Below are positions 1 through 64,000 of a DNA stretch of 64,000 nucleotides, piece by piece. Source of the DNA: Phoronis australis (Eukaryota > Animalia > Phoronida); contig NMRA01000299.1 in the NCBI GenBank assembly GCA_002633005.1, positions 310,001 to 374,000 of the forward strand, written 5' to 3'. The notes below the pieces were generated by a model that ran no database searches, was not told the DNA's origin, and saw only the letters and a program-made list of their open reading frames with translations. Position numbers and translations under genes: made by a program. Position 1 is the stretch's first letter; every line of letters begins with the position of its first letter.

Positions 1-1229
1 TGGCAAAAGTAGCACAGTAACTAAGATTCGAATAATGTATATTAATTTTTAATATGAATATCTAAATAAAGATTCCCCTAATGTCTGGACATAGGATATA
101 AAATCATGTTATTGTTTCACAACAACCTTCTGTCAGCAAACACTGAATTAGCATGCACTCACATGGCCTCAATGCTTGGTCAATTAGTTTATGGCATCTA
201 AAGCCGGTAACGCAGTGATTTATTCAATGCTGGCTTCTCAAAACATTTGCACTCACGAATGCTGCAAAGGCATTACAAATTGTATCTAATGAGACAGACT
301 TTGTTTCAGGTTTATATAAGCATAGGTTAGGGTGAAAATAATTCATTTTGAAACAGAATGCACAATATATAAACGTCAACTTGACTACTCGCACTCCCTA
401 CTTAGACGAGTGCCCAACGAAGACTTCACAGCTCGATTGCTAGGTTTCACAGGCTATCAGTTCGAACCCGAATACACTGATCAAGAAATAATAGAGAGGC
501 TCCGTGAACGTGCACAGACAACGGAACACATGGATAGTTCCGAAAACTGTTTGAATGACTTGTCATGGTGTCAGTGAGCTAACTGCATGATAATGGAAAT
601 GACTGACGTTTCCGTTTGATGCCACAAAATTCCGCAGGTGAAACGCCTTCTTCAGTAGAGAAGCGCAGATGTCTCACAGACCATCCTGATTTTGCACCGC
701 ATCTAAACAGAGGTGTGCTTACAACAATTTTTAGAGAGTGAGAAAAAGAACTGGCGAAATCATCCTACACTCAGAGGACCAAACAGAAGCCTCACAAACG
801 AGTCAGTCATCAAACAGGTTAACACGGCACCTCTCAGCGAGGTAAGATCGACCCTATACAAGGTGATGTGTATACAGACCGATTAAGACCATAAAAAACA
901 CTATAGTCTTTTCGTGACTAGAAGTTTAGTTTCCAACTTTTGATGGTTTATGTTCGTGATGTCTTCAGTCCGGCCGCGATGGGCCTGATTGGGTTCCGAG
1001 TCACTGGCTGGGATAACAAGCGTTTTGTGTGTTTAGAACTGAAAAAAATTGCAAGTCTAAAATTACAACACACAGCTATGTTCTCCTGTCTGTATTTGAT
1101 GAACGAATAATTTGAATTTATCACTGAACAGACCCCNTAGTAAGTTGATTTGCAGTTTCGCGACTAATTCACCAAAATAATCACATTTTCTTTCGCTCAC
1201 TAGTTAATTAAATCGGGTGGCATTCTCCT
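1..1229 (+). mobile_element. Kolobok-like DNA transposon remnant (right part)
   Basis: Ends ...GGGTGGCATTCTCCT|TTAA (TTAA at 1230-1233). Its reverse complement matches TTAA|AGGTTAATGCCACCC at 46889. Bases 1-900 match ~46920-48215 in inverted orientation. Carries a KolX/P2X7-ballast-like pseudogene. Confidence 0.7.
410..805 (+). pseudogene. Degraded P2X7 C-terminal ballast/KolX-like cysteine-rich domain
   Basis: GYQFEPEY...LSWCQ*ANCMIM...SV*CHKIP...CLTDHPDF...LNRGVL pattern with stops replacing cysteines and a frameshift. Confidence 0.65.
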
Positions 1230-2289
1230 TTAAGCATACTGTTGTCAGGTCAGATCAAGAATCAAATTTGTGGAAATTTACACAAACTTTCTAGCTTAAA
1301 ATGGCAAATCTAATTGTGAAAAGAAAATACAAGGTCCAATTTAAATGAAAATACTTCACTGAAATCTCAGTGATGAGTAACAAATGACTTGAATTTATAA
1401 GAATAGAATTATGGTGCATTATATAAGAGAACACTGAGAGTGAGATCACCTATGTGGCCGTGAGGGAGTCAGCAGACTACTATGAATATAAGTGCTACAA
1501 TTCCTTTTATTACCACACTTACTTTGAAGGAGCCTTCTTTTTCCTGCAAAAAAATTCGAAAAGATATTATATACAACCATAGCTGTTTGTCAGTCAATAT
1601 TTCTATTACTTCTGTCTAAGACCCAAAACAAAACAAACTTGACTCTGGTCTTAATGCCTCAACTCATTTTGAGACCTGTGCTCACTGTTTCAAACTGCTG
1701 ATCCGCATCTATTTCCGCTGAAGTCTTGTGTTTTAGCATTTTTTGAAAAGCTGTACCATAGTAAGTATCAAGGAATAGATGTAATGATCTGGCACAGGGT
1801 GAGTGAAGAAAACTGCATAATTCTTGCTCATCTCAGGTGGGCTTTCTTTTTTTGAAAAAGTGATCACCTAAAATACAGCAAACCAACAACTTAACTTTGC
1901 AAAAAAAAAACACAAACCACAACCAACAATGCCTGTTAGGTCATCCATACCACTGGAGTGTTTAAATAAATCCGTTTTTCAAATAATAACACTTGACATC
2001 ACCAATTCTTTTTGGATTTTAATTACAGGTAACCCAGTGTTAAGCAGGACAAGATGTTAAACCACAAGACCTAAAATTGGACCTCTCAAATCATTCTTAA
2101 ATGTAAGTTCAACTGTCAATAAACTTGTTATCTGCCATTAAATCATATAGTGCTACATATCACAAGGGGGGGGATATTTTTTCCTCCTTCAAACAACACT
2201 GTTTGCTATTGTGAATCTTTCTCCATGATAGCAAGTAACATTCAACAACAATTCGTGAGGCTTTACATATCAGTTGGTGTAAGCCCAAT

Positions 2290-2510
2290 CTCAATAGGCA
2301 ACTGACACACCACAGGTTGTCATTGTTGGTATAGTTCATTGTCACTCCCTGTAACTGACTGTATCTGTGCTTCATTACTTGTTGCTGGGCCTAGCTAGGT
2401 GGCCACTGTATTATGACTTCTGAGGATGGTGTTTAATAAATGACACCGAAACATGTCAAGTTTTAAATCCGTTGTTGTTTTCGTGAACATATTGTGAATC
2501 TTATTTAAAT
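2290..2510 (+). mobile_element. Penelope-like element pseudo-LTR fragment
   Basis: Contains a minimal hammerhead ribozyme followed by a T-rich tail. Boundaries approximate. Confidence 0.45.
2416..2461 (+). ncRNA. Minimal type I hammerhead ribozyme
   Basis: ACTT-CTGAGGA-T-GGTGT...ACACC-GAAA-CATG-TC-AAGT: both core boxes, stem I ACTT/AAGT, stem II GGTGT/ACACC, palindromic stem III (ACATGT), GUC cleavage triplet. Confidence 0.75.
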
Positions 2511-4192
2511 ATTAATTAACAGGCTGTCAAACAGGACTAAGTGAGAACATCAAAGATGCAGATTCATGCCTTTTACCAGGCATCGTATTAATACCAAGTT
2601 CAAACATTTATGTTATGCTCAAGGATTTGTTGCAACTCAGCAAGGACTAGGGTATCGATAGCGTGTTGATAACAACGGCGAATCGTTGGGTATGACGGAC
2701 CAAGCTACAGAGTGTGTGGTCATCAGTGTAGTTTGATTCTGATTGTCAATTTGTGACAAATTTTAATGTATAAAACAGTAATTATAAAAGGTTTTATTTA
2801 CAAGCATTGAAGAAAAATCGCTGTTGTTATCAATACGTGACAAGCAAAGCTCCAATATACATATTTTGCCTTCATATCAAGCCTTATTTAACAGCCTATT
2901 GATAAACATTTAAAAGCAATTACCGTGATAACAAATAGTATTAAATTTTTAAAGAGGAAGAAAGAAACTGACAGTATGCCACACTGTGTAATATGAAAAG
3001 ACAGTAAGTATAAAAACTGTACATTTTAGTTTCTGAAAAGGCTTGATATGTTTAAGTCAGTGCCTTCACATTTCAAACCAGTAACTATTTGGTATAAAAC
3101 CAAACAGTTAATAAGCAAGAAGTACAAAATTCTTGTTTCACTCCATATTGCACCATCAGTAAACCAAAAATAATTAAGACAATCATTATGACGGCCGAGT
3201 GCAAGCAGGATTCACCATGAGAATATCAGGAATAATTTGTCACTGTGCAATGGGTCATTACCTATCATGATAGAGAAACAAAATTTTGTCCGATTAATTT
3301 AAATTTATTTTGGCGTGCATTGTATACAGCAAGGCTGATTAAAAACAAGCTCACACAACCCTTTTATAACACTTACGACATTTTTGATGACCGGAGGCTT
3401 TCAACACGTAAATCTGTATAGCAGGGTAACCATGTGAACTACTTATGTCCTGTTTTATGCAAACCTACCATGCAGATGACTCAATCATCCTGAAAAAATA
3501 TGTAAAACATTTTAAAACACAATCCTTGCATAGGTGGATTTAGGAGGGCCCAGGGGACCCGCCCCCACCCCCCTCCTTGGCTGCCACAAGCAAAATGAAA
3601 CAGCAATAGCATGAAGCGTGAGGAAATATTAAGTTCAGCAACTAGGACTGGCAGCGGATGAGGGGGGGCTCAGACCCCAGGCCGTGGCGGCATCATGTTT
3701 CATTTTTTTAGTCCACCGACAAGTTTTCGGAACAGGAGGTCCACATCCCCAGCCCCGGCAACTTTCGGGTATACAATAGCGTAGCACTTTACCCAATGCC
3801 CCAAGGCAATATCTTGGCCCACCACTTATGGTATCCTAGATCCGCCACTGCCTTGTGTATGATAATATGAAAAAATAGCTTGTAGAGCCTCAGTGAACAA
3901 GTCTTCAGGAAATAACCATATCTTAAGTCATAAGTAGAGAAATTAGTGGGAAAAATGACCTAGGTCAGTGGCGGATCTAGGATATTACAAGGGGGGGGCA
4001 ACATTTTGTCTGTAAACATTTGCGCAAAGCACGATTGTAGATGCCCATAGCAACGAATGGGGGGAGGTCGGGAAGGGGGCAGGAAAATTTTTCTGTTTTT
4101 CCTCTAAAAATCAAGCGTTTTCCTTGATTCCTGAAGTATTATCCAAGAAAAAAAACACGAAGAACGTGTCAAACTTGAAAAACTGCAATAAC

Positions 4193-4262
4193 CACAGACT
4201 CAACGCCACGACCTGGTGGAGGGAGCGCGCGTGCTTTACCACTGCACCACCACGATTCCACT
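4193..4262 (-). repeat. Possible degenerate tRNA-derived SINE head
   Basis: Minus strand has an A-box-like TGGTGCAGTGG and a degenerate B-box-like GCGTTGAGTC. No full cloverleaf. Confidence 0.3.
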
Positions 4263-4373
4263 CGTAATATGATACTAATAGACCTACTTGTTTGTGGTCC
4301 ACAGCGTTTGCGCGTGAAACCTACTTCTTTTTGTAATGCTTATTATACTTTTTATACTTTATGCAATCAGTTC

Positions 4374-4903
4374 ACACTTGCTCACAACGCTGATAATGTA
4401 ACGTCTGAGGTTACTAGTACCTTCCAACACGGAAAGAAGCAAACTAGGAGTTGTAATAACTGCTCAACAGCAAAGGAAAAAACACAGATAGACCGGGAGT
4501 TGACCGTCTACCTCCCAACGCTAAGGAAAGAAATAACTATGCAGGAGTTGTGGCACAGCTTGTGGACGTCGTTGGACATCGAGGACTTTAGTAATGCCCA
4601 CACTGTAATAGTCTCAGTGGCCAGCTCACATGGTCATTAGTAAAACCGCCAAAATACCTTTGTATTCATATCTTACGAACTGCGACTAATGGTGAAAAAA
4701 TCAACACAAAGATTTCTTCGTATGACCTCTCCGGCTACAAAATAAAAGCAGTCATTGAACACCATGGAAGAAACACGACGGGTGGTCATTGCACATGCTG
4801 TGTTAAATCGTCAGCATGGGAATGGATAAATTTTGACGACTCTACAGTCACAAGTACATCCAAGCCTCCCCTGGATGCCTACATTGCAATATATGAATTA
4901 TAA
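4374..4903 (+). pseudogene. Ubiquitin-specific protease (peptidase C19) C-terminal half, one frameshift
   Basis: Frame 1: STFQHGKKQTRSCNNC...RELTVYLP...DIEDF. After a frameshift at ~4590-4595: CPHCN...KPPKYLCIHILR...YKIKAVIEHHGRNTTGGHCTCCVK...WINFDDSTV...AYIAIYEL* (two CxxC motifs plus His box/FDD). Cys box absent, consistent with 5' truncation. Confidence 0.85.
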
Positions 4904-5203
4904 ACCATCAAAGGAAATCAACATAAAAAATATGGCGCAATTTCAACATCAACGTCGCATATCACATCTGCCACAGCCAAGTCAAGTTATTTTTGAAATT
5001 CATCCTGGTACGGGAATTGGGGATAGTTAGGCCTATAACAGATCTTTAACCCAGCCGCAGAGCGTCTAAAGCCGCGCACCGTACCAGTGACTGCTGGCAA
5101 CTCATCGGAGACTCAACTTTAACATCCTTCGCCGCAGAGATAACAACTCTTGGGCTGTCTCCGGTGAGTCCATTCTTTGTTAAATGATGTTTAGGTAAAT
5201 AAA
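4374..5203 (+). mobile_element. 5'-truncated retroposed copy of a HERO-like non-LTR element 3' end carrying a USP domain
   Basis: Perfect 14-bp direct repeat TATGCAATCAGTTC at 4360-4373 and 5204-5217. Segment ~4925-5200 is homologous to the 3' UTR at ~61570-61826 of the RLE retrotransposon. Confidence 0.85.
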
Positions 5204-5586
5204 TATGCAATCAGTTCGTAACAGATTTGTTGTATTTAAAATAGTCTTCAATTGCCCAAAAGAACAAGTCCGTTTTTTTTTGTGTTGGCATTAATGACGC
5301 GACTGCTTTGGAAATCGTCTTAAGTTAAGGTTTGACAAAAAGAGAATTATGAGTTTCTGAGTGATTCCTTCAGGCTTCGATTAAAATTCACATCTTAACA
5401 GCAGCTTCTGTTTTTTCATCGTCACTCAGATTCCATTTTCTTTAAAAAATGAAGTAATTTTCGTCATTGCACTGTGAAGCAGACGACGGAAACGGAGTCG
5501 TAGTGCGCAGCGCCACTGCTGGTTGCTTGGGATATTGCGGGAGAGCCTGTACATAGCCATAGTTCCGTTACAATTGCGCCGTGTTT

Positions 5587-5927
5587 GAAATGGTGCATGC
5601 ACGTGTCACGAGCATATTGTTTTCAATACAACGACATAACTTTTCTTTATTAGAGAAGGCGGAGGATTACGCAAGAAAATGACGTTTATTAGATTGTTTT
5701 CCACTTAAACGACTGTAACGGGAGTGTCATTTGATTCCCAGATTTTGCATGCACCCCGTCCAGTCTTTAGCTCTACATATTGATACAGGTTTCACGGCCA
5801 GGTAATGAGCAGAACTACCCTGTCTGTGTGCAATTTCGGGGTCTATCGAAGAAAACACACAGAGGTACCTAGCTGTTTTTTGACAATAGTCTTCATACAG
5901 CTAGCTAGCTGGCTACCCACTAGTTAC
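5587..5927 (-). repeat. DNA-transposon fragment, inverted copy of 9351-9698
   Basis: About 340 bp of clear reverse-complement similarity to 9351-9698. Confidence 0.7.
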
Positions 5928-6586
5928 TTCAGAAAAGTAGACAGCTTGTCGACAAAGATATCAAGAGATGACACTGATGTAATGCAGTCCGGCAAGCTAT
6001 TCCAGTCCACCACTGTAATTTGTCCTATTTATAGGAATATTATAATTGGATGACCTGGTACAGATGCCCTAGACAGCAAGATCTGCGATAGGGGCAACAT
6101 CAGAGTTGATTATCACCGACTTCTTACCACTCATTCATTAACACTAGAGTAGTAGACCGCGCTCCAGCAAATCTACAGGAACAAAGGACTCTTGTGCAGT
6201 CATGAAAGCGGGTGTGCTTTCTGCACGATTTAACCAAGGCTGTAGATGACAAGTCACCTAGGGAATTGCTAAAGCGGGTCGAGGGGAACCCATTCTTATC
6301 ATCCCTCGTGGGACATCTGCAAGAGGAGGTGCAGCTTGTGTGCCGACACGTGGGGTCGGAGCAGCCGAAGGAAGTGTCGCTAGGGCAAATATAGAGTCTG
6401 CAATTGTTATTGTACTAGGAAGTGTTGGAGGCCTTGCTGAAGAGCTTCACAAGGATTCAGCTGATAAAGGTCGCAGGAAGAAGATGGCCAACAGGAAAAT
6501 GTATACCATTTAAGTGGCTGGGGAAGTTCCTTGTTGAGCAGCCGATGGATACAGCGTCTTCCAGTGATGAAGTAAAATGGTACGTG

Positions 6587-6878
6587 GGAAGCCGGCGTCG
6601 AAAGGGGCGTCGGTGGCGAATTCAATGGCGAACTCGTTGGGGGTGAATCCAATTTCCCGAGGGAAAGCCACTGCAAATGGGAAGCCAGCATCGAAAGAGG
6701 CGTCGGTGGCGAGTTTGGCGTACATTCCATCTCATCGGGGGTCAATCCCCTTTCCTTAGGGATTGCATGAAATTAGAAGGAAGCCAGCATTGACAAGGGT
6801 GCCAGTGGTGAGTTTGTCATGAGCTTCACTCACTGGAGTTTGACGATCCTCATCGGGGTTTGATTCCCTTTCCTGAGC
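6587..6878. repeat. Three diverged ~95-100 bp tandem units
   Basis: GGAAGCC(A/G)GC(A/G)T(C/T)GA...GTGG(C/T)GA unit starts at ~6587, ~6680 and ~6779. Confidence 0.6.
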
Positions 6879-7451
6879 AGTGACATCAGGTGATGGATAC
6901 GTGCGTTGCTGAAGTACTGTCATCAGGCAATCCGTTGAGGATAGTGGAATTAAATGGTCTAAGGTAATTTTTCAGTCTCTGGAAAATCAAGTGGATAAGG
7001 CTTGGGCAATTAGGGCTATTCGATCTAACATGTTATTGATAGTGCAGTCTGATTTGCACTATAGTCATCCTAGTGGGATGGGAAGACATCACTCACATTT
7101 GGTATTAATAAGGGAGTGGTGTTAACAATCAGTGGAAGTCATGGAAATGGTATTGGGCAAATCGGTAGACTTTCAAGGGATAATTTAACATCCTTATTTC
7201 ATTAAGGGGAAAATGAGGAAAAGGATGGAGGGAAAATAAATGGTGAATGTGGACGTGTATGTGAGAAGGAAGGTGGAAAAAGCTAAAACTTCGTTTAGTG
7301 TGCGTATTGAGTGGGAATGTGCACGGTTTCCCCTGCGTGTAAACTTCTGGGCGGCCTGCCACGCTCCCTTTTGGCCCCACCACTCGTAAATCATACTCAA
7401 ATTGACCGCCACACATCTAATCGTGACGGGGAAACTTCACCGCCACGCAAA

Positions 7452-7564
7452 AATTGCTAGTATGAATGATCGCTAGTATAAATGATCGCTAGTAAAAATG
7501 ATTGCTAGTAAGAATGATCGCTAATAAAAATGATCACTAGTAAAAATAATCGCTAGTAATAATG
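7452..7564. repeat. 17-bp minisatellite (AATGATCGCTAGTAAAA)n, ~6-7 units
   Basis: Directly visible tandem array. Confidence 0.85.
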
Positions 7565-8723
7565 AATAAGTACAAGTCAGATGGCACCTTTCGCCATTTG
7601 TGGATCGAAAGGGAAAAATAATAATTTTACACTCGGTTCTTGAATTGTGTCCCCGTTAAACACAATCATTCAATCCCCAATCCCCTTTCATACCTCGTTT
7701 CTGCCTGGTTATCCGACAATGCATATAAACTTAATACAGCCGGGGACCAGGCAACGACCTCGATACAAATTTTCTAAAATGGGAAACCGCCAGGGCTTGC
7801 TAATGAAGTAAGAAACAGTAAGATTTCTGCTTCATTCATTTTATCGTGTCCGAGTTTACAAAAGACATTGTGAATTATACTGCAGGGCGTGACATCCAAC
7901 TGTTTAATCAACCATAGCCCTGCGCCAAAATGACGATATTGAATGTTAACCAGTCTCAGATTCGTCTGCATGGATTGGATTATACATCGTCTTCTACGCC
8001 GTCGCCAGCCAACGCCAATCCACTATCATGGTATATGTTTAGCAAGACGATATCAATGAATAGAAGTTTCGTTTATTATGTCAACAAAGTTCACATATTT
8101 TTTGTTCTATGGTTGTCACTTCGTGGATAATTGAATTTTAACACTGTTATTAGTACTCAAGTGAGACAGCGATCACACTATGACGGATACTTCATTGCCA
8201 ATTTGTCTTGCAAAGCGTCCTTTACTCGGACACTTCCACAACATGATGCTCGGGTTAAGGTCTTGTCTATAATGAGCAAACTACAACCAATTACATCTAA
8301 TTTTCATATTTTGCTTGAGGAAGGTCTCCCAACTCCCCCCACCCTCTGATGGGAGGATCCCACTTCATCCCATACTCGCATGAAGCGCCGGGTTCCACAT
8401 CCGCGTCGAGCATTCACCACCACACTCCTTTTGAGACCCAGACAATAGGGGGATCCCATTTCTCAAATTCGTGTGCGGCATCGGGCTTTGCACCCCGTTT
8501 TGGCCATTTACCACCACGCTTCTTTCAAAACCCAGGGAAAACACTGCGCATGGGAATGTAGTTGGGTAGTGTGTACATATGATCAGTTACTACTCTTGTA
8601 TTTACTATGGTTTCATTTTTTGAAAAATAGTTTTTGCAGCTAAGAAGCACAGTCTCCGGCAATGCAGTATTCAAGAACAGAAGAACCCGGGAACATCCTC
8701 CTTCAAAAAGGGTTGGGAGGAAA

Positions 8724-9173
8724 TGTATTTAACCGCGCTACAGCGAATCTATGGTAGTGACGTCAGGCGGAAAATACGTCACATCCCGGGATTTTCAGAA
8801 TCCCTATAGAGCAGCAGTTCAGAGTAAGGGAGTTGCCGCCGTGAAGTCTGAGTGTTCAGAAATGCTATTGCTGAGTGTGTGACTTGGAATAGTCACTGTG
8901 TACATGTGTGTGTATATCTGTATATTAGCTTGCGTGCAGTGGTTTATAGAGTTCAGAGTGGGCTGTGGGAAGCTGAACTGAGGTAAGTCGTTCCAGTAGT
9001 TTTAGTAATACTGGCTTCGTACTTGAGACTCACAACAGACAAGACGTATATCCAACCATCATAAGTGCTTCAATTTACTTTACTGTGTCAGGGACCAGAA
9101 TATATCCAGTTGGGTAAGCAGTCTTATAGTTCTATCATACCATAGAATAACGTGGTAAGGGCGGCACACAACA
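8724..9173 (+). mobile_element. Gypsy-type LTR (450 bp) with upstream PPT and downstream tRNA-Leu PBS
   Basis: TGT...ACA termini. Purine tract AAAAAGGGTTGGGAGGAAA at 8705-8723. PBS TGGTGGCAGCGGTGG at 9177-9191, complementary to the tRNA-Leu 3' end. Confidence 0.75.
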
Positions 9174-9201
9174 TTTTGGTGGCAGCGGTGGTATTCCGCT
9201 C

Positions 9202-9698
9202 CCAGGGGACACAACACAAGGCAATTGCCTAATAGGCAATTACATTGTTCTGAATGCCGCTAACCAACCAATCAACCGCGGGGCTACGTGTTGCCTAAGT
9301 TGCCTATTCAACTGATGGTTAGGTTAGCACCTCGCGGTTTTTATTGGGGGTAACAAGTCGGGTAGCCAGCAGGCTAGCTGTATGAAGACTGTCGTCAAAA
9401 TACAGCTAGGTACCACTGTGTGTATTTCTTCTGTAGACCCCGAAATTGCACACAGCCAGGGTAGTTCTGCTCGTCAACGCGCTGTGAAATTTGTATCAAC
9501 ATGTAAAGCTAAAGACCGGACGGGGTGCGTGCAAAATCTGGGAATCAACCAATACTCACCTTGCCCGTTACAGCCATTTAAGTGAAAAACAATGCAAAAA
9601 ACGTCATTTTCTTGCGTAACTCTCCGCCTTTTCTAACAATGAAAAGTATGTTGTCGTTTTGAAAACAATACGTTCGTGTCATACGCACGCGCCATTTC
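9202..9698 (+). mobile_element. hAT-like element left part (CAGGGG terminus)
   Basis: Begins CAGGGGACAC just after the PBS. Internal part is repeated in inverted orientation at 5587-5927. Confidence 0.4.
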
Positions 9699-12600
9699 CT
9701 AAATTTTCGCGACAACTTCAGAGAAGCAAAATTTGTTCTGAAATTCGGTTTTTCGGTATCGAAATTCTAAAACCTTATAATGAAGTGAAACCAGTTCCAA
9801 TAATTTGTTGTGACATGTACGCAAGCTCGTAAAAGAACAGCAGTTGATTGAAGAATCGGCAAAAAAAGAAACTGGCCAATAGGTGACGCAATATTTCATG
9901 GCACCGAAAGCTGTCGCTAAAGATCACTCCACAAATTTAGCAGCAGAAAAACGGTAGAACGCCATTTTTTCCAACACTGTTAAATAATTTTGTTTACTCA
10001 AGGAAGACTGTAGTTTTTAATGACACTAACTTTTTTACCCACATCGGTGCAAAGCTGTATATTTATACATATATTTATATATAGTCAGGATACTTATCAT
10101 CAACAGGCTCCAATGGTCATCTGCCATCTTCTTTCGCGTGCAGCGCGTTCCAATCTAGAGTGCTCGTCTGCACGTTAGGTACTAACCTCTTGGGAGACAC
10201 ACGCATGGAAGAACTGAGACGAAAATCGGTGCATTTACCGACTGTTTTTGAGACCACTTAAAAACTTGTAGATTTTACTAATGCACTTTTTTGTTCATTT
10301 TCAGAAGATATTTTCGAAATTAAATTTTCTTCAGACGGAACAAAAACCAACCCAGATATTGTTTATGCAATGTATCTATTTGTCCCAGGCACCAACAGAC
10401 ACCTGTTAGGCCAAAGGAAAGAAGCGGCAGACAAAACCAACACGCTGGGTGCTTAACAGTTTCGGCCCACGCATTGGTCATCAAAATATTGTCCTCTTGT
10501 TTTTTATTACAAAACACAGTACCGAGATCAACATTTATGTTGAAATTTTTGGTTCAGGCATTTTGGATTTATGTGAAGAAAATTAAAATACTTGAATTGA
10601 TAGAGAGTGGCCACCAATTAAGTAAAACATTGACTTTATTTCATTATAATGCATTATTACATACAACACAGCATGACATAACTAAAAATAAAAGAAGAGA
10701 TTGAGCAATAAAAAGCAAATGCAACTTGTATCTTTATTTATTTATTTATGATTGCAAAAGTCTGTTAAAGGTCAGAAAAAATCAAACAATATTATATTGG
10801 GTATAATTTATTAGAACAACTGCAATGAGGTTCAATGATCAACTTCCGCCGACCAAGTCTCAAAGGTTACAGTTCTGTTTTGGCTGACAAGGTGTTAACA
10901 GAGAATTAAGAAAACTGAAAAGAAAAAGAACGACAGCATAGATAATTGGTATTAATAACAACAAGAGCAAAAAGTCAAATAAAGAGGTCACAAATAGAAA
11001 ATAAGTAAGGTCTATCTGAAATAAAACAATCATGATTGATTTTCCAGAACTGAAATTATGAATCAATTTAAATCGATTTAAAAATCAATATCATACCAGT
11101 AAAATAGTTTGTAGTTAAACTAGAATTGTTGTAAACTCCTTTCAACTATTTTCTTGGCCTTTTATGTGTGGTTTTCTGTTCTTTCAAAAGGTGGCAAAAT
11201 ATGACGACCATAGAGGTCATTATAAAATGACTGCCAAAAAGCAATACACTGTTCAAACACCTCGGCATAAATAAAAGAAAACTTTTGAATCAACGAATAC
11301 TATATATCTGTTAGAGTTCAATCAAATCCTATTCAGAGCATAACTTTGAAGTGGAATAATTGGGTGAGTACTACAACAAGCCGGTTTCATGCTTAGGCGG
11401 ATGACCATGGTACCCAAGTATATATGGGACAAATAAAAAAAATAATTGCAGGCGGTCTGATACACGTTGTACCAGACGTGCCCAGGCCTCGCATGTGGGC
11501 CCATTGCACTGATCACCTGGAAATATTTTTATGCTTTATTAATATATCGTTAAAATCGAGCTGAGGAGCTAGAAACCTGGCTCAAGGGTTTAGCAGTGTG
11601 ACAAATAGATACATTGCATAAACAGTATCTGGGTTGGTTTTTGTTCCGTCTGAAGAAAATTTAATTTCGAAAATATCTTCTGAAAATAAACAAAAAGTGC
11701 ATTAGTAAAATCTACAAGTTTTTAAGTGATCTCAAAAGACAGTCTCAGTTCTTCCATGCGTGTTTCTCCCGAGAGGTTAGTACCTAACGTGCAGACGAGC
11801 ACTCTAGACTGGAACGCTAAGTCCCGCGTGGCTGCGCTGCACGCGAAAGAAGATGGCAGACGACCATTGGAGCAAGGAGTGTACGAGTATAGGAGAGTTC
11901 ACTCCGCCATTTTACCATTCGCCGCGATGGTTACCGGTCGAAACACTAGCGCTCCAAGCGGTGAATAATCAATACTTACTTAGGAGCGCAGTCCGAACAA
12001 TGTAAACACTGATGAATTCATACTTTAATGACGTTCAACGTGCAATAAAATTACTGTGTGATTGAAAATGGTTAGAATACGTAAACTAACATCCACTTAT
12101 AATCGAATGAGAATGAAAATGTGTATTTTAATCAATATTAAAGTGTATTTGTTTTTATTCTTTTGAAGCTCCCTTCAAAATCTATCACGGTTGTTTCATG
12201 TTTGAGTTCTTAACAAGGCAAATTATCTTTCCTTATAACAGTTCATACCTCCATGGACAATAAAATTTGAATGATTGCTCCTGGGGGTTCAGAGGGTAAT
12301 TCCCCACAGGTGACAGCTAAGGGGGTACAAGGCAAAAACCATGTGGGCGCCAAATGGGTGTTGACCATCTCCCAGGGGGGTTACATGGGAGGAGTGCTAA
12401 ACAGGTAAAAACCAATGGGGTATGCCACATAGGTGTTGAGCCATTCCCATTGTCATAAATTTTGGTTGCTCCCCTGACCATTGACAAACATGTTGCTCCC
12501 AGCTCACTGCTGGTTTCACCTCCACCCAATTTCGCATGTGTTCCTTATTCAATGCACCAGGATACTAACAATGTGAATAATTGTTTGGTGTAGTGGGTGC

Positions 12601-12728
12601 TGCACATGTAAGAAGAAGAAAGCAATTCATCCCTACCACAAAATCGTAATATAATTTTAGAACATCCCATTATTTCTTGGACATTCCAGCATAGGGCAAA
12701 CTCGATTGCACTCTCCCACGCGCGCACC

Positions 12729-12900
12729 CAGGGGGCTCGGGGGGCTTGAACGAGAGAAAAAGTCCGAGAAAATGGGACAAAAGTCCACTAAAGAAACGGA
12801 AACGCGCAATTCCCAGTGGTGGTCCCCGTTTTTTTTTTTTTTAGTCCGCCCACTCACTTGTTAGCAAAAGGTCTACATCGTCGGGAATTCGAGCCCCCCC
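12729..12900 (-). mobile_element. Short MITE (GGGGCTCG termini), second copy at ~19927-20143
   Basis: GGGGCTCG...CGAGCCCC inverted ends and shared internal sequence with 19927-20143 in opposite orientation. Confidence 0.5.
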
Positions 12901-13599
12901 CCACATTGAGTATATCCCCACCATAACCAGTCCAAGCTCAAAATGTCATGACAAAAAAGTTAAGAGGTGCTGAACAGCAATCAAAATATTCACTAGCCAC
13001 ACAACTTCATACAAAACTGAATTAAAAAGACTTTTAATGGATGACAAAACTAAAATTTTTATTTTCTATACCCACTGTTCATATTATCAATAACAGTAAA
13101 TATTTCAGGTAAGCTAAAGCTAGACCACAAGATCATATTTGTTACTTAGCCACAACTGGAGCTTAAATTAATCACAATCTCCAAAAACGTACAAAATAGG
13201 CAACACATACACCAATACAACAAGAAAATCTAACCAACCTTCTCACTCTCTATTCACTAGAAAACAACAGCTCTTTTTGCCAACGAAATGCGTTGAAGCT
13301 GATAACTAATTTACTCACAGAGGTGTTTCAGTGTCATTGAGAAGCAAAATGATATGGATAGCTTGGGTTTAACAAAATGTCAGCCCACCATTCAGACTCT
13401 AAAAGACCCATCAGTTTCACTTTGGCTCTCTTCAAATCACAGGCTAACCATTCATAAAATGTTTCAATCTGATCAACCTTAGTAAAATACGAAAACCAGA
13501 TTTTGACTAATTGTCCTTTCTACACGTGATGTTCCAGTACTTGCTTTGTGAGACGATAATCAGAAATGCAAAAAGCCTATTCCACAGCTGTAACATAAT

Positions 13600-14471
13600 T
13601 TCCGTAGAACTTTTTGACGTCTTCATTTTTGGTGGACTGGGGACATCAAATACTGCTCGGGCACTGCATTCAATACCAGCTTGTTCTTCATTCATCAACA
13701 TGGACTCCTCGAAGTGATGAGAGCATAAGTTGCAGTTCTTGGACAAGTAGGATGCACTCTATTCATAAGGTCGGCTCCCAGTGCTTGCACCTGAACAGAA
13801 ATCAATGAGAGACTCAGGAACAAACCTCATACTCACCAGGTTCACAGAGACTGGTAGCCTACACTAAACTACACTACAGAAGTCCTGTCGTACTGTGATT
13901 GTGATAGAGACAAAAGCGTCTTGGTGTCAACTAAAAAAACTAGGACTCAAATGTCGATCCACGGATATTTTAAGGGCTGCACAACTTTTCACCGAGACCC
14001 ACAGATTCTCTGACTTGACTAATGAAAGACTTAAAAGGCCCTGTGGCCTGTGGCTGTGATTGTGCCATGGCCGTGTCACCACGATTCATATTCACCCATG
14101 GCCATGGGAATGTTTTCCTAAAATTATCCCTGCGATCGTTAGAGTGACATTTTGATTTGGAATACATGGACTGCAAGTATCCAAAAAGCTGACGATCACA
14201 TCGTACGTTAATCATAGTCCTCTTCCGCCGGCTGCCCAGTAGGTCTAGCCTACACTGCAGACAACAGACAGTGCCGGGCACCGGGACTGCGATCGACTTG
14301 TCTAACAACCGTGAACAGAACACACAAAATGAAAGACAATGTATCATATTATTGAATAACAGATAATCCTTACCTTTCTGGATCCTTAGGAAACCTACAA
14401 AATGACACGTGTGGGGTTTTCGTGGATCAATTCATGCAATTTATCGCACTGCAAAATGCGTCCGTCCCCAT
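13600..14471 (-). pseudogene. Spliced THAP zinc-finger domain of transposase, degraded
   Basis: Exon 14374-14471 MGTDAFCSAINCMN*STKTPHVSFCRFPKDPER|gtaagg. Second exon from 13790 (reading down) CKHW...NCNLCSHHFEES...VFDVP. Confidence 0.75.
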
Positions 14472-14875
14472 TGTTTTGGCGCTTCCTGGTTGACCGTAGC
14501 TTGTTCACCACTTGGCGGCGCTAGTAGTAGCGGTAACAGCGAACTCACAAGTGAACTCTCCTATACTACTACACTCCTTGATTGGAGCCTGACGCCGATA
14601 GGTATCCCGGTACTATACAGCTTTGTACCAAACCAAGGCTACACAAGTCGGGTAATCTGCGGTTTTATCGGGGATCACTGATCTTATTACCGAGTCGGAT
14701 AATCTGCGGGTAATCTCACTACTACTACAGAAAAGAGAAACAGAAAACAACTTACGATAACAGACGGGTTGAAAATCTAGTTAGATTAGTGCGCTCATCC
14801 AGACCACATCAAATATTATTCTGTTACCCGGGAAGCGTTATCGATTTTTATTTCAGTTCAGTGGAGAGCACTACC

Positions 14876-14946
14876 ATTCTCGCTGGTTCCCTAAGTGCCT
14901 AGCCAGCTACTGACCACCTACCGGCACGCAAGGAACCAGCGAGAAT
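14876..14946. repeat. Short palindromic element (hairpin)
   Basis: ATTCTCGCTGGTTCC...GGAACCAGCGAGAAT perfect 15-bp inverted arms. Confidence 0.7.
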
Positions 14947-16734
14947 ATTATTTGACTAAGCCAGGGTAGAGTTCAGTTGCGCTGGTACGTATGCCAGAAC
15001 CGCGCTAAATTCTAGTCACAATCTCCTGCTCTAATTCAAAATACAGGGTAATGTCTCATGTAATCTCGCCATTTTCTTATTTTTAACGAGGGCCTAGCGT
15101 TTCCGAACTCTATACCGACCAGCGCTACCTTGAGGCTTGGGGACGAGGCTTTAGGCAGAGACCGCAAGCTACCATGCGTACGATGGGCTTGTGATGACAA
15201 TGTACTGGCTCGCGACCTCCCCCTGGTGGAATACGTTTATTCACACTAGAGGCCATCGGCCCACAGTACTTACATATCAAACACAACAATAAAATACAGT
15301 AAATACGCATACGCATGTGTAGTAGCAGTTTCAATCGTTAAGTCACAGTTTTTGTTTTCAATCAATCAATCGATCAATCTATTTTTTGTCAGTTTGACAA
15401 AAACAGACAAACACTAGCCGAAGGCTGAATATCACTGACTGTGACATAAAAAGCATAAATAATAAAATAATAACAAAATAAAAGAATACTAAAACACATG
15501 ACAAGATGAGAAAAACACATATTGAGATATCATGAAAGTATGGCCACATCAAGTGTACACACTGACACACACACACACACACACTTAAAACAGAAGCAGT
15601 GATTTTTTAAGGATCAGAAATTTTCTTTAATCTTAGAACATGGGCGGCGCTCACCATGGGGGGCTGGAGAGCCTCCTCCCCTACTTTTCTCCGCTGCATC
15701 GCCCACTGACGTAGAAATCCACTATTTGTCGGATTACCAAGGTCCAATGTACCTAGGTAACATTGTAATTCTCCGATCACTCAAATGGGCACTATACAAA
15801 TAAAGTGATATTCGTCCTCAATAAAATTATAACCAAGATTCTGCTTACATAAAGAACATATTCGGAGCTTTTTAGTGTCGCCTTACCTCGACCATCAGTC
15901 TGTGGTTGAACAACAGAATATTGCAAAGGAAAGTGATAAAGCAGCGAGGTAACTTGAATGAAAGATATGTTTCAAGATTAGAGAATTGTGACATATAGAT
16001 GGCGCTTGGTATTCGCCCTAGCCGCCATGTTTCTTTTGTCTCTAAATCCATTGTTTAATTAGCGGTAAGATTCCCTCATTTATTGTAGCCTTAGCACATG
16101 TCTAGCATTGTTAACCTATTGTAATCACACGTCACTTGTTAGCGACCTGGTATTTACCCCCTGTCTCTGTTCTTTCAGGTTACGATCATTCGTAGTTTGC
16201 TGTAACCAATAAACAGTGAAGAAATACTTGCGAGTTATTTTCTAAAGATTAGGTCTAAGCTAAACGTCGTTTAATTGAAAAATGAATATGTACACAATTT
16301 TGAATTATTTTGCACGTCTGTGTTCACCATTCTTGCAAAAAGGAAATCTTTGACTTTTCGTTCAAAGGTATTTAGGAATAGATCTTCGCATCCGACGCCT
16401 TGTTCAAACCAAACAAAGCCGAAACCATATCTATGTTTCGGGTTTGTTTGGTTCCTGGTGTAAACTAACAAAATAGTCTTCAAGTGCATAGCACCAGTGG
16501 CATAAGAACTTCAGTATGAGTTTGTTTGCCGTGAGTAAATGTTTTTGATTTGATTACTTTTACAACATGTTTTGTAAGTTTTATTATATTTCATTGATCA
16601 GTTTATTTTATCTGATACTGTTAGCTAGGCTTTAGTTTCATATTGTGCATCTCATTTTACATCTTGCAACTCTACATTGTATCTGTAATCTATTAGCTAA
16701 TTTCGTGGCAAATGTGTACTATATGTATATCAGA

Positions 16735-16777
16735 GTGTGTGTGAGTGTGCATGTGCATGTGTGTGTATGCATGCGTG

Positions 16778-16820
<43 letters not shown>
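16735..16820. repeat. (GT)n microsatellite
   Basis: Directly visible. Confidence 0.95.
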
Positions 16821-16822
<2 letters not shown>

Positions 16823-17299
16823 ATTTCATATTATGTCTCAATTAACTTACTCGTCATTTATGGGGATCTAGAATTTTTTATTACACATACCTAACTGTCA
16901 ATACTTTCATTAACTAGCGATCCTGTTTTTGTTGCTTCTCCCTTATTAGCTCAGGGTTAGTCTAGTGTCTTTTGACCTTTTGTACATCGAGCTGTTTCAT
17001 CCAACTTGCCTTTGGCTAATGTTTGTGTTGTGAGTGCACGAGTGTAAATAAAGATGTACGTATGCATGTATAAGTTATTCTGGACTTTACAGTTTAATAT
17101 GAGGTGACCTGACTATCTAGAGCACAGTGAAGCCTTGGTCACAATGAAAAGCACAAGCACCTTGTCACCTCAGCTCGAGTCATGAATCTGGTGGTGAACG
17201 AAAGGCTAGCAAAAAGACACATTCATAGAAAAACAATATTATTAATAGCACGACCAAATATCATTAAATATTTGAGGTGAAATACCAAAAACGATGTTA

Positions 17300-18662
17300 T
17301 TGTTTTTTAATCGCCTTCTCCAAATCTATTAATGCTCTCTTCCTTGTTGACCCGTCTTATGACCTTAAACTTAATGATGAAACCATTCCTAGAAAACAGT
17401 CGCACAGACATCTGGGTATACTGTTAGATGAAAAACTCCCATTCACCCCTCGGGAGCTCGTACAAAAAAAAAAACTCAGGAACTAATTAACCCACTTAAG
17501 CTTGTCTCTCGTCATCTGAATTCTACCCATTTAGAAGTTTTGTTCAAATCCTTTATACTTCCACACATTGATTATTGTGATATTGTATATCAGTCTGCCA
17601 ATACGGGTGCACTCCAACATTTGGAGAAGTTACAATATCAAGCTGCCTTACTCATAACCGGAGCATACACGGGATCCAATAGTGTTAAAGTTTTGTTCAA
17701 GTGGCCTAAACTGTCTACTCGACGCAATCTTCACATGACCACATTTACTTTCAAGGTAATAAACAATGTCAGCAATGTTTCTGTCAAAAAAAATATTTGA
17801 TCTATACACTAGACAAGGCCGTCGTAATGATTTGAGATCCTCCACCCCATATGCAATTCCTCCGTCGTTCAGTCAGGCATTCAGAAGGTCTACAGTCATG
17901 ATGTGCATCAACAACTGGAATTCTCTTCCAGTCTCTGTTAAGGAAAGCAACTCTTTTACGAGTATGAAAAATAATTTTAGAACCGTTTTTCATAATTTTG
18001 AGAACTCAACACCCTTGACTCAATTCTCACTTCCCCGCGATAACGAAATAGCATTGTACAGATCAAGATGCTGCCTTCTCCTCAACTCCGACAAGTTCAG
18101 GCACAACTTTAGTAATGTCTCTCCAAACTGTTAATGTGGTGACCATTACTCTTATCCTCATATTTTCTTCAAATGTCAGCTCATCGAATACCTGAGAGAC
18201 TCACTCTTTCGTGCACTCAATGAAAACCAATCAATTGCTAACGCTCACAATTAAAGCTGTAATAATTTCCCTACTACCAGTCAATTGTAAACGCTCTCAA
18301 TTCTTGTAATAATATCCCTACTAGAGTTACATTATTATTGAATGGTAGTCCTAACCTTGACCTCGTTCTCAACAAATTCCTCCTAAGCAACGTTAGTAAA
18401 TTTTTATGTACCGTTTATCTATATTGTTGCATCTGATTTCCATACATAAATCTGTACAATTTATTTTTGTTTTTATATATTTGTAATAGCATATCTAAGT
18501 ATTGGAATACTTATATTAGATACTACTTAATTGTATATACCTCTATGTATATTAGTTTCATTTATGACTCGTTTACAACCGAGATATAATGCTTCGCGGT
18601 TTCTGGGTTTGTTATTATTTCTTTGTATGTTCTGTGTATTCTTCAATAAATACATATCACTT
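17300..18662 (+). mobile_element. CR1/L2-group LINE, 5'-truncated (RT C-terminus plus 3' UTR)
   Basis: HRHLGILLDEKL, FKSFILPHIDYCDIVY, LEKLQYQAALLITGA, INNWNSLP motifs with frameshifts. AATAAA near the end. Second copy at 29389-29907. Confidence 0.85.
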
Positions 18663-20719
18663 TAAAAGAACAAAAAAACGCCACCTGTGCGACTGGAGCA
18701 GTGCTTGTTACCAGCCTGCACTAATAAACGGGGAAGAAATAATTGACAACGGACATTAAATTTAATAAACCAAAACATGGACAATTTATTCAGAAATTAT
18801 TGACAAAGTGTGTCAAAATAAATTTCGACAGAAATTATTTTGACGGACTCCGACCTACAGCCGATGTCCCGGATCGGACCGATCAAGACCACTGCACTGG
18901 CGAAAGGCAAGGCATGCCGTCCCTGGCTGTTGCATAGGAATTAATGGTTCAAATTATCAATGCCGTACACATACAAAGATAGTTTCAAACACTTGCATAA
19001 AATTACGGACTAGTCACAGCACCAATGAGTGATTATCAAGGCCATTACTAGTGATGGCGGGCTAGGTTAAGCCTGTTCTACTGGGTGTAATTAACTCTGA
19101 TAAACAAACAGTATAACAAGAACAACGACCATGTAACATAATCGAATGAAATTGCTATACGGTTAGAACATCCATGCCCACCCCCCGAAAAAAATTCTCA
19201 CAGATTCCAATCGGAAGTTTGGGGTGCAAATGTCTAACAGGCAAAATCCTGACTAATACTCTGCTCTGCCCTCTCCCCCCTACTGACTCAGAATTCTGGA
19301 TCCGCCCCTGATGACCGTCATTCAGAAATCGTTCCTGAACTGATGCACAGTGAACTATAAATAAGTGAACTGGGGTCACGGAAACACACGGGCCGGAATA
19401 GTCGATGATTTTCTGATCTCCGCCGAGGTACAAAATTGTGCCCAAAAAGGGTTTTAGTTTGATAACAGAAAGGATGTGAACATTATGCAATGTTACATAC
19501 TACTTTAAAGTAATAAGCAATATGTAACATGCCACATCTTTTTAAGATTTTGAACTAGATTGCCCTTTGAGATAATGACTTTAATACTAAGTTTTTGAAG
19601 AGGAACTCTTTCGGTCATAAAATTAGTCGAAGTGGACATTAAAGAGATAGCACAAGTCGTTCATGCTAATTAATAAGCGCAGCTTAGGAGTGCACCAAAA
19701 ATCCACAGTTCCAAACACTGGATTTGTGTTACGACTGTTTTTGAGTCTGTTTGTAATAATTAGATATTTTTAAAATTCAAATAACTGCGATTTTAGACTG
19801 ACTAAGAAATAACTAAATTGCGCATTCGCTACACGAAATGTTTCCAAATGTCAATTATTATGTTCACAAAGATCTGCCTTATGGAACAAATAAAGTATAT
19901 GCATGCGCGCACTCAGCTTAAATATAAGGGGGCTCGAATTTTTCGATATCCGGACCCTTTACTGAAAGAAATCAATGAGGACTAAAAAAAAACAGGGCGA
20001 CTAGGTTCAGGCCCAGGGACCATGCATCCGCGCCGACTTCCCGTGGATTTTGTCTCGTTTACTCGGACTTTTTGTTTCACCGAGACGGGCCTTTTTGCCT
20101 TTTTGCCCAATTCGCCAAATTGCCCCCACCCCTCGAGCCCCTCCTGTGTGCGCCCAAGGTATATTAACACTATGCAGGCAATTCAGCAAGTGCACTGACA
20201 TAGGCTGTCAAGCCGAAGTGCAGGGTGAGGCGGTCCGGGCCAAGCCGTTGCACGGTTGCCGTGAGCTTTTTTGAATTCTGCTTTAATCACTCAAGCGATA
20301 CGTTACCAAGTGACTGGACGAGGATTGGTTATAATCACCAAAGCAGGGTTTAGTATCGTTTTTAGCAACGAAATATCTGTTCCGGATCAATGTACAAAAA
20401 CATGTTACTGATTGTTTATGTCATCCAGTGGAATATACTTGAAATGAATGTTCTTTGGTACTAAAACTTCGTTTGAAGATCTCGTCGGCAAACCTGGCGG
20501 AATTGGGAATCACCTGTTCTCTTCAACCCAGAACCTCAAGTCAACGTCATGTATGTTGCATTTCAACATGTACCCAGGACACTACTGGATTGGAAGAAAA
20601 GCAGGTATGACGATTTTATAAACTTGATTGCAAACAGTTTTAAAACACGTAACAGCACACCACACAAAGTTGACAATGTAAAACTAATTAAAACTAACTA
20701 AATCATAAGACAATAATAA

Positions 20720-21410
20720 ATCTAACAAACGAAAGTTGTCTCCGTTATCCCTTGCCAGAGAGGGGCATATGTAAAAATATAGTTTTGAATTCGCAAACTT
20801 GACTTATTGAATTTAAAAATCCAGTAAATTAGTACGCTCCGCAAAAGCTTCGCTTTACAAATTTTCTCGATTTTTCGAAATATATGTATGATTGATTTCG
20901 TGCACGTTTTCAAGTGCGGTTAGACGACCTGTGCTGCAAAAGCGAAGACCCTAACGACAATGTCCTGGCCAGGGTCCTCAAAAAGTAAACCATGCACTGA
21001 TGCAGAGTTTTCTTGAATTTTCTCTCTTATTCCTATTTCGTAGTCTTTCTTTTCTCGGCTGTCCCCGGCCCCACGCCTATGTCGGTTGGCACGATTTATC
21101 CCTGACGCCTGAAAATTTTTTGGGGGCCGGTGCTTTGGGGAGGCCGATGCCCCCCTACTTCCTACGACCTTGCTATAGATATGTCTGGAAGTGCTCATCC
21201 AGTATGTATTAGGCTCAGCTGAACATTTTGCCACTGGTTTTATGCCTTTACTTCTTGGATTGATCTTGTTCAATTAGTGGACAGTTATAAGCCTGAGAGA
21301 AGTGACCCAGCTTTGAAATTGTCTGCCAGAGACCAGGTTTGAGAGGACTAAGCAGCAAGTACTTTGGGTGGTTACTAGAAAAGTTAACATCCAGCCCAAT
21401 GTTGAAAGTC
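20720..21410 (-). mobile_element. Probable degraded non-LTR retrotransposon fragment
   Basis: Minus-strand GRRK*GGIGLP motif typical of the post-RT region. Otherwise decayed. Confidence 0.35.
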
Positions 21411-22206
21411 GTTCTCTTGACCACACCCACCAGAGCGATCATGTTAGTCATTTTAGAGCATGGGATGCCAATGGAGCATTGTGACACCCCAATATCTGGT
21501 TCTTTTCACCAGCCTGTCACCACGGTTTGACCCTAGACTCAGCATTATAATACGTATATATGCACTTACACCAACACGAATATGTATACTTAGTCACATG
21601 CGCCTACAGTACATGCAAATGTGAAATTGTATATGGACCATTTGAGGAAATTTCTAAAATACGTAAATTTAATACCTTATAAAGTGGTGGGCATCAATGT
21701 ACATTCAATTGAACAGTAACATCAATAGTAATGAAATAAGTTATAAATGCCCAATAAAACATGAGCAAGAGACAGCTGCCTGCACCAATAAATGAAGGTT
21801 AGGAACAGGCGACTACAAGGAAAACTCCAGCAGAAATTTCTTTGAAAAAAAGACATATGGAGATGTAGGCACACTACTCTAAATATGCGCACATACGGCA
21901 TGCTTGTTCACAACAATATTTCATAAAACAACACCTAGGTTTCATTTTTCAATGTGTTTAATTTACTTTCAAAAACAAGAAAATACAAAAAATTCAGTTA
22001 AAAACAATACATATCTAAGACTCAAGTATCGGACATTTTGTTGCCAAACCAACTGAAAACCCCCCACAGTCAATCTTCCCAATTCTTGAGTTTCACTTGG
22101 TCTCATTCCTTTTCAGTAGCCCTCTGGAGGCTAACCCGGTCTTCATAAATAGACAGCAAAAATAAGTCCTCCGGTTACTTTCAATATTACAGTTGATTAT
22201 ATCGTG

Positions 22207-22310
22207 CTATTGCGGAGGCCCTCCTTTAGGAGGTCCGGCCAACAGAGGGGGCCTTCCACCACCCATCATAGGAGGTCCCATCATGGGAGGTCCCATCATT
22301 CGCATTGGAC
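22207..22310 (-). CDS. SNRPC: SNRPC exon 6 (last coding)
   Basis: [33 protein letters not shown] then TAG. Confidence 0.93.
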
Positions 22311-25300
22311 CTATGAACAGAGAAAGAACATATAAAAGATGTGCGAAAAATTACAAGTACAAAATGATGCTTCCCATACATATCCCAAAAACAATTAACA
22401 AAATTGCTTTCTTAATTTTTTAAGGCCATATTTCTTGCAGAATGGCAAAAGTAAAAATTGTCAAATTGACTACCCAACTTAAAGAATGTAACATCTTCAA
22501 GCCTGTAAGCATGAAATTGATCTATTGCAAGCTCCGTCCCCATGTGAAAAGTTTTACATGACAACATGTTGCTTGTCTGGTAAAATGGCGGCTTGGAAAT
22601 GAAGGTGTGTCAAGAATGCTGCATTCTGATTGATCAGTTAAGCCGTCACTTAAAATCCTGGTGATAGGTCAATTACCAGATTAATAACAACAGCGATGTG
22701 GAACATTGAAATGCGCCCATGACTGCACAGCAAACGGTGTACGTCAAGGGGTGTTTATTTGTATCATAAATTTAATAAATATCCTGCAGAGGGTTTGGGA
22801 GATAGTCATAAGCACAAAAAATGCCACTAAGAGGCACCACAGTAGTCCAAGTTGTTCGAGAATCCTCATCAGCTGGCCTCTTCACAGTAGAAACCTACAC
22901 ACCAATTTTCAAAATCCTCCTCAGTGTCTGGTTGATAGAGGGGCAGATGCCAAAAATGAATACTAGATGGCGTAACATATGTCGAATCCATTCGAACACA
23001 GGAACATGTCATCATTTCTTTAATAAAAGCTATTTATTAAATGGCACGCAAATCCGTGGAGAAACTTCGGAGAAACAGTGGAATACAGAAAAACTAAAAT
23101 TGCCACTAGGGGGCACAGCGTTCGTCAGATCAGCCTGAAAATCGTCATCTTCCGTTGTCAACTTCATATAAATACACTTGGTAGATTTAACAAAGATCCT
23201 GCAGAGGGTTTAGGAGATATAGCCATCACCCTTCAAGTGGTTTGGTAGACAGTGGGGCGAATGCCAAAAACAGACTTGAAAAGAGTATACATGGCCACTA
23301 AGTGGTGCAAAATACCTCGAATTCATACGAAAATGGGAGGATAGCGCCACCTCATTAATAGATACCTATCTGCAAAATTTTATGAAAACTCGTTGAGGAC
23401 CTCTGAAGATACAGAGATAAATGTAAAAAAAATGTCACTAGGGGGCACAACAGTAGTCCAATCCGTCCGAAAGTCGTCGTCGTCTGTTTTCAACTTCATA
23501 TAAATACACTTGCTAAATTTGATAAAGACCCTACAGAGCGTTTAGGAGATACAGACAGGTGCAAAAACAAACAAAGCTGCCACTAGGAGGCGCCACAGCA
23601 GTCAAAGTTGTCGGAACATCATTGCCAGCTACCCTCTTCACAGTAAGAACACATACGCCAATTTTCACTATCATCTTTGGTGGTTTGGTTGATAGATGGG
23701 TGGACGCCAAAAAACAGACTCGAAAACAGTATACATGGCCACTAGGTGGTGAAAAACACCTCAAATCCATCTGAAAACAGGGTAATAGAGTCATCTCACT
23801 GATAGATGCTTATTTGCCACATTTTATGAAAATCCGTTGAGGAAGTCCGAAGATAAAGACGTAAACGCAAAAAACTTAAATTCTACTAGGAGGCACACCG
23901 GTAGTCAGATAGGACCGAAATATGTCGTCATCTGTCGTAAGCTTCATATGAACACATCTGCCAAATCTCATCAAGATCCTATGAGGGTTTAGGAAATACA
24001 GTTGCGAACACCGGATGCCCAGATAGAGATGACAGCAATATGTGCCCACATATGAATATGTAGGTCTATAATAATCCCAAAGCTCGACAATTTCTGCACA
24101 TCTTCACTTACCACCCATCATTGGCATTGGCCCGGGTGGGCCCATCATCATGGGCATTGGGCCTCCCGGTCCCGGCATTGGGCCAGGTCCACCGCCAGGA
24201 GGACCGGGTGGTTTACCACCTGCAAAGAAACCAAGGTGGTGACAGCAAAAACTGACTAAGGTTAAATGTGACCTAAATTTAAACAAATGAACGGTGCTCC
24301 GACACCATCAGTAAAGTCTTACCAATGCCAACTTTTTATTTTTAATGAAACATGGCAAAAAACACAGAACAAGCACCTTGTTTTCACGCTGAAAGAATAA
24401 TGGTGATTTTGTTTCAAAGAAGTTACAAGACGTTCGATAGCCCCCATAGTGGTCCTGGCTCTGCTATGCTCCTGGCTTGCCTGAGAGTTGATAAATGGAA
24501 CTGGTTTCGAATACCTTTTTGTGAGCTATACACAAGTGGTTGTCAGACAGTTTCATGGGACTTGAACACAGAAGGTTGTAGTTAGGGAGGGTGCTATTAA
24601 TGAGAACTAAATGTGAGTGTTAAACAAAGAGTCTGGTTGCAGATGCATGACTTTATTGACACAACAGAACACCACTGCTACAATGTTTGCAAGTGTATAT
24701 AGTCATCCATCTCCGACTCTCTGTTTAACAAATCACAAAAAGCAATTATGGAAAGAAGTACATGTAAATGGTTACTGTAACAGTGATTTATTGCTTCATC
24801 TCAACTTACCAGCTAAACTGGCTGGGGGAGGGATCATGGCCCCACCAGGACCAGGCTGTCCAGGGCCACCCTGGAATGGGTTGTTGTTTATTTTTCCAGC
24901 TTTGAATGCTGCAGCTGTAAAAGACAAATAGATGTGAGAAGAATGTTTAATAGAGGACTCAACACTGAAATGAACACAGGCTTGTCAAAAATTGAGTCAA
25001 TCGCTTAACACACATAGTCTGTGTGTTAATGAATTCAAAATGACTCATGACATAATGCAGGGCTTGGAATGACCAATGACAAAAAAACGCGGAAACTTTG
25101 AAACTTTTACGGCCCAAATCATGCCCGATAAACAGTCTTGAAATGGTCAATGTGAACCTTTCCCCGACAAAAATCGGGAGGACTAAAAAAAAACGTTACC
25201 ACCATCAGTAGCATGCGTCTGCGTCATTTTAGCTCGCCCGTCCACTCCCAACCCACACATTTTTGGCTGCAGAGCGGTAGTATTTGCCGCCGCGCTTATC

Positions 25301-28300
25301 AATAACACGAGACGCCATTGAAAATCACACCACGCTGTCCCAGATGCCCCGGCAATGTTGACAATTTACGTTCCTCCGAAACATAAAGAGCAACTTTCGC
25401 TTTTCGAGGTGAACGTCGTCTGCAACGCCGCGGTAAGAAAGGAATTTGCCGCGGAAATTTTATATCAAATCCGATTTTTTTACGCGGAAATATTATAAAA
25501 AAAGCGGAAAGCACATTTGAAAAAAGCGGAAATCCGCGTTTCCGCGGAAAATTCTAAGCCCTGATAATGAAACTTTAAAGACATAGTTTCACACCAAAAC
25601 AACAGTTGCTGCTTTTCAAAACAAATAACTCCACTGTGTTAAACTGATGCACAGGGCAGTTCTTGTCTGCACAGCTTGGTTAATGAGAAAAGCACAGCAG
25701 TAATGACCTTATCCCACTTCAGCCCAGTCAGTTCTGAGAACAGGCATATGTGGTTACACCAGCGTCTGTGATGTCAGACCAGGCAGACAGCTGTGTACTG
25801 CAATGGCTACAAGCAGTCAACCCTCCAAAATTTTGCTTGCTTCATATGATAATTCTTTTCAACTCCATTTTTTGGCATAACTAAATTGTGTTTTGCCAAC
25901 GAGATGTAAAGACCAGTGTATCACAGATAATCAGGCCTAATACAAAATATTAGTTTTCATTTTTTTTCATTTCAGCCGTGAGTAAGAAGGGTGTCACCTT
26001 TTAATTTAACCACGTATATAATTGAAATTTGAGTGGAAGTGGCAATATGAATTACAAAAACACTTGAATCGGAAGTCTTCTGAACTTGGTTTTTTAAATT
26101 CATGTGTTAATCTATTGAAATAATAATAAACCCAAGAAATATTACCTGAAGATGCCACTGAACATATTAATTCAGCCGTTCATTATGTCAAGTTGATTTT
26201 ATCATGCTTTAGTCACTGAGTCATAGAAATCAAAGAACAAATCAGAGAACGATTATCATTTAATCCACAGTTCAAATTAAAATCAAGTGTTTTTAGTCGG
26301 AATTATATATTTGGTTTCTACAGTGAAAGACTTTCAAGGTAGTTGAAGGTTACCGCTAAGTCAAAACTGAAATAATCTCAGTACAGTAAAGTTCATATGT
26401 AAGCCAATCTTTTACCAAAATAAGTATAATATAACTTAGAATACAAAGTATTTTAGAACAACACGACAAATTTACATGATATGAAAGTGGATATGCCTAC
26501 TATCACCATGGCGACCAGATGTTTCCTTAAACTAAAATTCGACAAGTATGATTTGAAAAAACAAGAAGTTGCATGGAAAAAGGATTGGAGGCTGGAAGCT
26601 TCACAATCCAACATGGCCTATTACTCTAATTAAGAGCCTTTACATTTTGTTGCCTTGATAACTTGAATTTAGAAAGCAAAAAGTTACAACGCATGTATTA
26701 AAAAAAGATTCATACGCAAAATTTAGAAAAATATAAATTATGTTGTGACACATAATCAAACCTCAAAGAAAAAACGATTTCAAATCTTTTTAGACTATTG
26801 AGTGTATGGTCAATTGAATGGGATATTCACACAATAATTAGAGGATTCCTTATATTTTTTTGCACAAAATAATAGCCATTGTGCAAAGTTGCTCTTTTTA
26901 TAGCAGCTTTCATCAAAATGTATCAAAGTTAAATCTTCACCAAGCACAAAATAGCCGACTGAACATGCCCTTCAGTTCAGCGTAAGTCACTATGTTGTCA
27001 GTACTGCCAGAAATGAGACGGGAATTGTGAGCACTTTTATCACTCAATAAGTAACATGTGCCGGGCTGAAATCTAGTGAAAACTATTGAATCACTCAAAA
27101 TAGCAGGTATAGATATTTCTCACTTAATTTCATTGTAAAATAATGATGAAAATAATTTATACACGGTTTTAAACTCGTAACTTATGCCGCTGTTGTCCAA
27201 GATGGCTGACGTGATCCAAACAAATGACCCAAATTTTGCCACCAAAATTGCGATACATTTGCACAGCTTAACCCGATTTTGATAATTTTTCAATTTTTTA
27301 TTGAGTGGGATGCATTATCTTTCCGATTATATTGAAGATGCAAATCGAAAAAAATTGGTTGGACAGCCCTACTCTTACTATTCATTCGTCCAGCTAGTGA
27401 TCGACTAGGCTAAAAATCAATGGATTGCAACGACAGGTAACGAGCATCAAGCTATTCAGCACATCCACCTACAAACACTTACCAGTATGTTGCAAAAAAT
27501 GTAATTCAAAAGAAAAGCAATCTATTGGCTACTTCTAGCACTAATACTGTCCAACTGTCCGTCGATACTATCCGCCATTCTGAATGTTAAGTTCAATACT
27601 AGCTCAAGGCCCACTAGCTTCTGTAAAGCGATGACATGTACCGTTTCGAATACTCTCTAAAGTTCACTCATCCTGGTTTACAACTATACTCTGATTGCAT
27701 GCTGTCATTCACGAAGCAGTCCATAGAAATATGTTTCCTACATACTACAGAATACGGCAACGCTCCACTCGTGGACTTCGCAAAGTCTTCTCACTTGCGA
27801 CACAGTCTTGGATCAGTGGGAAACTTGTGCAAAGATACCCCAGCCCTTGGCGTATTGCCCCAGCCTCCAACTACACAACAGTCGGGCATTCTTCTTCAAA
27901 TATTCATTCCAGTTTAAATCTAAAAATCCGTCTAAATTTGAAAAAAAAAAGTTCTCCTCTTGGCACACAGCAATGGACACTGTGGACAGGCTCGGCAATG
28001 ATCGGGTCACGTCCCCTTTCGTAACCTGTTGTGACGTTTTTCCGAAGACAGCTGAAGTTGGAAAAGTTTGTGGTCACAAAATTTTTTGGGGAAGTGTGAG
28101 GGTTTTTTAAACGAATTTTAGACGAATATGGGGTATGAAATAAAAAGAAATACATATTAACTACAACTAAATAGCTTTGTACTAATCTCTTTATAATTCT
28201 TTTGTCAGTAACAGAGAAAGTCTGGGAAAACCAACCGGGAGCCATTGTTCCAGAAATGGAAGTGAAGTGTTAGTTTGCTTTAATTCACGTCTGGATTTTT

Positions 28301-31300
28301 GTTACACAAATTGATATTTGCCATTGAGTGAAATGGGATTCTAAAGGCAATTGTCATACTACTGACACAAGACTAGCAATCAAGAAACGGCAGTGAAAAT
28401 AGCCGAGTTGACAAAGCAATATGTTTAAACTAATATGAAGACGTTTGTAACGAACTGTAGAAAGCAGCTCAAAGCACTCGTATCATTAATGTGTTGTCTT
28501 TGAGTTTACTCATCTCCAAAAACCGTGAAACAAATTTTTCCAATCATGACATTTTGTGAGGCTTTTGGGAAAAAGGTAAAATCATTGTTCTGTGCACTCT
28601 TTCTTTTATGTTTTTAAGTAGTGACACGTAGCTTCAAAATGATATGGCAACCAAACATGATGTTTTTGTCTGACCTTAAAATGTTCTTCATTAAAATTCA
28701 CTGTTTGTTTAAAATCACTCGAAACATCTTTTAACATGAACTCAAAATGTCACTGTTAGTCTGTCAGAGATAACAATATATGCCTACATATATCTAAGTT
28801 GGCAGACAAAAAATTAGGTGTGGGAATTCACCGTAAAATGGGTGTTTAAATCAGTCAGTTATGGAATTAAGTAACTGGAAGGCAAAATACATTCAAACCA
28901 ACAAGTAAACAGCCATACAATATCATCATCGAACACTTATTCACTGAGACTTACTCGTTTCATCAACCAACTTCTGTACTTGTTCTTCTAACCATTTCTG
29001 GTAGTATGATCGCACATTTTCTTTGTGCTTGCGACCACTGCAATGTGTTTTTCTTACCGAGGGCTGAAAACAGAGCAGCAGTAATGGCGAGATTAATAAA
29101 ATAATGAATTTAAACAAATCAGCATTCAATAGACAAGCTCCCAGGTTTCTACGCTCCATACACATGTTGGGTGAGGATGTGAGGATATAACACCTAATCT
29201 CATCAACAGCTAAGAACATTTATTTCAAGCAAAGAGTAAGTGCACTGTTTTGCACCAGAGCCTCGCAATCCTCCACACCTAGCTAGATGGACTACGCAAC
29301 ATGTACCTGAATTTAGCAACTCCATCGAGTGCCTATTTTATGGAGAACATTAGATCCAATTAACAAATTGCAATTGTGACCCTGAAAGTTTTTTTTTTTT
29401 CACTGTGATATATATTTATTGAAGGATACACAGAACATACAAAGAAATAATAACAAACCCAGAAACCGTGAAGCATTATACCTGGGTTGTAAACAATTCA
29501 TAAATGAAACTTATATACATAGAGGTATATACAATTAAGTGGTATCTAACATAAGTATTCCAATACTTAGACATGCTATTACAGATATATAAAAACAAAA
29601 ATATGTACAGATTCATGTAGGGAAATCATATGCAACAATATTGATAAACGGTACATAAAAATTTGCTAACGTTGCTTAGGAGGAATTCGTTGAGAACAAA
29701 GTGAAGGTTAGGACTACCATTCAGTAATAATGTAACTCTAGTAGGGATATTATTACAAGAATTGAGAGCGTTTACAATTGACTGGTTATCATTGAGTGCA
29801 CGAAAGAGCGAGTCTCTCAGGGATTCGATGAGGGGACATTTGAAGAAAATATGAGGATAAGATTGATGGTCACCACATTTACAGTTTGGAGAGACATTAC
29901 TAAAGTTGAAAGTTGACTAAGTGTTATGCAATTCTAATACGACTAACAAAGCTTACCGAATCATGAGTCAAGTATGTGTCACAATAGTCACAGTAATACC
30001 TGAAAATAACAAAGCATCAGCTTTAAATACAATTGAAAGATCTCGAGGCTTCCGCAATGTGACCTTGTACGGATCCTCAGTATAACTAACAAAGGAAAAT
30101 AACATCTGCAGAGAATTTATTGATCCCCACCAAATTCTAGCAAAGGCCACCTGCCTGAATAAAAACTCATAAATTGCATGGAACAGTAACGGCATGTTGG
30201 AAATTTCACTAGGGCAATAAAATAAATTTAGTCATGCAATTGATAGTATAGTTTATTCATTAAGGTCTCCCTTTTTTGTTAAATTTTAATAACACAAATC
30301 ACATTCAAAGGTTTCCTATATTCAGAAAATACATTTACGGAAGACATCTTACTTATCGCAGACTTGCTAAAGCTTAAATTATTGGGAACCATTTTTCTTC
30401 ATATTTATTGCTAATTGTGACTTGGGAATTTCAAATCATAACTTCAGAAGATAAATAATTCAGAGCAAAAAAGTAAGCTTTGCAAAAAGCAGTGGCTTCA
30501 ACTGTACCATCCTAAACTGCATACTTGAATCAGGAGCTCTCACCTAAAGACCAAGACCCTAAGATCCAAGAGGTTTTTTTGGGCATGAAAAGGTAACCGA
30601 TTTTCTTTGATACCACAGTGAACCATGGGTATCCCAATGCTAGGAAATGGACATTTGGCAGGTTCGATCTGGTGGGTGTGGTCACCATGATAACGACACT
30701 CAAAGACTGAGCTAAATCAACTTTTTTGGTAACCACTTAGAAATACCTGCGACACCTACTGCTCAATTCACTGTATCAAAATTATTCACTACCAGACAAT
30801 TTCAGTGGTGGGTTACCCCTGCCAGATAAAGATGAGGTCCCATAAAATTGGCTGCAAAATATTCAACAGAACCCCATGTATCATGAATGAACACTGCCAG
30901 ACAAATTCAGTGGTGGGTTAACCCTGCCAAACACACCCAGACCTCAGAGTTGAGCTTGACCAACCTACCAAGAAACCAGTTGAAACCAAGTGCAATGTGT
31001 TCCACATCACTCCACAGGTGACAACTACTACATGCAGACAATCTCAGCGGTGGAATAATTCTGCCGAACAAAAATAAAGCGTCAAAGCTCGAAACAATAT
31101 TAGCCATAAGGCGTGTGTACACTGAATGAATACAGTACGAGACCTACAATGGTGGAGTAGTTGGACCAATCACTTCCATTTTCGAAGCCAAAACAGCTGG
31201 GCACTATACTATACGTAAAAAGTGGGAGATGTTCGTCTACAAATTTATCGTTTACACGTTCACTAAATTCTAAGGTTGGCACTTTTTCCCGGGCAACATT

Positions 31301-34300
31301 TGGGAACCCCATCATTTTTTTGTCTAGCAGAGACACCCCACTATTGAAATTGTCTAGCATGTAACGGTTGTGCGATGTGCAGTCATCCTGAACAATACGT
31401 AGTTGGCTTCAACTGCTTACGATACCTGGTGGGTTGATCTAGCTCAACTTTGAGGTTTAGGGTATGTCTGGCAGGTTTATCCCAACACTGGATTTGTCTA
31501 GCAGTGTTATTTCACGATACATTGGGTTATGTTGAATATTTTGTAACCGATGTTATGCGGTTACTCCTTGGGTTGATCTAGCTCAATTTTGGGACTTCAT
31601 TACTATTATCTGGCAGAGGCACCCCACCACTGAAATTGTCTGAAACACAACTGCTTCGCCGTGTCAAGTGATGCTGGATGTTATACAGTTGGTTTCAACC
31701 GGTTACCTGGTGGGTTGAGCTAGCTCAATTTGGGCGTGTCTGGTGAGGGTAATCCACCACTGAATTTGTCTGGCAGTGTTCATTCATTGGTCTATGATGA
31801 TCAATTTGTAGCCAATTTCATGCGGTTACCTCTTGGGTTGATCAAGCTCAATTTTGGGACCACATTATTCTTTATCTGTCAGGGGTACCCCCACCACTGA
31901 AATTGTCTGGCAGTGGATAATTTTGATACAGTGAATTGAGTAGTACGCGTCGCAGGTATTTTTAATTGGTTACCAGAAAAGTTGATCTAGCTCAATTTTT
32001 GAGTGTCATTCACATGGCCTCCCTGACAACACCCACCAGAGCGAACCTGCCAGATAGCCATTTCTAGCATTGGGATACTCAAGGATCACTGTGGTATCAA
32101 AGAACATTGGTTACCTTTTCATGCCCAAAAAACCTCTGAGATTCCGGTCTACTAGCAGTCATACCTCGTTGTCTCTTAAATTTGATCAAAGCCGCATGAA
32201 AGCCATTGCTACCACCAAACACATCACTTTAAAACACTGCTATTTCTCAATCTTATGACTCAGTGTCTAACATTTTCAACATAAATATCATTTTAAATAC
32301 AGGTTCTCATGAACCCAGTAAGGGCTGTTCCAGCAAAATCTGTATGGGAGGGGGGGAAGGCACTTTTATTTCGTACCCACCGCCCATAATTTTCATTTAT
32401 TTCTCCAACCCATGACCCATAATTTTTTAATTATTTTTAATAGGTTAAAATATAAAATCCAACACTTGCAAACAAATTGCCTCCAGGAGGACCTGTTAAG
32501 AACTTAGATGATTGACAGACAAGAACTAGTTGTCTTGTCCAATATTGTCAAAAATTAGAGTAGCCTGTGAACAATACTTTTGGCAGCCACCAGGTGTCTC
32601 TGTTCACCATGTGTCTATAATTTCAATGAACATTTTTTCAATTATAAGGATCTATGAATCTCAAACTGTCTCCACAAACTCTTTTATACTTCTATGTCAA
32701 GTGAATATTGGAACTTGTTTATCTTACTCCTCATACTTTTTATTTAAAAATCATCAATTTTCTTATATGTGTTAACACCAGTTTAGTGTTGCATAACTTT
32801 TCAATTCAATAGGACTGCAGACAAGCACTTGGCTCAAATCAAGTTGCCCAGGACTTGATTAATGGCTTAGTGAACATATTGCACTCTGTTCACTGGCAAT
32901 ATGAGCTTTTTTGTATTGGGATAAGTTGGGATATATGCCAATCGTATTTCTTTAGTTTTGATTTCTTTGGAGATGTGTTGGCTGAATTAACCAACCTGTC
33001 AATGTTAACAGATCAAAAAATACCATCCATTTTTAATGCATCACTTCTTACAGGAACGACCACCCATAATTTGAGTTTTTTTCTGAAGACCACCACCCAT
33101 GAAATTTTATTTCTACTGCCGTCCCCCCCTCCCACACGGATTTTACTGGAACAGCCCTAAGTCATTTAATGAAAGCAAGCATTTTCCAGAGAACGTCTTA
33201 TTCCAGACGCCATTTGATCAGAGCAATTCTACCGTAAATTGGATGACGTGATTGGAGAAAGTTAACCTACTGACCTAGTTTTTACTACAAAGCCATTGAG
33301 AGACAAAAGCAAACTTTAAGATCTTATTCTGGGGTAAGCGAAAACAGACGAAGGAGTCGCGTTTTTGCAACTGGCCTTTTATAGACTGTGAAGGAAACAT
33401 GAACAGAACAGAAGATAATTACAATACTGTAATCAACATCATCCGTCCTTGGTCTTTCTGTGGTGTCTTGAAATTTGTCAGTTTTTTAGTTCCTCGGATG
33501 TTTGAATTATTTATACTGCTGATGGCAGGCTGCTGACAGTCTTTCAGTGTGCAATCAGGCCATCAGGGACGAGCATCTTGATTGGGTTTTAGTCAAGCAT
33601 GGATAGCTGTAGACAGCGACCACCGTGCTACTGGCACATACGACGGTGGAGCTCCTATAGGCACTTCATACGGCAGAAGCTTTTTGGCGAATTATGCCTT
33701 GCACTGACTAAAACATCAAAGTCACATTGATATAAATACCTTTTGCTCACAAATGGACACCTTAGCAGGCTGTCATGCATGTAACTCTTTCCAACTCAAA
33801 CAAACACTCCCATTATCAAACTTTTTCTTTGAGTAGTCCCTTGTTCAGTTCCCAAAATCCGTAACTCACCATTTTTAACACTGCGCACGCCAGGTAGTAT
33901 GACGTCATATCCCCTAGCACGCAATGTTAAAAAGGGTGAGTTATTAATTTTGGGAACTGAATGAGGGACTCCTCGAAGAAAAAGTTTGATAACGGGAGTA
34001 TTTGTTCGAGTTGGAAGGAATTAAATACATCGACAGCCTCTTAAGGTGTTCCTCTATGTGCAAAAGGTATTTATATGAAAGCAGCACTGATGTTTTAGTC
34101 AGTGCAAGGCATAATTCGCCAAAATTCTTCCAGCGTATGAAGAGCCTATCGGAACTTCACAGTCTCTGCTGCGGAGCCAGTGGAGACTGTGCTCACTTTC
34201 AAGGCTTGCCTCCCCCCCCCCGATTTTTAGATGCAGAATTTATCACTCTTTTAATTGATAATTATTTCATTTTCATAAATTCTGTCAAACTGTTGCGCAT

Positions 34301-35601
34301 TGGCACTTTTCAAACACCAATCGTTAGTTCACTAAATCGCTGCATGTCAGCACCACGAGCGGCTACATTGACGTCTAACGGCATCGCAACTTCGCCGTTC
34401 AAAATAAAGTTGTTACAAAGACTTTGTTGCGTAAATGATGAAATCCTTCATGTCAAGAGTAGTTTGTTTTCCCAAATGATCTTTTGTCTACTTTCTGAGG
34501 TTTTCCGCAACGACATGCTCTAATAGTACATGGGTGGTGACGCAGCACTGAAAAAAAGTGTGGGGGGGGCTTTAGACTCCCCCAGCCCCCTATCAGGCTA
34601 TGATGTGCTGCCCATGTAGTATTACTCAGGGGCATATCCAGGATTTTTAGTTAGGAGGAGGGGGGCACGGCAAAGTATGAGGTAGGATTTTACCCACAAG
34701 ATATTTGCACCCTTGAACTGCCAAATGAAATCTGAGAGTTTTAGGGGGGCCATGGTCGCCTTGCCCGCCCCCAAATTCACCAGTGTTATCTTGTGGTATG
34801 ATATGAAATTTCCTCGTAACTCAGGTGCATTTATTTCTAAGCTGATGTGTTGTCGTCGCTCTTTTCCTTTTAAGCTGTGTAATCCATTGTTTTCATCAAT
34901 CCTGTTCCATATGCTAACAACACACTTAAACAGCAATATCTCCACAGAATTCGGTCCAAATTGTACATAATATATAATACATACCACCATGTTTGTCTCA
35001 ATGAGACGAATCTTTTGATATGCGGCACATGCATATTCTTTTATTTTTTTACGAAATTATGTGGACAGGCAGATATTTTACGCATGATCGTCGCGTTTCA
35101 ACGGCCATTTTCTCGATAACTGCTCACCCAATTTTTATGATTTTTGTACCATTTCATTTCTCACACTAAGGGCTTTTCAAAAATGTATGACACTTGGGCA
35201 ATGTAAAAAAAAATTTAAAAACGTAGTTCTACACATCGAAAACCTCAGGTGTTCCTCTATGCGCAAAAGGTATTTATAACAACGTGACTTTGATGGTTTA
35301 GTCGGTGCGAGGCATAATTCGCCGAAAAAGCTTTTGGCGTACAGAGCGCCTATAGCCTCTGCATCACCTCTGGTTCGGGCCAACAGAGGCGATGGTCATT
35401 GCCTAACTCTGAGTCTGAGTTGACTGGATGGACAAGTTCACTCCAAATAGACAAAGCTTCAATTTAACTTTAATCTTGTCGTGAACACAGCGTGCGTACT
35501 TTTTATTTTGAGCCACGCCAGCACATATTTCGGTAAGTATGGTGACTGTTCCAAATAAAAAGAACAAAGGAAAGAGAAGAAGAAAAAACTTACTTCGGCA
35601 T
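22207..35601 (-). CDS. SNRPC: U1 small nuclear ribonucleoprotein C, complete gene span (6 coding exons, 477 nt, 158 aa)
   Basis: Spliced product [62 protein letters not shown]...Pro/Gly/Met-rich tail...GGPPQ*. All introns GT-AG and phase-compatible. Confidence 0.97.
22687..24074 (-). mobile_element. Helentron-associated (DINE-1/HINE-like) element, family 1
   Basis: Inverted copy of the family at 40648-41727 and 54221-57686. Internal ~150-bp subrepeats with CCACTAG(G/A)NGGC motifs. Confidence 0.7.
24112..24219 (-). CDS. SNRPC: SNRPC exon 5
   Basis: [35 protein letters not shown]. Confidence 0.93.
24810..24914 (-). CDS. SNRPC: SNRPC exon 4
   Basis: [34 protein letters not shown]. Confidence 0.95.
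25058..25563 (-). mobile_element. hAT-like MITE with 6-bp TSD
   Basis: CAGGGCTT...AAGCCCTG termini. TSD ATAATG at 25052-25057 and 25564-25569. Inverted copy at 56402-56901. Confidence 0.85.
27650..27889 (-). pseudogene. THAP domain remnant (transposase N-terminus, Kolobok-like)
   Basis: [35 protein letters not shown]...[13 protein letters not shown]. Confidence 0.65.
28955..29063 (-). CDS. SNRPC: SNRPC exon 3
   Basis: [36 protein letters not shown]. Confidence 0.97.
29389..29907 (-). mobile_element. CR1/L2-group LINE 3' fragment with poly(A) tail
   Basis: Reverse complement of ~18105-18660. T-run at 29389-29400. Confidence 0.85.
29957..29999 (-). CDS. SNRPC: SNRPC exon 2
   Basis: [14 protein letters not shown]; cag|...|gtaagc. 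Confidence 0.97.
30570..32136. mobile_element. Foldback DNA element with long (~400 bp) TIRs and internal subrepeats
   Basis: GAGGTTTTTT(T)GGGCATGAAAAGGTAACC... mirrored by ...GGTTACCTTTTCATGCCCAAAAAACCTC. Repeated CCACCACTGAAATTGTCTG and GGGTTGATCTAGCTCAA units. Confidence 0.75.
32322..33157. mobile_element. PIF/Harbinger MITE
   Basis: TIR GGGCTGTTCCAG(C/T)AAAATC. TAA TSD at 32319-32321 and 33158-33160. Confidence 0.85.
33640..34150. mobile_element. Diverged foldback copy of the family at 36089-37025
   Basis: Two inverted arms (~33640-33890 and ~33915-34150). A further single arm lies at ~35235-35405. Confidence 0.7.
35594..35601 (-). CDS. SNRPC: SNRPC exon 1 coding part (ATGCCGAA)
   Basis: ATG CCG AA|gtaagt. 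Confidence 0.9.
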
Positions 35602-35854
35602 GCTTTTATCGAGGCTTTTTTCTCACAACTTGGGTGAGACACACAGACAGACAAACTATTTGTCTCAGAGCTAAAGATGTAACATATATTGTAACGGAAA
35701 AGTATTCAAAATAAATGAAAGACTGACAAGGATTACTGCTTTTTGTGCTTTGTGCTATATTTTTATTTCAAAACTACAAATTGAAGCAAAAACTTTTGTT
35801 GACGACCTTAACACACTCGAGTACCTCGAGAGTATTTTGTAATAGAGAGCATAA
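35602..35854. promoter_or_regulatory. Bidirectional promoter and 5' UTRs of SNRPC and NUP160
   Basis: Start codons diverge ~255 bp apart. ACTACAA motif at ~35773. YY1-like AAAATGGCGGC at the NUP160 start. Confidence 0.75.
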
Positions 35855-35945
35855 ATGAAAATGGCGGCAACTAGCATGGGATTTCGAGAAGTTGGTTATA
35901 CAGCGAACACGGCTCGATCGTGGCGAGAAATTAGTGTTACTGTCG
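35855..35945 (+). CDS. NUP160: NUP160 exon 1 (ATG at 35855 or 35861)
   Basis: MKMAATSMGFREVGYTANTARSWREISVTV|gtagg. Confidence 0.8.
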
Positions 35946-38900
35946 GTAGGAAATTGCTGTATCGCTTTAAATAGAGTATGTGTAATATGGAGTACCCTTT
36001 CAGATATGCTGTCTAGCGAGCAACCGGAGCTGATGAGAGCTCTCAAGGGTCCCACCGTCCAGGGCCAGTGTCAGTGCACAGGGGTCCTTATGACCATCGC
36101 CTCTGTTGGCCCGAACCAGAGGCGATGCAGCTCCTATAGGCGCTCTGTACGCCGGAAGCTTTTCGGCGAATTATGCCTCGCACCGACTAAATCATCAAAG
36201 TCACGTTGTTGTAAATACCTTTTGCGCATACACCTTAGGAGGTTGTCGATGTGTTTAATTCCTTCCAACTCGAACTAATACTCCCGTTATCAAACCTTTT
36301 CTTCAAGCAGTCCCTATTTCATTTCCCAAACTCATGAACTCAACATTTTCACTCGGCGCACGCCAAAAGATTCTTTTAACCAGGCCAAAGGTCAGAAGTT
36401 GCGGTCCTACCGGCGAACTTTGAAAGCTGAAGTTCCCGCCCTTTGCGTAAGTGCTGCCGGGAACCTGCCATGCATTTGCCGTGTTGTTAAACATTAAAAT
36501 GTCAAATATGTGCACAAAGACTATTAAATGTCATATCAACAGCATTTATTTTTATCAAATACAAACAATAATTCATTGAAATACAATCAGTTTCAAGTAA
36601 CGCCAATTAAAGACAAGTATAAATGGTGGCATTTTGGAAACGAACATTCGACTGACAAGACCGCAATGGCTCACCTTTAGCCTATTTAAAGATTGAGGTA
36701 ATGAAGTCACATCACCTAGCGAGCGCAGTAAAAATTGGAGCGTGTGCAGTATAAATATGGTGAGTTCACGATTTTGGGAACTGAAATAGGGACTGCTCGA
36801 AGAAAAAGTTTGATAACGGGAGTATTTGTTCGAGTTGGAAGGAATTAAACACATCGACAACCTCCTAAGGTGTTCCTCTATGCGCAAAAGGTATTTATAA
36901 CAATGTGACTTTGATGATTTAGTCAGTGCGAGGCATAATTCGCCGAAAAGCTTCCGGCGTACAGAGCGCCTATAGGAGCTGCATCGCCTCTGGTTCGGGC
37001 CAACAGAGGCGATTGTCATTGCCTAAGGGGTCCTCAGCTTCTGATCGTCCCCGATACAGTATATAATACTACAAGGTATGACACTCCGTACTAGAAATTC
37101 CATGGGTGTGGTGTTTCACTTCAGCTGTCCATAGCCAACACAGAACTATAAATTTACACAAAACAGGAGTTCAACAAACCATCAAGAATTGTTCTTTCTC
37201 TCAATAGGGAATACCATTTACCGTTTATATTCTTTATTTTTTTACGAAATTATGTAAAAAGGCAGATATATTACGCATAATCGTCGCCTTTCAACGGCCA
37301 TTTTCTCAGTAACCGCTCACCCAATTTTTCTGATTTTTGCACCATTTCATTTCTCGCACCAAAGGCTTTTCAAAAATGTATGACACATGGGTATTGCAAA
37401 AAAATAAATAAAAAACGTCCTCCCTACTCATGGTTTGTTGAACCTCTGTTTTGTGTAAATTTATTGAGTTTTGTCTTTGCTATGGACGGCTGAAGTGAAA
37501 CACCCATGAAATTTCTAGTTCGGAGTGTCATACCTTGAAGTAATATTTTGTGTATTGGGGACGATCAGAAGCTGAGGACGCCTGTGTGTCAGTGACACCA
37601 TGATTTCTCACTCAAGGCCTAGCTCAACTCAAGTGCTGCCCAACAGCCACAACACTCAGGTTCCTCCCTAGACAGCTCCACTGTCTGAACTGGGCCAGCT
37701 CAGCTGACATGGCAGTAGTTATCCCTATAGGGTTGCCTCTCAATGGGATTATGCCTCAAATTGATTAAACCATCAAAGTCATGTTGCTACTTTGCAATTA
37801 CATCGCCCTGAATGCCACAAAGCGAGTGTTGAGAGCACGTTTGGTCTCACCGATGTATGTGTGAGAAGAAAGTTGGTCACACTAGATGTGATAAGTCCCA
37901 CAAGAGTGGTGGCATCCTTGGGTTTAACCAGTTGACCGTGGACATTGTTGATGGGTTTGAAATAAGTTGACTGCATGCTGTTTAAAAGTGCGACACAGGT
38001 TTTCAGACAAACCACAAATGTATGGGATTCCAGCGGTTATCCTGGGTCTATCATCACTATTACTGGTAGGGTTCCAGGTGATCAGTGCAATGGGTCCACC
38101 TGAGTGGCCGACGAACGTCTGGTACAACGTGTACCGGACTGACTGCAATTATTATTTATTAACATACATGTTTATGTTGCACATTGGGTCCATGGTAAAC
38201 AAATTTATCTTTAATGCGATCTAACAAAAATAACTATCATTAAATTAAAAGTCAATAATGATTTTATGTTGGAACAAATTTAACCAAGTGGATCTGCTTT
38301 CCTATGATTTCTTTTTGGTGGATTTTATGATTTAAAACTTGTTTTATGTGGAGAATTAAAAAATGTTTTTGTTGCTAATGGTGGAAATGTTTTCTAGGCT
38401 CATCTCATTCTGAAGACCTCAAACTCCAAGATATTGCGGGGGGCTTTGGGTACAGTGGCAGTGGACGTTTGCAGTCAGCTGTAAGGAATAGGTTCATACA
38501 ATGGTAAGCTTGACATCACTAGATTTGGTTCATTTTTCCGGCTGTCTTGTGTACCAGCGGTGCAATTTCAGGACTGTTGTTTGGATCCCAAGAAATTGAA
38601 ACGATTTTGGAAGATGGAACCAGTGGGCCTTAAAAACATGTCGTGAATATGACTTTTGTGTGATGGTCACGTTCCTGCTCAATAGTGTTTTCGGGCAAAT
38701 CACAATCAAGGTCCATATTCGGTGGCCACTTTTGCTGAAAAATGAAGGTTTTCGTATAACTGTAAAAGCTGGGTTATTTTAAAGTACCATCATTGCAGGT
38801 TTGTAATCTAAAATATCTTTGCACAAGAACCACTGAATAAAATTTTATGGCCTAATTCATCACAGTTGTATAAAAGGGTACGTACACTACAACTTGGGGT

Positions 38901-41900
38901 CACAGCCCATTTCTACAATGCAAAAATTCATAAGGTAGCTGTTAATTTAATAAGTTCTTGGTCAAATTGAAGAAGTAGCACATACTAAAGTAATAAAAGT
39001 TATTACCGTGCTGATCAAGTTGTTCTAAATGATGATACATTGCATATCTTAACACAGTATAATGAGAACTTCTTCTCTTGCATTATTATTCTTACAAAAA
39101 GAAAATGACTAACTACTTTTTCAAAAACTTTATTGGTGCTATTTGCCTAGTTTTCAATACATTAACCACTTAAAGCAATACTATTACCAGTTTTCCACTG
39201 GTAAACAGTTAAAAATGGTACTGGTTGAGGGTGGGGGTACGTACACTACGCATAGTCAATCAACATCAAATTTTAACTAAGTTACAAGTGTATGGGATGG
39301 TCTCGAGTTTTGTGCTGCCTCTACTTGTTGCAAGTTGTCTTGAGAGATAGAGAACCTGCCTGTGCAACATCAGTTGTCCCATGACATGTCTTCTAGGATG
39401 TTAAGTACCAGCCAAGTCCTGTGTGGCATTTTTTGCCCACAAATTTGATAATGCCCATTGTTTTTTTGTCAGACTGGATTCATTTTGGAAATAGAGTATT
39501 GTTCATGAGAACAGCAGTTCTGGCAGTATGTAAAAATACTTGTGGGCAATACTTTATAGCACAGAGGTTGAAGGTACGTACACTGCACAGGGGTACGTAC
39601 ACTACATTTCAATGACTTGTCAGATTTATAAAAAAAAATACTTAGAATCTACTGAGTTATTTCATTTATCAAATCTATTTAAAGAGAGCAAATAATAAGT
39701 ACTCCATACATGTGCATATCTGTCTATCATTACTTGAAAACAGGCACATGATATATTGTAGGGGTACGTACACTACACAAATGCTAATATTTCACTCGAA
39801 ACAAATGTATTTGTAATTAACATCCTTTTAACCGAGCATTTTTAAAGGAGGAAACTGTCTGTGACAAGTGTTGCTTACTTACCGTGTAATATTTTTGTTT
39901 CATAATATTTGTTCACATCAGGGTTCGTACACTACACAGGGGTACGTACACTACATTTCAATGACATGTCCAGTTTGTAACTAAATACTAAGATCCTACT
40001 GAGAGTTAGTTGATTTTCTCAATCAATTCAAAGAGAAAAAAATAAAAAACAGCATTCATGTGCATATCTGCCATACTTTGAAAATAGGCACAAATTAAAA
40101 TATAGGGGTACGCACACTACACAAAATTAAGTGCTAATATTTCACATCCTTTTAACCTGACATTTTTAAGGAAGGAAACTGTCTATGACCAGTGTTGCTC
40201 ACTGACCAAGTGATATTTTAATTTCATGGCATTTGTAAACATGGGGTTACGTACACTACAAAAGGGGTACGTACACTACATCACTGTTTCTGCAGCACGT
40301 GGTAACATAATGCTGTATGGCCATTTATTTTTCTTTGATGATAATAAGCACCATGTTATTTAAAAGGCAATAATTTCATTTGCAAAGACCGTTTGTGTTA
40401 CTGAATTCCACATGGGGGTACGTACACTACATTTTGTTAGCCTTTTTGGCCCATTTTCAACATATCAGAACCCAGTCAATATCCAAACTTATGGTTTGTT
40501 TAGATATTGAATAATTTGCTGTGTTGCTTAGGCTAACATATTCTGCAGTTCTTTTGTTACAGAGTGTGAATTTTAGGTTTTAACCTTCTTTACAGTAGGT
40601 GAGGGTTAGAAACACAGAATTTACAAGTTTTGTAACGAGTGCCTGGTTTATTATGCGCCCACATATTTATATGTGGACGCATTATGCCGTCATCTCCGTC
40701 CGTCCGTCCGTCCGGGCGGCGTCCGGCGTCTGGCGTCCGGCGTCCGCTGCTCTATCTCCAAAACCCTTTGACATACGTTCATGAAATTTGGCACATATGT
40801 TCTATTCAAGAATGGGACGGCATGTGCGAACTTTCGGACGGATCCGACTACCGGTGTGCCCTCTAGTGGCAATTTTAGTTTTTTACGCTTACCTTTGTAT
40901 CTTCAAAAGTCCTGAACGGATTTTCATGAAATTTGGTATGTAGGCACCTATTAGTGAGATGACGCTATCCTGCCGTTTTCAGATGGATTCGACATAGTTT
41001 GCGCCACCTAGTGGCCATTTTTAGTGTTTTCGAGTCTGTTTTTGTGCGTCCACCCCTCTATCAACCAAACCGCTCAAAGGATGATTGTGAAAATTGGCGT
41101 GTATGTGCTTACTATAAGGAAGACAGCTGACAATGATTTTCAGACGATTTGGACTACTGTGGCGCCTCCTAGTGGCAGTTTTGTTTTTTTGCGCCCATGG
41201 CTGTATCTCCCAAACCGTTTGCAGGATCTTTACTAAATTTAGCAAGTGTATTTATGTGATGTTGACAACGGACGATGACGACTTTAGGATGATTCTGATT
41301 ACCGGTATGCCTCTAGTGGCAATTTTAGTATTTGCCTCTAGTGGCAATTTTAGTATTTTACATTGACCTCTGTATTTTCATAGGTCTTCAGGTGTATACT
41401 TTGTGTTACTTCGTGACTGTGAAGGAAAAGTTCCAAGTAGAAATTTGTTTCTGGCATTCTAATGCTGTGCTAATCTCGTATGTTGGTAAATTTGTTTTTA
41501 ATTTTATGTTTCTGTGGTGCTTTAAGCAACTGGTGTATAGGATGTGCTTGTATTATGAAGATTACTCACATTTTGCCCCTAGCCTATTGAGGAGACAATG
41601 ACCATGCCTTTCCATTTTGCAAAGTATGCCCTCTACTGGCCACTTTATGGTACCAATAAACAACCCTAGAAGGATACCGTATGCGGTGCAATTGTGGGCG
41701 CATTTCAACGCTCCGCGTTGCTCTTGTGATGAACCCTACCATTTCTTAATCATGGTTAAGCACAACTTCATCTAAGTGATTCTGAAAGTGACTCAAGTTA
41801 TTCCCAGTCATCTAAGCAATTGCTTACTTGATAAAAAATATATTTTTTTGCTGTTGACAATTGAAAATTGTAATTTTTAAAATGACCACTCGTAATGCTA

Positions 41901-44900
41901 AAAATGCTTGAAATTCATACAAAAAAACATGGATAAATTTCTTAAACATTGTCCGATTTTGATGATTCTTTTTTTAATTTGCACAACTAAATAACTCTTT
42001 GCATATGAGATTCAGTTTGCATTTAGTAAGTGATCAAAAAAATTATTTGAGACCGTAACACAGTCAACTCTCGAATATGGACCTTGATTGTGATTTAGCC
42101 GTTTGCCATTTCAGGCGTACATCTGCCTGCACATTAGAGTTAGTGGAAGAGTCGCTGGATCAAGATCTTCATGGCAGCCATGTTCGGTTCCACTTCCCAC
42201 ATCAAAGCATACTGCCGGGCCTTTCCATCCATGAAGCTCACCGGGAGGTTGTCATTCTTGTTATCACTGTGTCCACTGTGCACCGCCTCATATTTCCTCA
42301 TCCTTCGAGACTTGAAAAAAATGTACGTATCTGCTTTGAAATATTGAAATTAGGCCTCTGTTGATTGAAACTGCTATATAAACCCACCTTCTGTTAAAAA
42401 TATCTGTAATGTGGACTATTTCCCAACCGATGACTTATTGCTCGGGATCAGGCTTGATAACTTTGCTAGATCTGGCTGGTCATTTAATGTTCCAATCATG
42501 GCTGCAAGCAGTAAGATTCTGTTTGATCTTCCAAAGCCCCAAGCCGAGTTTTTAGACTTCTTGGAAGATAACTGGCAATCATAAAGCAGCTGAACCCAGC
42601 TGTTATTAGGTTGTTGTCAAATCAAGTTTGAAAGAACACTAAAAGATGACAGCTCTCTAGATGACTTGTAAACAAATCGTGTGAACATGGGATAATGGAG
42701 AATCGATCTTTGGCGCGTTTCATTGGCTTATATTTTGAGCCACTTTTGCAAATTTCCAAAGAAAGATTTGCACCTTGGCATAATAAATGATAAAATGCCA
42801 CAAAATAGTGATGTTTCTAATTCTTACACGATCAAAGCCTATTTATTTAGCATGTAAGAGGTCCTGACTAATCAATTATAACAGCCATGACGAATTTGCT
42901 CAGCTGCACTGGTTGTGCGCAAGGTCCTGACAGATGACAGTGACTTGGAAATGCCATTAAGTAACGGCCTGTTTCAATGTGCGTCTTGTATTATCACCAA
43001 ACATGAGAATGACAACCCTATTAGTAGCCAAACGACGGCCCCGATTTATCTTTTAGCTGAGTAGTTTTGAGTCGTGGAAAAATTCTCAAGCCTTTGTTTC
43101 TGCAGGCACATGTGTAGGAGTCATCTGCCACTCGCATGTCGCAGCCAGTGTAGCATGGACTACAGTGATTCAAGTGTGTGAATTTATGAATGTGCACCAC
43201 CCCAAAGCCAGACACCAAAAGAGAACAGTGACAGTCCTAAATAAAAGTATACTGGCTTGGTTCTGTTAAGCGCCCCCCGGCTGTTGTAAAATACCCAGTG
43301 CTTTATGATGTTCACCGAGGTTGTTGTGCCCCAGAACCCGACACTCTCCTGCTCCATTGTTTACCTGTTCTCTTTGTCCGATGTTCCATGACTGTAGCCA
43401 GCTTTTGGAACTAGATTCCAAATTGTAGTTAGCAAACATTTCATTCTTCTCTTTGTATACCAACCAATTTTGTGACCTGTAGTTTGGGATTAGTGGTTGC
43501 CGTAAGTAAGAGCATTATCCGAACATTTTCTCGATGACCTAAAAATCATTTTTGGCGCTTAAAAATGCGAAATTTTTGTGACCTGGAATTTATGAATCTG
43601 AGCTGGATTTTGAAAATGCGACCCGGGATTTTGGCTAGGTCGCAAATTGCAACCTGGCAATTTTCATATTGTCGAGCACTGAATTATAATTGTACTTCAG
43701 TCTCCTTGAAGGAATCCGTATTTATAACAGCTAATTATCGGCACAGTATTGTGTGTGTGTGAATGATTTCACAGTTATGGCGCAGAGACTTTTAGACTTG
43801 AAATTCTTGTTGAATCATGTGTTGTGACCACAGATGATGTGAAACGATGAAATATTTACTAATATGGTAGTTAGGCCTTGGTCATCATACTTTCAGTTTG
43901 GTATAACTGCCTGCTTGGAATGTGGTAACTATTATGCACTCAATTGCCGACTAGTTTGCTCACACATTGCGTCTGATCATGTGATCAACTGACAGCTCAT
44001 AACAAGTTATACTCCAACGAAGCTATATTGCGAGGAAAGAAAATCAACAATAATTTGACATGGTAGAAATCAATAGCAGATGGAGTCACAGCCAAGTAGG
44101 GCTAAGTTAGGCTCACCTCATGATGCAGTCAAGGCTGTGCCCCAATTATGTTTATCTTGAATTGTATTATGTGCAGTTGCCTTAAAGAGACATCGTTTTT
44201 TCAGAAACATGTATTTTTGGGATTGTTGTGGGTGGTGGGATGGGATAGAGTTCTGGGAGTTATTAGCTTTGACCAGGCTATAAAGAAACAAAATTGGGTT
44301 TGTAGAATTCAATTTTTGTCTGTACCAATCTGCGATTGATTTGGTCAGATGACCATGTCTTTTAGTATGATTTATCAAAAAGTGAATTCATAACAAAATA
44401 ATGTTATCTATAAAATTTCTTACTTTCCCTTGATATAATTGGTTGAGAGAAAATTTTCTAAATTATTTCATTTTCGCTTCATCCAACTTTTGACCTTAAC
44501 ATAAAAGTTATGTCCATAATTTCTTTTTCATAGGTGTCCATTTTTGCCGATGCGTCCGTGGCTACTGTTCGCCATCCGTCGAATTCACACTCAATCCACT
44601 CCACGAGCACTCCACAATTCTCTGTTCACACTGCCACCTCTTGGCTAACCATGGAGGGCGAGGCGCTCTTTGCAGTGGCGACGCACACTGGCAGCATCTT
44701 GTTGATCAAGCTGCCGTCCCATGACATCCAGGGGATCGTGACTCAACATGAGTTAAAACAGTCCTCTGTCATGCAGCGACTGTGGACAGGCTTGGTCCCT
44801 GCTATGATCAGGTAAGATGTAATGTGTTTTCTTCTCTTATTGTTTCATTTCATGTCCTCCATCTCCCCCTTGTCTTCTATCTTCTTCTTCATGCACTAGT

Positions 44901-47900
44901 TGATTTTGGTGACCTTGGACCTTATTCCCTTTTATTTCAACTATAACATGGAATTTATTTAGTATTCACGTAGCCTTCCTCCTAAACTTAATACATGTTG
45001 ATACTGCACACTATCAAGTTCCAACTCAATTGAGCTAATGAATGGTGAGAATAGGCACCTAACAGATTCAGATTCACTTTGCAGTGACCCCTACTGGTAG
45101 ACACAGTTTAGAACTCATGCATGTACTTATCTGGTCATACTATCAGTCAAACACTTAGTGATTCTTCACGTATTTTGCACATAATGTGACTGAGAAATTC
45201 TGTGTTGTCAAAATTCGACACAAAAATATAGACTTACTTAGACAATTTTAGTCTATTACTAGTATAGTTTGTACTGCATAGTAACGTTTCCGGTATTCTT
45301 AGCAAAGTTGTCAGCCTTTGAAATGTGGAAAATGACAATTTTGCCAATTATTTTTTAACGAGAATTACTGATGTTTTTGGTAAGATGCAAAGCAAATCTT
45401 GTGAGCATGATTTGTGAACCCTGCAGTATTTTTTTACTTTTTAGTATTCATCAAACTGAGGTTAGTAATTACAATTACACCACTCTTAATTAATTTATGT
45501 CTAGGTTTGGTATTATATTGGTACCAAAGCAATAAATGTCAGCAATGGTGATCTTGGGATGTGGTTTGAACATCTGGACTTGTGCAGATGACCATGTTAG
45601 CCCCTTGGCTTGTCTGGTACCTTGTGAAGGAACTGAACTTCTAATAACTTAATGGAACATGGCAGTGTTGATGGATACACATTATTTGGTTTATTGTCGC
45701 CGTGCTCCTTTACCCACATTCAAGCTTGTAATCATTTTTCAGGGGAGGTCAGGAGTCCACTGATATGGCCACCAGCTTGTGCATTCACCCAGTCAACAAC
45801 GACTATGTGATATTTGCAGTATGCAGAGATCACAAGTTACGAGTCTGGTCATGCAAGGTGATTTTTTAGTTTCTTCACTTCAAGCATCATAAATCAGGTT
45901 CTCTTCACTAGGGTATTTGCTTTTTCAAAAGCAACGTGATGTTTTAATCCTTTGTTTGAACGGAAATTGGTTTATATAATAAATTGCCTGTAAATTGCTC
46001 TGACAGCCCTGCTGTTTCAGCAGCTGCATGACATTTTACTTGGATGTGTCTGAAGCAGTAATGAACTCTCAGTTCTTCTTACGTGAAGAAATTCTTTCTA
46101 GTCAGTTTATGTATGTGCTATAGTCCTGCCCTTTCTGTGAATAAGAACTTCTGATTGAAGCTATCATCTTGTTGCCAACTCAGATAACAAATAATTGTTA
46201 ATCTTGAGAAATACTGACTGTTTGATCATGACTTCATCAGACACTAATCATTACAGTTTGCTTGTCACGGCAGGCTAGTTCAACTGTGGAAGCTGTGTAG
46301 CTGTCAGGGAATTCTTGGGGTGTTGCTGCTAATTTCAGCCCAAATGGTATAAGAATGTGACAAGTTGGTTTTGTAGAGCATAAACGCCTGTGACTTTAGG
46401 GCTCTGTTTCATCAAAGTGACTGGAGACTGAAGACAGAAATGTGGTCTTGTGATCCCATTTTACAATTACTGATAAAAGGTTTTGCTGTGTGATTATGAG
46501 CGCATCAGAGTGTAGAAATGATCAATTTCTGAAGCCTACAAGTTTGTGTATATTCTCAGAGACTTTGGACGTTTGCACAAGTGAGATTTAATTGTTTTTC
46601 AGAACTAGCTGTGTGGAGCTTAATACCAAATTACTCACTTAAGTCATAACACTTCATTAAATAGGTCCTCAAACATGTTTATAAAGACTTTAAAATGTGA
46701 CCCACTTATTGAACTGCGAGAATTCTCAAAATGATGTTGTAAAATAGTTGTCCTTGTGTTATCCAGCAATATTATCTTCCGATGAAGTTGTCATTGCTAA
46801 TCCTGTCATTAGCCCTCATTCACTCAACCATCCGTGTTTGCCTCGAGTATGCTGTTGACTTCCTGGGGTCTGTTTCATGGAAAGTGACTTAAAGGTTAAT
46901 GCCACCCAATTTAATTAGTTTTTTTACTGTTTTAATTGGTCTATATCCACGTCACCTCGTATACGGTCGATCTTACCTCGCCGAGAGGTGTCGCGTTAAC
47001 CTGTGAGGAAGGTGAGAAACGATGCAGCGACGTCAGTGGTTCTTTTGCTGAGTGAGTGCCACTGTGGTGTGGTGTATCGGGGTCGCTTGTGCGAACTATG
47101 AAGCTGCGAGAAAAGCGAGTATATCGTTTTTTGGATTTCACCAAGAGCCCATAATGCTTTGGAAGTGGCTCATGGTAGTTAAGAATGAAAAGTACGTCGT
47201 TAATTCCAAATATGAAGCTGTGAAACTTCTCTGCGTCTGTCACTGGCCGGCATTTTGCTAGAGGTGATTTCACTGACGATCGAATGCCGGCTTATCAAAC
47301 AGCTCATGCCAGGCCAGAAAAACGGACTGAGGCTGATGTCAGATGTTGTGCTTAGTGTGTTTGTGTCCGACATGCAGCAGACAAAGAAACGCTGTTTGGT
47401 TGTTGATTAGTTTTTAGTTATGGAGAATTGTAGTTCGCCATGAAAACATAAGCAATTACAATTAATTCAAGTCGTGAGAACATAAAGTTTTTACATAACC
47501 TGTTTGATAACTAACTCGTTCGTCAGGCTTCTGTTTGGTCTCCTGGGTGTAGGATGTTTTCGCCAGTTCTTTTTCTCAGCGGCCTAAAAATGTTTATGTA
47601 CACCTCTGTTTAGACGCAGTGTGAAATCAGGTTGGTCCGTGAGACACATCTGCTCTTCTCCAAGAAGGCGTTTCACTTGCGGAATTTCGTTTCAGCAAAT
47701 GCAAGTGTCAGTCGTTTCCATTATCGTGACACCATGACAAGTCATTCAAACGGTTTTCAGAACTATCTTTGTGTTCTGTTGTCTGTGCATGTTCACGGAG
47801 CCTCTCTAGTATTTCTTGATCAGTGTATTCCGGTTCGAAATGATAGCCTGTGAAGTCTTCGTTGAATGAGCGTCAGGATTGCGAGTTGGCACGTTGATGT

Positions 47901-50900
47901 TTATTATTGTGTGTTCTGTTTAAAAATGAATTATTCTCACCCTAATCATTGCAACTTGTAATGCCTTGGAGTGTTGAGTGCAAATGTTTTGAGAAGCCAG
48001 CAATGAATAAATCACTGTGTTACTGGCTTTAGATGGAATAAACTAATTGACCGGGCACTGAGGCCGTGTGAGCGCATGCTAATTCAGTGTTTGCTGACAG
48101 AAAGCTGTGGTGAAACAATAACCGATTTTATATGTTATGGTCAAATTCAGGGAATCTTTATTTAGGTGTTCATATACGTCATTCGAATCATTGTCGCTGT
48201 ACAACTTATGCCATGATGGTTCTGTGGAAGGGTAACCCAACTTGCGGCCCATGATGAGCTAGTAAATGGATTTGCAGTTTCGTTGCTAATTCACCAAAAT
48301 AATCACATGCACATTGTTTCTTTTTGTTGCTGGAAGTTTAGTTTCCATCTGTGGCTGGTTTATGTTCGTGATGTCTTCAGTCCGGCCACGTTGGGCCTGA
48401 TCGGGTTTCAAGCCACTGGCCGGGATAGCAAGAAATGTTAATTTCACAGAAAAGAAGCCAACATAAAAGTTGTCCAGAATTTCATGGAGATTTTCACCAT
48501 ATGTAAATCTTCATCATAGCATTAGTGAAACTAAACTGATCCACTGTCATCCTCTCACACCTGGCTCCAGCCATCACTTACATAAACCTGCCAATATCTC
48601 CCAAACCAGTAATCACTGCCATATGGTTTAAATAAGAGAAATGTAGAGGAAATTGTGAACTATGGAATGCGCATGCTCACATATCTAAACTACACTCCAG
48701 GGCTTTTACAATTTCTGAATGAAAATCACAAGTGTCCTGGGGTGAGTGCACTCTTCTAACGCAGCCCAGCTGCTGCTTATCATAGTGGATTGAGTACACC
48801 CAACACATTGTAATAGGATAATTGTCATGTCAGCTGACCTCGCCTAGCGCAGGATAAGGGTTAAGTCACTTTTCATGAAACAGAGCCCAGATGGCTATGG
48901 TTCATTGTCTTCTGTGTTTAATTAAGCAATTAGTAGTTCACTTCGTATTGAGTCACGTTGCACACAGTTTGCTTTGATCAAATACTGCCCGTGAAACTAC
49001 ACAAGATAGAATGTGAGCAAAACATCTTTATTGTCACTTAACTTTCCAGAGACTGGAATGCCTCATTTCTTGGGACCTTCTCAACTACATCCCAGACAGT
49101 GTTGACCCAACAAGAACCTTTGCCGGGGTTCAAAGTCACATGATCAAGAAGTCACCCTTGTCAAAAGAGGGCGTTGTCACTTTGGGTGTTTACCTGACAT
49201 TCGGTGATTCTTCACAGTTCCTGGTCCTACAGCCAGCATTTGTTGATGGGCAGTACCATTTGAGTCATGTGTCTACAATGTTTGGACGGAATGTAAGTGC
49301 CAAATTGCAGCATCCCATTTTATTTTAGTTTTTTATCCGCCCGCTTGGTTGCACATTGTTGTCATCTTGTCCATGCTCAATTTATCAAAAACTCTTTCAC
49401 ATCTTGATTAAGTTTGGCACAAGTGTATAGAGCATCAATAGAAGAGTGCATGCCACTTTTGGATGTTTTTGGGAAGAGATTTGCGAATAAGTAGAGAACC
49501 GATGGACGGATTTCAATAAAACTTGATACAAAGTTATGCGTTGAAAATGCATTGGTGCCACTTAACTTTCAGGTTAGTTCGACCTCTGCAGCACCCAATA
49601 ATTGCTGTTTTGGTCTTGACTAGGATCTTTTGCAGCTGTATTTTTGGTGTAGAGCTTTTTCAGATGATGTCTAAGAACTGAGTGACAGATTTCAATGATA
49701 CTTTGACACAGAGGTATATGGATAACAATGTGGCGGCACCAGTTTTGACTGTTACAGCACCTCTTTGGCCTTTTGGTCTTGTCCAGTTTTTTGAACGATA
49801 TCTCATAAACCCTGGTTGGATCTAGGTGAAATTTGACACAAGAGTTAAGGCGCATTCCACTTTCAGTATGTCCTGACCACCCCCCAGGACCAGAGGGTTG
49901 GGGATTTTTTAATTAAGCAAAAACATCAAATTTTCAAGACTCGCAACGTTGTCTGCTTTTTTTCAACTTCAGCAAATCAACGTTATCAGAACTTAGGAAC
50001 ACGAGTTCTCAAAATTGTGGATTTCATTGAAACTTTCCAATTTTAATATTTATTTATCAATCTAAAAAATGCTGTTAGGATTTTTCTTTTAAAGTCCTAG
50101 TTGTATTGAACTGTGCAATTCCTAACAGCGTTTTTGAGAAATGTCGGCAGGTTTTCATTTAATGTACAAGGTCTCATTAAAATCGACTATTAGGGTATTT
50201 GTCTTATGAATGTACCTTTGTTAAAAAGGAAAATTTGGCTTTAAATGGTGGCCACAGTATAATAAAAATGACATGAAAGTATGAAGTGAACTTTTATAAT
50301 CCCTAATCTTCTTTCAGAAAATATATTGGTTGACACATTTGAGTTTTTCTAGCAATTGATTTTGAAATAACTTTCCTTAATAAGGTCCTATATAATCTTA
50401 ACTTGACCTGCACTTGATTCTTGTAGGATACTTTAGTTGACTTCTGTTTGACACCTGCTCACCTCTGGACCTTATGGTCAGGTACGGAGAGTGAACCAAT
50501 TGTGCAATACGCTAGCCTCGGGGGTGAGTCTGTGTCTACAAACATTTGGGCTGATGTGTTTCTGGAGTCATCCCTACCCAGTGAGATCGTCATTTCTGAC
50601 TTTATGGATCCGAGAGAGGCGTACACTCTTCGCATCTTCCACCCGGGCCAGTTTTCTCTGCAGGCTATTGCCAAAGCACTAAATGTAAGTCCACTCATAC
50701 ATACTGATTGCCTTTGGAAGGTTTCAAATAGTTTGAGGTAATGGGCTACTTTTATTACCAATGATCAAATTTTTAAAATAACATTTAAGTATTAATAGTA
50801 GACCTATAAATTATATGTTTTGAAATTCTTTGACAATCACAGAATCTTTTATACACGAAAGATGTTTGTAGTCATGTTATTGGGATTTTTCCCAAAAGTT

Positions 50901-53900
50901 GTGATTATTCACATTTGTACCAAACTTTTGTCCATGAATTACAAAAGCGTGTCTGAGGGATTTTTTCTTAAGCCCTTTAAAGCACGAGAGTTTGGTTGTC
51001 AAAAAAACATCACCTCCATTTTTTCAAGAAATGTTAAGGTCGTCATTTTTCAAAACAATTCTTGAAATGAAATCCCAGACTCTTTTTTATAGCTCATAGA
51101 ATAATAAAAAAAGCAGAATTTGCATGTTTTGCTCAAAAAGGTTCTTGTTTGTGAAAGGTATGGTGATCTCTGAAATATCAAGAATTTTAGAAAAAACGCT
51201 GTCATGTGGAACATGTGGGTATCAGCTTCAAGGATTTTGAAAATTTTTAGTATTGTAAGAATTGTGTTATTACTCAAGAGTTATTTAAGAAATTTCACAC
51301 TTGGTAACAAAGGGAGCCTATTACGTTGACAAAAGGATACTTAACCCGATTGGGTAATTTCACTCACAGCTGGTTCTGTCACGTGCTATAATTGTACAGT
51401 TATGACATCCCTCGAGAGGTTAAAGCACTGCTCACGTAAGACATCCTCGCTGAGTCTCAGAGCAAATAACATGGTTTGGGGTGTGTTTTTTTTTTCCTTA
51501 GAAATAGGTTAACTCTCCTTATCTGAGTTTTTGAACTTGTTGCTAACCACTGCGCCTTGACAATAGTTACAGACGAGTTACGTTTAACAAATATGAGTGA
51601 TCCATCTTAGTTATATTGTTTTGATGATCTAAAACACGGTTTAGGTACCCTTTGAGAAAATTAATGTGTTGCACTTAATAAGAACAAGTTTTTGGTTGTC
51701 ATGGTTATTCCAGCTTGATAATTGTTTATAATTAGTCATTAAAAACCATAGTTTGTCCAATAAATGCAAAAGTATAGTTCTTTTATCATCTTAGAATTTG
51801 CTGCATTTTTTCGACTTTCAGATTTATCACAGATCAGCAAAGGTTTCAACAGACGTTCCTATTGAATCATTGAAAGAACAGGTGACCACTGCTGTAGAGA
51901 ATGAGGCAAGTTCAACTGCTTTCAAAATAGGGAAAACCCTTTCTAGTCAACATTATGCTTAGTTGCTGTTAGGTGTTTTAGGTATTACCGCTAGGGGGCA
52001 GTTTTGAGTTTTATCAAGGAGTTCTAGTTGGTCACCGATGGTGAGCAGATGTGTGTCATGATTTATCTGAACACTGAGGCTGGACTTTATGTTTTCTTCA
52101 TACTTTCTAAATACTGAACGTTATTTGTTTATGTGGTGACCCTTTGCTACGGCATGGACAGCAGCGCATTTTGTATGGAACTTGACTGTATTATTTTGGT
52201 GGACTGGTAGAGTTAGCGGAACGCCTTGCCTTGGTGATGAAGACTGAAGATGCCGCGAGTTTCAATTTTTCTACTGTTGGTGCTGACGTTCTACCCTGTC
52301 TTCGTCCCAAGTTTCGCGTAACTTGTTATCATGTTTGTAAATATGTAAATAGATATTGATTTAGATCAGGATAACTGAAAAGTCTTTCTTTTTGTTTATA
52401 TTACTGTAACAGTTGCGAAGAAGAGACATTTATATTCTTTTCTTGTAATGCTTGATGTTGTGAATGGATATTACATTTAAAGCCAATTCCCACATTCCTG
52501 ATCCAATGCTCCTCATATGCTGAAGTAGAAAAACCTGCAGTTGATATGAGTGAGTTAGTTTTATATGCTGACGCATTACGGAGAGGATCCAGGCAAGTAA
52601 ATGATTTATTGTGCATCACTCAGGTTTTCAAAATTTTTGATGTCTGCATTGCGAATTACCATGCAATAATAAAACTTGATGGGGACCAGAATGATAGATG
52701 GCTAATTAATTGAAATTAGAAGTTAGTGATTAGCCAAGAGCAGTGTTTAACTGTGGAGCAAGTGTACTTTTAATGCTCGAATTTGTGGGTAAGTGCTGCA
52801 GAATCGGGGGGGGGGGACACCATAGTACTTGGGAAGTGGTCATTGTGTGGTCACAGTAAAATGTGGTCAAAGGTTAGAGGCCATGTCACAACTTTGTTGC
52901 GGCTTGCATAGCAGTAAAAAATCTGAACTTGTTTATAAGTTCTAGTCAAACTTTTTATGAATTTATAATGAGATCAAATAAACAGTTCCGAAGACTGGTT
53001 TTATGGTCAAGTTGATTGTAAGTGGCTAGGTAACACTCTGTGAAAAGATAGTCAGTATGGTGTTTGTTTATCACAGATTCACAGCCAGGCAAGTGAGTAT
53101 GAAGTGTCAGAGGATGAGTACTACCAGCTGCAGCTGCAACAGTGGTCCAAGTTCTACTCATGCTGTGTTCAGTATCAAGAGGTTGGTGGTCTAATGTTGT
53201 AGTACCGGTGTTTGTGTACGCCAACATCTATATGAATTGGCTGGTTATAGATCAGGGAAATGTGAGTCAAAAGTTAAGATGTTGCATTGGTGGCACAGGT
53301 TTCCCCCACCTGCCTTGGAAGAAAATGGACTTATAAATGAAAAAAGGTCCATTGTTACATTTTCTGAAAAAGCAATTCGCGTAACTTAAGCATATTTTCT
53401 GGACTGTTCAGAGAACGTAAGAAAAATTTACTAACAAGATTTAATTCGTGCTAAGTTGAACTACGAGAATTGTGAGATCTTTTCCTACAAATGCAGCTGT
53501 CAAATTTCAAACTCCATGTAGAATGCGAGAACTCACATCAGGTATACTTTCAAATGAAAACATTGGTGTGTTGAAAAGAGTCATCTTTCACTGTAGTGGG
53601 AAACTCAAATTCAAAAAACAGTGCTAGTGAATAAACGAACTGCCTCGTAGATATGCATTAAGGTAGTCATGTGGGACCTTTAGCCCACGAACTTCTCCAT
53701 GTTGATGACCTACTTTATACTCTGGACGACCTTTTTCTATAAGTATATACTAGATCATCATGTTTCAGGTTGGTTCCAAACCTTTAGGTCTGTTCTCAGA
53801 TGTTGCTACTGGGATGGTGTGTGTTGTGAAGAAGACAACTTTGTCCTACATCCGACCATGCGACATACTGGAGTTTTTCCAGTTGTCTCCCCAGTATCAG

Positions 53901-56900
53901 ATCACATTTGATGACTTTCCATCTAAATATATTCAAGGTAAGGTAAAATTCGGCTTATATTGGAGCATTATATCAATGATGGGTGACTGGATTTAAATGA
54001 CATTTTCAGATATAATGATTTATACACTGTTGTTCAAAATGTGTTTAGGAATAGTTTAAAACTTTCATTTAGGACTTTTTATGTTTATCATGAAATAGTA
54101 ATAGCATAAAGAAATGAACTCAAGCAGTAAAGCAGAACATTTTAATTTAGCACTTGCAAATATCGGTATCTGGTAAAAAAGGCTCGAGAATTGTCTCCGT
54201 AAGGCTATCTGTGGGTCATTTTTATGCGCCCACAGATTTATATGTGGACACATTATGCCGTCATCTCCGTCCGTCCGGCGTCCGTCTGGCGTCCGCTGCT
54301 CTGTCTCCAAAACGCCTTGACGTATGTTCATGAAATTTTGCACGTGTTCCTTCCGTAGATGGGATGGCATGAGCGAACTTTCGGATGGATCTGACTACCG
54401 GTGTGCCCCCTAGTGGCAATTTTAATTATTTACGTTTACCTCTGTATCTTCAAAAGTCCTGAAAGGATCTTCATAAAAGTTGGTATATAGGCACCTATTA
54501 ATGAGATGACGCTATCCTCCCGTTTTCAGATGGATTTGACGTAGTTTGAGCCACCTACTGGTCATTTTTACTGTTTTCGAGTCTGTTTTTTGCGTCCTCC
54601 CCTCTATCAAGCAGACTGCTCAAAGGATGATTGTGAAAATTGGCATGTATGTTTTTACTATGAAGTGGACGGCTAGCGATGATTTTCCGACAACTTCGAC
54701 TACTGTGGCGCATCCTAGTGGCATTTTGTTTTTTACGCCCATGGCTGTATCCCCTAAAGTGTTCGCAGGATCTTTACTAAATTTAGTAAGTGTGTTCATA
54801 TGATGTCAACAACGGAGGACGACGACTTCAGACGGATCTGACTACTGGTGTGCCACCTAGTGGCAATTTTATTTTTTTTACTTTTACCTCAGTCTGTATG
54901 TTCAAAGGTCCTCAAGGTATTTTCATAAAATATGGCATACAGGCATCTGTTAATGAGATGACGATATCACTCCGTTTTCAGATGGATTTGACCTAGTTTG
55001 TGCCTCCTAGTGGCCATTTTTACTGTTTTCGAGTCTGTTTTTTGGCGTCCACTCGTCTATCAACCAAACCGCTTTCAGGATAATTGTGAAAATTTGCATG
55101 TATGTTTTTACTATAAAGTGGATGGCGGACGATGATTTTCCGACGAGTTCGACTACTGTGGTGCTTCCAAGTGGTAGTTTTGTTTTTTGTTGTGCTCATG
55201 GCTGTATCTATTAAACCGTTTGCTGGATCTTTACCTCATTTAGCAAGTGTATTTTATATGATGTTGACAATGGATGACGACTACTTTCGGACAGATTTGA
55301 CTAGTGGTGTGCTTCCTAGTGGCAATGTTATTTTTTTACATTTACCATTTTGTATCTTCAATGGTCCTCAACAGATTTTCATGAAATTTTAAATATAGGC
55401 ATCTATTGATGAGATTACGCTATCACCTTGTGTTTGGATGGAATCGAGGTATTTTGCGCCACCTGAGTGGTGGCTGTTTTTTGCTCTTTTCAAATCTTGT
55501 TTTTGTCATCCATCCCTCGATCAACCAAATCGTTCTAGGAATGGTTTTGAAAATAGGCATATAGGTTTTCAGTGTGAAGAGGACGTTTGATGATGGCGAC
55601 TGACTACTGTGGCACCTCCTAGTGGTAGTTTTGTTTAGCACCCATAACTATATCTCCAAAACCAACTGCAGGATCTTTATTACTCTGCACGTGCAAACGC
55701 AGAGTACTGCTGTTCCTGGGTTTTCTTAAATTTTATTCTTATTACTCTGCGCGTGCAAGTGCAGAGTACTGTTTTTCCTGGGTTTTCTCCAGTTTTATTA
55801 CTCTGCGCGTGCAAGCGCAGAGTACTGTTGTTCCTGGGTTTTCTTCAATTTTATTCTTATTCTTATTCTTATTCTTCTTCCGACCAAATTTGACACTTAA
55901 TAACTACAAATTGGGTGCAGGTACGTTCTTTAAATTCAGCATATGATTTTTGACAGTACATAAATTTTGATTCGTTATATAATCATTTCCATATTGCACC
56001 GGAAGAGGTTGTTTGGTGCAAAGGTCATATAATTTTCAAAATGCTACTCCTTCTTCAGTTTTAAAGCTATCTTGAAATTCAAAAGTCTGATTGGTACGTC
56101 CAATTCAATTCGAAATACAAAGTTTCAGGTCATTTAGTGCAACCACGGGGTCATTACGTGCATTTTTCTTCTGAAAATTTGTCCTTTTCATTCACCAAGT
56201 ATTCTGATGTGTCAACCGTTAGACAGCTGTGATTCTCAGCATGAAATATGTTTTTCACAGACTTTGCAATAGTTCTACTAAAAGGGATTGTAATGCATTG
56301 GATAGGATCAATTAGTGCAAAGGTCATCTTCTTTTGAAAAGGTTATTTCTCCTACATTTTTCAAGGAATTGTTTTCAATTCCAGCTCATTTGTCTAAACC
56401 TCAGGGTTGGAATTTTCCGTGGAAACGTGGATTTACGCTTTTTTCAAATGTTCTGTCCGCGCATATTATTATATTTCCGCGTAAAAAAAATCGGATTTGA
56501 TGATTATAAAATTTCCGCGGCAAATTTCTTTCTTACCGCGGTGTTGCAGACGACGTTCACCTCGAAAAGCGGAAGTTGCTCTTTATGTTTCGGAGGAACG
56601 TAAATTGTCAACATTGCCGGGGCATCTGGGATAGCGTGGTGGGATTTTCAATGGCGTCTCGTGTTATTGTAAACCGCGGCGACAAATACTACGGCTCTGC
56701 AGCCAAAAATGTGTAGGTTGGGAGTGGACGGACGAGCTAAAAGGACGCAGACACATGCTACTGATGGTGGTAACGTTTTTTTTTTTTAGTTCCGATTTTT
56801 GTCGGGGAAAGGTTCACATCGACCATTTCAAGGCTGGGTAGCGCGCATGATTTGGGCCGTAAAAGTTTTCGCTTTTTTGTCATTGGTCATTCCAAGCCCT

Positions 56901-59900
56901 GAAACCTATATGCTAATCAAATACCCTACTTTACTAAGCAATAGGGCCATCTAATAAGAAAAAATAGGTCACAGGTCATTGAGTGCAAACTAAAATTTTG
57001 AACTTGACACTTCAAATTTTCATACCTGTTCAGTAAACGCGATTGAGTTTGAATTATAAAGTCCATGTCATTTGGTGCAAACATGGGGTCGTTATGTGCC
57101 TTTTCTCTTCTGAAATTTTGACCAATTCATTCATCTTGTATAATTCTAAAGTGCTTAAAGTAAGACATCTCTAATTCTTACCACTAACCACATTTTTCAT
57201 CGAGTTTACATTCCTTCCCTAATCAGGGCTCGTAATGCACTGGCAAGGGTCAATTAGTGTAAAGGTCATCAAATTATCAACTTGTATTTTCTCCTATAGT
57301 TTATAGAATTCTTTTTCATATTGGTGAACGGGTTCTTGTCAATGACTTCCCATAACAATTCCAGTAATACGCACGCGCAGAGTCCATGATTGTCACACCG
57401 TGACAATAATCTTTCTAGTTAAATTTAGTGAGTGAATTTATATGGAAATAACAGAGGACGACTTTCAGGCTGATGGAACAGACAATTTCATTTTGTTCTG
57501 TTTTGCTTTGTTTCTCTGAAGTTCCTTGACAGATTTTTACGAAATATGGCATGTTCCCATTTTTGGATGGATTGTATATTTTTGCGCCATCTAGTGGCCA
57601 TTTTTGTAATACAAATAAATAACTCCAAAAGCACACCATTTGTGATGCATTGGTGGGCGCATTTCAACGCTCCGCATTGCTCTTGTATCATGAATAGATA
57701 GTTTCTGATGAAGGCTAATGTCTGTGATGATAGGCATGAAGTGTGCACTTCTTGGCCACGTGGTTTTAACTCGGGTCAAGTTTTTTATTAGTCTTCGATT
57801 CGCAGTTTTCATGTGTAGGCCTACAAAGAAATTTAAGTTCCTGTTGAGGGAGAAGATGTGGAATCTATTGACAAGTACACTGTGTCTGTTCTGAAAGGCC
57901 AGGCCATAGTGGTACACGTTCCTCGCAAGATCAGCAAAACTTTTCTGTTCTTTATGAAGATCGATGGAAGTTTGAAGTGTATAGTCACGACTAAATACAG
58001 ACATGACGAAGCTAGTGGTCTAGAAATTCCGCACAAAATGATTTTATCAGGACTGCCGGATCTTATTCATAAATTGAGGATGTTACTGTTGAATTTTTGC
58101 ACATCTGGTCTGTATCATCTGCTAGATATTTTAGAAAAAATATTTATTGCTAAGTTACGAACAGTTGTTGAATGTTAGCCTGAAAAAACATGCTCCAGTC
58201 TGTGCCAAGAATTTTTAAATTCTAGGTTGTCATTCTTGACAAGTAAAATTTTATGGCAGACAAATTCTCATTGTAAAAATTTAATGAAATCTTGAATGTA
58301 ATAGATATGTTTTTGCAAATAGATATTGTTCTTTCTGCTATTTTTCAAAATAAGATGATACTTTTTGTGATAACTTCATTTATGTTTACTCTGGTGAACA
58401 CTTGTACTTCTGCTTGATAATAACATTGTCTGGTGTGCTACCATTTTGTCTTCATTGTTTCAGACCGTTCTCTGTGGTCTCAGGTCATCACACTTGTTCA
58501 CTGTACTAAGTTGGTGAAGAGGCTGCTAACAGCAGACCTTGAGTATGAGTTTGAACACAGCTTGTTTCATGGTGAGCCAGTCAATGTTGCTCAGCAAGTT
58601 GTTGATGCAATCCTGAGGGATCAAGGGTACGTAAGTAGGGTGTAAGCACTTCACAGCCACACTGATTTTTGTGTCATTATTGTGAATTCATCTTGTGCTT
58701 GTTTAATTTTGTTGTCTGCTTACTTTGCAGTTGTTTTGTCTGATTCATTGAAGTTGTTAAATCTTGCCCAAATGTATATTTTGTACATGTCAGTTTTCCT
58801 GTCTTGGTGAGCTATGGGTCCCGATGCTCTGGGGAGTGTCAGTTCATGATAGGGTCCTTTCAGCTTTATCCCATCTCATTCAAAAAGAAAAGTTTCAGAG
58901 GTACAAATTGAATCAGCTGCTGGTCCTGCTACATAACTGTAGCTAAATTGACACTGGCTCGTTTTAATGGGTCTATACCATATGAGTGTTCTTCACAACA
59001 GAAAATTCAAACTCAACGGGAATTACAGTTATGTGTTCAAAAGGCTATGTTCATACTGTGGTGAGTCTTGAAATAAGTACATTGAAATGGGACCATAAGT
59101 CCAAAATGGCATAACTAATCTTCCAAAACTTAAACTTGTTACATGCGTTTTCAGACTTGACAAAAGGGAGGCAAAATCGTCACAACAAAATTCAAACTTG
59201 ATGCAGTGATGAGTCAAAACAGGTTGTGGAGAACACTCACTGGGTATTCATATTACTTAGATGCTGTCTGGGTCTGTTTCTTCCAAACCTCTGCAGGGTA
59301 ACACATGACTGTGTGTTCTTAAGGAAAAACAACATACAGCAACTACTTTGCAGTCTAGTGCTCACTGAATATGTTTTGAGTGAGTTTATATGCACAAAGT
59401 CCCGAGGTCGCCGATTTTGGAAAGTCTGATTTATGAGAAAAATAGTCCCCATGACTGGAAAGCTCATAGAAACTGAAGAATATGTAAAAACTTGTGAAAT
59501 TTCATGGAATTTTTTTTAAAGAATTATCTTCCAAGTACTAGCACAAATTGATGCACTTAGTTCTGAGAAAAAAATTACTATTTAACTTGTGGGAAAATGA
59601 TGTGGAAAATCGAAATGATAGCATGTATTCTTTTCCATTTCCTTCATTAGAGAGCGCAATGTGCATGAGACTATGAATGAGCTGCAGACACTTGTTCGGA
59701 ACCTCACAGATATTGAAAAGGCTGTCACGGTGTTGTTGGAGCTAGCCGACCTTGCCCAAGGCAATCCGGAGGGTCTACAGACCAGTGACTTGAGTAAGCA
59801 TTTGCTCGTAGGTGACATGGTATTCAGAATTTAGTGCTAATGAATTCAGGCCCCTCTTAGATTAAGAGCAAAAAGAAGTCCATCAACATCCGGGTGTCTT

Positions 59901-62900
59901 TGAGCGTATGGTCAAACGTTATTACCTGAATAGATGCATTTCGGTAAACCAACACCATGCAATGTATTTGGACGAAAATAAAGCACTCTTATATCTGTAT
60001 AGCTGTGCCAAACAAGGGTTATGGCTCAGATGGGATGTAGTTATGTCACTTGATGTATTTTGGAGCAAGAGTCTCTATGCTTGGAATCCATCTCTCTTGG
60101 CATTTAGGTTAAATGCCATACACGATGTACTTCCAACACTAGCAAATTTACATTTATGAAAACAATCGCCTTCTGAACATTGCAACCTCTGCAGAACAGC
60201 TAAAGGCACACTTCACCACATCCTCAACAATTGCACAGTAGCATTAAATAATTGTCGCTACACTTGGCGACATGACCAAGTCCTAGCAATAATATTTGAT
60301 GCTATCAATGAAGTAGTTCAAAACCGTCCGAAGCCTGTAACTGAATAGCAATCAGATTTAAGTCAAAGAATGGTTTTTACTTCAGCAATAACAAAACAGA
60401 GCCGAACTTCAGAGAACAAGCCCACTTCCAGGCCAAGATCAACGATTGGAAACTAATTAAAGATTGTACAGAAACGCCTCTTATATTCCCATCTGAAATA
60501 ACAGATTCGGCATTAAGACCTGACATTGTGCTATGGTCAATTCAGGCAAAAAGAGCAGTTTTAATAGAACTTGCAATACCAGCAGAAGACAATATGGAAT
60601 CAGTACACCTGAGGAAAAGAATGAAATACACAAATCTCGTCGAAGAATGTGAAAATGCAGGATGGCAAACAGTCCTGTTCCCTGTTGAAGTNAAATAAAG
60701 CACTCTTATATCGGTATAGCTGTGCCAAACAAGGGTTATGGCTCAGATGGGATGTAGTTATGTCACTTGATGTATCTTGGAGCAAGAGTCTCTATGCATG
60801 GAATCCATCTCTCTTGGCATTTAGGTTAAATGCCATACACGATGTACTTCCAACACTAGCAAATTTACATTTATGAAAACAATCGCCTTCTGAACATTGC
60901 AACCTCTGCAGAACAGCTAAAGGCACACTTCATCACATCCTCAACAATTGCACAGTAGCATTAAATAATTGTCGCTACACTTGGCGACATGACCAAGTCC
61001 TAGCAATAATATTTGATGCTATCAATGAAGTAGTTCAAAACCCTCCGAAGCCTGTAACTGAATAGCAATCAGATTTAAGTCAAAGAATGGTTTTTACTTC
61101 AGCAATAACAAAACAGAGCCGAACTTCAGAGAACAAGCCCACTTCCAGGCCAAGATCAACGATTGGAAACTAATTAAAGATTGTACAGAAACGCCTCTTA
61201 TATTCCCATCTGAAATAACAGATTCGGCATTAAGACCTGACATTGTGCTATGGTCAATTCAGGCAAAAAGAGCAGTTTTAATAGAACTTGCAATACCAGC
61301 AGAAGACAATATGGAATCAGTACACCTGAGGAAAAGAATGAAATACACAAATCTCGTCGAAGAATGTGAAAATGCAGGATGGCAAACAGTCCTGTTCCCT
61401 GTTGAAGTCGGCAGTAGAGGCTTCATCTACAAATCATTGAAGAAGCTAATGAATTTCCTCGAGGTTCCCAAAGAAATCAAAAAACAAACATACCAAACGG
61501 CCAAACTATTCACAATCATGACTCAACAGAGGACCCTATACAATCAGCTACTTCGTCATCCCCGATATTAAAAAATAGGGCGCACTTTCAACATAGATGT
61601 CGCACATCACATCTGAGTCAAACAAGTCAAGATATTTTTGAAATTCATCCTTGTACGGGAATTGGGGATAGTTAGGCCTATAAAAGATCTTAAACCCAGC
61701 GGCAGAGCGTCTAAAGTTGCTGGCAACTCATCGGAGAAACAACTTTAACATCCTTCGCCGCAGAGATAATAACTCTTGGGCTGTCTCTGGTTAGTCCATT
61801 CATTCTTGAAAGATGTTTAGGTAAAAAATTACGGTAATATAAACAAAAAGAAGCACTTTTCAGTAATTCTGATGTAAATTAATCTCTATTTACATATTTA
61901 CAAACATGATAACAAGTTACGTGAAAGTTGGGAAGAAGACAGGGTCGAACGTCCAAAACTTGAAACTTGCGGCATCTTCAGTCTTCATCACCGAGGCGTC
62001 TTCACATGTTTCATTGACTCCATAAGTCCACCAAAATAATACAGTCAAGTTCCATACACTGACAAGACGCTGCTGTCCGCAACGTAGCAAAGGCTCGCAA
62101 CATAAACAAATAACATTCATTATTTAGAAAGTATGAAGAAAACAAAGTCCTGCCTCAGTGTTCAGATAAATCATGACACGTCTGCTCACCATCGGCGACC
62201 AACTAGAACTCCTCGATAAAACTAAAAACTGCCCCCTAGCGGGAATACCTAACATACCTAACAATTGTACATTTGTTTACGGTTATGATACATCACGTAC
62301 AGCACTCAAAGGTTGTTCTTGCATTATGTCAACATCACATGCCAATGGAAGTTGGTGTCCTTGTTTTCATTTTCTACATCACTGCCTCACTTAGAAAATG
62401 TTAAAGCCGTGACTGACCAGAACATTCTTGGTTTGTCAATCCACTCTGCGTTTTATTGAGCTGAAGGTAATAGACACTTCTGACAAACCCAGTGAAGCCA
62501 CCCCCACCTTCATTGCGAAGTGCCACAAGTGCAAAGCAAATACTGTGGAAGTCCGGGATAGGTCAAACAGACTGCTTTCGACATGTTCACAATGCTATTT
62601 TACTGAAACTGTAATGGGCTTGGGTCAGACAGTCTCAAAGGGCACTGGATAAAAATGTGTTGTTTTACACACGGGTACATCCACGATTTCAAGTCTTTGA
62701 AACCATTCAGTAAGAAAATCTTGAGGTTAAAGCTTATTAAATGAATCGCACAAATAAATCTTTAAAATTTTGTGTTGCTTTTTTACATTTTTTTTTCACA
62801 AAAATACTTCAATCAATGAAAGGTGTGAAATTAATTGCATTTTTGATGGGAACTTGTAAAGCCATTTCAGGCTCGTGCAAATCACTACCGTTTAGTCATT

Positions 62901-64000
62901 TATTGCACTGTGGTCGTTTTTGAGGAAAGCCATGCCCATGATGATGATGTCAAGCATCTCAAGAAGACTGAATATGTAAAGTGTAAATGTTTTACACAAT
63001 GTCCAGTGTTTGTGTTTGTGGATGATATATTTCAATTTGTGTTTCATTCATGTGTTAGAACTCTTGGACTGGATACCATGTATCTTACTTGGGAAGAGAC
63101 CAGCTGTTTTGATTAAAATTTTTGTCGTATATTTTGTAAAAAGTCGTCATGGAAACCTGATTGGATTATCATCTCACGGGTTGTTGGATGGACAATTTTC
63201 TACCCCCTTTCGAACTTATGTTGTTCAGATAATGACCAGAGTGTTAAAATTTCAAATGGTAATTCAGTACTTAACCATCATGGCTGCTATTGTGTCAGAT
63301 TGTTGATTCAAACCATGCTTTCTCTCTTCATCCCTCCAGCCATTGAAGTGTCTCGCCAGATGCTAGTCTCTCATCTGTTCTCCAGTGATTCTGCTGTTGG
63401 AATTATCTCCTCCGGTCTGTGTCAGATGGTTGAATCGCGCTTCTTCTTTACCAGAGATCTCTTAATACTACAGGTGTTGTTGACTCAAATGGGCAATCAA
63501 GTAAGTCCAGACCATTTGTTTGGAAAAATTCTGTATTTGATATTAAAAAAATCACTGGAAACGAATTGGGACTTCGGTTTTATAAATGTTTATTTTAAAA
63601 AGTGTTCCCATTTTAAGCTCCGAAAATGACATCAGAATGCAAGACTTTCTATTAAGGTGTTTTCAATCTTAACTTCTGGGTTCTGAGAATTAGTTATTTG
63701 TTTCAAACCTTGAAGTGACCTTGTAATTAAGTACCTGTTGGTAGACAAGTGCTGGTTTTAATACTTTCAATTATTATATAAATTGTTTGAACACTAAATG
63801 CAATGTGAGGATGTCCAGCTGAGCTCTTTCAAGTGGCATCATATTTATTTGTCTGGTCAACTTACTGTAACTTTTGAAACTTTGTTACACTAACAAGAAA
63901 TTCAATAACTTGTAGGTTGTGACTTCTGTGTTTTTTGTCATCTTAGGTTGGAGTGGACCTTCGTACCAGTCAGAAAATTGCTTCTGATCTAATACCAACA
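35855..64000 (+). CDS. NUP160: Nuclear pore complex protein Nup160, 5' part (14 exons, runs off window)
   Basis: Spliced exons give RNRFIQWRTS..TLELVEESLD, TVHRLIFPHPSR, ELKQSSVMQRLWTG, CRDHKLRVWS, DPREAY..IFHPGQFS, WSKFYSCCVQYQE, RDLLILQ: collinear with known Nup160, all phases compatible. Confidence 0.96.
36077..37586. mobile_element. P-like MITE (CACAGG termini, 8-bp TSD) hosting a nested foldback element
   Basis: TSD TGTCAGTG at 36069-36076 and 37587-37594. Inverted arms ~37035-37185 and ~37430-37586. Confidence 0.8.
36089..37025. mobile_element. Foldback element with ~280-bp TIRs and 9-bp TSD (Academ- or Mutator-like)
   Basis: TSD AGGGGTCCT at 36080-36088 and 37026-37034. Arms ~36089-36365 and ~36735-37025. 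Confidence 0.8.
37915..38050 (-). mobile_element. Penelope-like element fragment (RT to GIY-YIG linker)
   Basis: GIPYICGLSENLCRTFKQH.../YFKPINNVHGQLVKPKD across a frameshift. Confidence 0.7.
38398..38503 (+). CDS. NUP160: NUP160 exon 2
   Basis: DIAGGFGYSGSGRLQSAVRNRFIQW. Confidence 0.92.
38870..40432 (+). repeat. Array of ~11 GGGTACGTACACTACA motifs with a ~350-bp internal tandem duplication
   Basis: Motif at ~38876, 39234, 39573, 39590, 39761, 39921, 39940, 40105, 40243, 40264 and 40414. Confidence 0.75.
40648..41727 (+). mobile_element. HINE/DINE-1-like element, family 1
   Basis: 5' TTATTATGCGCCCAC hairpin, (CCGT)n microsatellite, internal subrepeats, 3' subTIR GTGGGCGCAT plus hairpin CAACGCTCCGCGTTG. 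Confidence 0.75.
42115..42322 (+). CDS. NUP160: NUP160 exon 3
   Basis: RTSACTLELVEESLD...HPSRLEKN. Confidence 0.93.
44534..44811 (+). CDS. NUP160: NUP160 exon 4
   Basis: VSIFAD...ELKQSSVMQRLWTGLVPAMIR. Confidence 0.93.
45743..45857 (+). CDS. NUP160: NUP160 exon 5
   Basis: GGQESTD...IFAVCRDHKLRVWSCK. Confidence 0.93.
46866..48887. mobile_element. Harbinger-like MITE hosting a Kolobok-like insertion at TTAA
   Basis: TIRs GGGTCTGTTTCATGGAAAGTGACTTAA / TTAAGTCACTTTTCATGAAACAGAGCC. CWG flanks. Confidence 0.65.
46893..48432 (-). mobile_element. Kolobok-like element copy 2 with KolX/P2X7-like remnant (~47520-47870)
   Basis: TTAA|AGG terminus. Inverted homology to 1-900. Confidence 0.7.
49050..49292 (+). 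CDS. NUP160: NUP160 exon 6
   Basis: RLECLISWDLLNYIP...HVSTMFGRN. Confidence 0.9.
50427..50684 (+). CDS. NUP160: NUP160 exon 7
   Basis: DTLVDFCLT...DPREAYTLRIFHPGQFSLQAIAKALN. Confidence 0.93.
51822..51905 (+). CDS. NUP160: NUP160 exon 8 (GC donor)
   Basis: IYHRSAK...LKEQVTTAVENE|gcaagt. Confidence 0.88.
51967..52411 (+). mobile_element. Solo LTR (BEL/Pao- or Gypsy-like), 445 bp
   Basis: TGTTA...TAACA termini. 5-bp TSD GTTGC at 51962-51966 and 52412-52416. Confidence 0.85.
53077..53181 (+). CDS. NUP160: NUP160 exon 9
   Basis: IHSQASEYEVSEDEY...WSKFYSCCVQYQE. Confidence 0.92.
53769..53937 (+). CDS. NUP160: NUP160 exon 10
   Basis: VGSKPLGLF...GMVCVVKK...KYIQ. Confidence 0.9.
55678..57420 (+). 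mobile_element. HINE-like element, family 2 (triplicated 5' hairpin, (TTCTTA)n)
   Basis: TTATTACTCTGC..GCAGAGTA x3. 3' GCGCAGAGT plus hairpin TTGTCACACCGTGACAA and CTAGTT end. Confidence 0.7.
56402..56901 (+). mobile_element. hAT-like MITE with 6-bp TSD
   Basis: CAGGG...CCCTG termini. TSD AAACCT at 56396-56401 and 56902-56907. Confidence 0.85.
57760..58100 (+). pseudogene. HIRAN-like domain fragment, transposon-derived
   Basis: LREKMW/ESIDKYTVSVLKGQAIVVHVPRKISKTFLFFMKIDGSLKCIVT...GLEIP pattern. Confidence 0.55.
58464..58626 (+). CDS. NUP160: NUP160 exon 11
   Basis: DRSLWSQVITLVHC...VDAILRDQG. Confidence 0.85.
59651..59793 (+). CDS. NUP160: NUP160 exon 12
   Basis: ERNVHETMNELQTLVRNLTDIEKAVTVLLELAD... 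Confidence 0.85.
59965..61828 (+). mobile_element. HERO-like RLE non-LTR retrotransposon 3' part (post-RT, CCHC finger, restriction-like endonuclease, 3' UTR), degraded
   Basis: KQGLWLRWD, HDVLPTLANL, CNLC...LHHILNNC, RYTWRHDQVL, RPDIVLWS...LIELAIP, RKRMKY, GWQTVLFPVEVGSRGF. Confidence 0.88.
59976..61408 (+). repeat. 716-bp tandem duplication across a single N (probable assembly overlap)
   Basis: 59976-60691 is repeated at 60693-61408 with about 5 substitutions. N at 60692. Confidence 0.85.
61829..62263 (-). mobile_element. Second solo LTR of the 51967-52411 family, inverted
   Basis: Reverse-complement match along its length. Ends CCTAACA at 62263. Confidence 0.8.
63340..63500 (+). CDS. NUP160: NUP160 exon 13
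   Basis: HLFSSDSAVG...RFFFTRDLLILQVLLTQMGNQ. Confidence 0.92.
63947..64000 (+). CDS. NUP160: NUP160 exon 14 (partial)
   Basis: ttag|VGVDLRTSQKIASDLIPT, open to the window end. Confidence 0.75.

Follow-up and report, generated by a model that had tools for sequence, protein, structure and literature searches.

DNA transposons, and a few LINEs of nematodes, are known to carry deubiquitinases and SUMO proteases. Helentrons (HLE2) carry deubiquitinases of the UCH, OTU, or VTD type, including the same Pfam family, UCH, that is found here, according to the available portions of two papers (PMC11417382, PMC9741609). HLE2 is described as inserting between T and T (PMC11417382), and the VTD enzymes have been suggested, in what is itself a proposal in the accessible text, to prevent proteasomal degradation of transposition proteins (PMC9741609). 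NeSL and Utopia-1_TSP are RLE-type LINEs with a protease of a ubiquitin-like system, as described in the available part of PMC4640811. Members of the HERO clade have a CCHC motif followed by the RLE, and show dispersed insertion and 5' truncation, according to the available portions of PMC4640811, PMC9004415, and PMC5678591. Features of these systems recur at the locus described here: a transposon-borne UCH domain as in Helentrons, what is probably an RLE-type LINE with a protease of the ubiquitin system as in NeSL and Utopia-1_TSP, and a CCHC knuckle ahead of an RLE, with dispersed and 5'-truncated insertions, as in HERO.

The window (the whole 64-kb stretch of DNA that was analysed) contains an insert at positions 4374-5203 with a USP/C19 coding part and a 3' tail, the latter shared with a HERO-like RLE piece elsewhere in the window (termed the RLE copy herein). 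The features of the insert and its target are as follows.

4100..5500 (flanks 4100-4359 and 5218-5500; ends unmapped), no strand assigned: high-copy host repeat, the recipient of the insertion, recognised from X2 depth
4360..4373, plus strand: left copy of the target-site duplication (TSD), from the 14-mer repeat and empty-site joints skipping 844 bases
4374..4592, plus strand: predicted USP coding part 1, 5'-truncated, fingers; over this part, the profile of alignment A1 matches USP15 and USP2, and longer copies extend upstream
4593..4594, plus strand: 2-nt frameshifting insertion of the window copy, missing from most other copies
4595..4903, plus strand: predicted USP coding part 2, with the second CxxC, the His box, WINFDD, and the stop, from Pfam UCH and the alignment with USP14, USP2, and USP15
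4904..4923, plus strand: 20-nt spacer from the stop to the shared tail; an X2 contig and two X7 reads have similar letters ahead of their tails
4924..5203, plus strand: 3' tail of the element, terminating in TAAATAAA at the duplication, from its match to the tail of the RLE copy
5204..5217, plus strand: right copy of the TSD, from the 14-mer repeat

Two copies of the 14-mer TATGCAATCAGTTC, and no more, are present in the window (4360-4373 and 5204-5217), and 830 bp (4374-5203) separate them. Direct 14-mer repeats spaced 700 to 1000 bp apart were seen in just three further repeat regions of the 64 kb (dispersed repeat, tandem duplicate). Nine public runs were listed for the insert; the stretch was present in six of them, from three studies, and four were compared. 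None of the listed runs containing the insert is registered as RNA. Run X2, whose DNA label is a guess, was treated as a transcriptome because one of its contigs matches a host exon exactly without introns, and its depth was therefore not used as a measure of copy number. With depth read in this way, X2 covered the flanks of the insert at hundreds to thousands, versus about 100 to 1000 within it. Ninety RNA reads of run X7, with 59 start places, and one X2 contig joined the flanks without the 844 bases (830 + 14). Because other copies of the target repeat skip exactly these 844 bases, the duplication around the 830-bp insert is a true TSD; on this point, the initial annotation, which had claimed an 830-bp insert bounded by a perfect 14-bp TSD, was right. 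Both the 14-bp TSD and the laddered 5' truncations are what one expects of target-primed reverse transcription, not of rolling-circle insertion. The insert, with its TSD, empty site, 5' truncation, constant 3' end, and several copies, some of them longer at the 5' end, is a product of target-primed reverse transcription, as had been claimed from the duplication and truncation.

In translation, the insert gives 73 codons in one frame, shifts by 2 nt at 4593-4594, and then continues for 102 codons up to the stop at 4901-4903. The cysteines of the fingers (CNNC, 4452-4463; CPHC, 4595-4606) correspond to a zinc ribbon and are aligned with those of USP15, and an MQELW motif (4539-4553) is common to the insert and to the database proteins P0006 and P0012. 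Further motifs are PKYLCIHILR (4649-4678), AVIEHHG (4748-4768), GGH (4781-4789), WINFDD (4823-4840), and AYIAIYEL (4877-4900). The catalytic His (4787-4789) and the position of the catalytic Asp, in WINFDD, both align with USP14 and USP15, and coding part 2 can be aligned to the His boxes of USP14, USP2, and USP15. Pfam UCH (PF00443) matched 4595-4900 with an E value of 1.8e-11 and 44.5 bits, above the curated cut-off of 23.9, so the proposed UCH assignment does have a profile match behind it. The frame upstream of the shift, searched alone against Pfam, gave no significant match; a profile covering both coding parts matched USP15 over fingers and palm (E value of 7.4e-14). The insert encodes the C-terminal half of a USP/C19 protease domain, and the reading of a C-terminal USP half with one frameshift was confirmed in all its named motifs and in the shift at 4593-4594. 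The position of the Cys box lies upstream of the 5' truncation of the window copy.

A phmmer search of the window USP against 1.84 billion representative proteins gave 132 matches, and over the best aligned of these top matches, the window USP is at most about 46% identical. Three unnamed singletons of ENA assemblies, P0006, P0008, and P0012, were the best single-domain matches; the contigs that encode them measure 932, 583, and 2053 nt, respectively. We built a quick maximum-likelihood tree with 130 rows, taken from 175 profile matches after removal of duplicates and of pieces under 100 residues; the window peptide was entered read through, with X at the shift. In this tree, in which long branches are abundant, the window USP forms a small divergent clade with P0006, P0008, and P0012 (SH-aLRT of 96), apart from viral and Helitron USPs and from the host-type USPs with which the initial annotation had proposed to compare it. 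P0012 is a complete relative, in which the Cys box, the His box, and the Asp can all be aligned to USP15, and it starts with Met and a short low-complexity leader; in the ESM Atlas, the clusters nearest to it are giant-virus USPs, which is a lead only. Two other kinds of USP-bearing proteins were met. P0003, P0004, P0007, P0009, P0015, P0018, and P0067 are database proteins with three or more tandem USP domains, and P0027 (cluster members P0135 and P0136), L017, L043, and L056 are Helitron/Helentron-like ORFs with a PIF1 helicase followed by a USP. P0027 is a protein of 1190 amino acids that combines PIF1, an AP-type endonuclease, and UCH in one ORF.

The runs contain further copies of the USP. 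Depth on the USP part was 107 to 463 in X2 (again not a copy number), about 25 in X5 (5' part), and 40 to 65 in X7. Among those listed, the USP contig pieces show divergences of 1.4, 2.2, 3.4, and 9.3% relative to the window copy, and they also differ from one another. At least two contigs extend upstream of 4374, one of 780 nt in X5 (440 further letters) and one of 316 nt in X2 (128 further letters). An X6 contig of 372 nt bridges the USP stop to the tail with 5 differences in 368 letters and carries the majority letters, not those of the window, and an X2 contig of 1169 nt contains the USP end and the tail with 85 intervening letters replaced. The 3' flanks behind the tail are heterogeneous, with an agreement of 0.37 to 0.57 among the matches listed. 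The 2 nt at 4593-4594 are absent at a depth of 182/182 in X2 (3 contigs) and 25/25 in X5 (1 contig) and from 30 of 42 X7 reads, so most other copies are open at 4593. The majority letters of the other copies are canonical USP residues: GGHY replaces the GGHC of the window (X2 depth, 373/373; X7 reads, 57/57), and Trp replaces the Arg of the window before the xLxL strand. The USP with its tail is therefore a multicopy, diverged family and not a single accident. The initial annotation had considered that only this one copy might join the USP to the tail; several diverged USP-tail copies, with longer 5' ends and other flanks, show otherwise.

The tail of the insert (4924-5205) matches 61569-61831 in 235 of 282 positions (83%; E value of 2e-87). 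The homology of about 275 bp claimed for the region after the stop was accordingly recovered, whereas its placement directly after the stop was not, because the tail begins 20 nt later. Rfam gave no match for the region 4300-5300. A long hairpin is predicted in the last 120 nt of the tail (z of −1.93 here and −0.30 in the other copy); it is only weakly better than shuffled sequences, with no compensatory pair in the two copies, and was given no weight as evidence. Over 5040-5200, sense-strand RNA reads reached 134 to 314, versus about 45 antisense, and contig depth was also raised over the last 160 nt, with a recurring 1-nt gap at 5109. This excess perhaps stems from short tail-only copies, such as a SINE-like derivative or copies in host 3' untranslated regions.

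The second occurrence of the tail is part of the RLE copy, which consists of three pieces.

59971..61502, plus strand: HERO-like RT-linker/CCHC/RLE piece, 5'-truncated and decayed, recognised from its 42 to 43% identity to the RT-RLE proteins P0001 and P0002
61503..61568, plus strand: internal 66-nt segment, from other upstream letters in two X2 contigs and an X2 depth estimated at 88 to 106
61569..61826, plus strand: second copy of the tail, with a private 19-nt deletion, from its match to the tail of the insert

In the window, the CCHC knuckle and the RLE (PD..E..K) are present in 59971-61502 only; motifs of this piece include RPDIVLWS at 61233, IELAIP at 61281, and PVEVGSRG at 61398. It is 32 to 48% identical to the fish-type RT-RLE proteins P0001 and P0002, and both it and these proteins we provisionally call HERO on the basis of their motifs; the window has no RT core. 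In the ESM Atlas, the RLE is nearest to eukaryotic clusters without a Pfam family, a lead only. The initial annotation had treated 61570-61826 as the 3' untranslated region of the RLE element. The shared tail stands, and an intact join from the RLE to this region does not: past 61502, within the final helix of the RLE, its frame no longer follows those of related proteins. In an X5 contig, the letters after 61502 read SQTALSCSYT and line up with the final RLE helix of P0002; these letters were found nowhere in the 64-kb window. Ahead of the tail (from 61569), an X2 contig and two X7 reads show USP-type letters. The RLE copy is thus an RLE, a stray internal segment, and a tail, in a single orientation, and the 66-nt segment is probably left over from the stretch that lay between RLE and USP. 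That the frame is open across this segment has an estimated chance of about one in three and is not significant alone. Because the copy is broken at 61502/61503, its missing USP is no evidence against a USP in the family. A nested insertion of the tail into a HERO copy was considered and rejected; the missing RLE end follows nowhere in the window.

Within the RLE copy, 59976-60691 and 60693-61408 form a tandem duplicate, 99.3% identical and separated by a single N; reads show no joint, and the pair is likely an assembly overlap left by scaffolding. A TSD was looked for around the RLE copy, and none was found. Another repeat (61829-62263, 84% identical to 51967-52409 in inverted orientation) starts 3 nt past the tail of this copy, whose TSD it may have removed. 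The RLE copy is located in the intron after host exon 59650-59793, which, like exon 58463-58630, is a spliced exon on the plus strand; a 3314-nt X2 contig matches the second of these exons exactly. The heptamer ATGCAAT opens the TSD of the USP copy (4360-4373) and also lies just upstream of the RLE copy's 5' junction (59956-59970). We do not claim a target specificity from it; other junction flanks are without it, and its recurrence may be chance. Elsewhere in the window, 17432-18134 has two stop-free plus-strand frames, which resemble a decayed APE-type LINE in its 3' region and the end of its RT.

Several observations bear on whether RLE and USP are located on one element. A single tail type was seen, in that the 19 letters missing from the RLE copy are present in 170 X7 reads. 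Other copies differ from the RLE copy by 4.9 to 7.3% in the CCHC/RLE part and by 7.8 to 10.1% in the tail. With the direction of the X7 library set by host exon 59650-59793 (minus-strand first mates only), antisense depth in X7 came to 44.8 for the RLE end, 48.8 for the USP, and 41.9 for the tail, with about 20 for the 66-nt segment, so the tail depth is not the sum of the RLE and USP depths. Sense depth was 2.0 on the RLE end and 6.5 on the USP, and the antisense excess of reads was 7.5:1 for the RLE and 22:1 for the USP. X2 depth was 14 to 21 on the CCHC/RLE part, 31 and then 107 on the RLE end, 88 to 106 on the segment (an estimate that assumes the start places of the next contigs), 107 to 156 at the USP start, and 293 to 1046 on the tail, climbing toward the 3' end in the manner of a truncation ladder. 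Points of 5' truncation were found at 59971, 61339, 61391-61393, and 4374. This pattern of depth and strand fits one element with a ladder of 5' truncations, whose copies lie antisense in host RNAs, and is circumstantial evidence for it; in X5, the agreement was weaker (10 on the RLE end versus 25 on the USP).

No join from RLE to USP was present among the reads, contigs, loci, and proteins listed. The 780-nt X5 contig, with its 440 letters upstream of 4373, is not among the six of six X5 records on the RLE copy; because of this, the RLE and the 66-nt segment would, if linked, lie more than 440 letters from the insert. None of the 132 USP matches matches the RLE, the CCHC, P0001, or P0002, and RT was found in 0 of the 34 USP-bearing proteins scanned. 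The USP piece gave no matches among proteins of 180 to 2000 amino acids (33 candidates; such a blank is weak evidence), and the RLE piece gave 2 matches among 1521 for proteins of 259 to 2000 amino acids, neither with UCH. Profile A4, run against proteins of 654 to 2000 amino acids, gave 2 of 7982 candidates, both host USP36-like, which is again weak evidence. We also collected 78 loci from viral contigs (with the USP piece, the RLE piece, alignment A2, two DNA motifs, and P0012 as queries), metagenome contigs (A2 and the His-box motif), and prokaryote genomes (motif); none of the 78 has an RLE or RT-RLE, and none is near the window USP clade. The full element RT-CCHC-RLE-USP postulated in the initial annotation is therefore supported indirectly, by the one tail type, the broken RLE copy, and the matching depth and strand, with no RLE-USP join seen.

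The insert is a 5'-truncated copy, made by target-primed reverse transcription, of a multicopy non-LTR family. Our main reading, to which we assign a probability of about 0.62, is that it represents the 3' end of a HERO-type RLE element with a downstream USP. This one-element reading requires two internal deletions in the RLE copy. A different arrangement, in which a non-autonomous USP cassette with a HERO-derived tail is moved in trans by a USP-less HERO (RLE, linker region, tail), we consider improbable, if the best of the rivals. P0001 and P0002, which have no UCH, end about 25 to 30 residues past the break point of the window copy, right after the RLE, and that known RT-RLE relatives stop there speaks for such a cassette, as do the protein searches, in which no protein combining RT and UCH was found, and the start of P0012, the nearest complete relative, with Met and a short leader. 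Depth alone also leaves room for other copies in which the 66-nt segment runs into the tail. The antisense depths argue the other way, given that two elements sharing a tail would lead one to expect the sum of 44.8 and 48.8 on it and not 41.9; the USP and the RLE end also run parallel in depth and strand, and selection would keep an enzyme less easily on an element that makes no RT.

Marginally less probable still is that the USP element belongs to another LINE clade (e.g., APE-type) and that the RLE copy is a template-switch chimera with a borrowed tail. The RLE copy does have three pieces that abut one another, the first junction shows no microhomology, no TSD was found when one was looked for, and the RT of the USP element was never seen. 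Set against this, the RLE part and the tail are similarly diverged from other copies, RLE and USP agree in depth and strand in both X2 and X7, and the ordinary 19-nt deletion of the RLE copy shows that deletions do happen in it. A LINE-borne USP would still stand if this were the case.

We regard as very improbable a one-off chimera or a processed host USP mRNA joined to a LINE tail: TSD and truncation also mark retrocopies, and the full-length element was not recovered, but the several diverged USP-tail copies with other flanks largely refute it, and the domain, at 46% identity or less to its best matches, groups with three unnamed orphans and not with host-type USPs. Equally improbable is a chance junction between a LINE tail and part of a Helentron-type DNA transposon, since, although UCH is reported in Helentrons in the available text of PMC11417382 and ORFs with PIF1 and USP were met here (P0027, L017, L043, L056), the window USP groups neither with P0027 nor with L043 and L056, and PIF1, looked for in the 64-kb window, gave no match.

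Returning to the HERO-type element with a downstream USP, its order would be RT-CCHC-RLE, linker, USP, and 280-nt tail. An RNA ending in USP, stop, and tail would be copied by target-primed reverse transcription with truncation, the HERO-type RT presumably binding the shared tail in cis, and the RLE copy of the window would have lost its USP through internal deletion. At about even odds, the USP would be either the C-terminal part of the RT-RLE protein or the product of a second ORF. The idea put forward for the Helentron VTD enzymes (PMC9741609) makes a protective job conceivable by analogy: the USP may remove ubiquitin from the element's own protein or ribonucleoprotein particle (RNP), delaying proteasomal loss. 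Its most probable role, as far as the analogy carries, would be to oppose K48-type ubiquitination of the RT-RLE protein or RNP and their loss through the proteasome; histones or repair factors at the nick, or chromatin at the insertion site, may be substrates instead. A bolder version appears doubtful to us, namely, that there is one polyprotein, RT-CCHC-RLE-linker-USP, with an active deubiquitinase that would be the first USP in a non-LTR retrotransposon, that P0006, P0008, and P0012 represent an old, wider lineage, and that the enzyme, traveling with the RNP, undoes ubiquitin on the RT or on target chromatin.

A USP kept in multiple copies would imply that host ubiquitination limits LINE proteins and that the element evolved a counter-measure. 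It would also offer a single small domain for testing whether ubiquitin-dependent turnover restricts target-primed retrotransposition. If the linkage is true, about 1 kb of additional coding sequence can be accommodated between the endonuclease and the tail of RLE elements, which are being developed as gene-insertion tools.

Full-text literature, searched outside Repbase, Repbase Reports, Dfam, subscription journals, and supplements, gave no report of a USP in a non-LTR retrotransposon. Transposon-borne USPs are known already; what is new is that a LINE is the host and that the USP sits at the 3' end, and an unremarked entry may exist. Compared with the HERO clade, for which no domain after the RLE is described in the available portions of PMC4640811, PMC9004415, and PMC5678591, a USP domain precedes the shared tail here. 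In NeSL and Utopia-1_TSP, as far as the available part of PMC4640811 goes, the protease is an Ulp1 (C48, SUMO-type) located N-terminal of the RT, whereas here it is a USP/C19 domain at the 3' end. Helentrons, in contrast, are rolling-circle DNA transposons, and the Helentron USPs found here belong to other clades. With the host proteins USP2, USP15, and USP14 (PDB matches), the window domain shares the zinc-ribbon fingers, the His box, and the Asp position, and P0012 shares the Cys box as well; unlike host USPs, the window domain is compact and fast-evolving, has no orthologue-level match, and is multicopy, intronless, and enclosed within a TSD.
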